In this document: positions 1-64,000 of the stretch, in pieces
Layout of the letters: every line of letters begins with the position of its first letter
Position numbering within the stretch: the first letter of the stretch is position 1
Assembly: GCF_964194155.1 (NCBI RefSeq)
Contig: NC_135899.1
Coordinates: 68,262,001 to 68,326,000, forward strand
Length of the DNA stretch: 64,000 nucleotides
Direction of reading: 5' to 3'
Origin: Cetorhinus maximus
Taxonomy: Eukaryota
Position numbers and translations under genes: made by a program
Notes under the pieces: generated by a model
Databases searched by the model: none
Told to the model about the DNA's origin: nothing
What the model saw: only the letters and a program-made list of their open reading frames with translations

Positions 1-283
1 TCACATTTTAATCCCTTCAGCCTGAAAAACATCCATTCACCATTATAGGTTTATACTTTATAACTATCTTCAGATCCATACTGCTATACCCACTTGAATA
101 CCGTTTCCTTAAATTTGCAGTACTCCTCAACTAATGCCTTTTGATTTTCTGTGTGCATATTACAAATGTAATTCCTTTATCAAGAGACTCATTTCTCATC
201 TAGTCGCTAAAACAGAGCAACAGGAAGTAACAAGAGGAAACATATGTACAAGTAGAAGTTAATTCAGACTCTTTAAACCTCAC

Positions 284-365
284 CTCGCATCAATCGCTGA
301 GTTTCACTGTGAATCTGACGGATTGCCTCTTTACTCTGTTTAGCTGCCTTCCTCTCTGTACGTAC
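284..365 (-). CDS. CLSPN: Claspin coding exon 6 (gene continues beyond the left edge)
   Basis: aag|GTACGT...ATGCGAG|gtgag; translates VRTERKAAKQSKEAIRQIHSETQRLMR(E), similar to recalled human claspin [27 protein letters not shown]; 82 nt, phase 0 to 1. Confidence 0.9.
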
Positions 366-1121
366 CTTTAAGGACAGAAAGCAATAAGAATTGTATCAGG
401 TGGAGGGGCATGTAACCTGAAACATTAAACAAATGGAATTTAATATTCAAAAATAACCATAAAAATGTTTATTTTTGAATACTGGTTACCAGAAGGAACT
501 TGCACTGGATGCAGCATACCTCCAGTGATCCCTTAACCTCATTCTCAATAACTGGTTTTATCTATGCTCAGCTTGTGCTTTAAGGCAATAATAGAGGTTT
601 GAAATTTCATTTGAATCAATAAAAATTGTCTAAGATAAAAAAAGACATGCCTAAATTCTGAAAACATACTTGATAGCTATGTGCAATATTAAACTTTGAG
701 CACCAATCACAATGTGCAGCATTGCATTTTGTCAATTACCCAACACTGGAGTAATAGATGGTTAGTGGTAAGAGTATCTCAGTTGTAGTTAAACATCACC
801 AGAACTCTGACAAATCAAATAATGTCACAAACCACAATTATAAGGCAAGTAACATCCCTGTACATTTCATAAATTTGTGACTTCCTATACATAGGTGTTC
901 ACGATTGGTGATGACATGGCCACTGCAACTTCAGTATCTGCCTGACAGCATAACATTGCATTTTCAGTGTAACTTCACAAGTCACATCCATAGGAGAGAA
1001 ATATTGCATTTCAAGTCATAACTATATTTTTGACCAATTTTGAGTTGTGGCTGGTGACCTCAATTTTACATTACTGTAGGCTCAGGATTTGGGTTAAGCA
1101 TGTATCCATGTTTTAAAAAGC

Positions 1122-1620
1122 AGAAGTTATAGCACAGAAATGGGCCTTTTGGCCCAGCTGGTCAATGCCAGTGTTTATGCTCCAAACAAGTGTCTTCTCA
1201 AGAGCACAAGAAATAAGAGAAGACAATTTCTCGTCTTCTGACCCGATAGGCTTGCTCCACCATTCAATACAATCATGGCTGATCTTGGGCTTCAACTCTA
1301 CATTCCTGGTCGCTCTCCAGATCCCGCTATTCCAAGAGACCAAAACTCTGCCTAAACCAGCCTTAAAGGTATTCAATGATGGAATATCCACAACCCCTTG
1401 GGTAGAGAATTCCAAGATTCACATCCTTTTGAGTGAATTAGTTGCTCATTACCTCAGTCCTAAATGACTGGCCCCTTATACTGATACTGCGCTCGTGTTT
1501 TAGATTCCCAGACCAGCGGAAACAATCTCTCAGCATTTACCCTATCAAGCCCTTTCAGAATCTTGTATGTTTCAAAAAGACAGCCTTTCATTCTTCTAAA
1601 TGCCAGAGAATATAGGCCCA
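1122..1620 (-). mobile_element. CR1-clade LINE 3' fragment(s)
   Basis: Reverse strand encodes a degenerate CR1 RT C-terminus plus 3' UTR, similar to copies at 12589, 21308 and 36150. Confidence 0.7.
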
Positions 1621-2385
1621 AGCTATGAATTGCTGATTAAATTCAGGAGGATTCATTGGTTTAAATTATAAATACAACATCCACGTAAAGTTCAGGAGCT
1701 TCTAGCTGAGCAAATGAATAAGTCATTTCAAATGCCTGTATAAAAGAGTGTATTGAGCAAGGGACACTATAGACTTGCCCCATTGGAGTTTAACCATATT
1801 ATACTCACTAATAGTTTTCCAAATGTCTATCCATTCATTTTTATTTTAATTGTAAAATATGAACCAATTCAAGATACGGGGTAATTAGCCATAGTCCACG
1901 AGAGACCATAGGCATCTCTGTTAGAGAGGTAGAAGTGGCGCCATTCCATATCAAGCATGGGGCAAGGCAAAGAAGCAGGAACCCATGAACTACCACAGGT
2001 GAGCATATAACAATATAGCATTGTGCTTAATCCAGTAACAGGATTACTGCAAATAATCTTAACCAAAACAACTCTTCAAAAGGGCAGATTGGTAAAAATA
2101 GTGTGTAGATAGTAATGAACACGGTCTGCTTATTTTTATAAAAATCCAAGTTTCTAGAATTTTTTTTTAAAGAATAGAAATTTAAGAATACAAGCTTGTA
2201 AATCTTTGATTTTTTAAACGGTGCTAAGGAAAGTAGAACGACAGGATGCATCAAAAATATTATTCAGTGACTAACAATTTTGCTGAAAGGGTATTTTCCT
2301 AGAAAATGACATATTGCATACAATATTTAATTTTAAAGTGATGTGACAAAGGATCAATTTTAAGTTATTCTTAGCCAAATATCAC

Positions 2386-2466
2386 CTTTTTCTCTTCTAA
2401 TGGCATCAAAGACTCCTCGCAGTCATAATCCTGGAGATTTTCAGTAGATGGAACCAGTATTGTACT
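2386..2466 (-). CDS. CLSPN: Claspin coding exon 5
   Basis: ttttag|AGTACA...GAAAAAG|gtgat; 81 nt, open, phase 0/0 bridging exons 4 and 6 (STILVPSTENLQDYDCEESLMPLEEKK); weak sequence similarity. Confidence 0.7.
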
Positions 2467-2711
2467 CTAAAATCATAAATAAATGCAACTGAGAAAATAC
2501 TGCAGCAACTGTACAAGTAAGCAAATTCAAAATGTCAAAGTACTGCTTTGAAATATTTTAGAATTAAAGAAACAGGATCGATGGAATACAAAAGTATTCA
2601 CAATAAAGTAATAATAAAGGGTGAGATATTTACTAAGTCAATCATATTATGTTTTATTCCCTATGATATATTGCATAGGTGATGGGAAAATCAGCCAAAG
2701 TTCCTACTCTT

Positions 2712-2840
2712 GGGCTGGGATTTTCCGGCCCCGTTACGGGTGGGACCTGCTGCGGGCGAGGCGGTGCCCCAGCCAGAAATCCATTGACTTCCGACGGGTC
2801 CGGAAGGTCACAGCAGCGGGCGGGTGTGGAAAATCCGGCC
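2712..2840. mobile_element. ~130-bp MITE-like element with terminal inverted repeats
   Basis: GGCTGGGATTTTCC...GGAAAATCCGGCC termini; a reverse-complement relative lies at 50755-50881. Confidence 0.7.
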
Positions 2841-2984
2841 GTTGGTCTCTATCCAATGTGTCCTGCTAGAAAGTGCACATACATGGACACTGACATGGGG
2901 TAAGATAGGCATTATGAGTGATTTTTAACATTTAATTTTAATTCGAGTTCAGACCGTGATTGGTGATCAAAGGACAAAAATTGT

Positions 2985-3430
2985 AGCACTTTTAATATAA
3001 AACTTCCCAAGGCCCTTCACAGAAACATTATAAAACAAAGTATGACACACAGTCACAAAAAAGGAGATATTAGGTCAGATCAGCAAAGGCTTGGGCAAAG
3101 AGGTCGGTACTAAGGAATGTCTTAAGGAGAAAAGCGAGATAGAGAGCAACAGGTGTTGAGAGGGTTTCCAGAGTTTGGGGCCTAATCGACTGAAGGCCTG
3201 GTCATCAATGATAAAGCGATTAAAATTGGGAGTCCACAAAAAGCCAGAATTAGAGAAGCGCAGATATCTCAGATGGTTGTGGGGTTGAAGGAGACTACAA
3301 AGAAAGAGAGGGACAAGGCCATGGAGAGATTTGAAAATAAGGATGAATATTTTAAAATCAAGACATTGACCTACATGGGTTCCAGGTCAAGCAGTGTGCA
3401 CAGGAGTGATAAGGCAATGGTACTTGGCAT
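2985..3430 (-). mobile_element. L2-like LINE 3' fragment
   Basis: Homologous to 23340-23740 (aaaggcttgggcaaagagg..agccagaattaga..gatttgaaaataaggatgaa..ttttaaaatc). Confidence 0.6.
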
Positions 3431-4006
3431 GCAGGTCTAAAATGATATTTGTTGCATTAATACAAGTAACAGAATTTTTTGCACCTTGAACAGTTGTAGC
3501 TACCCTGAATAATTGAAATTTTGTCGTGATTCAGAGCAGCCAAATACTACTGTTCTGGTAAATGTATTGCATTAATGGTTAACCTTTACATGCCTATATA
3601 ACATGCACACAATTTGGCGATTTAAATTTATACAGGGTGGATTCTCCCCACCGCCTTAAATTTATGCTTGACGAACAGATGTACATTCACAAAACCCATT
3701 CCCACACAATGAAATGAACCATTGTAACCTGAGGTTTACATTACTCGTCCAGATTTTCATGGAGTTTCCTAGTCTAGGCCTCTCTCTTCCTCTACTTCCA
3801 CCCTCACCCAAACCAAGATCTAGATAGTTTATCCAGGTAAGAATACTCAACAAAGGGCAGAGGGACATAGATGGTAAAATCCAGACAGTAGTAGGGCTGC
3901 TTGTGCCCGTGAAACAGCAACAGTTAAACCCTTCAGTGCACAAAGCTGGCAAAAATAGTTCTATTTGTGGAGTGAAACAATTTTAAAAGATTCAACTTGC
4001 ACTCAC

Positions 4007-4174
4007 TTTGGATTGCTTTGCTTTATTTTTCACTGCTGCTCGAATGGCATCCAATGACAACTCCTCTTCCTCTGTGCCAAGTTCATGTTCATCATCCATT
4101 TCAGTCTCAAACAGGTCACTGTTGTTTAGCAGGCAGCCACTGTCATCTGCTAGCTTGAATTCTGTGGACTCTTC
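4007..4174 (-). CDS. CLSPN: Claspin coding exon 4
   Basis: cag|GAAGAG...AGCAAA|gtgagt; 168 nt; DSGCLL..DLFET..SLDAIRAAVKNK matches claspin DSGCLLVDKDLFETG..SLESIRAAVKNK. Confidence 0.93.
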
Positions 4175-4359
4175 CTGAATAGAAGAGTTAAAGAAGTTCA
4201 GAGAAATTAACAAAAGGGATTAATGTAATTACTACTACATACTATCTTCAGAGCGCTGGAGTAAATAAGACTTAAAAAGAGATCTCAAAATGTCAAATGG
4301 TTTAGGCAGTCAAGTTTAAGCTGTTTTAAAGCACCCTGTTAAATATATATTTTCCACAC

Positions 4360-4847
4360 CAGTTTTTCCTGTTTCTTCTTTTTTCTCTTCAGTTTCTCAA
4401 CCACTTCAAGTTTTTTCTGTGCTTTCTCTCGCTGTCTCTGGGATCTGTCCTTTCGATTTTCTCGCTCCTTGCGATACTTTGAACATTTTGATTTTTCTTG
4501 GCTAAGTGAAGAGCTATCCGAATCAAAGTTTTTGTGGTGGGTTTCTGTGGTGGACAGTTTTTCAATTTCACTGCCAATAAAATTGGATTTTAACATCCTT
4601 GTTTGGTCTTTGCTGTTGAGAACATCCAAGTCGCTTTCATCACTATCCAATGTCGCTCTCCGAATACGTCGTAATTTTTTGCTCTTATCTACAGCATTAG
4701 TGTTCAAGTTTTGCTCCTCATTCTCACTCGCATCATCCGATTTTAAATTGCTGATTTTGTTCACATTGCTTGCTTCCCCATCACTATCACTCTCCTGTAC
4801 AGGTTTTCTTGTTGTTTTCTTACAAGGAAAAATTTCCTCTTCTGAAT
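4360..4847 (-). CDS. CLSPN: Claspin coding exon 3
   Basis: ccag|ATTCAG...AAACTG|gtgtgg; DSEEEIF..RKPVQESDSD..DSDES..EKLKRKKKK matches the claspin N-terminus; phase 1 to 0. Confidence 0.9.
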
Positions 4848-5432
4848 CTGGAAGGAAACAAAAAAGTGATTGATTCACTTCAATTTTGATATATTGCACT
4901 GTAAATTTGTCTGAAGTACTCCCAATTTATTATTTATTACACAGAGTTGGATGTCAACTTCATTGAATTCATACTGTCACAGAAATATAAATATAGAAAT
5001 TTTAGGTTGATTTATTTGCTACTCAACTAGGGAACAGTTTAAAAGATAGCACACTACAGAAGCACATTGCCATAGCATGAACACACTACAGCTGGGACAC
5101 TGGGGAGAAAAAAAGAGTGCCATCTGAATGTTGGTGTATTATTCAACTGAAGTTTGTCACACATATGAATCCTCACAATTACAGAGTAACATGACCATAT
5201 GCCAGAACACAAGCAACCTGCTGAATTGAAGCAGTTTTTTTTTTCTTTAAAACTTGTTAAACTTCAGAAACATGTTTTCATCACTCATTGTCACTGGCTT
5301 GCAGTCAGGAAGTATAACACATCTCCAGTACCTACTACTATTGATTCAAGCTATATCAAAACTTGAACACAAATGGTCCAATGGCATAATACCAATGTTA
5401 AAGTTTACGTTCTGAGATTTAAGTCAAAAACA

Positions 5433-6020
5433 ATCATAGAATCATTTAGCACAGGAGGAGGCCATTCAGCCCATTGTGCCTTTGAAAGTTGTTTAATTTA
5501 ATCCCATACCCAGGCTTTCTTCTTCAAACCTTGCAAATCCCCCTCAAGCATATGCCCAACTGACTTTTGAAAGATACTATGGAATTTGCCACTACCACTC
5601 TTTCAGTAGAGCATTTCAGATCCTACTGTATTATTTCCTTATCAGTTTTTGCTAATGATTTTAAATATATGGCTTGCCAAATGAAATAGTTTCTCCATAC
5701 TTATATCAAAATGCCTAAATTTTGAATATTAGATCTCCTCTTTGAATATTAGATCTTCTGTGCTCCAAGGAGAACAATTATACTTCTCCACTGAATTCAA
5801 GTTGCTCATCCCTGGTATCATCCTTGTCAACATTCTCTGTATCCCCTGCAAGGCCTTAATATCATCCCTGGAATGAGGTACCCAGATTTTTACTTGATAC
5901 TCCAGCCGGGCCTAACCGGTGACTTGTAAAGGTTTATTATGGCTTCCTTATGTTTCTAGTCAATGTACCTATTTATGAAACCAAGGATCCCGTAGGCTTT
6001 TTTAACCGCTTTATCAACTT
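5433..6020 (-). mobile_element. Old CR1-clade LINE 3' fragment
   Basis: atcatagaatc tail, ggccattcagccc motif and degenerate RT end on the reverse strand. Confidence 0.6.
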
Positions 6021-6305
6021 CATTCAACCATTTCTGTTACAAAATTCCTAGAAAATCCAAGAGAATTAAATGGAAGCAGGATGTACTGCCTTCCACCACC
6101 TGATAAAGTGGGGATTATTTTTAAATTAATGCAAAAGCAGGTAACTTAGATCAGTAAAATACTGACATCTGAAATATTCAAAATTGGCACACTGAGGACT
6201 TTTTGACGAAGCACTCCAGACAATAATCGGATTTGATGATATTGAGAATGAACTACTGGTGGCTTTGCAAGCTGATAATCAGATCACACAGGAGGGAACA
6301 CAAAC

Positions 6306-6411
6306 CTCTGTCAGAGTGGCATGCTTCTTTGTTCAAACGCGGGGAGGCCATTCCACAACTTCCCTTGCCGCTGTCACTATCACTGTCATTCGTTTTCTCC
6401 TCAAAAGTTAA
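6306..6411 (-). CDS. CLSPN: Claspin coding exon 2, contains DSGKGS beta-TrCP-type phosphodegron
   Basis: ccag|TTAACT...GACAGAG|gtttgt; 106 nt, phase 0 to 1; DSGKGS at 6358-6375 corresponds to the human DSGQGS degron. Confidence 0.88.
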
Positions 6412-6684
6412 CTGGAAAGAAAATACAAAAACAAGTTCTGTTTTGGTCACAGCTCATTAGGTACAAAATTGGAATATTGAGGGAATTCGATTAAAATCAA
6501 AGCTGGAAGGGAAGAGAGCAATTAGATGCAGCACACGTTACAACCATTGACTTTCACTTTGGGCACAGATTCAGGCCAGAGTGTAAGGACAAAGGTTTCC
6601 TCCACCTGATGGTGGCCATATTCATTTGAGAAATAAATTTGAACGGTCTTAATCAAGCAGGTTCACCAAACAAATTACACTGGA

Positions 6685-7372
6685 TTTACAGCTCAGGAAC
6701 AGGCTACTTGGCCCAACTGGTCCATACCAATGTTTATGTTCCACACCAGCCTCCTTACACCCAACTTGATCGAACCTCATCAGTATATCCTTCTATTGCT
6801 TTCTCGCTCATGTGGTTCTTTAGCATCCCCTTAAAACGATACCACATTGAGCAATTGAGGTAAATAGAGATGCATTTTAAGGTGGATTCTAATACTTCCT
6901 TGAAAAGCTTTCCCTTAAATTCCTCATTGAATTGAATATTGATAATCATAAATTATGCTCAACGACTGGAAACTGAACCATTTATTACATCATCCCTCAG
7001 TCTCCTCTTTTCTAGAAGGGTCCCAGCCTACTGATCTTTCCTGACCTCACAATCATCCATGTAAATCTTTATTGCACCTTCTCCAGTGTCTGGGTATCCT
7101 TTCAACAAACACTCATTCAGATACCTGACTGGATTAAAGTACCTGTGCATCAATCTTGAGCTTTCTTCGAAGTGGGAATCCCAAGGGGAAAACTGGCTAA
7201 ATATAACATTCCCTACATTGACATAGAAAACAGCAGTAGGCCATTCGGCTCTTCATGCCTGATCCACCATTCATTATGATCATGGCTGACCATCCAACTC
7301 AATAGCCTGCTCCCGCTTTCTCCCCATACCCTTTGATCCCTTTCGCCCCAAGAGCTATATCTAACTCCTTTG
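6685..7372 (-). mobile_element. Degenerate CR1 3' fragments
   Basis: CR1-type 3' tails at about 6685 and 7222 (acatagaaaacagcagtaggccattcgg). Confidence 0.5.
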
Positions 7373-7593
7373 ACAATGTGAAAATCAAAAAATTAAAACT
7401 AAAATGAACAAGTATCACTATTTAAGCACGGAACCTCAATTCTTTTAAAACTCAGCACAAAAGTTGACTGTTTTCAACAGGCTTCACAGGAATTCCTACA
7501 TACTCAATATTAAGTGGGTGCAGATATCTCCGGGACATACAACGTTCCTCGGATTGCTGTTCCTGTTGCATTCTGAGATCCACACTCAGTGCC

Positions 7594-10003
7594 ATGCGCC
7601 GTCATATGAACACACTCGACCTCTCCCTCCAGCAGCACCGCCGCACCCTTTTTCAAAGCTGCGCGTGCCCCCAGTTTCATTTTATTCTTCGTCTCATCCG
7701 ATGCCTCAACAAGAAACTTTTTCTCTTTCTCTCAAGTGCTAAGGAACGCAAGCTCCAACAACTCATCGACACCAACACCCATCTGGGACCCTCCACCCCT
7801 GCCTGTACCTCTGTCCCTATCCCGTCTTTCAATCCCAGCCCTGGCCGTTTATTCACCATACCCCATGACCTTCCCCTCTCCGACACTGAACGTTCAGTGC
7901 TCAGCAAAGGACTTAGTTTCATACCCTTACGCCCTCATCTCAATGAATTTCGGGCTTGGCACGATGCTGAACTCTTCTTCCGCCGCCTTCGTCTCCGTGC
8001 TCACTTCTTTGGGCAGGAGTCCTCTCCCCGTTCAACGGATCCTTTTACCCACCTCCAATATTCTCCCTCCACCTGGACCCCTCCCTCTGGATTCTTACCT
8101 TCTCTTGATCTTTTCATTGAGAACTGTCGGTGTGACATTAGTCATCTCAATTTCTCTGCTCCTCTCACCCATTCTAACCTGTCTCTCTCTGAACTTACTG
8201 CACTCCGTTCTCTCAGGTCCAACCCTGACATTGTCATCAAACCCGCTGTTGTTGTCTGGTGCACTGACCTCTACCTCGCCTCCGCTGAGCGTCAACTCGC
8301 AGACACTTCCTCCTACCTCTCCCTGGACCATGACCCCACCACTGAACATCAAGCCATTGTTTCCAGGACTGTCACTGACCTCATCTCCTCTAGAGATCTT
8401 TCTTCCACAGCTTCCAACCTGATAGTCTCCCAACCTTGGACGGCCCTCTTCTACCTCCTACCCAAAATCCACAAACAGGACTGTCCCGGCAGACCGATCG
8501 TGTCGGCCTGTTCCTGCCCCACGGAACTCATTTCTCGCTATCTTGACTCCCTTCCCTCTCCCCTTGTCCAGTCCCTTCCCACCTACATCCGTGATTCCTC
8601 TGACACCTTACGTCACTTCAACAATTTCCAGTTCCCTGGCCTCAACCACCTCCTCTTCACCATGGATGTCCAATCTCTCTAGACCTCCATCCCCCACCGG
8701 GATGGTCTAAGGGCTCTCTGCTTCTTCATCAAAGAGAGGCCCGAACCATCCCCATCCACCACTACTCTCCTCCGTCTGGCTGAACTTGTTCTCACACTGA
8801 ACAATTTCTCCTTTAACTCCTCTCACTTCCTCCAAATAAAAGGTGTGGCTATGGGTACCCGCATGGGCTCCAGCTATGCCTGTCTCTTTATGGGGTACGT
8901 GGAACATTTCTTGTTCCAGTCCTACTCCGGCCCCCTCCCACAACTCTTTCTCCGGTACATCGATGATTACGTCGGTGCTGCTTCATGCTCTCGTCAGGAC
9001 CTGGAAAAATTTATGAATTTTGCTTCCAATCTCCACCCCTCCATCACTTTCACATGGTCCATCTCTCACACTTCCCTTCCCTTCCTTGACCTCTCTGTCA
9101 ATTTCTGGTGATAGACTGTCCACCAATATCCATTACAAGCCTACCGACTCCCACAGCTACCTCGACTACAGCTCCTCACACCCCGCTTCCTGTAAGGACT
9201 CCATCCCATTCTCTCAGTTCCTTCGCCTCTGTCGCATCTGTTCTGATGACGCTACTTTCAAAAACAGTTCCTCTGACATGTCCTCCTTCTTCCTTAACCG
9301 AGGTTTTCCACCCACGGTCGTTGACAGGGCCCTCAACCATGTCCGGCCTATCTCCCGCGCATCCGCCCTCACGCCTTCTCCTCCCTCCCAGAAACATGAT
9401 AGGGTCCCCCTTGTCCTCACTTATCACTCCAGCATTCAAAGGGCCATCCTCTGCCATTTCCGCCAACTCCAGCATGATGCCACCACCAAACACATCTTCC
9501 CTTCACCCCCCCCGGCGGCATTCCGTAGGGATCGTTCCCTTCGTGACACCCTGGTCCACTCCTCCATCACCCCCTACTCCTCCTCCCACGGCACCTCCCC
9601 ATGCAAACGCAGAAGATGCAACACCTGCCCCTTCACTTCCTCTCTCCTCACCGTCCAAGGGCCCAAACACTCCTTTCAAGTGAAGCAGCATTTCACTTCC
9701 CCCAACTTAGTCTACTGCATTCGTTGCTCCCAATGAGGTTTCCTCTACATTGGAGAGACCAAACGCAGACTGGGTGACTGCTTTGCAGAACATCTTCGGT
9801 CTGTCCGCAAGAATGACCCAGACCTCCCTGTCGCTTGCCATTTCAACACTCCACCCTGCTCTCATGCCTACATGTCTGTCCTTGGCTTGCTACATTGTTC
9901 CAGTGAAGCTCAACGCAAACTGGAGGAACAGCACCTCATCTTCTGACTAGGCACTTTACAGCCTTCCGGACTAAATATTGAGTTCAACAATTTTAGATCT
10001 TGA
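7594..10003 (+). pseudogene. Disrupted PLE ORF: reverse transcriptase + Cys-rich linker + C-terminal GIY-YIG endonuclease (Neptune-like layout)
   Basis: YLLPKIHK, PGRPIVS, FTMDVQSL*TSIP, QIKGVAMG..YACLFM, LRYIDD, PFLD..YKPTD, CKRRRCNTC, LVYCIRC..YIGET..EH..HFN..GLN; stops at about 8680, 9734 and 9944, frameshift near 9100. Confidence 0.93.
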
Positions 10004-10362
10004 AGTCTCTCCTCCATCCCCACCCCCTTCCCGTTTCTTCCCCCTCCTTTTTGTTTTTTCCAATAATTTATATAGATTTTTTCTTTTCCCACCTATTTCC
10101 ACTAATTTTAAATGTATTTCCACCATTGTTTATTTCTACCTTTTAGTATTCCCCCACCCCCACTAGAGCTATCTGTACCTCATCTGTCCTGTCTTATACT
10201 CTTAATTAGCACATTCCTTTAGATAATATCACCACCTTCAACACCTCTGTTCTTTTATCTGTGACAGCTTTTGGTTATCTCCTCCTATCACTGGCTGCTT
10301 GTCCCAACCAACCCTGCCCCCCCCAAACCAGCTTATATTTCACCCCTTTCCTAATTTTACTT

Positions 10363-10401
10363 AGTTCTGTTGAAGGGTCATGAGGACTCGAAACATCAAC
10401 T
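10363..10401 (+). ncRNA. Minimal type I hammerhead ribozyme-like motif (variant core) in PLE 3' repeat
   Basis: AGTT-CTGTTGA-A-GGGTC-atgag-GACTC-GAAA-CATC-AACT: stem I AGTT/AACT, stem II hairpin, GAAA; palindrome ACGT decayed to ACAT. Confidence 0.65.
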
Positions 10402-11154
10402 GTACTCTTCTCCGCCGATGCTGCCAGACCTGCTGAGTTTTTCCAGGTATTTCTGTTTCTGTTTTTATTATTATTAAGTGGGTGCATTCCACTTTACCTA
10501 TTGTTTGGTAGAATTGTCTGCTAACCTCGATGGAAGAGTACTTCAGCCAAGGATTGTTTCATTACTTTTGAAATCTATTGCTCATATTTGTGAATCATAG
10601 TTTTCGGGTAAGTTGTTCAATAACAAGCCAAATAATACTGAAATACTGAGTTAGAAGCAAGTTGATTAATATCCTATTTATAGACAATTTCACCTCCATA
10701 ACATTTTGCAAGAAAAGAATTTCCATTGCCGGGCTAAGGATTTATTTTATTTTTGGCAGTCCTGACATGGAATTAATTTGCTGATGACAATTACGAATTG
10801 ATTATTCCAAATTGCTCGTGGATGAATAATGAATGGTCAGAATTGATTTTGTACCAATATACACAGATATGAACCTACACTCTACACGCCAGTAAACCAT
10901 AATGACCCAGGATATTTTCTAAAACACATAATTTCTTGTGTTCCTTTCACTTGGAGCACCTATTATAGCCTAGCAAATAAATAAATGAGAAAACAGCTAC
11001 AATACAGGATGTAGGTTCACAAAACATGTAAAAGGTGCTGCAAAAACTGAATACCTGTTGAAATGCGACTGTAGTACTGGACTAAGCCCAGTATTTTTCA
11101 GATAAATGACAGCATTCATTTTACTAATGCAATTCAATAATACTAGGAAGACAG

Positions 11155-11545
11155 GCTCACAGAATTCTGATGATGCAGGAGGCCATTCGGCCCATCGTGT
11201 CTGCACCAACTCTCCGAACAAGCATTATGACTCAGTGCCATTCTCCTGCCTTTTCCCTGTAACCCTGTGCACTATATTTCTGTTCAAATAACCATCCAAT
11301 GCCCTCTTGAATGCCTCGATTGAACTTGCCTCCACCACACTAACAGGCAGTGCATTCCAGACCCGAACCACTCGCTGTATGAAAAAGATTTTTCTCATAT
11401 CGCATTTGCTTCTTTTGCAAATCACTTTAAATCTCGTTCCTGGTCCTTTTACGAGCAGGAACAGTTTTTCCCTATCTACTTTATCCAGCCCCCTCATGAT
11501 TGTGAACACTTCTATCAAATCTCCTCTTAGTCTTCTACAAGACCA
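11155..11545 (-). mobile_element. CR1-clade LINE 3' fragment
   Basis: RRLRGDLIEVFTIMRGLDKVD..FFIQRVVRVWNALP..FKRALD. Confidence 0.9.
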
Positions 11546-12588
11546 ATGATTAATTGTTGCATGTGCTAACATAAAAATAGAAAGCTATTTTAATACTGCA
11601 TTTTGCACATGTGTGGAAGTTTGCAATGGAGACACACACCTGCAATTGCACATGGAAAATTAAATCAAACCTTTTAACCCAGTTTGGAAAGAACAGTATT
11701 GGTATTGTAAATAGACTTGCAGATGCTGTCCAGGGATTAGGAGCACTAAGTGCTTGATCCAAAATCACTAGAGTCCACAAAAACATCAACTCAAAGTAAC
11801 ATCATTCCAGAACCCAATTAAGTCCTCACCTTCTCCTTACCTAATATTCACATTACACCACAGACCACTGGATAACAAGTTTAGTTAAGAAAGCTAGCAT
11901 ATCAGACTCAGATCTAGGATACTAAATCTGGGACTCCGCAGATCTGGCTCAGTACAATAAAGCCTTGGGCTTTATTGATGGCCCATTGATAAATCATTGT
12001 CTGGTGTGGTTGTAAGCCATAGACTCAAGTTTGATACTGATCAGAATTGTCAAACAGGGTAGTGGTGAGAGAAAAATCAAAACTCAATCACTAACACAGA
12101 CTCTGACCGCTCCAGTCAGGAATTCTTGGGACCAAGCCACTTCTGGATTTCAGAATTTCCAGGATTATAGAATGATGTTAGAATGTCTAACCACAAGTGT
12201 GTGAATCAAAAGACACCATACATATTTACCTGAGGCATAAAACAGATCAAACATTATAAAGCAGTAATAAAAACAGGTTTACTTAACCAAATACTGCATC
12301 TTCCGTGTTGTCAATCCCAAAGTACAGTACTAAAATGATGCTGAGAGTTGCATGGGTCTGCTCAAAAAATTTCCAGGAAACTGGTGTTTCCGAACAATAG
12401 ATTTCCGGACTGGAGAGGTTACAGTGGATATGGATATCAGGAAAAATCATAATTGTGAGTTAATGTAACTCTCCAAGTTGAACAGCCCACCGAGTCATTT
12501 GGCTCAGATTTACATACAAAGGACAGCCACCATAATGCACTGGTTTTGGGGAACCTGTGGAATTCAACCACACATCAGCTCCCATCCA

Positions 12589-13005
12589 TGAGAACATAAG
12601 AAATAGGGGAGGTTGGGCACAGGCGCCATCGAACCTGCTCTGCCATTCAATAAGATCCTGACTGAACTTCTACATCAACTCCACTTTCCCACCATATCCC
12701 TGGGTTCCTCAAAAGTCTAAAAATCTGTTGATCTCAGCCTTGAACATACACAAAATATGAACACCCACAGCCCTCTGGGGTAGAGAATTCCAAAGGTTTA
12801 CAAACTCCTGAGTGAAGTTCCTGTTCATCTCTATTTTAAATGGCCAGCCCCTTAACTCTGAGACTACAACCCCTGGTTCTTGACTCTCCAGCCATGGAAA
12901 CAGCCTTTCAACAACTACTCAGTTAAGTCCTTTAAGAATTTAAAGTTTCAATGAGAACATCTCTCGTTGTTCTAAACTCCAGATATTTATAGACCCATTT
13001 TAATC
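12589..13005 (-). mobile_element. CR1-clade LINE 3' fragment
   Basis: agaacataagaaatagg tail and degenerate RT end. Confidence 0.75.
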
Positions 13006-13689
13006 AATGAGAGAAGTAAACAGTTCATGGAGCACAACTTGAGGAGGTTTAAAAATGCACCTACTTTACAGAAATAGAAATGTATAATAGTTTTCTAGCC
13101 GATATATTTAAGCATCATGCTTGCAAAATAATAAGCTTTATGTTGCAATTCTATTTTCTAGAAGTGACGAAAATATTCAAAAGGAATGAAACTTTACATA
13201 TCCTTATGTCAAATCAATGAAAATTAAATGTTTCCAAAATTGTGCGACAAAAATAGAACAAATGAAAAAGGTTCACATTTTAACAAACGGCAGTAAGTAA
13301 TGTCACCAATATTGGGCGGTGGCTTGACTGGGAGGGAAAATTTAAGGTATAAAAAGTGAGTATATTACCAGTTTAGGGAGTGGACCGCCATCTGCCATCC
13401 CTTACATCATAAGCATCATCTTGTGTTAACCTAAATCAATCCCCGCCAAAAAAAAATTGCGCATAATCGACAACAGACAACACAGAGCAAGGGAAACAAG
13501 GTGGTCTTGCAGCTACTGACAGAGCATGGAAACGGGGGGGGCAGCTATTCAATACATGATGGAAGACTTTTAACTGCAGCAACTGACATAGTTAAACCCA
13601 CTAGGGAGGGAGGGAGAATGAACCCCCCCCCCCCAAATCATCAGCTGACAGGCTTGAAAATACCAACAGCCACCCAGGCTTCAAGTCTC

Positions 13690-14375
13690 AGGAGGGAGGA
13701 AGCGGGCCGATCCGACAGACAAAAGAGCCGAGAAGCGTCACCTGGGGGGAACAATCCCCACTGGATCCCAGTCAGCCGAGACTGAGAGCCGGGGCCCCCG
13801 CCTGCGCGCCAAGCCGAAGCCCGAGCCAGCCCCGCTCGCCGCCTCCATTTTGCTCTTACCTCCGTACGCGGCTGCGTCTCCGACACAGACATAGCGGAGT
13901 AATTAATGCAAAACACTTGAAAAAGAGATTTTTTTTTTAAAAATGGCGTCAGTTCTGAAGTGCCGTTGGTGTCAGAAACTCAGAGTTTAAAAAAAAATTA
14001 CTTCATTCCAACCATTAAAGACGAAGCGGCTCCACTCGCCAACAGCGGAAAACCGACAAGCTCTCCAAATTTGACCTCCCCGCACAGCGCACGCGCCGCA
14101 ATCAGGGCCCCGCCCCAGCGCTCGGTGCTCCTTGATTGGTGCCGGCGAGATGGACCACGCCCCTTCTCTGCCATAAATGGCGAGGCAGCACTGCAGCCAC
14201 GCCCCCCCCCCCCCTGCGGCCCGGGAGGCACCGGGTCCCCACTCCAGGGTGATTGTAACAACGAAAGACTCCGCCCCTTTCCTGGGATGATTGACGTGTG
14301 CAGCGCGCCGGGCGTCAGCTGGCGCCTGCGATTGGTGCCTTTTTCCCTCTGCGCTGCGGCGGCAAATTTGAAATA
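13690..14375. promoter_or_regulatory. CpG-island promoter of CLSPN with cell-cycle motifs
   Basis: GC/CpG-rich; inverted CCAAT (GATTGG) near 14134 and 14330, GC box near 14108, YY1-like AAAATGGCG near 13940, E2F-like GCGGCAAA at 14359-14366 abutting CHR TTTGAA at 14367-14372. Confidence 0.75.
13860..13892 (-). CDS. CLSPN: Claspin coding exon 1 (MSVSETQPRTE)
   Basis: ATG at 13892, GAG|gtaaga donor, 33 nt phase 0, inside a CpG-rich island; short first coding exon as in tetrapod CLSPN. Confidence 0.8.
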
Positions 14376-15456
14376 GATAAAAGCAAAGATCTGCGGATGC
14401 TGGAAATCCAAAACAAAAACAAAAATACCTGGATAAACTCAGCAGGTCTGGCAGCATCGATGGAGAGGAATACAGTTAACGTTTCGAGTCCGAGTTCAAC
14501 AGAACTAATTAAAAATAGAGAAGGGGTGAAATATAAGCTGGTTTAAGGGGGGGGGGGGGGGGTTTGCGGGGCGGGGGTTGGGGCAAGAAGAGCTAGGTAG
14601 AGGGCCAGTGATAGGTGGAGATAACCAAAAGATGTCACAAACAAAAGGACAAAGAGGTGTTGAAGGTGGTGATATTATCTAAAGGATGTGCTAATTAAGG
14701 GTAGAAAGCAGGACAAGCAAGGTACAGATAGCTCTAGCGGGGGTGGGGGGAAGGAATCGAAAAGGGCTAAAAGGTAGAGATAAAACAATGGATGGAAATA
14801 CATTTAAAAATAATAGAAATAGGTGGGAAAAGAAAAATCTATATAAATTATTGGAAAAAACAAAGAGGGGGGAAATCGGAAAGGGGGTGGGGATGGAGGG
14901 TAGAATTCATGATCTAAAGTTGTTGAACTCAATATTAAGTCCGGAAGGCTGTAAAGTGCCTCGTCGGAAGATGAGGTGCTGTTCCTCCAGTTTGTGTTGA
15001 GCTTCACTGGAATAATGCAGCAAGCCAAGGATGGACAAGTGGGCATGAGAGCAGGGTGGAGTGTTGAAATGGCAAGCGGCAGGGAGGTCTGGGTAATGCT
15101 TGCAGACAGACCGAAGGTCATGAACTGTCTCCTCCATCCCCACCCCCTTTCCAATTTTCCCCCTCCTTTTTGTTTTATCCAATAATTTATATAGATTTTT
15201 CTTTTCCCACCTATTTCCATTATTTTTAAATGTATTTCCATCCATACCTTTTAGCCCTTTTTGATTCCTTCACCCCACCCCACCCCACCCCACCCCCACT
15301 AGGGCTATCTGTACCTTGCTTGTCCAGCTTTCTACCCTTAATTAGCACATTCCTTTAGATAATATCACCACCTTCAACACCTCTTTGTCCTTTTGTCTGT
15401 GACATCTTTTGGTTATCTCCACCTATAACTGGCCATCTACCTAACTCTTCTTGTCC

Positions 15457-15797
15457 CACCCTCCCCCCAACCCTCCCCCCAACCCTCCCCCCAACCCTCC
15501 CCCCAACCCTCCCCCCAACCCTCCCCCCAACCCTCCCCCCAACCCTCCCCCCAACCCTCCCCCCAACCCTCCCCCCAACCCTCCCCCCAACCCTCCCCCC
15601 AACCCTCCCCCCAACCCTCCCCCCAACCCTCCCCCCAACCCTCCCCCCAACCCTCCCCCCAACCCTCCCCCCAACCCTCCCCCCAACCCTCCCCCCAACC
15701 CTCCCCCCAACCCTCCCCCCAACCCTCCCCCCAACCCTCCCCCCAACCCTCCCCCCAACCCTCCCCCCAACCCTCCCCCCAACCCTCCCCCCAACCC
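15457..15797. repeat. Perfect 12-bp tandem repeat (AACCCTCCCCCC) x about 28; G-quadruplex-prone on the minus strand
   Basis: 27 identical units at 15469-15792 plus imperfect flanking units. Confidence 0.97.
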
Positions 15798-15857
15798 TCT
15801 CCCCCCTCCCCCCTCCTTTAAACCAGCTTATATTTCACCCCTTTTCTATTTTTAATG

Positions 15858-15896
15858 AGTTCTGTTGAAGAGTCATGCGGACTCGAAACGTCAACT
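15858..15896 (+). ncRNA. Minimal hammerhead-like motif (CUGUUGA core, GUC triplet)
   Basis: AGTT-CTGTTGA-A-GAGTC-atgcg-GACTC-GAAACGTC-AACT. Confidence 0.7.
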
Positions 15897-15961
15897 ATGC
15901 TCCTCTCCACCGATGCTGCCAGACCTGCTGAGTTTTTCCAGGTAAATTTGAAATAGACCTC

Positions 15962-16070
15962 TGTGCTGATGAAGAGTCACACGGACTCGAAACGTTAACT
16001 CTATCTTCCTCTCCACAGATGCTGTCAGACCTGCTGAGTTTTTCCAGCAATTTCTGTGTTTGTGTTTGTG
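15962..16070 (+). mobile_element. ~110-bp PLE 3' terminal insert carrying a hammerhead-like motif with canonical CTGATGA core
   Basis: CTGATGA-A-GAGTC-acacg-GACTC-GAAACGTTAAC at 15966-15999; 15-bp TSD TTTGAAATAGACCTC at 15947-15961 and 16071-16085. Confidence 0.85.
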
Positions 16071-16249
16071 TTTGAAATAGACCTCCTCTTTTTGACCTGG
16101 TGCTGAGTGACACACAGTTGCCCCATTGGCACATAACAGAAACATAATAGCAACATGGCAAATGCCCTTGCAAGGTACCATTAATATAATAAATAAACAA
16201 TACATTCAAATATATAAACGTGTCCAATACAGCAACAGAAAAAAATCAT

Positions 16250-16970
16250 TGAAACATTTGCACCATAGGTTAGCAAGGCCATAAAAAAAACAAACCAAGC
16301 ACTAAGCTTTATTTCTGGAGAGGTAGAATTGAAAAGTAAGTAAGTTATGCTAAACCTATACCAGACCTTGGTGAGTACTTCATGCAGTGCTAGTCGCCCT
16401 ATTATGAAAAGGATATAGAGGGTGCAGAGAGGATTTACAAAGATGATACCAGAAATGTATGGGCATACACATCAGGAAAGGATTAACAGGCTGGATCTCT
16501 TCTCTCGTGAAAAAGGGGTGACCTAATAGAGGTATTTAAAGTTATGGAAGATTTTGATACAGAAAGAATGTTTCCTCTTGTGGGGAAGAGCATAACCAGA
16601 GGCCATCAATTTAAGATAGTCACAAAAAATCTGATAGGGAATTCAGGAAAACATAGCTCTTTACCCGAAGAGTGGTAAAAATGTGGAACTCACAACCACA
16701 GGGAGTGGTTGAAGCAAATAGCATAGATGCATTTAAGGAGAAACTAGACAAGCATGTGAAGGAGGAGGGATTTGGTGGTGACAATGGCAGATTTGGATGA
16801 GGAAATAGAAAAAGAAAATGCTGCAAAAACTCAGCAGGTATGGTAGCATCTGTGGAAACAGAAACAGAGTTAATGTTGAGTCCAAAAGGTGGGAAAAGAC
16901 TCAAGTGGAACAAAAACATGGACAGATTGGGTCAAATTTCTGTGCCATATGTCCTATATAATCCTATGCA
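16250..16970 (+). mobile_element. CR1-clade LINE 3' fragment with a nested PLE-end fragment (about 16803-16883, minus)
   Basis: Degenerate RT end (GDLIEVFK..RVVKMWNS); interrupted by aaaatgctgcaaaaactcagcagg..gagttaatgttgagtcc. Confidence 0.8.
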
Positions 16971-17124
16971 AGGTTTTCACCTTCCTTCACTCAACTGCTG
17001 CTCCCTGTAGACTACAGGTCTCCGTACCTTTCAATAAACTCACTGATCCTGGTTGCAGCTGAGTCCATTTGATATAGAAACACAAATGAGGAAGAGGGGG
17101 GTGGTGACTGCTGAAAATTTTTGC

Positions 17125-17650
17125 ACGCATATAACTTGCTCAGCTGTGACTTTCTGGTAGTACTCTCCCCTCAGTGAGCAGATTGAAGGTTCAAGGCCAA
17201 CCTTTGAGGCTGCAGCTTGTAATCTAGCCTGACATTCAGTGCAATACATTAAAGCTCCCATGGTACCATGTTGAAGAGCAGGGGCATTCTCCCCAGTGCC
17301 CTAGCCAATATTTTTCCCTCAGTCAACATCTGTTAAGCTGTTAAACAAACAGAAAATGCTGGAATTACTCAGGTCAGGCAGCATTAGACTTGCAATGTGA
17401 ACTGAAACAGAACTCTCTACAGGTGCTGCCTTGCTTGTTGAGTTCTTCCTGTATTCTCAGTTTTAGATTTCCAGTATCCACATTATTTTGATTTTGTATT
17501 GGTAAAATTGATGATCTGGTTATTATTACATTGCTGTGTATAATTAGCCAGCACTTTTGTTATATTACAACACTCCAAAAAGTACTTTGTTAGCTGTAGA
17601 ATGCTTTGGACATTCAGAGGTTGTGAAAGTCACTGAATAAATTCACGTGG
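17125..17650 (+). mobile_element. Deu-domain-type SINE with nested PLE-derived hairpin (about 17345-17500)
   Basis: Reverse complement of the family at 44322 and 52868; the insert has inverted arms acagaaaatgctgg..ctcag / gctgcc..gagtt..tagatttccag. Confidence 0.6.
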
Positions 17651-18151
17651 CTCTGAGCATTTCAGCCCATTATGCCTGCATGGGCTCTTTGAAAGAGCAT
17701 TCATGCTTCGTCCCACATCTGTGCTTCTTGATCATACCCTCCAAGTTCCTCATCCTCATTTTATATAACCTATTCCTCTTAATTCAAAGTTGCTTAACCT
17801 AAACTGAAAATTTATCACAGGATTACACTTTGAGTTCTAAATTTATCAATCTGAAACTTAACTCTTTCTATTTTAATTCGCACCTTGCTGTCTTTTTAAG
17901 GTTTTTTAAATTAAAATAAACTTTGTATTACTAGTAGATCTTACAATGGTATCAACCATCAGCTAGATTGAATTAAGCATTACACCAATAATAGTATCTT
18001 ACCTTATTAGAATTATACCTTAAACCATAATTTACAATGAATCACCATTTGCTTTACAATTATGGGAACAAAGCAGCATAAGCAAGCAGCAGCTAATTTA
18101 TAAACTGCTAATCACCATCCATCCTGACAATAGGAGCACAACGGTAGTAAA

Positions 18152-18925
18152 CAAAAGACTTGTATTTATATATCACCATTCACAACCTCAGGATTTTAAA
18201 AAATTTCCCGAGATGTGGGCATCACTGGCTAGGCCAGCATTTATTGCCCATCCCCAATTGCCCTTGTTCAGAGGGTATTTAGGAGTCAACCACATTACGA
18301 TGGGTCTGGAGTCACGTGTAGGCCAGACCAGGTAAGAACAGCAGATATCCTTCCTTAAAGGACATCAGTGAACCAGATGAGCTTTTACGACAATGGCTTC
18401 ATGCTCATCATCAGACTTTTAATTCCAGGTTTTTATTGAATTCAAATTTCACCATCTACCATGGTGGGATTCCCAGAGAATTACCCTGGGTCTCTGGAAT
18501 ACCAGTCCAGTGACAATACCACAATGCCACTGCCTTCCCTAACAACCAACTAAATAATTTTGAAGTGGAGTTACTGTTGTAAAGAAGGGAATATAGCAGC
18601 AATGCATGCATAGCTAAACTCCCACAAATAGCAATGTGATAATGACCATTTAATGTGTTTAAGATATTAATTGAGGGATGAATATTGGCCAGGGCACCAG
18701 GGATAACTCCCCTGCTCTTTTTTGAAGTGGTGCCATAGGAACTTATATATCCACCTGAGAGAAAACAGGGCTTTGGCTTAACGTCTCATCTGAAAGACCA
18801 TCTAAGGCCACGCAGCACTCCCTCAGTAATGCATCAGAGTGTTCGTCTCAATTTTAATGGTCAAGTCTCTAGAATGGGACTTGAACCCAAAGCCCACTGG
18901 CTCAGAGACAGGAATGATGCCAACT
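18152..18925 (-). mobile_element. Deu-domain-type SINE interrupted by a younger tRNA-derived SINE (about 18200-18535)
   Basis: aaagacttgtatttatata..cacaacctcagga breaks at about 18195 and resumes at about 18540; the insert is the reverse complement of 56511-56900. Confidence 0.75.
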
Positions 18926-19715
18926 ACCAAATTACATTCCTAACTGAGAAGCAGATCACTGAAGTTACATTTTTAAAATTTGTTGTCCGTCTGTGACTAA
19001 CATTGGTAAGGCAGAATTTACTACCCATCTCTAATTGCCCCAAGAACATTAAGGGTCAACTAAATAGTATGGAAGTGGAGCCACATGAAAGCCAGGATGA
19101 TGGTTCACTTCTCTGAAGGACATTAGTGAACAAGTTGAGTTATGACAGTACAAGAATTTCATGGCCATTTCAGGTCAGTTTTATTTGAAATGTCTTACTC
19201 TTAAAAATCCCCCTTTAATTTGTTTAACAATAAGTCTAAGCTCCCTGGGGCTCACAACTCCAGCAGCCTTCAAGCAGCCATTACAATACTTCATTGAATA
19301 GGTTGGTATCTATCTTAGTGTTTATCATAACTTTTTGAAGTGTCACATGCAGAAAGTGTGGATCAGAGGGCAAAACTTTCTTTTGATATTGAGAAAGATA
19401 CTGAGACAATAAATGAGAGAGAAAGTAAATGAGAGGCAGAGGAAACAATGGCCATACAGAACAGACATAGGAAAGGAAAACCTTATACCAAGAGAAAGAA
19501 ACTCAAACACAGGCATAAAGCTGGCAAGAAAAGGGATACCAAAACCAAGAAAGACAAAGACAAACTGAAAGGCAAATTAATTTGGGAATGGAAAACAAAT
19601 TGGGAGTTATAGGAAAGGAGATATTTTTTACCATGAGTTATGGCACAGGACTAATTTCTGTTAAGAAGCAAATACTGTTAGAATGAATTATGCATCACTG
19701 CAGTAGCTCCACAGG

Positions 19716-20685
19716 GTCCTCAGCCCAACTATCTTCAGTTGTTTCATCAATGACCTTCCTTCCATTATAAGGTCAGAAGTGGGGATGTTCGCTGATGATT
19801 CACAATGTTCAGCACCATTCATGACTCCTCAGATACTGAAGCAGTCCATGTCAAAACGCAGCAAAATCTAGGCAATATCCAGGCTTGGGCTGACAAATGG
19901 CAAGTAACATTCGTGCCACACAAGTGCCAGGCAATGACCATCTCCAACAAGAGAGAAGCCAACCATCACCCCTTGACGTTCAATGTCATTACCATCACTG
20001 AATCCCCCACTATCAACATCCTGGGGGTTACCATTAACCAGAAACTGAACTGGACTAGCCATATAAATAATGGGGCTACAAGAGCAGGTCAGAGGCTAGG
20101 AATCCTGCGACGAGTAACTCACCTCCCGACTTCCCAAAGCCTGTCCACCATCTACAAGGCACAAGTCAGTAGTGTGATGGAATACTTTCCACTTGCCTGG
20201 ATGAGTGCAGCTCCAACAACACTCAAGAAGCTTGACACCACTCAGGGCAATGCAGCCTGCTTGACTGACGATTGACATCCCTTCCACAAACATTCACTCC
20301 CTCCACCACCAAGGAACAGTGGCAGCAGCGCCTACTATCTACAAGATGCACTGCAGAAACTCACCAAGCCTCCTTAGGCATTACCTTCCAAATCCACAGC
20401 CGCTACCATATAGAAGGACAAGGGCAGCAGATACAAAGGAACACCACCAGCTAGAAGTTCGCTCCAAGCCACTCACCATCATGGCTTGGAAATATATCGC
20501 CATTACTCCACTGTCGCTGGGTCAAAATCCTGGAACTCCCTCCCTAACACTATTGTGGGTGTATCTACATCAAATAGACTGCAGCTGTTCAAGAAGGCAG
20601 GTCACCACCATCTTCTCAAGTGCAATTAGGGATGGGCAATAAATGCTGGCTGAGCTAGCGACGGCACATCCCGTAAAATGAGTTT
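19716..20685 (+). mobile_element. Non-LTR LINE 3' part (CR1/L2 superclade, lineage distinct from the other CR1 copies)
   Basis: PQG..PTIFSCFINDLP..MFADD..QAWADKWQVTF..KCQ..ILGVTI..LNWTSHI..IYKAQV..MEY; 3' tail gggatgggcaataaatgctggc. Confidence 0.88.
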
Positions 20686-21307
20686 TAAAATTGCACACAT
20701 TTACTTTAAAAATAAGTTACTTTAATTCTGCTCAATTGGCAGAATAGATTAAAAAATATCTGGCACTGCAGAAAGAGCCAGTCTATTTTGATATGATGTG
20801 CAGGGTATAATAAATACATCAAATGGACATTGGCTTGAGACAAATAATTAAATAATAATTAAGACAAATAATAACTTTCCTCATCTTTATTCCTGCTCCC
20901 ATTCTTTACATTAACAGCAAAAGGCCAGTGGCAATATGTAGCCCTTAAAAGATTAAGTAAATGGAAGTGCATTATCAAAGCCACTTTGCCACTTGTTAAG
21001 TGTTAAAACGATTATCCACAATCTTACTAATTTATCTGGAATGCTGACATTATAGAATTTAAATTAGGAAAGAACTGTTTTTGCATTAAAATAAGCCAAT
21101 TTAGAGGAGCTTAAATTCCAGTGTAATTATATGGGCACCAATCATATAAGAACTTCTCGACATCAGCTAATGCATGATATAACATAACAATTTTCTAAAT
21201 TCAGATCTATTCATCAGTATTGCAGATTAGTATATAAATGTTGTGGTGGGGATTGAGGATGGTTTATAAATTTCAAGTGCATGTTTCAGTTATCAAGAAC
21301 TGCAGTA

Positions 21308-22990
21308 CATAGAAATATAGAAAATAGCAGATCATTCGGCCCTTCGAGCCTGCTCCACCATTCAATATGATCATGGCCGATCCTCTACCTCAATGCCATA
21401 CTCCCACTCTCACCCGATACCCCTTGATGCCTTTAGAGTCTATAAGTCTATTTCCTTCTTAAATATATTCAGTGACTTGGCCCCCACTGCCTTCAGTGGT
21501 AGAGAATTCCACAGGTTCACCACCCTGAGTAAAGACAATTCTCCTCATCTGAGTCCTAAATGGCCTACCCTGTATCCTGTGACAGTGACCCCTTGTTTTA
21601 GAACTCCCCCCAGCCAGAGGAAACATCATCCCTGCATCCATTCTGTCTCACCCTGTCAAATTTTACGCACTTCAATGGGATCCCCTCTCATTCATCTAAT
21701 CTCCAGTGAATACAGGCCGAGGATAGATCAATAGAGAAGCAGTGGCAGGCATTTAAGGGGATATTTCAGAGTATTCAGAATAAGTACATTCTTACTATTA
21801 AGAAAAATTCTAAGGGGAGGACCCACCATCCTTGGTTAACTAAACATGTTAAGGAAAGCATCAAACTTAAGGAAAAAGCATACAAACTCTACAAAGATGA
21901 GTGGCATGGATCGAGAATTGATTAGCAGACAGGAAACAGAGTAGGAATAAATGCGTCTTTTTCGGAGTGGCAGGCAGTGACTAGTGGGGTACCATAGGGA
22001 TCAATGCTTGGGCCCCAGCTATTCACGATATATATCAATGATTTGGGTGAGGGAATCAAATATTTCCAAGTTTGCTGATGACACAAAACTTGATGGGAGT
22101 GTCAGCGATGAGAAGGGTGTTAAGAGGCTTTAAGGCGAGTTAGAAAGGGTCAGAGAGTGGGTAAATACATGGCAGATGCAGTATATCATGGATAAGTGTG
22201 AAGTTATCCACTTTGGTAGAAAAGACAGAATGGCAGAGTATTATTTAAATGGTGATAGATTGAAAAATGTTGATGTACAAAGGGACCAGAGTGTCCTTGT
22301 ACACCAATCACTGAAAGCAAGCATGCAGGTGCAGCAAGCAGTTAAGGAGGCAAAAGTAGGCTTTCATTGCGAGAAGACTTGAGTACAGGAGCAAGGATGT
22401 CTTACTGCAGCTGTACAGGGCCTTGGTGAGACCACACCTGGAGTTGTGTGCAGTTTTGGTCTCCTTACCTAAGAAAGGATATACTTGTCATAGAGGGAGT
22501 GCAGTGAAGGCTCACCAGGCTGATTCCTGGGATGGCAGGATTGTCATATGAGGAAAGATTGGGACGACTAGGCCTGTATTCACTGGAGTTTAGAAGAATG
22601 GGAGGGGATCTCATTGAAACGTATAAAATTCTGACAGGGATGGACAGACTGGATGCAGGAATATTTCCTCTGGCGGGGGGGTGGGTGGAATCTAGAGCAA
22701 GGAGTCACAGTCTCAGGATGAGGGGTAGGCCATTTAGGACCGAGATGAGGAGAAACCTTTCATGCAGAGGGTGGTGAACCTGTGGAATTCTCGACCACAG
22801 AGGGCTATGGGGGCCAAGTCACTGAAGGAAATAGATAAGATTTCTGGACTCTAAAGGCGTATTCTAAAGGGGTATGGGGAGAGAGCGGGAGTATGGTGTT
22901 GAGATAGAGGATTAGCCATGATCATACTGAGTGGCAGAGCAGGCTCAAAGGGCCGAATGACCTACTCCTGCTCCTATTTTCTATGTTTCA
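21308..22990. mobile_element. Two CR1 pieces head-to-head: minus 3' end (21308-21718) and internally deleted plus copy (21720-22990)
   Basis: VTSGVP.GS.LGP, SKFADDTKL, DKCEVIHFG, LSYEERLGRLGLYSLEFRRM.GDLIETYKI; both outer ends carry the (ctatttt/ctatgtt) tail. Confidence 0.88.
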
Positions 22991-23339
22991 AAATCTATAA
23001 AATTGCAGCAGTAGATGAGCTGCAAATGAAAGTGATTTTCTTTTCCTGCTTTTTATTACTGCCATGTTGATTTTTTTTTTGTCAGCATCAGGTTGAGGGT
23101 ACTATTAAGAACTGAACACCAATTTCAAGCATCCATCACACACTCCTAGGAAATGACAAAATGCTCTGGCTATAGCCAAAAATGACTTCTTCTCTGCCCC
23201 AATGCTTCTAATTTTAGAAGAGCACTGATGAGTCAGTGGTATTTCCACTTCTCACACCATCCATTTCAAAGGTCTTAGTGACATCGTCAATTTAGACTTG
23301 AAGAGTGGCCATTTTGGTGAGATACTAAAAGATCAAAAG

Positions 23340-24400
23340 CAACAACAGCTTTAATATAAAGCCTTTACATAAAAAAAAATCCCGTGATGTTTCAAAGGGG
23401 TGTCAGGAAGTAAAATTGAACACAGAGCCAGATAAGATGATAGATATTAAGGCAGATGGCCAAACGTTTGGTCAAAGAGATAGGTTTTAGGGATGGTTTT
23501 AAAGGAGGAAAAAAAAGGCAGAGAAGTTTAGGGAGGGAACTCAAGAGCTAATGGCTTAAGTAACAAAAGGCATAACCAGCAATGGTGGAGCAATGAAAAA
23601 TCAGGAAAGCTTAAGAGGCCAGAATTAGATCAATTCATTTATCTCAGAGTTGTGGGGCTAGAGGAGATCGGGAGGGGTGAGACAAGAGAGGGATTTGAAA
23701 AAAGGGATGAGAATTTTAAAAATCGAGGTGCTGATCAATGAGAAATAGGAGGGGCCACCAGAGGCAACAACACAGAATGGGAAAAGAAGCCACTGGAAGT
23801 GATACTCTGGCAATGATTAGATAGATAAGAATGGAACTAGATGAGAGCAGTCCCACCCAGCTGGATGACAGTGGTGAAGGGTTGGAGGAGGATGGTGTAG
23901 ACAATCCTGTCAGAGGCTGCAGACAGGTCGAGAAGGATGGAGTTAGTTTACTTTCATCACAATCACATTGGACATAATTTGTGACTTCAGTAAAAACAGT
24001 TCCCATACTGTGGCAGGTGCAGGAACTTGATTGGAAGGATTCAAACATGGAGTTCCAGGAAAGATGGGCACAAATTTGGGAGGCGCTGTTCAAGGATGTC
24101 GGAGAGAAAAAGGAGATTGGGTTCGCTAAGATGGTAGGGTAAGAGTTGGTTTAAGGAGAAAGGTGATGACATCAATTTTAAAGGGGAGAGAGGGACAGTA
24201 CCTGAAGAGTGACGAACATTAACAATGTGAGCTAAATCAGGCACCAGGAAGAGAAGTCGGACAGTCAATGGTGGGAATAGGGTTGAGGGAACAGGAGGTG
24301 GGCTGATTGATAAAGTGAGCACGGAGAAGACACGATGAGAAATAAGAGAAAAGCTAGAGAAAGAGGGGAGTTCAGGATTGGGGCATGAGGGAAAAGCAAC
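23340..24400 (-). mobile_element. L2-like LINE 3' fragment
   Basis: Reverse strand: ..SMFESFQSSS..HSMGTVFTEVTN..CDCD..L.LS.AF-like RT remnants; 3' end shared with 2985-3430. Confidence 0.7.
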
Positions 24401-26685
24401 TGGGGAACTATTGCAGTGTCACTGATTTTGTTAGAAAAGAGCAAAAGGGATAAGCTAAAATTGGGGCAAAAATGTCTCTTGACCAGAATGCCTTGGTTTT
24501 TTCCCCAATCATTATTTTCAAACTAAAAAGGTGGAAATGGCAACCTTCCCCAAGGGCTTTACCTATTTACATATAGTATTTGAGCGAACTCTGACAAAGG
24601 CTAGATTGCCCCAAGAACGATTAGCCACCAATTTTTACTCCTTTCATTCCGACTGGAAAACCTTCAGTCACTGACTCCTTTTTATGACAAAAAAAAAAGG
24701 AACTCACCCTGAGAAAAATTTAGGTGTAGTACCATGTAAAATTAATTTTCTCCGTATCTCCATACTACTCCATTAAAAAAGTCCTTTGTACCTATTTCCT
24801 GTTAACTTAAAGCAGAAGTAAAGATTTAGCTCACTGCACTCCTGAAACTAAAAAGAAAATTGGGAGGGGTAAAAAAAAAAAGTGAACAAGCATCCCTTGA
24901 GTACATAACTCATATCTTTGTCACAACTGTGTGTGCTGATCTGTAATCAAGAATCTGGCATCTAAATAGTACAGCATACTGCAAACTGAAGGAAGATTTT
25001 TAAAGAAGCTACAGCTTGTTCAGTGCTATTGTGAATTGAGATCCTTAAACTTGGACAATTTTTAAAAGGATTAAGGCTCCCAATATAAAGTTTTCATTAG
25101 TCTCACGATGATGTGGCTTGATTGAAAACCACCTTGGAAAATTGGGAGATCCTTGGCAGTATACTAAAGATGTGGGTGTACAAAACAAGCAATTCATCAA
25201 AATTTATATTTTTCCATCTTTCACAAAACTGTGTTGTGTTTAAAGGTTTTTAAAAAAAAGTATAGAACAGCAAGCTAAAAAATGATTAGTATCCGCGGGG
25301 AAGAATCAATGCTGTTGCAAAAACGCGGCGGGGCTCAATTACAGGCATCCTCTGCCTCCACTTGGAGTTAAAAATGCAGCGTGGGTTAATGTTGTTAAGG
25401 CACTGAGAAAAAATAATATTAAAAATAGTATTGTTACCAGAAGATTTATTCCTCACCCAAAAATAAAACATTCAATTGGCATATTGTAGATTTTATGTCT
25501 GTAAATAGTTTAACTTGAGGAAGCACAGAAAAATACATGAAAATAATCTGTAATATGAATGAAGAAAAAAATGTGTTACTCATATATGTCCTTTAACAGA
25601 GGCAGTGTACAAGTGCTTTTACTCGACTTTACACATAGCATTTAAAAAAAAAAAATCAGCTTATGTCACACACTTTCTATTTAGACGAATTAGTAATCAC
25701 ACTTAGACAATTAGAATAAAAATTGGGTCTTAAATAAAGAAGGGAAAAAGGACAAACAGACCTACAATTATATGCCATGTCAGCACATCACAGAAACATT
25801 CCAAAGTGTTTAATAGATAATGAATTAAATGGAACACCAGACATGGATTTAAAAGAAATAAGCCACATTGAGGTGCGGTTTGGATGTCAGTGCTATTGAG
25901 TCACAGTATCATACTCACATCAGGAACCCATTCTAACTGGAACAGTTTCACAAGGTGGCAAAACCCATGAATATCTTGACTGAGTTTCACAGCAGTTGAC
26001 TTGCAAAGATTTGTTGGTGTAATTTGGAAAGCAACGTTTCAAATGTTCAAACCTAATCTTTATTTTGTCATATCTGGACACACTTTTCAGGGGAGGGGAG
26101 ATAAATACATTAGTTATATATATGTTGTAAAGTTGCAACATTACTTCCCTATACAAATCTACATTTTTCATCATCTCATCAAACTTTGTCCAGCAGCATA
26201 ATGTTAAGCATAAGCTAATTCGATGCTGAAAAATCAAAGATGATTTTATTTATTTATTTCTGATCGATAATTCTTGCCAACAATTTGTTTTTTATAGAAT
26301 GATGCTGATTACAAAACATCTTCTAGAGGTGGGCTGGATTTTAATATCTCTCACAAACAAGGTTTTTGCAACCAAGGGCGAAAGTGAGTGAATGTGAGAG
26401 AGAGAAGGCAAACAAGTGATTTCCTGGTTGCAAGAATACACAGGGATGCAGTTGCTGCATTTCCCAAGTAAATCAAGTTATCAAAATAACTGAGTGGTCC
26501 AACTTTAATCCACTAATGGTAAATGCTTCAAAATCTAAAATTAAGCAAAATATTAACTGGTTTAAAAATCTCTTCATCATTAAAACTGTTCACCTCCTAG
26601 AAACACTACCAAGCTCCGGACCTCTTCAGATCATTGTGCTGGTGGCTTTACTTGGCCATTTTGGGTGGATGAGGTTGGCTAGTCA

Positions 26686-27122
26686 CTATTTTTGACAGAG
26701 ACACTGCTCCAAAGCTGCCATTCCATACAGGTTTGCTTTCTCCTCACCATTATTCAGCAATATAATGTCTTTACATGGTTTGCTGTTCTTTGCCAGTTCA
26801 GTTAAAACACACTGGAAGGCAGCAATAAGGTCAAACTCCACAGAAACAGGTGAAGCCTGACTTAGCAAATCAAAAATGTCACTCAACCATTCTGATTCAA
26901 TTACACTTTGTGGTAGCCATGGCAGTAAGGGTACACAACTACCGAAAGCCTGCATTCCCAGGAACCAAAGCTCTGAGATTTGATCCCAAGCTTCTTGGTA
27001 TCTCTCGGTCACCAGAATCTGTGTTCGGTCAACAACCTCCTCCAGCTGAGTTGTATGTGCTTTTGACAGAAAGTGAATTGTCCCTCGGAAAAAGCCCCTG
27101 GATACTGTGGTTCCTTCTAACA
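26686..27122 (-). CDS. NCDN: Neurochondrin last coding exon
   Basis: tttcag|TGTTAG; ..YQEAWDQISELWFLGMQAFGSCVPLLPWL..MAALEQCLCQK*, matching the neurochondrin C-terminus. Confidence 0.95.
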
Positions 27123-27706
27123 CTGAAAAGAAAAAACACTATTACATTCAAAATACAGCCTGAAAGACAAATTCAACTACCTCTTCATTACAAATTCACC
27201 TTTAATGCCAAACTGAGATCAACTTTTTGGGCCTCCAAAATTGAGGATATGCATCTGTCTGCCTCAGCGTCCTCTTCTCATTTCCCAACCATGGGTATTT
27301 CCTGGCCTTTTCAAGTTTCTCAAATCCAACCCGGACTCCAAATCCTCCATCCTCATTTGATCCGTCTCCATGAAATCCAAGTCCTTCAATGCTGAGCTTT
27401 GTGATACCCACTTTTTTCATCATTCTGCTCCCATCTGTCCCAGTATATCCCTTGCAAAGGCTTTTCCTCCTCCCCTTGCACAATCACCTCTGCTATCCCC
27501 AACACTGTATGCAAATTGATATCAACTTGTTTATTGTTTGCTCTGGCATTGCACTATTACAGATACACAACGCTGTAATTGTTCCACAAGCTTCCCTCCA
27601 CAAAGTGCTCAAAACTATATTAATTTTACATTTTACGCAATGTTTGAAGAGTGCTCAATGACGATTGGGGTAGGGGCGTGCGCAGTGGGGGGAGGCCATT
27701 TTGTAC

Positions 27707-27849
27707 CTGGTGTGCCAGCTAGTATGCGACTCATCATCAGCCCCAAAGTGGTGAAGTTAGCAGCCAGAATCAGGTGACGCTGGCTACAAAGCAACGACTG
27801 CAGGGATTCCATTAACAAACTAAGTAAAGATGAAAAACATTCTTCCTGC
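27707..27849 (-). CDS. NCDN: Neurochondrin coding exon 5
   Basis: gcag|GCAGGAA...CCAG|gtacaa; QEECFSSLLSLLMESLQSL..LAANFTTLGLMMSRIL; 143 nt, phase 2 to 1. Confidence 0.93.
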
Positions 27850-28798
27850 CTGCAACAACAGATAAAAAGGACAAGGGTAAGCAAAATTTTTTTAAAAGGC
27901 GAGAAAGAAAAAAACCCTTTAGAATATCCATTCTTCCCCCCACCCCACTCCCTAGTTAGGAAATATCAATCAGACCAAAAATCATTGTGAAACCCTTTCA
28001 ACAACTTAATTCTTTTGTATTACCTGTCCTTTAATTGAGAAAGAAATCAATAAATTGCCAGCCTGTAATCAGCAGTACATTTGTGAAATGGATGCTGGAT
28101 GTTAGATATAGAAAATGTGTCTGAACATTTGGTGAGTTGGAATATTGAGTAATAAGTTTTAATAGTGAATTTCAAAACTGTCCATATTCAGCTCTTTGAT
28201 AACTCAGCAGATTAACACAGCGAGTAGCCGAATCATATAGCCTAGGAAGAACTCAGGATTGATCCTTGACCTCAGGCAAGAATCTGCCAGCCTTACCTGG
28301 ACGAACCTACACATGACTCCAGTCCTATACTAATTGAATCTTATTGCACATAGGGCAAATAGGTTGGACAATAGAACTTGGGGGAAAAAATGGGTTCAGC
28401 TGTAGTGTCCCACAATTGAATTATCTGCCAGCAGTCACTGTTAAAACTTATGCATGAGCAATGATAATTTGAACACAGTACTACATCCCAACAAAAAGTC
28501 ATGCCTTCTGGAGAAGTGGAAAGGATATATTGGTGGGAATTATTTAAGAATGGTAACAGTGAAACAGACCGCACCAGCCCTGGGGTACTCATTTACAAAC
28601 TCTCTATCGATAACCAGTATCATAGGCAGAGCATTAATGGTTAGTGTAATTAAAACAAAATGATGTCACTATACTAACAAGTCTGTCTCTTGCATTGTCT
28701 CAGCATTAACTCAAAGAAGTTGATTTTCCTGGCTTTTTTCTGCCCCGACACTGCATACCCAAAGAATGCTGTGCCTGCCCAGCCCTAGGAGCACTGCT

Positions 28799-29085
28799 AT
28801 AAAAACAAAAAACTGCAGATGCTTCACTTGAAAGGAGTGTTTGGGCCCTTGGACAGTGAGGAGAGAGGAAGTGAAGGGGCAGGTGTTGCAGCTTCTACTG
28901 GCTGCTTGTCCCTACCCACCCCCCCACCCCCCCCCCTGCTTAAACCAGCTTATATTTCACCCCTTTCCTATTTTTACTTAGTTCTGTTGAAGGGTCATGA
29001 GGACTCGAAACGTCAACTGTGCTCTCCTCCGCCGATGCTGCCAGACCTGCTGAGTTTTTCCAGGTATTTCTGTTTCTGGTTTTGT
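28799..29085. mobile_element. Short rearranged PLE insertion in an NCDN intron: inverted tail + inverted endonuclease fragment + direct 3' repeat
   Basis: TSD CTAGGAGCACTGCT (28785-28798) / CTAGAAGCACTGCT (29086-29099); 28820-28897 is the reverse complement of PLE 9610-9690; remainder matches 10290-10460. Confidence 0.88.
28980..29018 (+). ncRNA. Minimal hammerhead-like motif (CUGUUGA core, GUC triplet)
   Basis: AGTT-CTGTTGA-A-GGGTC-atgag-GACTC-GAAACGTC-AACT. Confidence 0.7.
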
Positions 29086-29261
29086 CTAGAAGCACTGCTG
29101 TTGCCCATCCTGGAACCTGGTCCAGAGTCTGGACCTTTTGCCAGATAAAATGGGAAAAATGTAAACGCGGCTGCAGCAAATGTGGAGCTCAGCAAACACA
29201 ATTTGATCTACTCTAGCACTAAACTGAAAAACAACCAATTTGCCGCAGCTTATGTTTTATA

Positions 29262-32240
29262 TAGACCTCTACCACCCTCTGGGTGAAAAATATTTTCCTC
29301 CTCCCCCCCTCTAATCCTTCTACCAATCACTTCAAATCCATGCCCCCTAGTCATTGACCTCTCTGCTAAGGGAAATAGATCCTTCCCATTCACTCTATCC
29401 AGGCCTCTCACAACATTGTGCACCTTAATCAAATCTCTCCATATTCCTCTGTCCCAAGGAGAACAACCCCAGCCTATCCAATCTTTCCTTATAGCTGCAA
29501 TTTTCCAGTCCTGCAACATTCTTGTAAACCTCCTTTGTACCCTCTCTAATGCAATTATATCCTTTTTGTATTGAGGTGACCAGGACTGCATGCAATACTT
29601 AAGATGTGGCCTAACTGATGTTTTATATAGCTCCAGCAAACCTCCCAGCTCTTACATTCGATGCCTCAGCTAATAAAGTATGCCATATGCTTTCTTAACC
29701 ACCTTAGCCCTGTACCTTCAGGGATCTGTGGACGTGCACTCCAAAGTCCCTCACTTCCTCTACACCTCTCAGTATCCTCTCATTTATTGTGTATTCCTTT
29801 GCCTTATTTGACCTTCCCATATGCATCACCTCACACTTCTCCAGGTCGAATTCCATTTGTTACTTTACTGCCCACAAGACCAGTCCATTGATATCTTCCT
29901 GCAATCTATAGCTACCACCTCACTATCAAACACTGGCCAATTTGTGTGTCATCTGTAAATGTCTTGATCATGTCCCCTACAATTAAGTCTAAATCATTAA
30001 TATATACCACAAAAAGCAGGGGACCTAGTACTTAGCCCCACTGGAAACAACCTTCCAGTTGCAAAAATACCTGTCAACCATTACTGTTTCCTGCCACTGA
30101 CACAACTTTGTATCCAGCTTTTTACATTCCCCTGGATCCCATGGGTTTTTATTTTTTTAACCCGTCTGCCATGTCTTGCTAAAATCCATCGAGACCATAT
30201 CAACTGCACTACCCTCATCAATCCTCCTCCTTACCTCCTCAAAAAATTCAATCAAGTCAGTCAGACATGATCTTCTCTTAACAAATCTATGCTGACTGTC
30301 TTCAAATACTCTGTGCCTTTCTAAGTGACAGTTTATCCTATCTCTCAGAATTGATTCCAATAATTTGATCACTAGAGGTTAGATGGACTGTCCTGTACTT
30401 ATTCGATCTGTCCCTCACTCCGTTTTTAAACAAAGGTACAATGTTAGCAGTCCCCCAATCCTCTGGCATCACACCAACATCCAGTGATGATTGGAAAATG
30501 ATGGTCAGACACCTGCTATTTCCTCCCTGGCTTCTTTTAACAGCCTGGATACATTTCATCTGGTCCAGGTGGTTAATCCACTTTCAAGGATGTTAATCCC
30601 CTTAATACTTTCCCTTTCCCTATGCTTAGCACATTCAATATCTCACATTCCTCCTCTTCAACTATAATGTCTGCATCGTTCCCTCTTTTGTGAAGACAGG
30701 CACAAAGTATTCATTAAGAACCATACCCACATCTTCTGCTTCTACACACCACTCACCTTTTTGGTCTTTTATGCGCCCTATTCTTTCCTTAGTTATCCTC
30801 TTGCTCTTAATGTATTGATAAAACATCTTTGGGTTCGCCTTGGTTTTACTTGCCAATATTCTTTTATGCCCTTGCTTTGTTTTCCCAATTTCTTTTTCGA
30901 TTTCATCCTTGCACTTTCTATACTTCTCTCAGCTTTCTGTAATATTGCGTTCTTGGTGTCTGATAAGGTTTCCTTTTTTGCCTTATCCTACACTGCATGC
31001 TCCTTAACACCCAAGGGGCTCCAGATTTGGACATCCCTCCCTTTTTCTTTGTGGGAACATGTTTATCCGAACCCCTTGAATCTCCCCTTTGAATGTCTCC
31101 CATTGTTCTAACACTGATTTTTTTTTTAACCCAGAGGGCTGCAGGGATCTGGAACTCACTGCCTGAAAGGGTAGTAGAGGCAGAAACCCTCAGCTCATTT
31201 AAAAGGTGACTGGATATGCACCTCAAATGCCATAACCTGCAGGGCTATGGACCAAATGCTGGAAAATGAGATTAAGCTCAATGGCTCGTTTTCAGCCAGC
31301 GCAGACACAATGGGCCAAGTGACCCCTCTGTGCTGTAAACTTACCATTATTTACCTTCAAGTAGCTGATTCCAGTCCACTTTTGTTAAATCACTCCTCAG
31401 TTTAGTAAAATTGGCCTTACCCCAGTTTAGAATTTTAACTCCTGTTCTATCTTTGTCCTTTTCCATAATTATGTTAAAACTAACTGAATTATGATCACTA
31501 GCACAAAAATACTCTCTCACTGCCACTCCTTCCACCGCCCAGCTTCATTTCCTAAAACAAGGTCCAGAACTGCGCCCCCTCTTGTTGGACTTACTACATA
31601 CTGGCCAAAAAATTCTCCTGTAGGCACCTCAAGAATTCTGTTCCCTCCCAATGCTTTCACACTAACATTATCCCAGCATTGGGGTAGTTAAAATCTCCTA
31701 CTATTACTGCCCTATTGTTTTTGCATCTCTCAGAGATTTGCCTACCTATTTGCTCTTCCATCTCCCTCTGACTATTTGGGGATCTGTAGTACACTCCCAG
31801 TAGTATGACTGCCCCTTTTTTGTTCCTTAGCCCAACCATATGGCCTCATTTGATGATCCTTCTAACATATACTCCCTCCTCAGAGCTGTAATTGTTTATT
31901 TGACTAAAATTGTCCCCGCCTTTTTTATTCTCCTTTCCATCTCGCCTGAAAACCTTGTAACCAGGAACGCTGAGATCCCATTCTTTTCCCTCTTTATATG
32001 CCTGTGTAATAGCTGTGATATCATACTGCCAAGTTTCTGTGTCCTCAGCTCATATGCTTTATTTGCTATACCCCTTGCGTTGAAGTATATAGCTTTGAGC
32101 ACTACCAAACTTATTTTTGTTTTCTAACCTTTGTTTGTTCTCCAGGCTCATTCACTCATCTTCTGCCTTCTGTTTCTATTTCTGATTTTGTCCCAGCTGA
32201 ATTCACCCTCAGGTCCCCAGCCCCCTGCCAAACCAGCTTA
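29262..32240 (-). mobile_element. Long degenerate CR1 LINE ORF2 (APE endonuclease + RT) with a nested plus-strand CR1 3' end (about 31110-31340)
   Basis: YFNARGIANK, GVYYRSPN..VIVGDFNYP, SDHNSV, KANPKMFYQYI, WGTANIVPLFK, SQHRFVKRRSCLTDLIEFFE, LYKTSVRPHLKYC. Confidence 0.92.
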
Positions 32241-32295
32241 AACAACTATATGTTGAATATTGTGAACCTCCTGACCAGGGTGGGGTACTTAATAC

Positions 32296-32520
32296 CTGAT
32301 CAGTGCAGGCTCTGTTACCACAAGGTTTAGAAAAATTCCACAAGCCGTTCGAAGACTCATCTCTGCATCATCTGGCAAAATCAGTGCATTTTGGGAAGAA
32401 CTGAAGACTTCCCACTGTTGTGTGAAATAACGAAGCAGCAAAACATGAAACCCGTGTGAAATTAAAATCCTCCGAGGGATGTCCTCAGCTGAAAGATGGC
32501 AAAACCCAGGTAACAGAAAC
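32296..32520 (-). CDS. NCDN: Neurochondrin coding exon 4
   Basis: atag|GTTTCTG...ATCAG|gtatta; FLLPGFCHLSAEDIPRRILI..LRTACGIFLNLVVTEP; 225 nt, phase 2/2. Confidence 0.93.
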
Positions 32521-33192
32521 CTATAAGTAGAGACATACCATTAGCAAAACATTGCAAGTGTGCTCAAGTGGTAAGACACAGCCTTTTACCTATGATCCTC
32601 AACACAATTTTAGCCACAACTATCTTAAAAGTTAAAGAATAAGTTAGTGATCTCCAGTGGTTAAAGGGTGCAGCTGTACTACGCCATTTCATCATTTAGT
32701 TTCAACGCTGGTTAATCCGTCAGCTATAACATCTGACATGAACACAAGAAATAAACATTCATAATGCCGAAAAGCTAAAAAGGTAATTTCTCAGCTTGGA
32801 CTCCAAATTTAGCAACAGATATAATGACTAGCATTTTTCGCAACAAATCAAATCGCACATTCAAAAATCCAGCTCCTGAGCACAGAAAGTTTGAAGAGAT
32901 GAATTGTGGAATGAAAAACACCTGGGAGGTGCGTTCACTGATTCAGCAAGTGGTAATTTAACAGTTTTGTCCGTGACAAGTGAGGTCGGTTTAGCAACGT
33001 GTAACTGTGATTATCCTTTGTGGCAAAGAATTACATATTTTTTCCCAAGTAATTTGAGAATTTGTTTGACCACTGGGAAATAGGGATGAAGCACCGACCT
33101 AAACCAAGCTCTGGTCCATCTGGTTGAGAAGTTAATATAACAAATGTACAAGATTAGTGATCATTAAATGGGCTGCATGTTTTTATTCTTAC

Positions 33193-33434
33193 CTCAAGGC
33201 ATCTTTCGACCAGATTGTTGCCTCAGAGCTGTCAGCCAGCGATAGTCCTTTCACTTGATTGTCTAGGTCATCAGATTTTATTGGACATTCAAACAGCACC
33301 TGAGCATAACGAATCAGAAAAGGCAGTACATCACAGATTTCCTGTCTGAGCGCATAAGTCTCTTCAGCCATCCATGCACCCAGGATTCGGACTGAGGCAA
33401 ATAGGAATGGGCTCCACAGCTGTTCCTCTGTAAC
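33193..33434 (-). CDS. NCDN: Neurochondrin coding exon 3
   Basis: gtag|GTTACA...TTGAG|gtaag; PFLFASVRILGAWMAEET.ALRQEIC..LPFLIRYA..DALR; 242 nt, phase 0 to 2. Confidence 0.95.
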
Positions 33435-34587
33435 CTACAGCATAGGAAGAAGTAAACAGATGTGAGCTGAGGCAGCTAAATTTGCTATTTAAAATATGAT
33501 GTGAAAGAATTTCACATCAAAAAGATCAGTGGGAACACTTAAATGTGTACTGCAAGAGATTGTGAAACAAAGCTTCTACACCATAAGATTGCAAAAAGTA
33601 AGGGTGGTCTACACCACTCGAGCTGAATTGTTGAATGGTGCTTGGTGTTTCTCAGGACAAGAAAAAACTGGCTTACACAAGATGAAACACCACTGATTTT
33701 GGAATCCTAAAAAATCTCTTAGAAGGAGGAAATAAGACAATGAAGTTGGAAAACAGGTCTTAAATACAGATATTTACAACATTTCTAAACTTAAACCACT
33801 GGCTGTATGCAACCTCCATACTCATCTGATGGAAATTCAGTTTCCCCACTGGCATTTGCTGTCTACCATTCTTGGTTACTGTCTTTGGATCAATTCAAAC
33901 AGTTACCTGCAATTATGGCCAATTGGAGTGTCCCAAGTGTACAGCACACTGTTCCAACTGAATGTGTGGCTTAATCATTTCTGGACTCTCACAAGCAGTT
34001 ACCAAATACAATAGCACAGCTGGGAAGCAACTCTTTCATCTCACCCCAATCTGGCTGAGATGAAGAATTTACTATCTGTTGTGCAAAAACAACTGCAGTG
34101 TGTGACAGCCCGATAGTATATTATTTCTTAGCACTTCAAATAACAGAAGTTAAGAATTTCCACTATACAAAATATACTTTCAGAAGTGAGAAATACACTC
34201 TTTCAAGTCCACATCCACTAGTGACCAGAACACAAAATATCAATCAAATATACAGCAAATGCATTAATAGCACTGCTGTGATGAACTGGTTAGGGGCCTG
34301 CACTACACTAATCAAATATACAAGAGACCCCTGAACCATACATTATTTTTACATAAATATGAGTATATTCACCCCAACCCACCATCCCCAAGCTTCCCAT
34401 CGTGAACCATATTGAATGAGCTGGAGCAAAGGCAAAAACAATAATGCAACCTGCAGTATTACACTGAGGATTCAAAACCATAGCAAAATAATCTGTGTAC
34501 TTTGACACAAAAAAGTGTGGTTATAAGGATATACAAATACAAAATGCAGCAAATTATTCTAATGACAATCATATTTCCACACTTTAC

Positions 34588-35595
34588 CTGCTTAAAATAG
34601 CCAATGACCGCTCCAAACGCCTCCACCATTATCCGTACTAATTGGCTACTTTCAGCTTCTGTTAAACAGACTTTATCCCCAAGCACACAAACCATCATCC
34701 CAAATTCGATAATACTGTAACATGCTGTGATGACATCTGGTTTAGAGTTAGTCGCATCCAGGCCTGGGTCCTCCAAACAAATCCGAACTTCCACACAGGC
34801 CAGATTCACCATCAATGCCAGGAATTTACTTCTTGTTTCAGTATTCTCTGCCAGGATCCAGTCTGAGCCATAAACAGTCAATAACAGACCAGCAAGTTTC
34901 AGTGCTGGGTCCCGTTGCGAGATACTCAGCTTACTGCTGAGTATGCTGAAGAGACCAGTATGAAAGTTCTTCAAGCACCCAGTGAGAGATGGGTCCTCAG
35001 TTAGGATAGGTACAGCAGGTACAAAATGCTGCAATATGCTACACAGCTTAAATTTCCGGTTATCTTCTTCTGTAGCAAATTGCTCACTAAGCTTGATCAG
35101 TACCTTCAGGAGGTCGAGCTTACAAGTTTTCCAACATTTGTTTTCCATTGTGCTCAGGAGACTGACAAGAAGACACAATGCCTGCTCATGGCCATGATTT
35201 TGGTTGAGATAAGCCTGACATAATGCAGACACTGTTCCTTGAGTTACGAGATGTGTCTGACCCTGAGGATGGGCAGAAATCGCATGGAGACATTGGTAAC
35301 AGTCATCGATCATTGATGTGAAGGTCGCAATTTCTGCTCCAGAGTCTATTTCTGAACTAATAACTTCATTGAAAATGGGTATTTTGTTGAGGATTTGCGG
35401 ATGAGTGACCAATTCTGGGTTTGTGGAAAAACATGCAAGCAGAGTCATGCCAAGAGCTCGGAAAATTTGACTGGGACAGCCATGTGGTGACTCCTTGGTA
35501 ATAAGAAGTCGGTTTGGGAAAGAGAATCCAATTGCATCAAATATCCGTCGACGGGTTTCAACATCGATGTCTCCAGCCTTCACCACCTTGGTCAC
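34588..35595 (-). CDS. NCDN: Neurochondrin coding exon 2 (large)
   Basis: ttag|GTGACC...AAGCAG|gtaaag; VTKVVKAGDID..RRRIFDAIGFSFPNRLL..LMVNLACVEVR..EAFGAVI; 1008 nt. Confidence 0.97.
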
Positions 35596-35754
35596 CTAAA
35601 ATAAACACATTTTATTCAATGTATCGTTGAACATTTTGAATGTTGCTGCACAAAACTGTCAGGAAATGGCTTTCAATTGTCCGATTAGTTCAATGGTAGT
35701 GATTTTTATTTCCAATTTTTTTTTCAAATGGAATGCAAATCATAAGGTTATTTC

Positions 35755-36150
35755 TTTATTCTTTCATGGGATGTGAGCGTTGCTGGTAAGGTCAGCATTT
35801 GTTATCCATCCCTAATTGCCCTTGAATGGAGTAGCTTGCTGGGCCATTTCAGAGGTCAGTTAAGAATCAATCACATTGCTGAGAGTCTGGAGTCACATGT
35901 GGGCCAGGCTGGGTAAGGATGGCAAATTTCCTTCCCTAAAGGGTACCAGCGAACCAGGTGGGTTTTTACAACAATTGATGATAGCTGTCGTGGTCGCCAT
36001 CGTTGAGACTAGCTTTATATTGCAGATTTATTAATTGAATTTAAATTCCACCAGCTGCCATGGTGGGATTTGAACCCAATTCCCCAGGATATTAGCCTGA
36101 ACCTTAAGATTACTAGCCCAGTGGCATTATCATTACACTACCATCTCCTC
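35755..36150 (-). mobile_element. tRNA-derived SINE
   Basis: Reverse complement of the 56511-56900 family. Confidence 0.8.
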
Positions 36151-37870
36151 ATAAGAAATAGGAGCAGGTGTAGGCCAATCAGCCCATCAGACCTGCTTTG
36201 CCATTTGATAAGATCACGGCTAATCCGATTGTGGCTTTAACTCCACTTTCCTGCCTGTCCCCAATAATCCGTGGCTCCTATGTCAATCAAAAATCCATCT
36301 AACTTGGCCTTGAATATATTCAATAACCCAGCCTCCACTGCTTGCTTGGGAAGTTAATTCCAAAGACTAGTGACCCTCAGAAGAAATTCCTCTTCATCTC
36401 CATTTTAAATAGGGGACCCCTTATTTTAAAAACTGTGCCCCCTAGTTCAACTCTCCCATGAGAGGAAACATCTTCCCAGCATCTACTCTGTCAAGGCCTC
36501 TCTGAATCAATAAGATCCCACCTCTCATTCTTCTAAGCTTCAATGAATATCGGCCCAACCTGCTCAACCTTTTCCCATAAGCCAACCCCTTCATCCTAGG
36601 AATCAGCCTAGTGAACATTCTTTGAACTGCTTCCAATGCAAGTATATCCCTCTGTAAGTAAGGAGAGCAAAATAGTACTTTAGGTGCAGTCTCACCAATG
36701 CCCTGTACAGTTGTAACAAAACTTTCCTATGTTGATATTCCATCCCCCTTGCAATAAAAGCCAACATTCCATTTGCCTTGCTAATTACTTGCTGTAGCTT
36801 CATGCTAACTTTTTATGAACCATGTACATGAGATCCCTCTAATGCTGCATCCTGCAGTCGCTCCATATTTAAATAACATTCTGCCTTTCTATTCTTCCTG
36901 CCAAAGTGGACAACCTCACATTGTCACACAATTTACTCTTTCTGCCTTTTTTTGCCCACTCACTTTACCTATGTCCTTTTGCAGGCTCTTTGCATTCTCC
37001 TTACAACTTGCTTTCCTACCCACCTTTGTATCATCAGCAAATTTGGCCACAATACTGTATGTCCCTTCATCCATATCATTAATATAGATTGTAAATAGTT
37101 GAGGTCCCAGCACAAATTCTCAGATTTGAATTTGTCTTCTCTGAATTATTAGCACAGGCCTCTGAATTAAGAGTCCAGCAACATAACTATAAATATCATA
37201 TCCCTATGGAATCTGGTTTCATAATTTAACCTTTTAAGCCCCTGTATTACTCCAGTGAACCTGCATTGACCTCCTTCCAAGGCCAACATACCCTTCCTGA
37301 GGAGCAGTGTCCAAAATTGTATGCAGCACTCCTGATGGGATCTGACCAACCCTCCTTCCACTTTGTATCCTGGCTCTCTTAAAATAAAGGACCAACATTC
37401 CATTAACCTCTTAAAATTATTTCCATACCTGTTTATTAACCTTTAGTGATTTGTGCACTCAGCTAACCAAATCCCTTTGATCTTCCATAGTTCCTGGTTT
37501 CTCGTCATTAAGACGATATTCAGATTTGTCTTTGTTGGATCCAAAGTGGATGTCCTCACATTTCCACACACTGAACTCCATCTGCTACAGTTTGCCAATC
37601 ATTTAATCTGTTTATGCCCCATTGGAGCTTTTTGCTCCCATGCACACAATTTACTGTGCCTTCTAATATAGTGTCATCTGCAAACTTGGACTCTCTATTC
37701 CTTCACCCACATCGCGGAATTTTATAGTAAAAAAGTGGAGACCCCAATTAGAGTTCATTCTCAATATCCATATACTCTCTGTCCCCTACCATCCAACCAA
37801 TTGGCAATCCATGTCGTATAGTTAACTCTAATTCTGTTTGCTTTTCCTTTTGCCAATAATCTCTTGTGGG
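36150..37870 (-). mobile_element. Two adjacent CR1 3' fragments (36150-37113; about 37175-37870)
   Basis: LGPQLFTIYINDMD..AKFADDTKVG, KANGMLAFIARG..LYRALVR, VQRMFTRLIP. Confidence 0.85.
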
Positions 37871-38144
37871 TTAGGTGCTATATAAATGCGAGTCTCTTAC
37901 TGGTTATACAAATTCATCCACTTCAAACTCAAATTAAAAATTACTTTTATTCACTTATGTATGCTCATCAATGTTGTCAATAGAGAACAAAATATCTTTT
38001 TTCCCCACAACTATCTGCTTAACTCAAACCTCAGAGGGTGCACTCTACATTGTGACATTTTCCCCCTCACACAGCTACTTACGTGGTTTCACTAAACAAA
38101 TCTGCTAGACAAATACAAGCCCTTGTTTTTATTGAAGGACTTCT

Positions 38145-38368
38145 TCACATTGGGAGTAGTGGAAATCTAGAACGCTCTCCTCAAAAAGCTGTTGAGGCCA
38201 AGTCAATTGAAAATTTCAAAACTGAGATTGAGAGATTTTTGTTAGACAAGGGTATTAAGGATTATAGAACCAAGGCAGATAGAGTTAAGATACAGATCAA
38301 GCATGATCTAAACAAGCAACAGAGTGAGCTTTATGGCTGAATGTCCTGCTCTTTTTTCTATGTTCCTA
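38145..38368 (+). mobile_element. CR1 3' end fragment
   Basis: ..PQKAVEAKSIENFKTEIERFLLDKGIKDY plus tail ttctatgttcct. Confidence 0.75.
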
Positions 38369-38814
38369 CTTTGTACTGGTGATCAATACCAAGCTACAAA
38401 ACACTGATTATATATGTATATCTACTAAAGATGAAGGTTTTTTGCTTTGATCATGATAGCTCAAAGTTGACACTACAGTGTACTAAACCCACTGCAGCAG
38501 TCAGCAATGCTCACTTAGACTGGAAGTTTGTTTATTTTTAAAAAGCCACATTCCAATGTTAGGTATTCTTCCCTCAGCCAAGGTCATTTGCACTAAATGT
38601 TTTTCAAATAGTTTGCAAATAAAGGGAATTCACTACTTAATGGAGTGTCAATTCACAGCAGGCAACATTAATGCTGCAATTGAACAAGTTGAAATATAAA
38701 TTTATTTCAATACACTGGGAAACTTGGGTGTAAAATTCTTATCTGACTTTTAGAGTTAGTTTGGACAGAAAAAAAGTATATCTGTATTAGGCTGGAGAGC
38801 TAAAACATTCTTAC

Positions 38815-38940
38815 CAGTAAAAGAGCTGCAAACTGTTCGCTATCATTTTTTGCATCTTGTAGAACCTGAAGACATCGTTCGAGTGCCTTGCTCCTTGTTC
38901 CATCTTCAGTCACACATGGATTTTCTGAATTTGATGCCAT
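38815..38940 (-). CDS. NCDN: Neurochondrin first coding exon (acceptor at 38950, ATG at 38940)
   Basis: MASNSENPCVTEDGTRSKALERCLQVLQDAKNDSEQFAALLL|gtaag; six exons total 2181 nt = 726 aa + stop. Confidence 0.93.
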
Positions 38941-40029
38941 TAGAGAAATCCTAACTGCGACAAAATATTTAACAAACTCTGAGCAGTGATTTCAATAAAA
39001 CGGGGAGTTTCTGCAGAAAATCCAGACTTTGCGAATGAAAATAGATTTTCACAGCTTGACAAAAGCACTTAAATACTTGGGTAAGCACCAGGATGACAAA
39101 ATTTCACCCAATTCAGTAAAAGCAAAATACTGTGGATGCTTTAGTATCTGGGTAAGACGATAACTGATACATTTTCATTCAAAACACATATTGTCCTTTC
39201 TTCCGCCCAGGAAATATGTAGTAACCTTCAGGAGATGAGTGTGATTTATAAACATCTCAATTTATATATATAGGTACTTGAATATTACTCTATTCTTTTG
39301 TTAGCAGCTACAAAACTAGTTAATTTGACGGAGAAGCAATCTTCAGAAATAAATTGATTAAAAGGGGAACAAAGTTTTAAAGGGCCCAAAAAATGTTCTA
39401 CTACATATGCACAAACATTTTTGAAAGGAATCAAAAACTAATGCAAACTAAAACAAAGGGGGAGGATAGGGAGGAAGAGGAGGAGAGGACAGGGGGAAGA
39501 CGGGAGGACCGGGGGGGGAGAGGTTTAAATAAAATATCTTGCTTTTTTATACACTGCCTTAAAGTACTTCAAATACCATTGATTATTTTGATAGACAACG
39601 CTACTTGCTATACAGGAGCATACAGTAGCAGTACTCTTGTACACAGCAAGACCCTACCAATAGCACCGAAATGAAGGGGTGGTTAATTTGATTATAATGT
39701 TGTCGGGGAGGGGAAGTTCGATGGGGATCAAATAGTGACAGAGAATATTTAGTTTCCGCCTGGACTACCGAAAGTGGTCAAGCGAGGCTTTAGTTTAATA
39801 CCGCCTCATAAAGACCTCCAACAAAGCAGCACCAGTATCGCACTAGAGTGTCGGCTAAAGCCTCACAGCGGCGTATCTGAAGCAAAAAGCCAACACATAA
39901 ACCAAAGCGTTTTTACATTTAATCGGAGGACTCGGAGTAACTTTGTTTTGGAAGGTGTCCCGGTAGATGAACCGCTTGGACAACGGCAACAAAATTAAAA
40001 AGACAAACGAACCATAAGCACCAACTCAC

Positions 40030-40075
40030 CTCGCACCTCACCAACATCCGGTGAAATATGAACTTTCACCCCGAC
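40030..40075 (-). other. NCDN: Probable non-coding first exon of NCDN (5' end uncertain)
   Basis: GAG|gtgagt donor at 40030/40029 just downstream of the CCAAT cluster. Confidence 0.6.
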
Positions 40076-40750
40076 CAGCATTAGCCAATCACCGCCTTCT
40101 GCATGCCTGCGGCACCGCGGACCAATAGGAAGACGGCTCATCCCCCCCCCCCCCCCTCCCCTCCCCTCCCCTCCCCCCAAGCAACTGTCGCTAGGCGCCG
40201 GGCGGACCAATAGGAAGTGGGGTCCTCGCGGGGAGTCACGTGGGGCACCCAGCACAGCCTGAGGGTTTGCCCTATTCATCCTGACATTGCCATCAGAGTT
40301 CCCAACTCTAACGCACTGCGGCGCTGGAGGCGAATGGACCTTAATTGCCACCCTGTCTGGAACTGGATTTTTTAAATTATTATTCCTGAACATTTAAATT
40401 TGTCCCGCCAGATGTATTCCATACGGTTTGTTTTGAATTAGCTGTCATAATTATCCACACTCTGGGAGTTCGGAACCAATGCACTTGGTTCGTGTTTCCG
40501 CCGGACTGTTCCCCCGGACACATTTCGCCTTCACATGAGCGCGAAGAAGGATTTGACTCCGAGTTAAATTGTTGGTGGGTGATTTCTGACCGGTTGTTAA
40601 CGGCGGGATTATCTGGTTGGTTATCGATGGGCGGGACCGATCTATTTATTATGAATTATAATTTGGGCCTTGGGGGGGAGGGGGAGGGGGAATAAGCGGA
40701 AGTGACGGAAGGTGTGTTTGAGATCCTGGAGTGGAGGAGGCGCCGTCATT
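40076..40750. promoter_or_regulatory. Bidirectional promoter NCDN / KIAA0319L
   Basis: CpG-rich; CCAAT at 40085, 40122 and 40207; E-box GTCACGTG at 40235-40242; tandem ETS sites GCGGAAGTGACGGAAG near 40696-40712; genes diverge from here. Confidence 0.8.
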
Positions 40751-43700
40751 GGGAATCGTGAAACAGAGGGAGGGAGATAGAGGAAGAAATAATAGATAGA
40801 GAGAGAGGGACAGCTAGGGGGTTAGAGAGAGGGAGATAGAGTGGAATAGCGATAGAGAGAGGAATAGACAATGGGATAGAGAAAGGAATAATAGAGAGAG
40901 AGGGCATAGGGGAGAGAAAGCGAAACCGGGAACAGAGATACCGAGGGGGGATAGGAGAAGGAAAGGGGGCGGGGGCGGGGGCGGGGGTGGGGGGTATTCG
41001 GGCATGAGTAAGAGACATTGGAGCGGGAGGGAGGAAAGAAACAACTCGGAGGCAGAGGAGTGGGGGGGGGGGAACAGGGTGTGTGAGAGAGATCGGGATA
41101 GAAAGAGACCGTGAGAGCCGGTGAGTGCAGGATCGGGATCTGGACCTTGACCAGGACCAGAAACATCACCCGGCGCAGTAAACGGTGGTAATGTGTGGCA
41201 GAGTGCAGGCTTGACAGCCGGATATTGTTCCGGCGAGGCTGATCCTGATCCTGATCCTCATTCTGATCAGGCGCTTGTGGAGCCCGAGCGGCAGGTGACC
41301 GATGCGTTTTATTTTTTCCTTAATTCATTGCCTGTTTTCATACACATTTTAGCAGCAGCAGCGTGTAAAGGTGCACACTTTACAGGCGTGTTTATTAACC
41401 CTCCCTCCCTCCGTCCGGATTTACCATATGGTCGATCAATTTTCCGCCGATTCCAACTGGAAGTCGGTAGCGGCCGAATAGCAGCACTTGGAGTTGGGAA
41501 CTCTCCTGCTCTGATCATTTACCTGACGTTCTACGAGTGTTATAATGGATTCAGTTGATTGTAGGTTTAAGTCTTAAACAGTGATGAGCAATAAGTGTTA
41601 AGATAGTTGTCTGCTAGGTATGATAGGATCTGTGTGATTAGTAGGATGACGAAATGTCTTTTAAAATATTTGCAATAGCAGATGGTTTTTATGTTCGTGC
41701 AAAGAAAATAACATTTTTAAAGTACTTTTCATAGCCACATGATACTCAAACGTGCTCTATAACCAAATAATTGCTTTAACGCAGCAGCTATTTTGCATGC
41801 AAATGTTGGCCAGCACACTGAGAACTGCCTTCCTACTTTTTGAGTGGCGTTGGACGTTAAACAGACTAATCTTGGTGTAGGGTCTTGCCAAATTGATGGC
41901 ATTTCCGTCGATGCAGCGCCGCTTCAGTCCTGTGCTACAGGATCGGGTTAAATGAGTTAGTAATATTCTGGAGTGGGACATGAATTTGCAGCATCCTCAC
42001 TGAGGTGAGAGTGGGACGACTGAGGCAAGCTGACATGAGAGAATTAATTGATTCCTTTAGGGTTCCAGCATGTATATGTGACAGTTTAACTTTTTTTGAT
42101 TAAATTTGACTGGCTACATTGTAATTACTGCATAAAATTATGTAAAATTATTTCCATTTGACTTTAACGGTTGAAGGCTAAAATTGGATTGTAACAGAAG
42201 CTTAGCTGATCACTTTAGATTGTTTAGAATGAGAAATATTTAGTGTTTATAGTTTTGATAAATGGATGTGTCATGGACTCTGATGTTTCACCAATTAATG
42301 GATATAAAATGAACTACCCCCATAGAGTTTATTGAGTAACTAACAATTCTGTATAGTTCTCTTTAGCTAATTCTGTTGGGTAGACCATTTTGCAAATGAT
42401 TATACACTGAAGGTAAGGAGCACTTCTGTAATAATAGTTAACTTTTGAAAAATGCTTTGACCACGCACAGCGTTTTGCAAAGGCTTCTAAAGGTACATAA
42501 TAGAACTATTTAAAATTAATTATTGATGACATCATTATATGTTACCTTTTTTGAAAAGCAAGCCAGTAATGTGAATAGTTTTCAATGGCATGATTCGATG
42601 CTGCGCAGAAAGTCTTTAGTAGTTATGCTTGGTACAATGTGCATATTTGGCAAATATGTAGTAAATATATATAAGCATTATATTTGAATTGTACAATTAG
42701 AACATTAATTTGTATGTAGCAATACTTAGTTATTGTTGTTTTGACCTATGATTCCAAATTATATTGGCATGTTCATTATGTAAATGGTATATAGGTGCAA
42801 GTTGCTGCATTATCAGAATGTTCAACCCTCGAATCTATAGAAATTTGGAGCTCAGAGCTTTTTGCGTCATTTTTGTTTTCCTTCAGACTTTCACTCCTTG
42901 CACTAGGGCTGCACATCATCTCTAGTGTGAGGCAACATGAAGGAGTATATTCTTAAGTATTAAAAATTGAAATTTACAACATATTGTGGATAATCTGCAG
43001 TGCTAATCTCTTTCTAGTTTGCTATAGGGCTAAATCTCAGTTCTTTTCTAGCCAATTACAATTGAAATGTAAAAAAGGCTAAAGCTTAACTATTTAATTC
43101 ATCTTGTTAAGTAGTCAATTAATGAGGATTTGGTACAGTACTTTAATGGCATTTGTGGTGTGAATTACTGTGAGGATCATAAGAGAAAATCTTAAGTGTC
43201 GTGAAGCTGTAAGATACCTAAAAGGCAGCATACTTGTGTAGCACAGCTCATTTATGCTTAAATCCTATAAAAATGAACTCTTTTTACCATGTCAAATCCT
43301 CAGTGAGGTATATGAAATATTAGGTGATTCCTATGAATTTCCACTTTTTGGTAGAAAAACATAAAGCAAATTAAATATCTGCTAACAACCTGCTCCAGCA
43401 AAATTAGGAGTAAATGGAGAATGATATGTACAAGGCTTGAAATTATGCCTTTGACTGGAAACTTCTGGTGTGAAGGAGTGACAGGGAATGTGCCCTGAGC
43501 ATTGATTCCATAAAACATGCAGTGAAAGAATGGGCTAAGCAGGAGTAAAGTTGTATAGATACTTACTGAGGATATAATTTCAAGTTTTCCTGTTTCTCGA
43601 CCCAGTATCCAATTTTCATTAAGGTAATTCCACTAACAGTAGGCAGTTCAATTACTTATTGTACCACAACATAGAGATACAAATGTTGCATTTAGAATTG

Positions 43701-44321
43701 TTGGGAATTTCTATGTTATCTGTGGTTACTGTTGTTATCTGTGTTACTGTGGTTTCTGTGTTATCAAGCTGTAAGAGTAAAGTGAGTCTGATCCCTAAGG
43801 TTAAAACTGCATCTTTTGCTGTACCTTTTTAAACTAACTCATCCTAAAACATCAACGGTTTTGAGGACTCAATAATTTGAAAAAATATTTTGGCGTCCCG
43901 TGCATTATTCATTGTTAGCTGCAGAATATGCTATTAGTGCAATTTGTCATAGATGGTTAATTAGTTAATAGTAAAGCTGAAATTATAATAGTTGAAGACT
44001 GAGAGGGTGCTGTGATATTTACAGGGTATACCGAAGGCCTGTCACATGAAATGAAGTAAAATGGAATGGAACCTCAGTTCCAGTCATGTAATTAATTTGA
44101 CAGACCCTGTCATGCGTTGCCCTCCATCCTGATCCTAGCTGCGGGCAAAATTACATTCACCAGAAAGATGAATAAGGTCAACCCACAAGATTCACTTGCA
44201 CATCATGTTCCAAATAATATTGGTTTGGGCTCTGTTTCAAGAGTGAAGGTGTTTTGGAATTAACAATGTTAATAAACTAAGCTTGAGCTTATGGCAATTA
44301 CAGTATAGATGAAAGGAAGAA

Positions 44322-44730
44322 GGAAAGACTTGGATTTATGTAGCATCTTTCATGACCACTGGATATCTCAAAGTGCTTTACAGCCTATGAAATGCTTTTA
44401 TAGTCACTATTGTAATGTAGGAAATGTAGCAGCCAGTTTGCACACAGCAAGCTTCCACAACCAGCAATGTGGTAATCAGATAATCTGTTTTAGTGATCTT
44501 GATTGAGGGACAACTATTAGCCAGGACACTGAGGACACCATACCTCCTCTTTTAAAGTGCCATGAGATTTTTGTTTTACATTCACTTGAGAGGATAACTG
44601 GGTCCTCGATTTAACATTGCATGGCACCTCCAATGGTACAGTACTCCCTCAGTACTTCATTGTGGCATCAGCCTAGATTTTTGTGCTCAAGTCCTGGATA
44701 GGACATGACTCAAAGCCATAACTGACACAA
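44322..44730 (-). mobile_element. Deu-domain-type SINE; relatives at about 39690-39900, 41740-42035, 45572-45850 and 52868-53285
   Basis: Shared block aaagacttgcatttata..caaagtgctttacagc..tgtaatgtaggaaa..cagccagtttgcacacagcaa..ttgagggataaatat. Confidence 0.7.
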
Positions 44731-47324
44731 ATGCACAGTATATGCTTTAATTAACTAAGAGGCTTTCACATTTTGTGGCTTTTCTTTGTTCAGGGTGTCA
44801 TGGCTCCTGCTACACCTGCAAGACACAAGAGCTGCTTCGTTATATTGAGAGTAGAATAATCTTGCACTGAATCTCATTGTAATTCTTTCTGAAAATCTTG
44901 GTCATCTGCCATTTTCTTGTGTTGAGTTACTGAAATTTCTAATAATCAAAATAAGTGTATAGACAATTTTCTTTAAAAACTTGATACGTTTGCCTAGCTC
45001 TGCATTCTGTGTGTCACTGTGTCTCAGTGAGCTGAATCTGAATTGTGTAGTCTAAGTTTGTGTAGTGAGCCCAGTCACAGCAGATGGTGTGCCAACCTGG
45101 TGGTTTTTAAAACTTTCTCCAACTTGATCCCCAGCAAAGAAATTTCAACAGGTGTGATAATAGCAATTACCTCATGAAAATAAGCAATGTCATTTTATTT
45201 AATAGGCTCCTGAACTGTTGCTTTATTTAATAGACTCCTATTTGAGGAGACACTTGGGGATAGTACAGCCAAACTATCAGTCTAAGGTAACTGAAGGGCT
45301 GCCAGAGCTGAGGAGTGATCAGCTTGTACACATAAAAAGTGACACGTTTCAAAATACAAATATATAAATGTAAAGACATTTTTGTAGAAATTAAATTGTT
45401 TGCAAAAAGCTGGCAATGTCTCTTGCTGAAAGTTTTGCTCTCAATAAAGAGGGAACATTTTTAAAATGTGGATTAGAAGGTTTCATTGTTGACTGTCGGT
45501 TTTACTGGTTCAGTACAATTGTGTCACTTTTTTTTTGAATGATTTGTTCAGAAGAGGAGGAAGAAGAAAAGCTTCATTTATATACTGCCTTTCCCAACCA
45601 TAGGATGTCCCCAAAATGCTTTATAGGCAGTGATGCACTTAGAACGATGGTCACAGTTGTAATGTAGAAAACCAGGACAGCCAGCTTGAACCTAGCAAGG
45701 TTCCACAAAGAGTACTGAGATACTGGTTTTTGATTCAGGTTTTTGCTTGGAATGTTGGTTGAGGGATAAATATCAGTTAGGTCTGAGAGAACCCACTGCT
45801 CTTCTTTGGATAGTGCGTGGGATTTTTTTGTGTCCACCTGAGAGGGTAGATAGGCTCTCAGAAGTTGTAGATTCTGTTATTTGATGCTTTGTCAGTCACC
45901 ATGATACATGTGTGTGGGTTTCCATCTACAATCGACCAAGTACTGCAAATGTGACTTCCAAGATTATTTCATCCAGTTTGTTTTAGTGAAAAACCCTAAG
46001 TTTATAAATATTAGGCATTTGCCATTCACAACAATTGAACTTTACAGAAATTTCTGCAATAAATACTGAATGACACATTTATTTGTGATCTGAATAGAAA
46101 GATGAGGGGAGTGATGCAAAGCTAGCCCTCTTTGTGAATAGGCTCTTTATATCCCTTGTGGGCTAAACTATGCGTAGTATCCCATTGTTTCCTTGTTTGT
46201 GTACTGAATCCAGTGTAATGCAAGCCTGGCCTGGTTGCAAATGTCACGATTAACAGGATATTGCTGCTAATGCAATCTGAAATCTTCTCAGATTCTGAAT
46301 ACTGACATTTGTATTTGCTTGCACTTGTTTAAATTAAAATTGCTATGCTCCCAACTGTTGTGCATATTTTGCTGATGAGTTGTAAGGGTTAAAATAGCCA
46401 GCCCAATGAAATATTTTCTTGCAGCGGCACTGTAAATATTCAGATTTTTAGGGTCAAGGTCAATTTTATGCACAGCTGATTTGTGACTGATTTCAAGGCT
46501 TTGCCAATTTGTCTGACTTTGCATGTGTGGGCTATGAGTGATAGTCCAGTGTAAGAGCACAAAGTACATTCCAGTGCAGAAATTTAAAAGTGCCTTTTCA
46601 GTGAAAAGTTAAAAGAAAACTGCTTAGACACATCAGCTTCCTTGTTCCTTAACGTATTCTTTGTAAGTAATCAATCTTTTGTGACAGCTACAGTTTCAAA
46701 GGGAGATTTTCCTAGTTTTAATTTGGGGCAGCGAGAATGGCTTTCACGTGAAATAATTGCGGAACTTTTTACTAAAGGTGTATTGATAGTTCTTTCTAAT
46801 TAGCAGTTGCTTTACCATCTGCAATTCTTCTTCATCAGTTCTCTGCCTGAAGGCAGGCCTGAATCACAGTGCCACGGTCTCCACCACGGGTAGTGCAAGG
46901 AATCTATCCCAGCTGGAACAGGAATTGAACCCCATGTTTGCAGCAGTCTGATCCACACTAGCCACCCAGCCAACTGGTCCCCAAGGAGTCCGATTTGCTG
47001 TGACAACATGCACTTTTACATGCATATGGTAGCCTGGAGATATGGATAGTGATGGTTGAGACTCCAATTTCTTTCCATCACATGGCTGACCAGGAATCTC
47101 TTCCGCTGTTATCACCTGCCATTGGCGTATATTGGAAAGATTTGCAGGTCGATACTCAACCTGTTTGGCCGCATTATGATGCCAAACCTTCTTTGGCCGT
47201 TAAGCCTTGGGGTGGGACTTGAACCTGGAGCTTCTGGCTCAGAGACAGCGACGCTGCACGTGACTTCCTCATCTGCAAATACTATTCCAAAATATCCAGT
47301 AAAAACATTAAAATATTCTTAACT

Positions 47325-47650
47325 CTTACCTAGAGAAGAGCAGATTGAGAAGAGATTTCATAGATATGCTCAAAATCATGAATGGCCTAGTCAGCATCGA
47401 TGGAGAAACCGTTCTCATTGGCAGAGGGTTGAGAACCAAACCCTCTTTTAAAGTAATTGGCAGAAGGACCAACCGCGATATGAGAAACAACTTTTTTACG
47501 CAGCAAGTGGCTAGGATCTGGAATTCACTGCCTGAGAATGAGGCAGTTTCAATTGTGGCACCTGATGAGGGAAAGTTTGCAGGGCTTCGAGGAAAGGGCG
47601 GAGGAGTGGGATTCATTGAGTTTTTCTTGCAGCGAGTTAGCACGGACTTG
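47325..47650 (+). mobile_element. CR1 3' fragment
   Basis: LRRDFIDMLKIMNGL..RNNFFTQQVARIWNSLP. Confidence 0.8.
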
Positions 47651-48735
47651 GGGAAAAAAAGTCAAACGCAACAAATTTTACCTCGGTAAAGATTTTAGAA
47701 TTTGTCCTCGAGCTTTCCTTCAAATAATTGGACTAAACTTTGAGCAGAAACTGCTAAAAGAAAATATTCCTCAGTAAAGCTGATTGGTATTGATGGATCA
47801 TAGAAAATTAGAAAGCACTGTTCATGCTTAGGCTGCTCACTATAACACAGTTCAAACAAAACATCAAGTCTAAAGGCAAGATTTTTGGGACTGGATGAGT
47901 TCTTCAAGTAAAAGTTTTAACAAAGGCACTGTAAGACAGAAAATACAACGCAAATGATTTATGCAATTCACCATAACATAATTACATTCTTTTTAGTTGT
48001 TTTGGACATTAGAAATTTAAAAAGCATTTGATGATTGTTGGAACCCAATGGAAAGATTGCGCAAGCTGGTGGCTGGATTGGGCAATCAGTGAGGAGTTTT
48101 CCTGGTGTTTTCCATTAAAAATAGGGGTAAAGAGATGTGTCAGACAATTAATGGTTTTTGCAGTGATCTTTTGTGCAACCATTTTCAAGAAACCATTTCC
48201 TGTAGTTTTTCCACACTGCCTGAGTTGATCCTATCTTATGTGGATGATACATTGCATTTACAAAAGGGAATAAATACCAAAAGCAACTAACATAAGCTTG
48301 CACTATTTTGGCAGGTAGTGGATTTCCTGTGGGCTATCCCACAGAAAATCATGACTAGATGAATTGGCCTCCAAGTGTATCAATGATACTGTCGGTATAG
48401 ATGTAAGTACAGCTCCTGAAGGTCCATCCAATGGTATTCTGATGCAGTTGTGTCATAGAATGGTGAACACAGATAAACCATTTATGGAGAGGTTTTTAAT
48501 TCTATTGTACCACTGAGCTAAAAGCCCGAGTGCAATCATTCTCATTAAGGAAATTGATTTATTTTGCCAATCATACATAATTAGTTATGCTTTAATGTGA
48601 TTACTGTTACTAAATTATACATTAAATAAGCAAGGTGCGCCATACATAGCAAGTACAAGACAGATTAGTGTTATACTCAAGTCTGATCTGTATTCTTTTT
48701 CTCTACAGGCGATTGTCTTCAGTAGCATGGTAGCC

Positions 48736-48877
48736 ATGGACGGGAGGCTGGAAAGTTTACTTGTCCCTGTGATCTCTTCTGTAATAATTGGAATTTTCCT
48801 TCGATGGACATCTGTTTCAAAGCATAAGATCCTGTTGTATGGCTGCTTCTGTCTGACCACATTGAGTTCAATTACTA
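48736..48877 (+). CDS. KIAA0319L: KIAA0319L first coding exon (acceptor at 48709; in-frame upstream ATG at 48727)
   Basis: ctctacag|GCG..GCCATGG (Kozak)..ACTA|gtaagt; MDGRLESLLVPVISSVIIGIFLRWTSVSKHKILLYGCFCLTTLSSIT resembles recalled human MEKRL..LFYTCFCFSVLWLST; 142 nt, phase 1 fits the next exon; too short for the ORF track. Confidence 0.85.
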
Positions 48878-50754
48878 GTAAGTTACACCATCCAGTCTAA
48901 CTGTAGGCATTTAATTGCACTGTATTCAATTTTCTGCCAAAATCTTAATTCCATGATCTAATTCATCTGTGTGGTGTTCGGCTATTTCCTTGTTCCTTTC
49001 AGATATTTCAGCTTTTGATCCCTGTTTTGATAATGCTTTTGAAATTGTTTATACTGTTAGCTGCTGAATGTTTAAGGAGAGAATAGTTATTGATGTTTTA
49101 AGGAAATGCTTTGGGAAAATAGTTGGCAATGACATATAGGTAAATTCACACTGATCCCGTTATGAATGGATGAATATACTGTAAGTCTGTCCCATATATA
49201 CAGGGTATTCATAATTAACTGTTGATATTCTATAATTCCCACTTTTCAGATATTTACATTGATTTTGCCTGCATCTCAGAGCGTTCCTTAGTTGAGTTGA
49301 GGTGGTGGGTAGTTGAGCTGCTCCCAGGATTCTGCCATTGCTGTTGTGCTGCTCCCTGATAGAAATTCTTGTGTGAGCCAGCGAAGAGACTCAGTCAATG
49401 ATTGTTTATGTGGAGTGTACCACAGAAATCCCAATCTAAAATGGTATTTAACTAACAAGCAGACACTGCTGCATAACATGGGTGATAAAGCCACACTCAT
49501 ATAATGTTCTGTTGGATCCAGGAGTTTAATTAAAATATTCCACTGGAGGTCATGTAATTTATTTATGCAATGGCCCAAGTTATTAGGATTTGAAAACAGG
49601 AATCTTGGATGTAATGTATTTTGATTTCTATGTGGAATTATGGAGGAGAACTGTAATGGTATGGAAATGACTTGTCATCCTGACAGGTGATAATAGACCT
49701 TGATTCTGTGCAGACATAGCAGCTTCAGAGAAACTCATAACTCGAGTCTACTTTTGAGAATTTGTTTCAGTATTGTGAGGGTCTGATGTTTGCTCTGGGC
49801 TTTACGTACAGCATGCAAAGGTATTCTTTTGTTATTAGTTTGTGTCATTGTAACATTTTTAGTTTGTTAGTGTATTTATGCCTGGAGTTTTCTTAAAAAT
49901 ACGTATTCCAGAGAGGAAAAATAGCTGTGTGTAACCTGTTCATGCAATTCAACCTGAGATGATCAAAATGGGTCCTAAGTAGTCATATGGAAGCTCTGTT
50001 TACAAGAGAGTTCTGCTACTCTATATTAGTTCCTCTTTGAGAGGAACTAAATTCCAATTTAATTCTAGTTCTTTGATTTATTCAGTAGAGCTTAGACTTT
50101 ACCTTTTTGCCTGCCAATTCATTCTGCCCTCTTAATCAACAAGAATACTTTGTGGAAAATAAAAGGAATGCTCTTGAAGCTTTAAAGTGTGCGTATGTTA
50201 TGACATTTTGAAGTGCCTCTCCCAAGTGAGCATTCTTCATGTGTGCAACGAGACACTGAATATTTGTAGGCTATTTACTTTGACCACAATCTCATTTTAA
50301 TGCAAATGCAGGCACAAGTGCACAAGCATACTGTGACTCTCTCTGCCCTCTCACTGGGACTTCAGACTGAAAGCATCAGCAATTGTTGCCAAGCATTTTA
50401 ATATAAGTGTCAGCTGCCCTTGCTTATTCCTGAATCAACACCAACAACATCTAATCAACCAACTGAATCATGCATGTTATGTTTCAGGATAATACTGGCA
50501 TGTTTACCAGCAATTGCTGGTTGCCAGCTGACAGAATGTGGCTTGCGCTGAGTACACAGCTCAGAAGATTACAGTGGGTTAACTCTTGAGTACTCAATCT
50601 CCTAATAGCCCATATAAAGTCCACGTTTCAAATTGTCTAATCTATAAATTCTGGCATTTGTGTATTTCTAAAGTAAAATAATATAATCGGAATTTGGAGA
50701 AGTGTCATGCAGAAGCTTCAAAGAATACTCTCTCTTTTGGATAACTATAATGCT

Positions 50755-50881
50755 GGGTGGGTTTTCCTGTGCCCACCCACTGCCGGATCTTCTGGTTCCA
50801 TCGCAAGTCAATGGACATCCAGCTGGGGCACTGCCTCGCCCGCGGTGGGTCCAGCCCATGACGGGGCCGGAAAATCCCGGC
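50755..50881. mobile_element. MITE-like element, second copy
   Basis: Reverse-complement homolog of 2712-2840 with GGGTGGGTTTTCC...GGAAAATCCCGGC termini. Confidence 0.7.
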
Positions 50882-53800
50882 TATTATCTTCACTGGCACT
50901 TTTCTGACTACAAGTGAATCATTCTTTTTAACGTGATAGCTTAATTTTCAAGCACTACAATCAACTCTAGTAAAAAAAAAAATTGATCTTGCCATTTAAA
51001 TCCTGGAAAAAAATTCAGCTTCTAAATTTTACCACTTGGTGTACTGGTGGCTCAATGGGAAATAACAACAAGAAATGAAAAAAATATTTTATTTTGATAT
51101 TACAGCTTGTATCAAGTGTTCCAGTTTTATTTATTTAATTTTAAACCAATTATATTTTCTATTCTCAAAGTAAAATGGTTTTCATATTTACCTATATTTT
51201 CGATCTTGTCTTGCAGCTCTCTAATATCTGGCAGTGGGAAAAATGGAATGTAAGATTGTCTGGGATTTGTAGCACCTTATTTGCTGACGCAAACATTTAA
51301 TGCTGTACCCGAGCTGAAGGAGTTGGTCAGTTTTAAAACATGTGATAATATTCCTTCACAATTGTTTTGTGGCATTTTGCTGTGAATGTATGTTATTGTT
51401 TAAGTGTAAAATTTCACAGTACAATTACATACTGGTAATTTGTATCCAAAGCTGTAGGACAGTGAAGTCTATTCAGGTCACCCTGTACCCTGAGGCGATT
51501 TACTGTGCTGACTGTGTGCACTACGAGGCGAGTTACACCAATAGAATGTAACTGGGTTGCTATTTAATAGCTGTTTAAAGAGTGTGTTAAAATTTCTGTA
51601 GTGTATTACAAATACGTAACTAAACATTTAAAATAATTGAATGAGTGTGAGAAATGTTGCTGAGGCAATGTTTAGCTGAAGCTATATCATGCAGATTGAA
51701 ATTTTATCAGCAATTTCAAACTGTGTTTTAAGCTTTTTTTTTACATTGTTACATCGCGCTACCCGCACTGCTCAAATTGCACCCATGTGGTTGTGATGTA
51801 ATAATTTGAATAAAGATTTTTGTTTCATCTCTTGGAAAGGTCTGAATTCACATTTTTCCTCTAACACCAGGAAAAGTTACCACAACAATATATTTGTACT
51901 CATTTTGGGCCTCCAGGATGGAAAAAGAACTTCAGAGGAGAAAAAGAATAGGAAATTAGCAGAGGCACCCAAAAATTGCTTGAAAAGATGGAATTTGAGA
52001 GAGCTTTTAAAGGTGTTTTAGGAGGTAGGAGGAATTGAAGTAGAAACAATTGAAAGTATGACCACTATTGGTATGGTGGGGTAAGGAATGCTGAAGGGAG
52101 AACAGGGAGGCTAGAACAACTGGAAGAAAAAGGGGAGCGCAAAATTGAATAATGTTGTAGAGATAGAGTGGAGTGAGGTTGTGGAGAGATTTGTAGATGA
52201 TGAGGATTTAATTTACATTCTGTTCGATGACAGGGAGCCATTGTAGGTCAGTGAAGCTCGGGATAACCAGTAAATAGAGCTCCTAGTGTACTGGAGTTCA
52301 TAGAGGGCGGAGGTCTAAAGGCTAGCAAGGAAGGAAGTGGGGAAATTAGGGGAAATGAATTTTTAATATTGTTCAACCTCCATCTAAATTGGTTACAGTA
52401 CCATAACATCTACATTGCTGGAGTCTATGACCTTGGAAACTCCAGTCTAGTCTTCACATCACTGATAAGCTTGCACAGAAGAATAATTTAACCAATGTAA
52501 TAGTCATCTGAGGGAGGTCTGAAGTGTTCATTTGCACATAGCTCGAGATATTGGAGCACAATATCTTGCACCAGCTATGATGATATTTACATTGAACAGT
52601 GTAGCTTAGGCTTTTTTTCCTTTAAAAAAAATGCCACATCAATTCTAATTTGGAACAGGTCTCCACAGCAGTACTTCCACATTGAATTTGAAAATGAATT
52701 TTGACTTGGTAGCAAGAAGCAAAATAGTGCTAATGCTGGAAATCTAAAACAAAAACTGAAAACTCTGCAAACGCAACAGGTCAGTCAGTAGGTTAAATTG
52801 TACACGGTCGAGGCATTTGAAACTCTGAAGCTATGTAAAACTGCTCAATAACATTCTGTGAAAGACAAAAGGAAAGATTTGCATTTTATACAGTGTCTTT
52901 TATGACCTCCGGACCCCTCAAAGCACTGTACAACCAGTGAAATATTTTTAGAATGGAATCACTGCTGTAATGTATGAAATACAGCAGCTAGTTTGCACAC
53001 AGCAAACTCCTGCAATGTGATAGTAACAGATAACCCATTCTTTTGTGATGTTGATTGAGGGATAAATATTGAGGTTAACTGCGAAGTAGCGCTGCAGGAT
53101 CTTTTACATCCACCTGAGAGCTCAAAAGGAGAATTGGTTTCATACCTCATCCGAAAGGTGGCACTTCAGTTCCAATTTGGAGTGTCTGTTTTGATTTTTG
53201 TGCCCAAATCCTAGAATGGGCTTGAACTCTCAACCTTCTGACTCAAAGGCGAGTGTGCTACTGACTAAGGCAAGGCTGACACTATACTGTAATTCCTACA
53301 GCTGCCTTATCTAAACTGCTTTGGTTTAGATTATCAGTGAGGAGTTCTCCTGCTGCCTTTAGTCTTGTCAAAAATATGAATTTGATAGATGAAATGAAAT
53401 TTACATTTTCCATGTATAAAATTATGTCAAGAAGGTCTACAAGAGGAAACCCTTACTTTTCCATCTAAAAGTATCCATCAGTTGCCAGATTGCAGAAGAG
53501 ATGTGTTCTAGAAGGGTGTTTTAGCTACATGAGACAAATTCTGGGTTCACTGTTTTAAGAGTTGCATGGCCATGCACTATCTGTTACTTGTCTATGTCTA
53601 TTAATTAGCATACACATACATTTGATGTTTTTTCTTAGCTTTCAAGAATTGTTCTGGGTTTGTGATATTTTTCACCTTTCAGGACAAGTGGGGAAAAAGA
53701 ACTTTCAGTGGCTATGAAACACTATATCACTTCATTACTTTTGAAGTGCAGTTGCTATTGTTCAAGTTTAACATGAGAGGATATAGTAGCAGAATTGTTA

Positions 53801-54767
53801 TGTTATTGGATTATTAGTCCAGTGGCCTGGACTAATGATCGAGGGATATGAGTTCAGATCCCACCACGGTAACTGGGGAATTTAAATTCAGCTATTTCAT
53901 TAAATCTGGAATGAAAAAGCTAGTCTCAGTATTGGTGGCCATAAAACTTTGGTTTTATCATTTAAAAACCCAATTGGTTTGCCTTCCTTTAGGAAAGAAA
54001 TTCTCTGGCCCTTATCCAGTCTGGCCTCTGTCTCCAGACCCCTCTGAAATGATTTAGCTAAGCCACTTATATTCAAGCAGGTGGCTCAGATCCATGGGGT
54101 CTTTTATGTCTACTTGAGTGAGGTGACAGGACCTCCATTTATTACAGCATTGACACAGTGCACCACTCCTCAGTTCTGCACTGAACTGTTAGCCTAGCCT
54201 CTGGAGTGGGCCTAAAGGCTATGATCTTCAACCACTGAGTTAAACTGGAAAATGTGCTGGGGAGCCTATACGATCTCCGATGAAGTATATCCTGCTGGTT
54301 GGCTGCTTGTTAAGTCTACACCAGCTAATCTATACACATGTATATAAGATTGCAAGTTTTGGGGTAGACAAAAATATGAGCGTTGGCAGGAAAAAAAACT
54401 AGTTCCATAGAGCCTATCCTTCAAAGTTGTGCTGCTTTAAAGCATCATGATTCGCAACAGTCTACCCACCAACAATCATGTCATCTCCTGTAAGAGGCCA
54501 AAAAAACAGATTAAAAACCCAATCCAATTCCATCCACCCCCCCCCGCCCCCCCACCAATCAGAAAGTTCAGCAACAACCAAATTACCCTCTGGAAATGGT
54601 AATGTGATTAAATTTAGTGAAAATCCAGTGAGGAGGACAAAGCAGAATAATGCAAATGAGATCAAGGTTCTGTCCAGTTCAAATTTCACCAATGCTGCGC
54701 GGGAGTTGTAAATGGCATAGACTGTGGAAGTTGATGTAATTGCTATGGGCAAAACTTGATACTGCTC

Positions 54768-55322
54768 CAACAAAAACAAAATTGGTGAAAAAACTCAGCA
54801 GGTCTGACGGCATCTGCGGAGAGGAATACAGTTAAAGTTTCGAGTCCGTATGACTCTTCATCGGAACTAAGAAATTTAGAAATGAGGTGAAATATAAGCT
54901 GGCTGAGTGGGGGGGGGGGGGGGGGGGGGGGGGGGGACAGGTAGAGCTGGATAGAGGGCCAGTGATAGGTGGAGGCAAAGAAGAGATTGCCAAAGATGTC
55001 ATAGACAAAAGTACAAAGGGGTGTTGATGGTGGTGATGTTAGCTGAGGAATGTGCTAATGATGACATTAAGGGTAGAAAGCAGGACGAGCAAGTTACAGA
55101 TAGCCCTAGTGGGGGTGGGGTGGGGGGAAGGGATCGAAATAGGCTAAAAGGTAGAGATAAAACAATGGATGGAAATACATTTAAAAATAATGGAAATAGG
55201 TGGGAAAAGAAACATATATATATAAAAATGATAAATTATTGGAAAACGGGGGATCGGAAAGGGGGTGGGGATGGAGGAGAGAGTTCATTATCTGAAGTTG
55301 TTGAACTCAATATTAAGTCCAG
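54768..55322 (-). mobile_element. PLE 3' repeat insertion with degenerate hammerhead-like motif (54830-54868)
   Basis: Reverse complement of PLE about 9965-10450; motif AGTT-CCGATGA-A-GAGTC-atacg-GACTC-GAAACTTT-AACT; imperfect TSD AAAAC(T)TGATA[C/G]TGCTC at 54751-54767 and 55323-55338. Confidence 0.88.
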
Positions 55323-55829
55323 AAAACTGATAGTGCTCAGTTAAGTACAAAATGGCATCTTGATCAAGGCTGAACGAGGGCATGTAAAGATTGAGGACAG
55401 AGTTTATATGAATGGAAGAAATTGAGGAGAGAGTAAATTTTTAAAGCTTGTATATTGGAGAACAAAAGCTTAGACGGCCCATTCAAACCGTGGATAAACT
55501 TGTGACTGTGACAAGTTGAATCGTTAAACTTTGGACTGTTTGTTGATGTCCTGTTATGTCGGTGTTGCTATGTTTTTTTAACGTGCAGATCTTGTGCACC
55601 TGACAGCAACATCAAAGCAAACTTGTTGGATTAGGGAAAATCCAGTTTTTTTAAAATTAAAAGCGTGGGCCTTAACCATTTAGAAAGTGCCCTTTTATAT
55701 CTTTTTCAATCCAAAGTGGATGATCTTATATTTTTTACATTGGACAAAATTTTGGCAAATGGGTTTCTTTCATTCACAAAACTCCTTGCGTTTTAAGCTT
55801 CCACGTGCAGTGCTTTCAATCTAGGTTTG

Positions 55830-56160
55830 GGAGAGGGAGATGTCGAGCATGAGGGAGGCGGTGAATGGAAGAGGCAGCAACAAGCAGAGGGTCATGGAGG
55901 GAAGCGGGAAGCTGGAGGGCCGGGGAAGGAGCGGCGAGCAGGAAGGAGGTGGCAAGCAAGAAGGTCAAGGAGGGAGGTGGCAAGTTGAGGGAGGTGGAGA
56001 GTCGAGAGGGTCATGGAGGGAAGCGGTGAGCAGGAGGGAGGCGACGAACAGCAAATCAGGGAGGGATGTGATGAGTCAAGAGAGATGATGAGCAGGAGGG
56101 TCGGGGTGGGAGGCAGCGAGCGAGAGGGTCGGGAGTCAGGAGGGTTGGCAAGCAGGAGGT
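55830..56160. repeat. Purine-rich degenerate tandem repeat
   Basis: Recurrent gagcaggagggaggc / gagggtcatggagggaagcgg units. Confidence 0.6.
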
Positions 56161-56510
56161 AAGTTGAAAGAGTTAGTAACTTGTTAAGAGGATTTTTGTT
56201 AACGCCACTGATCTAGTCATTCTGCTGCAGCTAGTATTGTAGAATTATTAAAGGAAGATTGATTCCAAAGACAGTTGACACATTAAAAGGGCATTCCTAG
56301 GGAATTTGTAATAAATTTTGGTTTCCTAGCTCAGATCTCTGAATAATAATGCAATGGTTCTTGTGAGGTTAATTCATGGGACATTTTAAACTGTGCACAC
56401 TTCCAAATACCACGTCACCCCAATTCACTTTTGTATGCAGTGTGAGAGACAGTTTTCTTTAAAAATGGTGAACCAGTTTATTACTTCACGATTCATAGAT
56501 TTTTAATGGG

Positions 56511-56900
56511 AGTGGCATAGTGGTATTGTCACTGGACTAGTAATTTAGAGACCCAGGGTAATGCTCTGGGGACGTGGGTTCGAACCCCGGCATGGCAGAT
56601 GATGGATTTTGAATTCAATAAAAATCTGGAATTAAAAATCTAATGATGACCATGAAACCATTGTCAACTGTTGTAAAAACCCATCCGGTTTACTAATGTC
56701 CTTCCTGAAAGGAAAGGAAGGGAATTCCTTCCCTATCCTTCCCTTTCCTTTCTACCACCCTTACCTGGTCTGGCCTACATGTGACTCCAGACCCACAGCA
56801 ATGTGGCTGACTCTTAAATGCCCTCTGAACTAGGGCAACAAGGGATGGGTAATAAATGCTGGCCTGGCTAGCGATGCCCACATCCCATAAATGAATATTA
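56511..56900 (+). mobile_element. Full-length tRNA-derived SINE
   Basis: A box TGGCATAGTGG, B box GGTTCGAACCC, 3' tail gggatgggtaataaatgctggcctggctagcgatgcccacatccc; relatives at about 18200, 18975, 35755, 53800 and 57325. Confidence 0.85.
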
Positions 56901-58517
56901 AAAAAGTGCCTTTACTTACCCAAAAACTATCTCAACAGCCATTCTTCCTCCGGTATTCCATTCTCTCGTCACCACAAGCTCTCTCTTCCCCAGTTCCCAG
57001 ATGTTGTTTCCCCCTTCAATGTTCACTTAATTTATAGAGGCAGTGTGTCTTTTTGACCTTCACCCTCCAGTTCACAGGAGCCAACCTCTCTACAAATTCA
57101 CAGAGACACTTCACCTCTGCCTGATTATGTTTGTTGATGTGAAGAAATTAATGAACCATTTTCCTCACAATTCATAGCGGTTTTAAGTAAAGAAAACATT
57201 CTTTCTATTTTGAGCTTGTTAAAATGAAACAAAAGATCCTTGTCTTGTGCAATTGATACCAATCCCTTCTGTCAAATGACTGAAATACAACCACAGCATA
57301 AAAACTAAAGAATGCCTCTCTCATGTATGGTGGTGTAGTGGTTATGGTACTGAACTTAAAACCTTGAGGTCGTGAGTTCAAATGCCACCATGAGCAATTT
57401 AAAGTTGAATTCAGTAAATATGGTGATTTGTGGACTAGCGTGTTACTGTGTCAATGGCGATATTCTCTCTACTTCCATATCTATGGTAACTTTGAAATAT
57501 GTTTAATATATAGGTTTTTTGTTTCTACTGGTGGCTCACATCCGCACATTATCTTGATATTGGTGCACATAACAATATTCACTCTGCAAATGGATGGTAA
57601 AAATTGGAGAGAACACAGATCTCTCCAAATCTTCTATATATGCCAGACTTATGTGCTGTAGTTCTCTTTGCATAAGATTTTGCATAACTCCTTCCTGTGT
57701 TTCGTAACAATGTTCCTACCCCATATGGTTAGCTTCAGTGTTTACCTCACAAACAGACATAAAAACTAATTGACTAAAGGGTGGAGGATCACCCAGCTCC
57801 ACTTTAAAGAGGCATTGTTTCAAGTGCTTTCTCCATATGACAATGAATTACATTCAAACTAATATTCCAATCTTGTACAAAAAATGAGGAAGCTTATGTA
57901 TCATATTGGTTATTCAGCTCCCAGACTTGTTGAACAGGATGTTGGGTTGAATTTTACTCAGATAGTTCATGCAGCCAGGTATTGGGCAGTCTTAAACAAG
58001 TTCTTGATGGGTGTGGGCGTATGTCTATAATTTTGCAAGTAATTAGCACTTAGGTCAGAAGCCTTGCGCTGGTGCTGTACAGAAAAGATATTGAATCTGC
58101 AGTGCTTGGAATCTGATCCTGAAAAAGTGCAGGCAAAATTATTCCTATTTGAGTTTATATTTCCAATTTGTCCTATTTGAATTTTGCTGGGATTGGAGGC
58201 TTGGAAAGGACTATTCAGTGCAATTGCCTTATTGATGATTGAATACTAAATTGGAATACCAAGCGCTCATGGATTTTAAACTTGAGACATGGAGGCTGAG
58301 GTTCCATGGTGTGCACCTATTGCAAGTCTTGAAGTGAAAACCTTGCATACACCTGCAGAAAGTGAGGCATCTTGATTGATAGGTAGAGGAGTGCTTTAAT
58401 CCAGAGTGCACAATGTCAAAACTGCCTAAAGGCTTTGACCTTGAGTATAAAAACTCATTGGGGGGGGTAGGGGGGTGATTTTTTTTTTTAAAGAGGAGAT
58501 TGGTAATTTATTTGATC

Positions 58518-58700
58518 TAAAAACAGAAAATGCTGCAAAAACTCAGCAGGTCTGGTGGAATCTGTGGAGAGAGAAGCAGAGTTAACATTTTGAGTCTGTG
58601 TGACTCTTCTTCTCCACAGATTCTGCCTGGCCTGTTGAGTTTTTCAGCGTTTTCTGTTTTTATTTCAGATTTCCAGCATTTGCAGTATTTTGCTTTTAAC
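58518..58700. mobile_element. ~180-bp hairpin element made of two head-to-head PLE 3' termini
   Basis: aaaacagaaaatgctgcaaaaactcagcagg..tctgtggaga pairs with tctccacaga..cctgttgagtttttcagcgttttctgtttt; loop holds a hammerhead stem II remnant (gagtc..gactc). Confidence 0.8.
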
Positions 58701-60074
58701 TTATTTGATCTGCAACGTCGTGGCACATTACTACCAGCACGGTTGCTGAACAGCTATACAAATTTTGAGGAAAATGAACTTATGGCAGATAAGGTGCATC
58801 CAAGGTCCCTTAATGATAAGAAGAACATTTTTGCAACTCTGGCACATTCTTTTAGAAATCACTGGGACTAGTGAAGGGCAGACGTTATTCTATTTTCAGA
58901 GAAGTAGCAGCAGTGATTTGGGGAACTACACACCAGTAAATCTGTCATCTGATGTGAGTAAAGTTATGCCTTTATTAAAGACAAGATCATGGAGTGTCTG
59001 GATCGAAACAAAATAATAAATGATGGCCATTTTAGCTTGACGGTTTTCTTTTTAGGGTTGGGCAAAGGAGCTTGATAGGGGCAAGACAGTGTGGGGAGAT
59101 GGGGGTGGTGTATTTGGATTCCAGTAAAGCCTTTCATTCAGTTCATCTGGAAAGGCTGGTGCTGAAAATGAAAGTGGAAACCCGTAGAAATATTTTACAA
59201 TGGATATATAATTAGTTAACCAATAGAACCCAGAGGGTTGTGATACAGGGATTGTAATTGGCGTTGGAGGATGTTACCAGTGGCTTTCCACTGGGGTCTG
59301 CTTCTGATTTTTCACTCCAGATCATTCATAAAGTTATGAAGCGAAGTCACAAGGCAAAGTGGCTAAGCCTTCAGGTGGTGCAAAGCTAATAAAGGTGGTT
59401 GACTACAAATGCAAATTAGATTTGTTTTTGAATTAATACTTTGGAATACAGCATATGAGTAATTGAGATAAAATATATGCTAAATGTAGCATGGTTGGGA
59501 GGAACAGGTGACTATTATTCTTGGACCTATGGTTCTCCCTGGCGCTTGCCTCATGTCTTGGTCTGTTGAAGGTAAACTGATAGGTGTTGATTGCTGTTAT
59601 TAGTCAATAAATGCATTATCATGTGACTACCAAAATGGTAGAAGGTGAATCTTGGTCTTTTTTCTTATTCTAATGTCTACCCAATTTAAAGAATGATGCT
59701 TGACTGGCTAGGATTCAAACGCTCTTGTTAATGAAAGTTTAATAGCTAGTTACATATCTATGTTGCCATTCTGAGCAACGTGAGGAATTTGCCAGTAATG
59801 TTTGACTACTAAACTCAAGGTTATTGTTACTGGGAAGCAGAAAAGGTACAATTGCTGTGGTAAAGCGAGGTTCGGACTCCAATTTCCAAACGTCCTGTTT
59901 TTGCCTTTTATTTTTAACCCTTGGCCCACACAAATGCTCTTTTTCCCATTCCTGACAGGAGGGGTGGGGGGTGCAGTGTGGTATAGTCATAAATTGAAAT
60001 GAACACTCAACAATAGGGTGACCAGATTTTCCAAAGCCAAAAACGGGAAACATTGAAAAGCCTTAGGAAGGCAG

Positions 60075-60650
60075 AGCTCTGTATAGAACCTTGGTGAGGC
60101 CACAGTTGGAGTACTGTGTGCAGTTCTGGTCGCCACATTATAGGAAGGATGTGATTGCGCTGGAGGGGGAGCAGAGGAGATTCACCAGGATGTTGCCTGG
60201 GATGAAACATTTAAGTTGTGAAGAGAGGTTGGATAGACTTGGGTTGTTTTCGTTGGAGCAGAGAAGACTGAGGGGGTGACCTGATCGAGGTGTACAAGAT
60301 TATGAGGGGCATGGACAGGGTGGATAGGGAGCAGCTGTTCCCCTTAGTTGAAGGGTCAGTCACAAGGGGGCATAAGTTCAAGGTGAGGGGCAGGAGGTTT
60401 AGGGGGGATGTGAGGAAAAACTTTTTTACCCAGAGGGTGGTGACGGTCTGGAATGCACTGCCTGGGAGGGTGGGGGAGGCGAGTTGCCTCACATCCTTTA
60501 AAAAGTACCTGGATGAGCACTTGGCACGTCATAACATTCAAGGCTATGGGCCAAGTGCTGGTAAATGGGATTAGGTAGGTAGGTCAGATGTTTCTCACGT
60601 GTCGGTGCAGACTCGATGGGCCGAAGGGCCACTTCTGCACTGTGACTCTG
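60075..60650 (+). mobile_element. Relatively young CR1 3' fragment
   Basis: [59 protein letters not shown]. Confidence 0.93.
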
Positions 60651-60882
60651 TGGTGATTGAATGCAACATTCATAATAACACTTGTAGAGAACATTTACTT
60701 TTTGGCAATCTGAATTGTTAGACCATAATTTGTGTTTTAAAATTAATACCAGGAAGCTATGGAAAAGTTTCAAATTGATGTAAAACTGAAACTGGGTGAC
60801 AGAGCTAATTAATAGTATATGGAAAACTGGGATGTTTCACCCCTCACTATTATTGCATTTCTACCTGTGTTCTCTAATGTAG

Positions 60883-61619
60883 GTGCAAATATGGAGGACT
60901 GCAAGATAGCAACAAGTCGTAGTGGGGTGGTTATGCGAGTTGGACTGGAAAGTCGATTTGCGGAACTAGTGGAGAAAACTGATTCCATTCAGTCTTGCAG
61001 AGATGCCTGCTGTCGGAAATGCCACTGCAATGTTGCATGGCTACTGGAAGGGAAATGCTACCTTTTAGACTGCAGGCAACAAGGAAACTGTCAGCTAGAC
61101 CAAACAGGCAAATCAGATTCTCTTTTAATGTTTATTCATAAACTTCCTCCTTGTGGGGATTCACAGAGTCCTGTGCACAGAATTTTAAAAGAAAATTTTC
61201 AATACAAAGCTGAATCAAGGACTTCTGATCTGACCACTACTGACAGAACCCTGGTTATAGGTCACTTATCTGGAAAATCACTGGTAGCAAAGCAAAACAA
61301 AATATTTTCCAGGACAAGACGGGAGGCACCTGCACCATCTGGTAGTCCTACGAAGATGCTACAAATTAATAAAGAATCTACTTCTGAACAGTCTCAAACT
61401 GTACCGCCTATCAATGGCAGCAAGGAATTAAGGCCACCTGGAAACACAGAACATAAAAGCACAAAGCATTTAAAACCACAACAGCATGCAAACGAAGATC
61501 CACAGACCTCTCGGAAAAACCTCAAGGCAAATGACACTGCGAGTGATCAAATTGCTAAACATTCTGCACCCGTTTCAGAGGGGAGAGACTTGGCGGCAAT
61601 ACAGACTCTACCTCCAGAG
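60883..61619 (+). CDS. KIAA0319L: KIAA0319L second coding exon: MANSC-type Cys-rich domain plus Ser/Thr/Pro-rich linker (gene continues beyond the right edge)
   Basis: gtag|GTGCAA...CCAGAG|gtaaat; QSCRDACC...CNVAWLLEGKCYLLDC....C..SDSLLMF matches recalled human QSCWAACC..CHVFWWLEGMCIQADC..SNSMLVF. Confidence 0.9.
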
Positions 61620-64000
61620 GTAAATCTTGAATTTTTAAAAAAATAAATCTTCCCATCTGAACTAATGCTTAACTAGAAATGATAGGTGCAAAAATATTTT
61701 TCTTCAGAGTTGGTAAGTGATTATATTCTTGATTTAAATGTGTAGTTTACATTGGAAAGCAATTGGTAACACACCATGTTTGTGTGTCAATGAATGTGCC
61801 GTAGACACCCATTGATTTTTCATGTGGTGAGTTCCCAGTGAGGACATTGGAATTAGTGCAGGTTTCACTGCAATGGAATAACACTGTATAATCAACTTAG
61901 ACCACACTGTTTACATGCGACCAGTGCAATGTTGAAAGTGGCCTACAGGAAGGTTGCCTTCCTAACAAGGAGCAGTAATATTTTGCTATAATTCTTATCA
62001 AATTATAGAATACTACTTCCCATTAACCTTTTGACTAAGAGAATTTTCACCAAAAGTTGCCAAAATTTTGGTGTGTATTTTCCTTACGTTTTGGAAAAAT
62101 GGAAAGCTAAATTTTATCTCAAATTACTGTAAATGTATTGTTAATGATCTAACAAATAAAAATAGAATTGTACTATCCAGGCCAGAAATGTGCTCCTCCT
62201 GCCATATTGAAGATGCCATTTTCGACATGAGAAACTGAGGCAAATGCAGTTATGATGTGGTCTTGGTATTCGGTACCAAACTCTGGATGTATTCCATTAA
62301 ATCATCTCCAACCACTCAACATTGTAGTTTTTTTTTCATTTCCAATACATTTATTACTAATAAACTAAAGTGTTCAAAGAAAATGAAAAGAAAAAAACAA
62401 TGAAAAGAAAAAAAAAATCCCTATGGATTTTTCTTCCTGATTGCTTGTGATAAGGTAGAGACTCCAAGACAATCCTGGAGGGTTGGCAATCTTGTCTGAG
62501 CACATGGTACGTACATGCTAGCCTCACTGTTACATCTGCCACTTCACCTTTCATGGGTGTAGGATGAAGAGAGCAGGGTGATTTGGAATTGGACTGTTCT
62601 GCATTATCACTTTTTATATATCTAATTTTCTTGAATTTAATTTGAAACATGTAAAATGATACAGCAGTTTAAAATAAGACAGAATATTTTGCTTAGCACA
62701 TTCTCCATGTTACAATTATTCTTTAAACTTAATGACAAGCTGTGTTACACACCGAACGACCTTTGAAATGTTTTTAATTACACTAAGCATGCTTAAGTGT
62801 GAGAGTCTCTCAGAAGATATTAAACCTCGTAGTTAAAGCTAATTAAGTTTCATTATCTGATATCCTAATATATTTAGTTACTTCATGCTCCATGGTTGGA
62901 ATTTTGTTTATTAGGCTAAATTTGTCGTGACTTGCTAAATGAAGATTTCTCAGCTTGTAATGTGTTTGAATGATTTGTTTCTAAAGCTGCCTAAAACAGC
63001 ATTATATTATTTCAAATGCACAAAGAAATTCGTTTGAAATAAATAGCGTGTTATGGTACTTCTTTTATGGGAAGTGGAGCGGATGCTCTGCTAGACAAAG
63101 TAATATCTAGCAATTAGCTATGAGCGTAATTCACTTGATTTGTTTCAGTGATCTTAAAACAATACTGGAATGCTTTATGAATATCAGCAGAGCACCAAGA
63201 CTGAATTACAGTCTGAAAGGGGAATAGCAATGTAGGGTTTAGGAATGGATTTCAAACTTTCTTGGTTGAAGAACCATTTCCTCCCCCCCACCACCACCAC
63301 CCATCAAATTCATGAGCAATCACAGACCCTGCATCCATGGCTGACACTCTGGATATCGTGAATTATGTTATCATTTGACTGGTTTGTAAGAGATTGTAAT
63401 ATGTGCTGAAAAATTATATAAATTATTTAAAGTCGGCCTGTAAGCCATCAGGCAGTAAATGTCCTTACTGTTGTTGTAGTGAGCTGCAAATGATTCATAA
63501 CATTTGGCAAATTATCCATTTTGTCTGCCAATTATTGACGCTTTGAAATTACATTTTGCACTGCTCTTTAGAGCGTAACTTCAGAGCCGTCTGAATATAG
63601 TAAGGAAATAACACTGTTGAATAAATACTAAGGTAATCTGGGAGGAAAAAAATGTTTCCTGGCGAAAACAATTCTGTTAAACTTTTCAAGTTTGTATGAA
63701 AATATTCAGGATCGTTGAATTTCATTATTTAATCTCCATTGTGACATTGAGTAAAATTGTAAGAAGTTTTTCATTGTTGTACATTGTTTAGTTGCTATGT
63801 TGACTCTGAGTTTATCTAGCAAGTAGCAGAGACATAAAGAAATGGGTGGATGTCAGGTTCGATCCATAGTTTGTGCTGATTTAGCAGATCTTGCTTCGCT
63901 TGGCAGTCAGGGTGTTTCAGTTGGCCCGTTTCAGTTGGCCCCACCAGTCCTGGTTTGGAAAGATGAATATCAGCCAGTGTTCCTGTCCTTGCTGCCTGTC

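Follow-up and report, generated by a model that had tools for sequence, protein, structure and literature searches.

Hammerhead motifs with U or C in place of the core base A6 in an amplified Penelope-like element lineage of the basking shark

The closest described relatives of the motifs studied here are the minimal hammerhead ribozymes of metazoan Penelope-like elements (PLEs). As characterised in the accessible part of PMC4209133, these have a type I layout within the pLTR, a 4-bp helix I, an extra base lying between position 9 and position 10.1, a G10.1-C11.1 pair, a palindromic 15.2-16.2 with no helix III, and C or U at position 17; dispersed truncated copies number in the thousands, and the motifs need a partner copy to form helix III and cut weakly in vitro. 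The basking shark motifs share each of these features of sequence, layout and dispersal. They depart from the described ones at core position 6, which is A in all 56 representatives of Fig. S3 in that part of the paper (none from a cartilaginous fish), whereas in the shark lineage about half or more of the copies, the youngest included, lack A6. The only core change highlighted there is U3-A8 and, because the descriptor used fixes the catalytic boxes, it would miss forms with U or C at position 6 (U6 and C6). A published core search string likewise fixes CUGANGA (PMC8557442).

The PAc Poseidon element of the green anole resembles the shark element in encoding a reverse transcriptase (RT) with a C-terminal GIY-YIG domain, and in having a hammerhead, with a tail after it, where pLTR and ORF meet (PMC11167929). 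According to the available sections of that study, the anole hammerhead cuts only with its protein and the uncut RNA serves as template; ribozyme mutants left in vitro insertion unaffected, reads ending where the RNA is cut were absent, and the tail is delimited by the sites at which reverse transcription starts. Those sections mention no change at position 6. The PAc ORF starts inside stem II, whereas the shark element has its start codon some 180 nt downstream, so that the shark motif, unlike that of PAc, is free of coding constraint. Naiad PLEs reach very high copy numbers without canonical hammerheads, and their describers suggested that hammerheads may simply parasitise PLEs (PMC8557442).

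A natural change at position 6, A6C, is described for phage Bcep176 in the available excerpt of PMC3088659, and the shark C6 form shares its CUGC start. That ribozyme has low but detectable activity and prefers Mn2+, while in another, fast hammerhead A6C costs about 10^5-fold at 0.3 mM Mg2+ (excerpts of PMC3088659 and PMC7151607); CUGA mutants are also low in a pairwise scan (PMC9901934). Bcep176 is a single phage example, whereas the basking shark holds tens of thousands of copies of a dimer-type motif that lacks helix III and has a U6 stage. While minimal hammerheads of PLEs are known already, the series A6, U6, C6 is new relative to the literature that we found. There the phage A6C was the only case met: neither a hammerhead with U6, nor activity measurements for one, nor a retroelement altered at position 6 turned up; the survey by Lunse, Weinberg and Breaker (2017), which reportedly covers many small PLE hammerhead variants, may contain such forms.

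The window, a 64,000-nucleotide stretch of the Cetorhinus maximus genome, had been annotated as holding six such motifs. All six lie where they were placed, four with U6 and two with A6, and are given here with the ORF scrap that accompanies one of them:

10363..10401, plus strand: minimal hammerhead with U6 core, its palindrome damaged by G16.2 to A
14474..14506, minus strand: minimal hammerhead, U6 core, with a 6-nt deletion in stem II
15858..15896, plus strand: minimal hammerhead, U6 core, undamaged
15962..16000, plus strand: minimal hammerhead, A6 subfamily, stem I without its 5' strand; a short insertion of its own
28980..29018, plus strand: minimal hammerhead, U6 core, undamaged, within a short pLTR-end insertion (28925-29085)
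28820-28896: inverted ORF scrap accompanying the insertion with the 28980 motif
54830..54868, minus strand: minimal hammerhead, A6 subfamily, decayed (U4C, broken palindrome), within a pLTR (54769-55336)

Two of the six (15858 and 28980) are undamaged; in the 10363 copy the ACGU palindrome is broken because G16.2 is now A. The layout proposed for the family by the initial annotation holds for the stem II arms and loops as listed there, while the full form, GAAACGTC-AACT, occurs in only two of the six, again 15858 and 28980. Two more degenerate relics lie near 58540-58660 (an inverted pair) and 16830. A descriptor combining stem I, core and stem II matched three times in the window and not once in any of 100 order-2 Markov simulations, so the window motifs are above chance expectation. 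An Rfam scan of the window returned no hammerhead family among its nine hits at E<=1, and the best of these hits, to a miRNA model at 58519, is really an inverted pair of PLE tails. The motifs at 15858 and 15962 were considered as one tandem; this was rejected, as they look like two separate insertions. The A6 insertion (15946-16087) has a direct repeat of about 15 nt on either side. At its left edge the tail of the U6 element ends, so that 104 nt separate the two motifs.

The identification of these motifs as PLE minimal type I hammerheads was borne out: they reside in the pLTRs of an element whose 917-aa ORF encodes RT and GIY-YIG. Its remains in the window are the following:

7521..10465, plus strand: 5'-truncated Penelope-like element, an ORF remnant with a 3' pLTR, lacking codons 1-78 and the 5' pLTR
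7522..10000, plus strand: RT and GIY-YIG ORF remnant, codons 79-917, with stops and a frameshift near 9100
10402..10465, plus strand: conserved tail 3' of the hammerhead
14409..15161, minus strand: 3' end of a second PLE copy, with the ORF end (14910-15161) and pLTR
15131..15945, plus strand: inverted pLTR of the same insertion as 14409..15161, carrying an expanded C-rich tandem repeat

The truncated element is 89.8% identical over 2998 nt (blastn) to an intact unit at locus L091, and its ORF remnant matches the protein P0002 at 89% in two frames (tblastn). The inverted-pLTR arrangement is known for PLEs (PMC8557442). In the C-tract of the inverted pLTR a 12-nt C-rich unit has expanded about 30-fold (15450-15810). 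Pfam found nothing on the four broken ORF pieces of the window, and the domains appear only on intact relatives: in all three of the 917-aa ORFs scanned, RVT_1 was found at E 2e-6 to 5e-7 (two of the three reach the curated cut-off) and GIY-YIG, at the C-terminal end, at E 4e-4 to 6e-4, below the curated cut-off in every case. The element thus has the single ORF with RT and C-terminal GIY-YIG of an endonuclease-bearing PLE. Intact 917-codon ORFs occur in the C6 elements L091 and L092, which have two direct pLTRs, and in L102; among the 16 relatives of the window's U6 element, only one (L247, itself a U6 element) has an intact 917-codon ORF.

L091 and L092 also show the PLE arrangement of direct pLTRs in partial tandem, inverted 5' copies and a tail. 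Both hold two direct motifs at a spacing of 3291 nt, together with an inverted copy on the upstream side; the L091 unit has a length of 3291 nt, and its two direct pLTRs carry one motif apiece. In full-length units the tail belongs to the 5' UTR, with about 180 nt between core position C3 and the start of the ORF. With the start codon so far beyond it, the motif is non-coding and belongs to the downstream unit's 5' UTR; we therefore rejected a coding constraint upon it. Short head-to-head inverted insertion pairs are numerous (L008, L009, L029, L037, L055, L110, L114 and others), with junctions at or inside the 5' end of the motif, which may mark a hotspot of template switching or truncation.

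Across the whole genome (3.99 Gb), exact patterns counted 19,393 U6 and 4,151 A6 motifs, and a looser pattern gave 18,597 matches for C6 or G6, of which 94 of the first 100 listed were C6 by eye; the reversed-pattern control gave no match genome-wide. When positions 3-9 were left free, a pattern that leaves out older A6 families with other flanks, there were 43,267 matches. The first 100 listed comprised, by eye, 50 U6, 41 C6, 7 A6 and 2 G6, that is, U or C in 91 rows where CUGANGA has A, and changes at positions 3, 4, 5, 8 or 9 in just 8. Exact non-A6 matches number at least 49,407 genome-wide, and all of the first 100 listed have C or U at position 17 (by eye).

We also drew a random sample of 99 evenly spaced 10-kb stretches, in which 69 copies were found by their tail alone, blind to the core. 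Thirty-six could be staged (14 A6, 14 U6, 7 C6, 1 G6), and the other 33 were dropped as truncated, rearranged or belonging to older families with other spacing. U or C took the place of A6 in 21 of the 36 staged copies, and A6 was kept only in the older subfamilies; 21 non-A6 copies in 0.99 Mb correspond to about 85,000 genome-wide (52,000-130,000). An older family with the same tail and another stem II, with an A-U first pair and a 3-nt loop (L111, L113, L119, L124), was excluded from staging.

The forms are ordered. A tree of the pLTR, for which positions 6 and 7 were masked and the 101 of 222 distinct copies with homologous upstream pLTR were used, climbs ladder-like from A6 by way of U6 to C6, with SH-aLRT values of 97-100 on the key branches; its labels need 10 changes where the minimum is 3, which points to some recurrence or exchange. 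The ORF tree (last 200 codons, 54 rows, three of them mis-assigned second motifs) independently shows the same ladder, though its support is weaker. Because neither tree has an outgroup, the pLTR tree being drawn from its midpoint, the direction was taken from divergence. In the core-blind sample the median copy divergence falls from 0.097 for A6 (n=14) to 0.062 for U6 (n=14) and 0.040 for C6 (n=7), with one-sided p values of 0.002 and 0.036 for the two steps and a correlation of stage with divergence of rho -0.67 (n=36). From copy divergence we infer that a single lineage passed from A6 by way of U6 to C6. Among intact full-length elements the youngest are C6, and from this and the order it follows that the window's U6 copies are middle-aged and that the present form is C6.

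The initial annotation had held that U6 was spread by retrotransposition and did not arise by decay, which the counts and the pLTR and ORF trees support; the same evidence rules out post-insertion decay as the source of U6. It had also named, among others, two observations that would speak against its reading, an absence of stem covariation and a restriction of U6 to old copies; instead there is covariation, and U6 is younger than A6. What it overlooked is that U6 is an intermediate stage, from which the lineage went on to C6.

From the first U6 stage on, 10 of the 39 motif columns changed in the stage majorities: positions 6, 7 and 17, plus three bases of loop II and four in the stems. All four stem changes preserve pairing (A-U to G-U, U-A to C-G, and U-A to U-G in stem I), and for the U-A to C-G change the U-G intermediate is seen among genomic copies. 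Stem II is paired in 100% of 20 distinct rows, the UA-to-CG double change included. Over helices I and II together pairing is kept in 98.3% of cells, with one double-change pair, a level reached by 1 of 500 shuffles, although this is not a probability because the rows are related; the covariation amounts to one compensatory event and three wobble changes, all in one related lineage. The core (C3 U4 G5, G8 A9, G12 A13 A14, A15.1-U16.1, H17) is unchanged in the majority of all 10 stages, for which staging required a near-intact core; searches with the core left free found no other amplified damaged core among the first 100 listed rows. The palindromic 15.2-16.2, the G10.1-C11.1 pair and the extra base after A9 are likewise present in the stage majorities.

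After the loss of A6, none of the 15 constrained sites changed as against five of the seven free sites (Fisher p=8e-4). In the strict core none of 10 positions changed, against 175 of 370 columns in the upstream pLTR, a figure that takes in low-complexity columns (p=0.002), while the tail changed at 13 of 68, from which the core does not clearly differ (p=0.20). Measured against the ORF, in which 16 of 181 four-fold sites (about 9%) changed between early U6 and late C6, the absence of change is less telling, with P=0.40 for 0 of 10 and P=0.25 for 0 of 15; since synonymous sites changed by only 9%, the unchanged core alone proves little. The pLTR, the free positions of the motif included, changes several times faster than synonymous sites, and within the motif this change spared everything that a hammerhead needs except A6. 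On this pattern of substitutions, continued selection on the fold is probable. About half the columns of the pLTR upstream of the motif have changed, compared with about 10% of ORF four-fold sites, which suggests diversifying selection or hypermutation in the pLTR.

The predicted folding depended on context. In the isolated 39-mer stem II is predicted at 0.94 or more, whereas once flanks of about 30 nt upstream and 100-150 nt downstream are included it falls to 0.0 in one U6 and one A6 copy and to 0.4-0.6 in one C6 copy; flanking context is thus predicted to disfavour the active stems alike in the A6 and U6 copies tested. The predicted self-duplex through the palindrome is worth only -3.1 to -4.1 kcal/mol. 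A U6-specific inactive rod in the predicted monomer (U4-U7 with A14-G16.2) was rejected as a lasting feature because C6 breaks it.

As an explanation we tentatively favour a slowed and possibly protein-assisted ribozyme that would still be under selection, in a lineage whose source elements swapped A6 for U and then for C. The motif is present in each pLTR, and U6 and C6 are fixed in amplified subfamilies. Two copies, in tandem pLTRs 3.3 kb apart or on separate RNAs, would join at the ACGU palindrome, completing helix III, and, by analogy with published hammerheads, the dimer would cut after position 17. Loss of A6 would lower the cutting rate strongly, and the slower cutting would be tolerated or even favoured because uncut RNA is the RT template and protein aids cutting, as in the one PLE tested. 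Cleavage has been tied to cap-independent translation in viruses (available part of PMC13725137), a possible reason, by analogy, to keep a ribozyme in the 5' UTR.

One could also speculate, with considerably less confidence, that in a retrotransposon active today slower cutting was itself selected, twice, at a supposedly invariant base, with the protein replacing the lost contacts of A6. In a lineage with about 10% of its synonymous sites changed, two changes each at positions 6 and 7 fit selection or hypermutability better than plain drift. If such detuning did occur, A6, U6 and C6 would form a natural series leading from a self-cleaving RNA to a protein-dependent RNP catalyst or switch.

It is also possible, though on balance doubtful, that catalysis went with A6 and that selection still acts on the hairpin and junction as a signal without catalytic role, such as an RT/EN binding or dimerisation site beside the tail, where reverse transcription starts. 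The stems do still pair, with C-G replacing U-A in stem II, and the adjoining tail is equally conserved; in the anole, RT starts define the tail and ribozyme mutants insert (available sections of PMC11167929), and the penalties of A6C in Mg2+ are large in the accessible part of PMC7151607. A pure binding site has no obvious need, however, for C3, U4, G5, G8, G12 and a position 17 other than G, and the tolerance of change at positions 7 and 17 and in loop II is the profile of a hammerhead, apart from position 6.

An unselected vestige, which the initial annotation left out when it weighed an active variant against a repurposed structure, is an unlikely account, in which A6U killed the ribozyme and the motif looks intact only because few neutral changes have accumulated since. 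The mere 9% change at ORF four-fold sites over the span from U6 to C6 would allow it, and so would the very high copy numbers of Naiad PLEs, which lack canonical hammerheads and whose describers see hammerheads as possible parasites of PLEs (PMC8557442). Yet the 10 changed columns of 39 are, apart from position 6, all free or pairing-keeping, the surrounding pLTR changed at 175 of 370 columns, and in searches that left the core free, any other damaged core appeared in at most a few of the first 100 rows.

A cause unrelated to folding, namely removal of an upstream AUG at A6-U7-G8 or splice signals overlapping the motif, is very improbable: A6U does delete an AUG from the 5' UTR, a pyrimidine tract with AG precedes stem I, a CAG/GT arose in the tail at the late A6 stage, and PLEs are known to have introns in the 5' UTR (PMC8557442 and the accessible part of PMC4209133), but one stage on loop II gained a new AUG that became fixed and was kept, which led us largely to reject AUG removal, the oldest stage avoided the AUG through the free position 7, the step from U6 to C6 is left unexplained, and none of the six joints listed has GT..AG ends. 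These joints come from contigs of uncertain RNA status (four runs).

The lineage bears on whether Penelope elements need hammerhead cutting at all, given that in vitro activity is low and that anole ribozyme mutants still insert in vitro. It amounts to a dated natural experiment in which a key core base was lost while tens of thousands of copies were still made and intact elements persist. In such a genome, the PLE hammerhead-like motifs that are most abundant and youngest would escape descriptors that fix CUGANGA, so that reports of PLEs without hammerheads may need a search with position 6 relaxed.

Several further features of sequence were recorded around the motif. The 5' strand of stem I is a pyrimidine-rich tract ending in AG (L091:4121-4139 and all stages with upstream sequence), which resembles a splice acceptor and is situated where the intron of Drosophila virilis Penelope ends. 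The donor-like CAG/GT site (window 10444-10452 and relatives) became fixed after its late A6 origin. U6 elements have a branch-like motif, pyrimidines and an AG just 5' of the start codon, and this AG is absent in the C6 elements L091 and L092.

Host sequence in the window is found at 13700-14400, 34459-35595, 60816-61646 and 4339-4926. It comprises a GC-rich, promoter-like island (13700-14400) that directly adjoins the PLE copy starting at 14409, a neurochondrin exon, a KIAA0319-type exon and a minus-strand exon with a resemblance to claspin.

Follow-up and report, generated by a model that had tools for sequence, protein, structure and literature searches.

Overlapping target site duplications of two PLE insertions at the distal edge of the CLSPN promoter island in Cetorhinus maximus

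Introduction

Among EN+ Penelope-like elements (PLEs), a CX2-5CxxC linker upstream of GIY-YIG is the signature of the Neptune and Nematis types in the accessible part of Craig et al. 2021 (PMC8557442). Repeated use of one insertion site is described for several other elements in the available portions of three papers: double insertion at a preserved target in Drosophila (McGurk and Barbash 2018, PMC5932611), overlapping target site duplications (TSDs) of independent CanSINE insertions (PMC4084570), and sites in NF1 that were used twice (PMC3219598). In a literature search that covered few subscription papers, we found no double insertion with overlapping TSDs by a PLE and no target sites of shark PLEs.

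The locus analyzed here also touches cell-cycle promoters. According to the portions of Mueller et al. 2014 (PMC4176359) and Engeland 2022 (PMC9090780) that were available, CLSPN is among the listed p53-p21-RB targets, functional CHRs are conserved and sit on or very near the transcription start site, and they work in either orientation (45% are reversed) and can act without a CDE; an upstream CCAAT box is suggested to set direction. We analyzed 64,000 nucleotides of Cetorhinus maximus (hereafter, the window; NC_135899.1, positions 68,262,001 to 68,326,000, forward strand), in which two PLE insertions share a target beside CLSPN. The explanation that we favor, and consider likely as a whole, is that two subfamilies of one Neptune-type PLE retrotransposed here on two separate and old occasions, with a mild site bias and neutral consequences.

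Results

The gene next to the insertions is CLSPN, as the initial annotation had proposed, given that an exon at 4.4–4.8 kb is 93% identical to claspin of Carcharodon carcharias. Its first coding exon (13860–13892, minus strand; ATG at 13892, gene running leftward) was located with tblastn, which placed residues 1–12 of Carcharodon claspin at 13892–13857. The claspin exon had no Pfam match, and phmmer against PDB did not recover claspin. The neighbors are neurochondrin (NCDN, minus strand, 26.7–35.6 kb) and a KIAA0319-type gene (plus strand, 60.8 kb). The arrangement in the window, CLSPN(-), NCDN(-), KIAA0319-type(+), presumably differs in order and orientation from that of the human block.

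A CpG island that represents the CLSPN promoter region spans 13700–14363 (CpG o/e 0.66–1.33 in 200-bp windows starting at 13700–14200) and contains GC boxes (14115, 14276), CCAAT boxes (14139, 14335), and CRE-like sites. Both insertions lie at its distal edge. Within 14260–14375, a GC box, a CRE-like site, a CCAAT box, and a CDE/CHR motif are ordered so that they face away from CLSPN, which makes this segment a candidate divergent or relic promoter. No Pfam family scored above cut-off (two were sub-threshold) in the 89 stop-free frames of at least 45 aa within 16086–26700 that were searched for a protein-coding gene on the outward strand, where short exons or a non-coding RNA are still possible.

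Both repeat pairs at this locus are exact, in agreement with the overlapping TSDs described initially. The two copies of TSD1 (14364–14377 and 15944–15957) are identical at 14/14 positions, or over 17 bp if one mismatch is allowed, and those of TSD2 (15947–15961 and 16071–16085) at 15/15 positions. All copies are on the plus strand, and the right copy of TSD1 overlaps the left copy of TSD2 in an 18-bp middle target copy (15944–15961). On the left side, TSD1 can be placed only to within 1 nt, and TSD2 only to within 4 nt (microhomology with the 3' repeat of the element). In a TSD search around the nine family units of the window, TSD1 scored 14 and TSD2 scored 15, values of at least 13 being reached by 0/300 random position pairs.

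The shared string is host target sequence, not element. An 11-mer common to both TSDs occurs three times in the 64 kb, every time at this site, and it is absent from all other family copies, contrary to the possibility raised in the initial annotation that the string belongs to the element consensus. Contig depth in a Cetorhinus maximus run falls from ~2.5 million in bin 16042–16073 to 13.9 in bin 16074–16105; the family contigs stop at TSD2, and their loose ends run on into the family tail, not into the target string. Because a 256-nt contig of the Cetorhinus maximus run matches 16032–16287 with zero differences, the right junction is no assembly error. For the left junction, an exact 22-nt scan of metagenome contigs gave no match. 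The hexamer TTTGAA is indeed now present in three target copies, but this tripling means little, as 109 occurrences (52 + 57) were counted across the window.

Insertion 1 (14378–15943) is PLE sequence flanked by a TSD, as first described, although it is a two-armed inverted unit and not one simple copy. It forms a head-to-head fold-back of a putative Neptune-type PLE with a tail on one arm only, and the arms are joined near 15115 with an overlap of ~2 nt. Arm A (14378–15116, minus strand) is a 5'-truncated PLE 3' end that aligns at 83.6% to a long copy at 9794–10465 and comprises the end of the GIY-YIG ORF, the 3' region, a hammerhead with a 6-nt deletion, and a ~35-nt tail beside the left TSD. 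Arm B (15115–15943, plus strand), identified as the inverted partner by inverted repeats and alignment, has no tail and stops short of the usual 3' end. Only arm B carries a 12-bp tandem array (15458–15804, plus strand; 28.9 copies by TRF), which has grown out of the C-rich linker of the family as near-identical 12-mers and reflects either recent slippage or an assembly artefact.

Insertion 2 (15962–16070, plus strand) is a 109-bp PLE end that belongs to another subfamily based on alignment and tree. It starts 4 nt ahead of the hammerhead core, lacks a tail, and ends in a short hexamer repeat. It differs from arm A by 14.8% (12/81) and from arm B by 13.8% (12/87), whereas the arms of insertion 1 differ from each other at 27 of 437 columns (6.2%). 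In a tree of eight rows and 113 columns, the 7.5-kb and 28.8-kb copies and both arms form one group (97/94), outside of which insertion 2 falls. The arms were not resolved as sisters in this tree, and eight differences between them have both states in other copies versus four shared private states; insertion 1 may thus derive from two templates.

An HMM census of the window found 12 element ends, corresponding to nine units of this very common shark retrotransposon. Classification of the family was based on a long broken copy in CLSPN intron 1 (7524–10468, plus strand; 15/15 TSD). Including its TSDs (7508–10486), this copy is 2.9 kb long, 5'-truncated, flanked by a perfect 15-bp TSD, and interrupted by several stops and frameshifts; a 14-nt stretch that overlaps its left TSD matches, possibly by chance, the endonuclease region of the element read in reverse complement. 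Read by eye, the long copy has YIDD (RT) in one frame and, in the next frame, VY..C..C..YIG, two later histidines, and the ORF end. It also has a C-x4-C-x2-C linker and the GIY-YIG C-terminus that is carried by arm A. Pfam returned no family for four PLE pieces, so that the assignment of RT and GIY-YIG rests on motifs. By these motifs, the family is a predicted EN+ PLE of Neptune/Nematis type, and the label "Neptune-type" rests on the linker together with the host range.

Five of the nine units have TSDs of 13–15 matching bases that scored 11–15, one has a decayed TSD, and three have none (null median 2, maximum 11, n=300). Apart from the two insertions studied here, TSDs were found for 4/7 units (15, 14, and 15 bp, and a decayed one of 11 bp). 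Inverted pieces are also present in the units at 17.3, 28.8, and 58.5 kb. The unit at 28785–29099, inside NCDN, is a composite fold-back of three segments laid down in one event, in the order TSD, inverted tail-like piece (~20–25 nt), inverted ORF piece (97% to 9611–9687), plus-strand end, and TSD. The unit at 58504–58711 is a 180-bp fold-back of two hammerhead-region ends with a one-sided tail and a 15-bp TSD with one mismatch; its arms differ by ~24% over 46 columns.

A minimal hammerhead core, hairpin, and GAAA were recognized by eye in arm B and insertion 2, and helix II folds in arm B. Rfam reported no hammerhead over 13000–18000 and two miRNA matches at chance level. In 4/4 copies of the insertion 1 subfamily (15866–15872, 10371–10377, and 28988–28994, approximate positions), the hammerhead core CTGATGA is replaced by CTGTTGA, and this subfamily has possibly propagated an impaired ribozyme.

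The proposal of two independent PLE insertions held up. Three target copies are present, implying two rounds of duplication, the inserted elements are of different subfamilies, and insertion 2 is shared with a relative. A promoter-side query recovered the species of the window and two relatives (B and C) that share ~0.2 of words; the contig comparison across four runs covered 15850–16800. Two runs of relative B, from two studies, each yielded a 317-nt contig over 16028–16353 (21 other letters, 11 gap letters) that bridges the 3' end of insertion 2, TSD2, and the unique flank. Relative B carries insertion 2, since just 11 gap letters were seen, five of them placed elsewhere, against the 18-nt gap required of an allele that had insertion 1 alone. 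The right copy of TSD2 in B differs at 2/15 positions (16078, 16083).

A single complex integration, in which template switching laid down all three segments and re-copied the target, seems very improbable to us. Such an event would accord with the perfection of both TSD pairs, the overlapping age estimates, and the frequently composite nature of PLE insertions, yet it requires that the two nick pairs differ in register and that RNAs from subfamilies 14–15% apart took part. Jumps between templates in TPRT are not known to place, as a rule, an intact target copy between the joined segments.

Divergence of the flank between the window species and relative B is 21/316, ~6.6% (about 7%). Insertion 2 predates this ~6.6% split and is hence old; because B has it, insertion 2 probably came before insertion 1. 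This order is not proven, as the divergence of the arms (27/437) and that of the flank (21/316) do not differ (Fisher P=0.88). If the arms derive from one template, insertion 1 would be about as old as the split, and it would be younger if they derive from two. In both relatives, ~40,000–65,000 family contigs per run mask the state of insertion 1. For relative C (one run), depth was 0 at 16106–16169 and no contig among those listed crosses the junction, some differences being uncounted. The search for empty or singly filled alleles that had been suggested was thus carried out in part: none was seen, and B carries insertion 2. The ancestral empty site is reconstructed, not observed.

Having separate events at one target raises the question of site choice. 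One rival reading is self-homing, in which a PLE ribonucleoprotein re-cuts beside the end of an existing copy: insertion 1 would have been drawn by the hammerhead start of insertion 2 at 4–8 nt, or insertion 2 would have landed 3 nt past the 3' end of arm B. The new nicks do lie within ~20 nt of an element end. Nevertheless, the elements come from two subfamilies, cutting took place in host target DNA and not inside the element, and none of the seven other units adjoins another unit across a short target spacer, so we regard self-homing as improbable, with an outside chance of being right.

The hotspot suggested by the initial annotation was borne out only as a weak local excess. Not counting inserted DNA, four of the nine units lie within 1.3 kb beyond the edge of the CpG island (post hoc P about 0.005). 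Nine units in 64 kb give P about 0.005 per window for two of them lying within 4 bp, but an unbiased process would yield ~90 pairs of this kind per Gb (40–158 for 6–12 units), and the locus was picked out of a large scan. Because of this P value in one window and the clustering of 4/9 units, pure chance may understate the site bias. A true promoter hotspot, caused by germ-line open chromatin at E2F/DREAM-bound island edges or by a preference for the CHR sequence, could draw on the same clustering, on both nick pairs straddling the CHR, and on the promoter preference followed by P-element dimers (accessible part of PMC5932611). Against it, 0/12 element-end matches lie near the second island (40–41.3 kb), ~40–160 pairs within 4 bp per Gb need no bias, and TTTGAA is present at 0/4 other target sites with a recognizable TSD in the window, a result that also leaves the suggested endonuclease preference for the CHR unsupported. 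We therefore give a promoter hotspot little credence. What fits is that the site was mildly favored by its accessibility and that insertions within the promoter were lost; CHR targeting does not fit. A preference for ATT at the joined edges was unsupported (4/9 versus a background of 0.24, P=0.14).

The sequence GGCGG + 4 nt + TTTGAA shows the CDE/CHR arrangement, as had been noted, and shares bases with a canonical E2F site. The motif (14358–14372, plus strand; putative function) is intact and is the sole CDE-4-CHR match in the window, with a probability of 0.013 under a Markov null within the island (post hoc). The overlapping E2F site (minus strand, 14366–14359) is one of two canonical E2F sites. 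The motif lies 475 bp from the CLSPN ATG, with three upstream ATGs in between, and may be functional. Whatever its role, both insertions left it intact.

We saw no sign of the regulatory effect that had been suggested, given that the promoter-side motif is untouched and that the new TTTGAA copies (15947, 16071) have no CDE and lie in CpG-poor DNA outside the island, 2055 and 2179 bp from the ATG. Distance is a stronger argument than the missing CDE, because CHRs can act without one. TTTGAA is unchanged in the right TSD of relative B, which is not evidence of function because this is expected in 61–68% of cases without constraint.

Discussion

The favored history of two separate retrotranspositions would begin with a GIY-YIG endonuclease that nicks the two strands 14–15 bp apart and so produces a TSD. 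For insertion 2, cDNA synthesis would have been primed by the bottom-strand end only and aborted after ~110 nt. For insertion 1, the element 3' ends at both target edges suggest that both DNA ends were extended and that the cDNAs were joined head to head. Consistent with this, the available portion of PMC11167929 describes a Poseidon protein that cleaves and extends each of the two strands, favors AT-rich DNA, and initiates at two sites bracketing the tail; self-priming is another published proposal for such PLE inversions. Because a TSD keeps the target sequence intact, a further cut could follow, here 3–4 nt away.

GC content is 66% over 14264–14363 and only 28% in the target. The target is where AT-rich sequence starts, at the distal edge of the GC-rich promoter island, and was probably somewhat easier to cut. 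Insertions deeper in the promoter island were probably removed by selection. The E2F/CDE-CHR motif retains its place on the promoter side, and the extra TTTGAA copies are likely inert.

The double hit is real but mostly ordinary, a new instance of known behaviors. Its value is that of a clean fossil of PLE mechanics, with a fixed stagger of 14–15 bp, element 3' ends at both target edges, a one-sided tail, and a target that survived to be re-cut, and the double insertion can be used as a phylogenetic marker in these sharks. How PLEs choose their targets in vivo is poorly defined, and the locus would gain weight if a genome census found them returning to their own ends or to the edges of promoters. 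It would also do so if a hairpin transcript were driven by the outward-facing cell-cycle motif. A bolder idea, a long shot in our judgment, is that shark Neptune-type PLEs re-use cut sites non-randomly, being drawn either to the ends of earlier elements or to open, AT-rich edges of cell-cycle promoter islands. At CLSPN, they would have reached the start of an outward-facing promoter with GC box, CRE, CCAAT, and CDE/CHR, which would now drive a cell-cycle-timed fold-back RNA through arms A and B. If so, this RNA, with 94% complementarity over 437 aligned columns, could supply a small-RNA pathway that silences the family.

Comparison with known systems

The following comparisons refer to the accessible portions of the cited papers. 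The closest system is that of EN+ PLEs of the Neptune/Nematis type (Craig et al. 2021, PMC8557442; Arkhipova et al. 2013, PMC3846280), with which the locus has in common 5'-truncated copies with a head-to-head inverted partner, a 30–40-nt tail at one end (arm A of insertion 1 and the 58.5-kb unit), a TSD around the whole unit, and the CX2-5CxxC linker ahead of GIY-YIG. It differs in that the TSDs are 14–15 bp, compared to 8–10 bp in the rotifer examples, and in that we saw no microsatellite at the target, which is shared by a second copy.

The putative ribozymes resemble the minimal hammerheads of metazoan PLEs (Cervera and de la Pena 2014, PMC4209133), sharing the core, helix II hairpin, GAAA, palindromic two-pair helix III, and short helix I by eye in arm B and insertion 2. 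In contrast, arm A is missing part of helix II, insertion 2 is missing the usual 5' strand of helix I, and the insertion 1 subfamily has a changed core base. Described CDE/CHR promoters (Mueller et al. 2014, PMC4176359; Engeland 2022, PMC9090780) match the motif in TTTGAA, a CDE 4 nt upstream, and CCAAT further upstream, except that the CCAAT-then-CHR order here points away from CLSPN.

The reported reuse of insertion sites (PMC5932611, PMC4084570, PMC3219598) parallels our locus in the target copy between two elements and in independent events on the same few bases. Those cases concern P, hobo, jockey, SINE, and L1/Alu elements and are mostly polymorphic or in separate lineages, whereas here two PLE subfamilies used nicks shifted by 3–4 nt on one chromosome.
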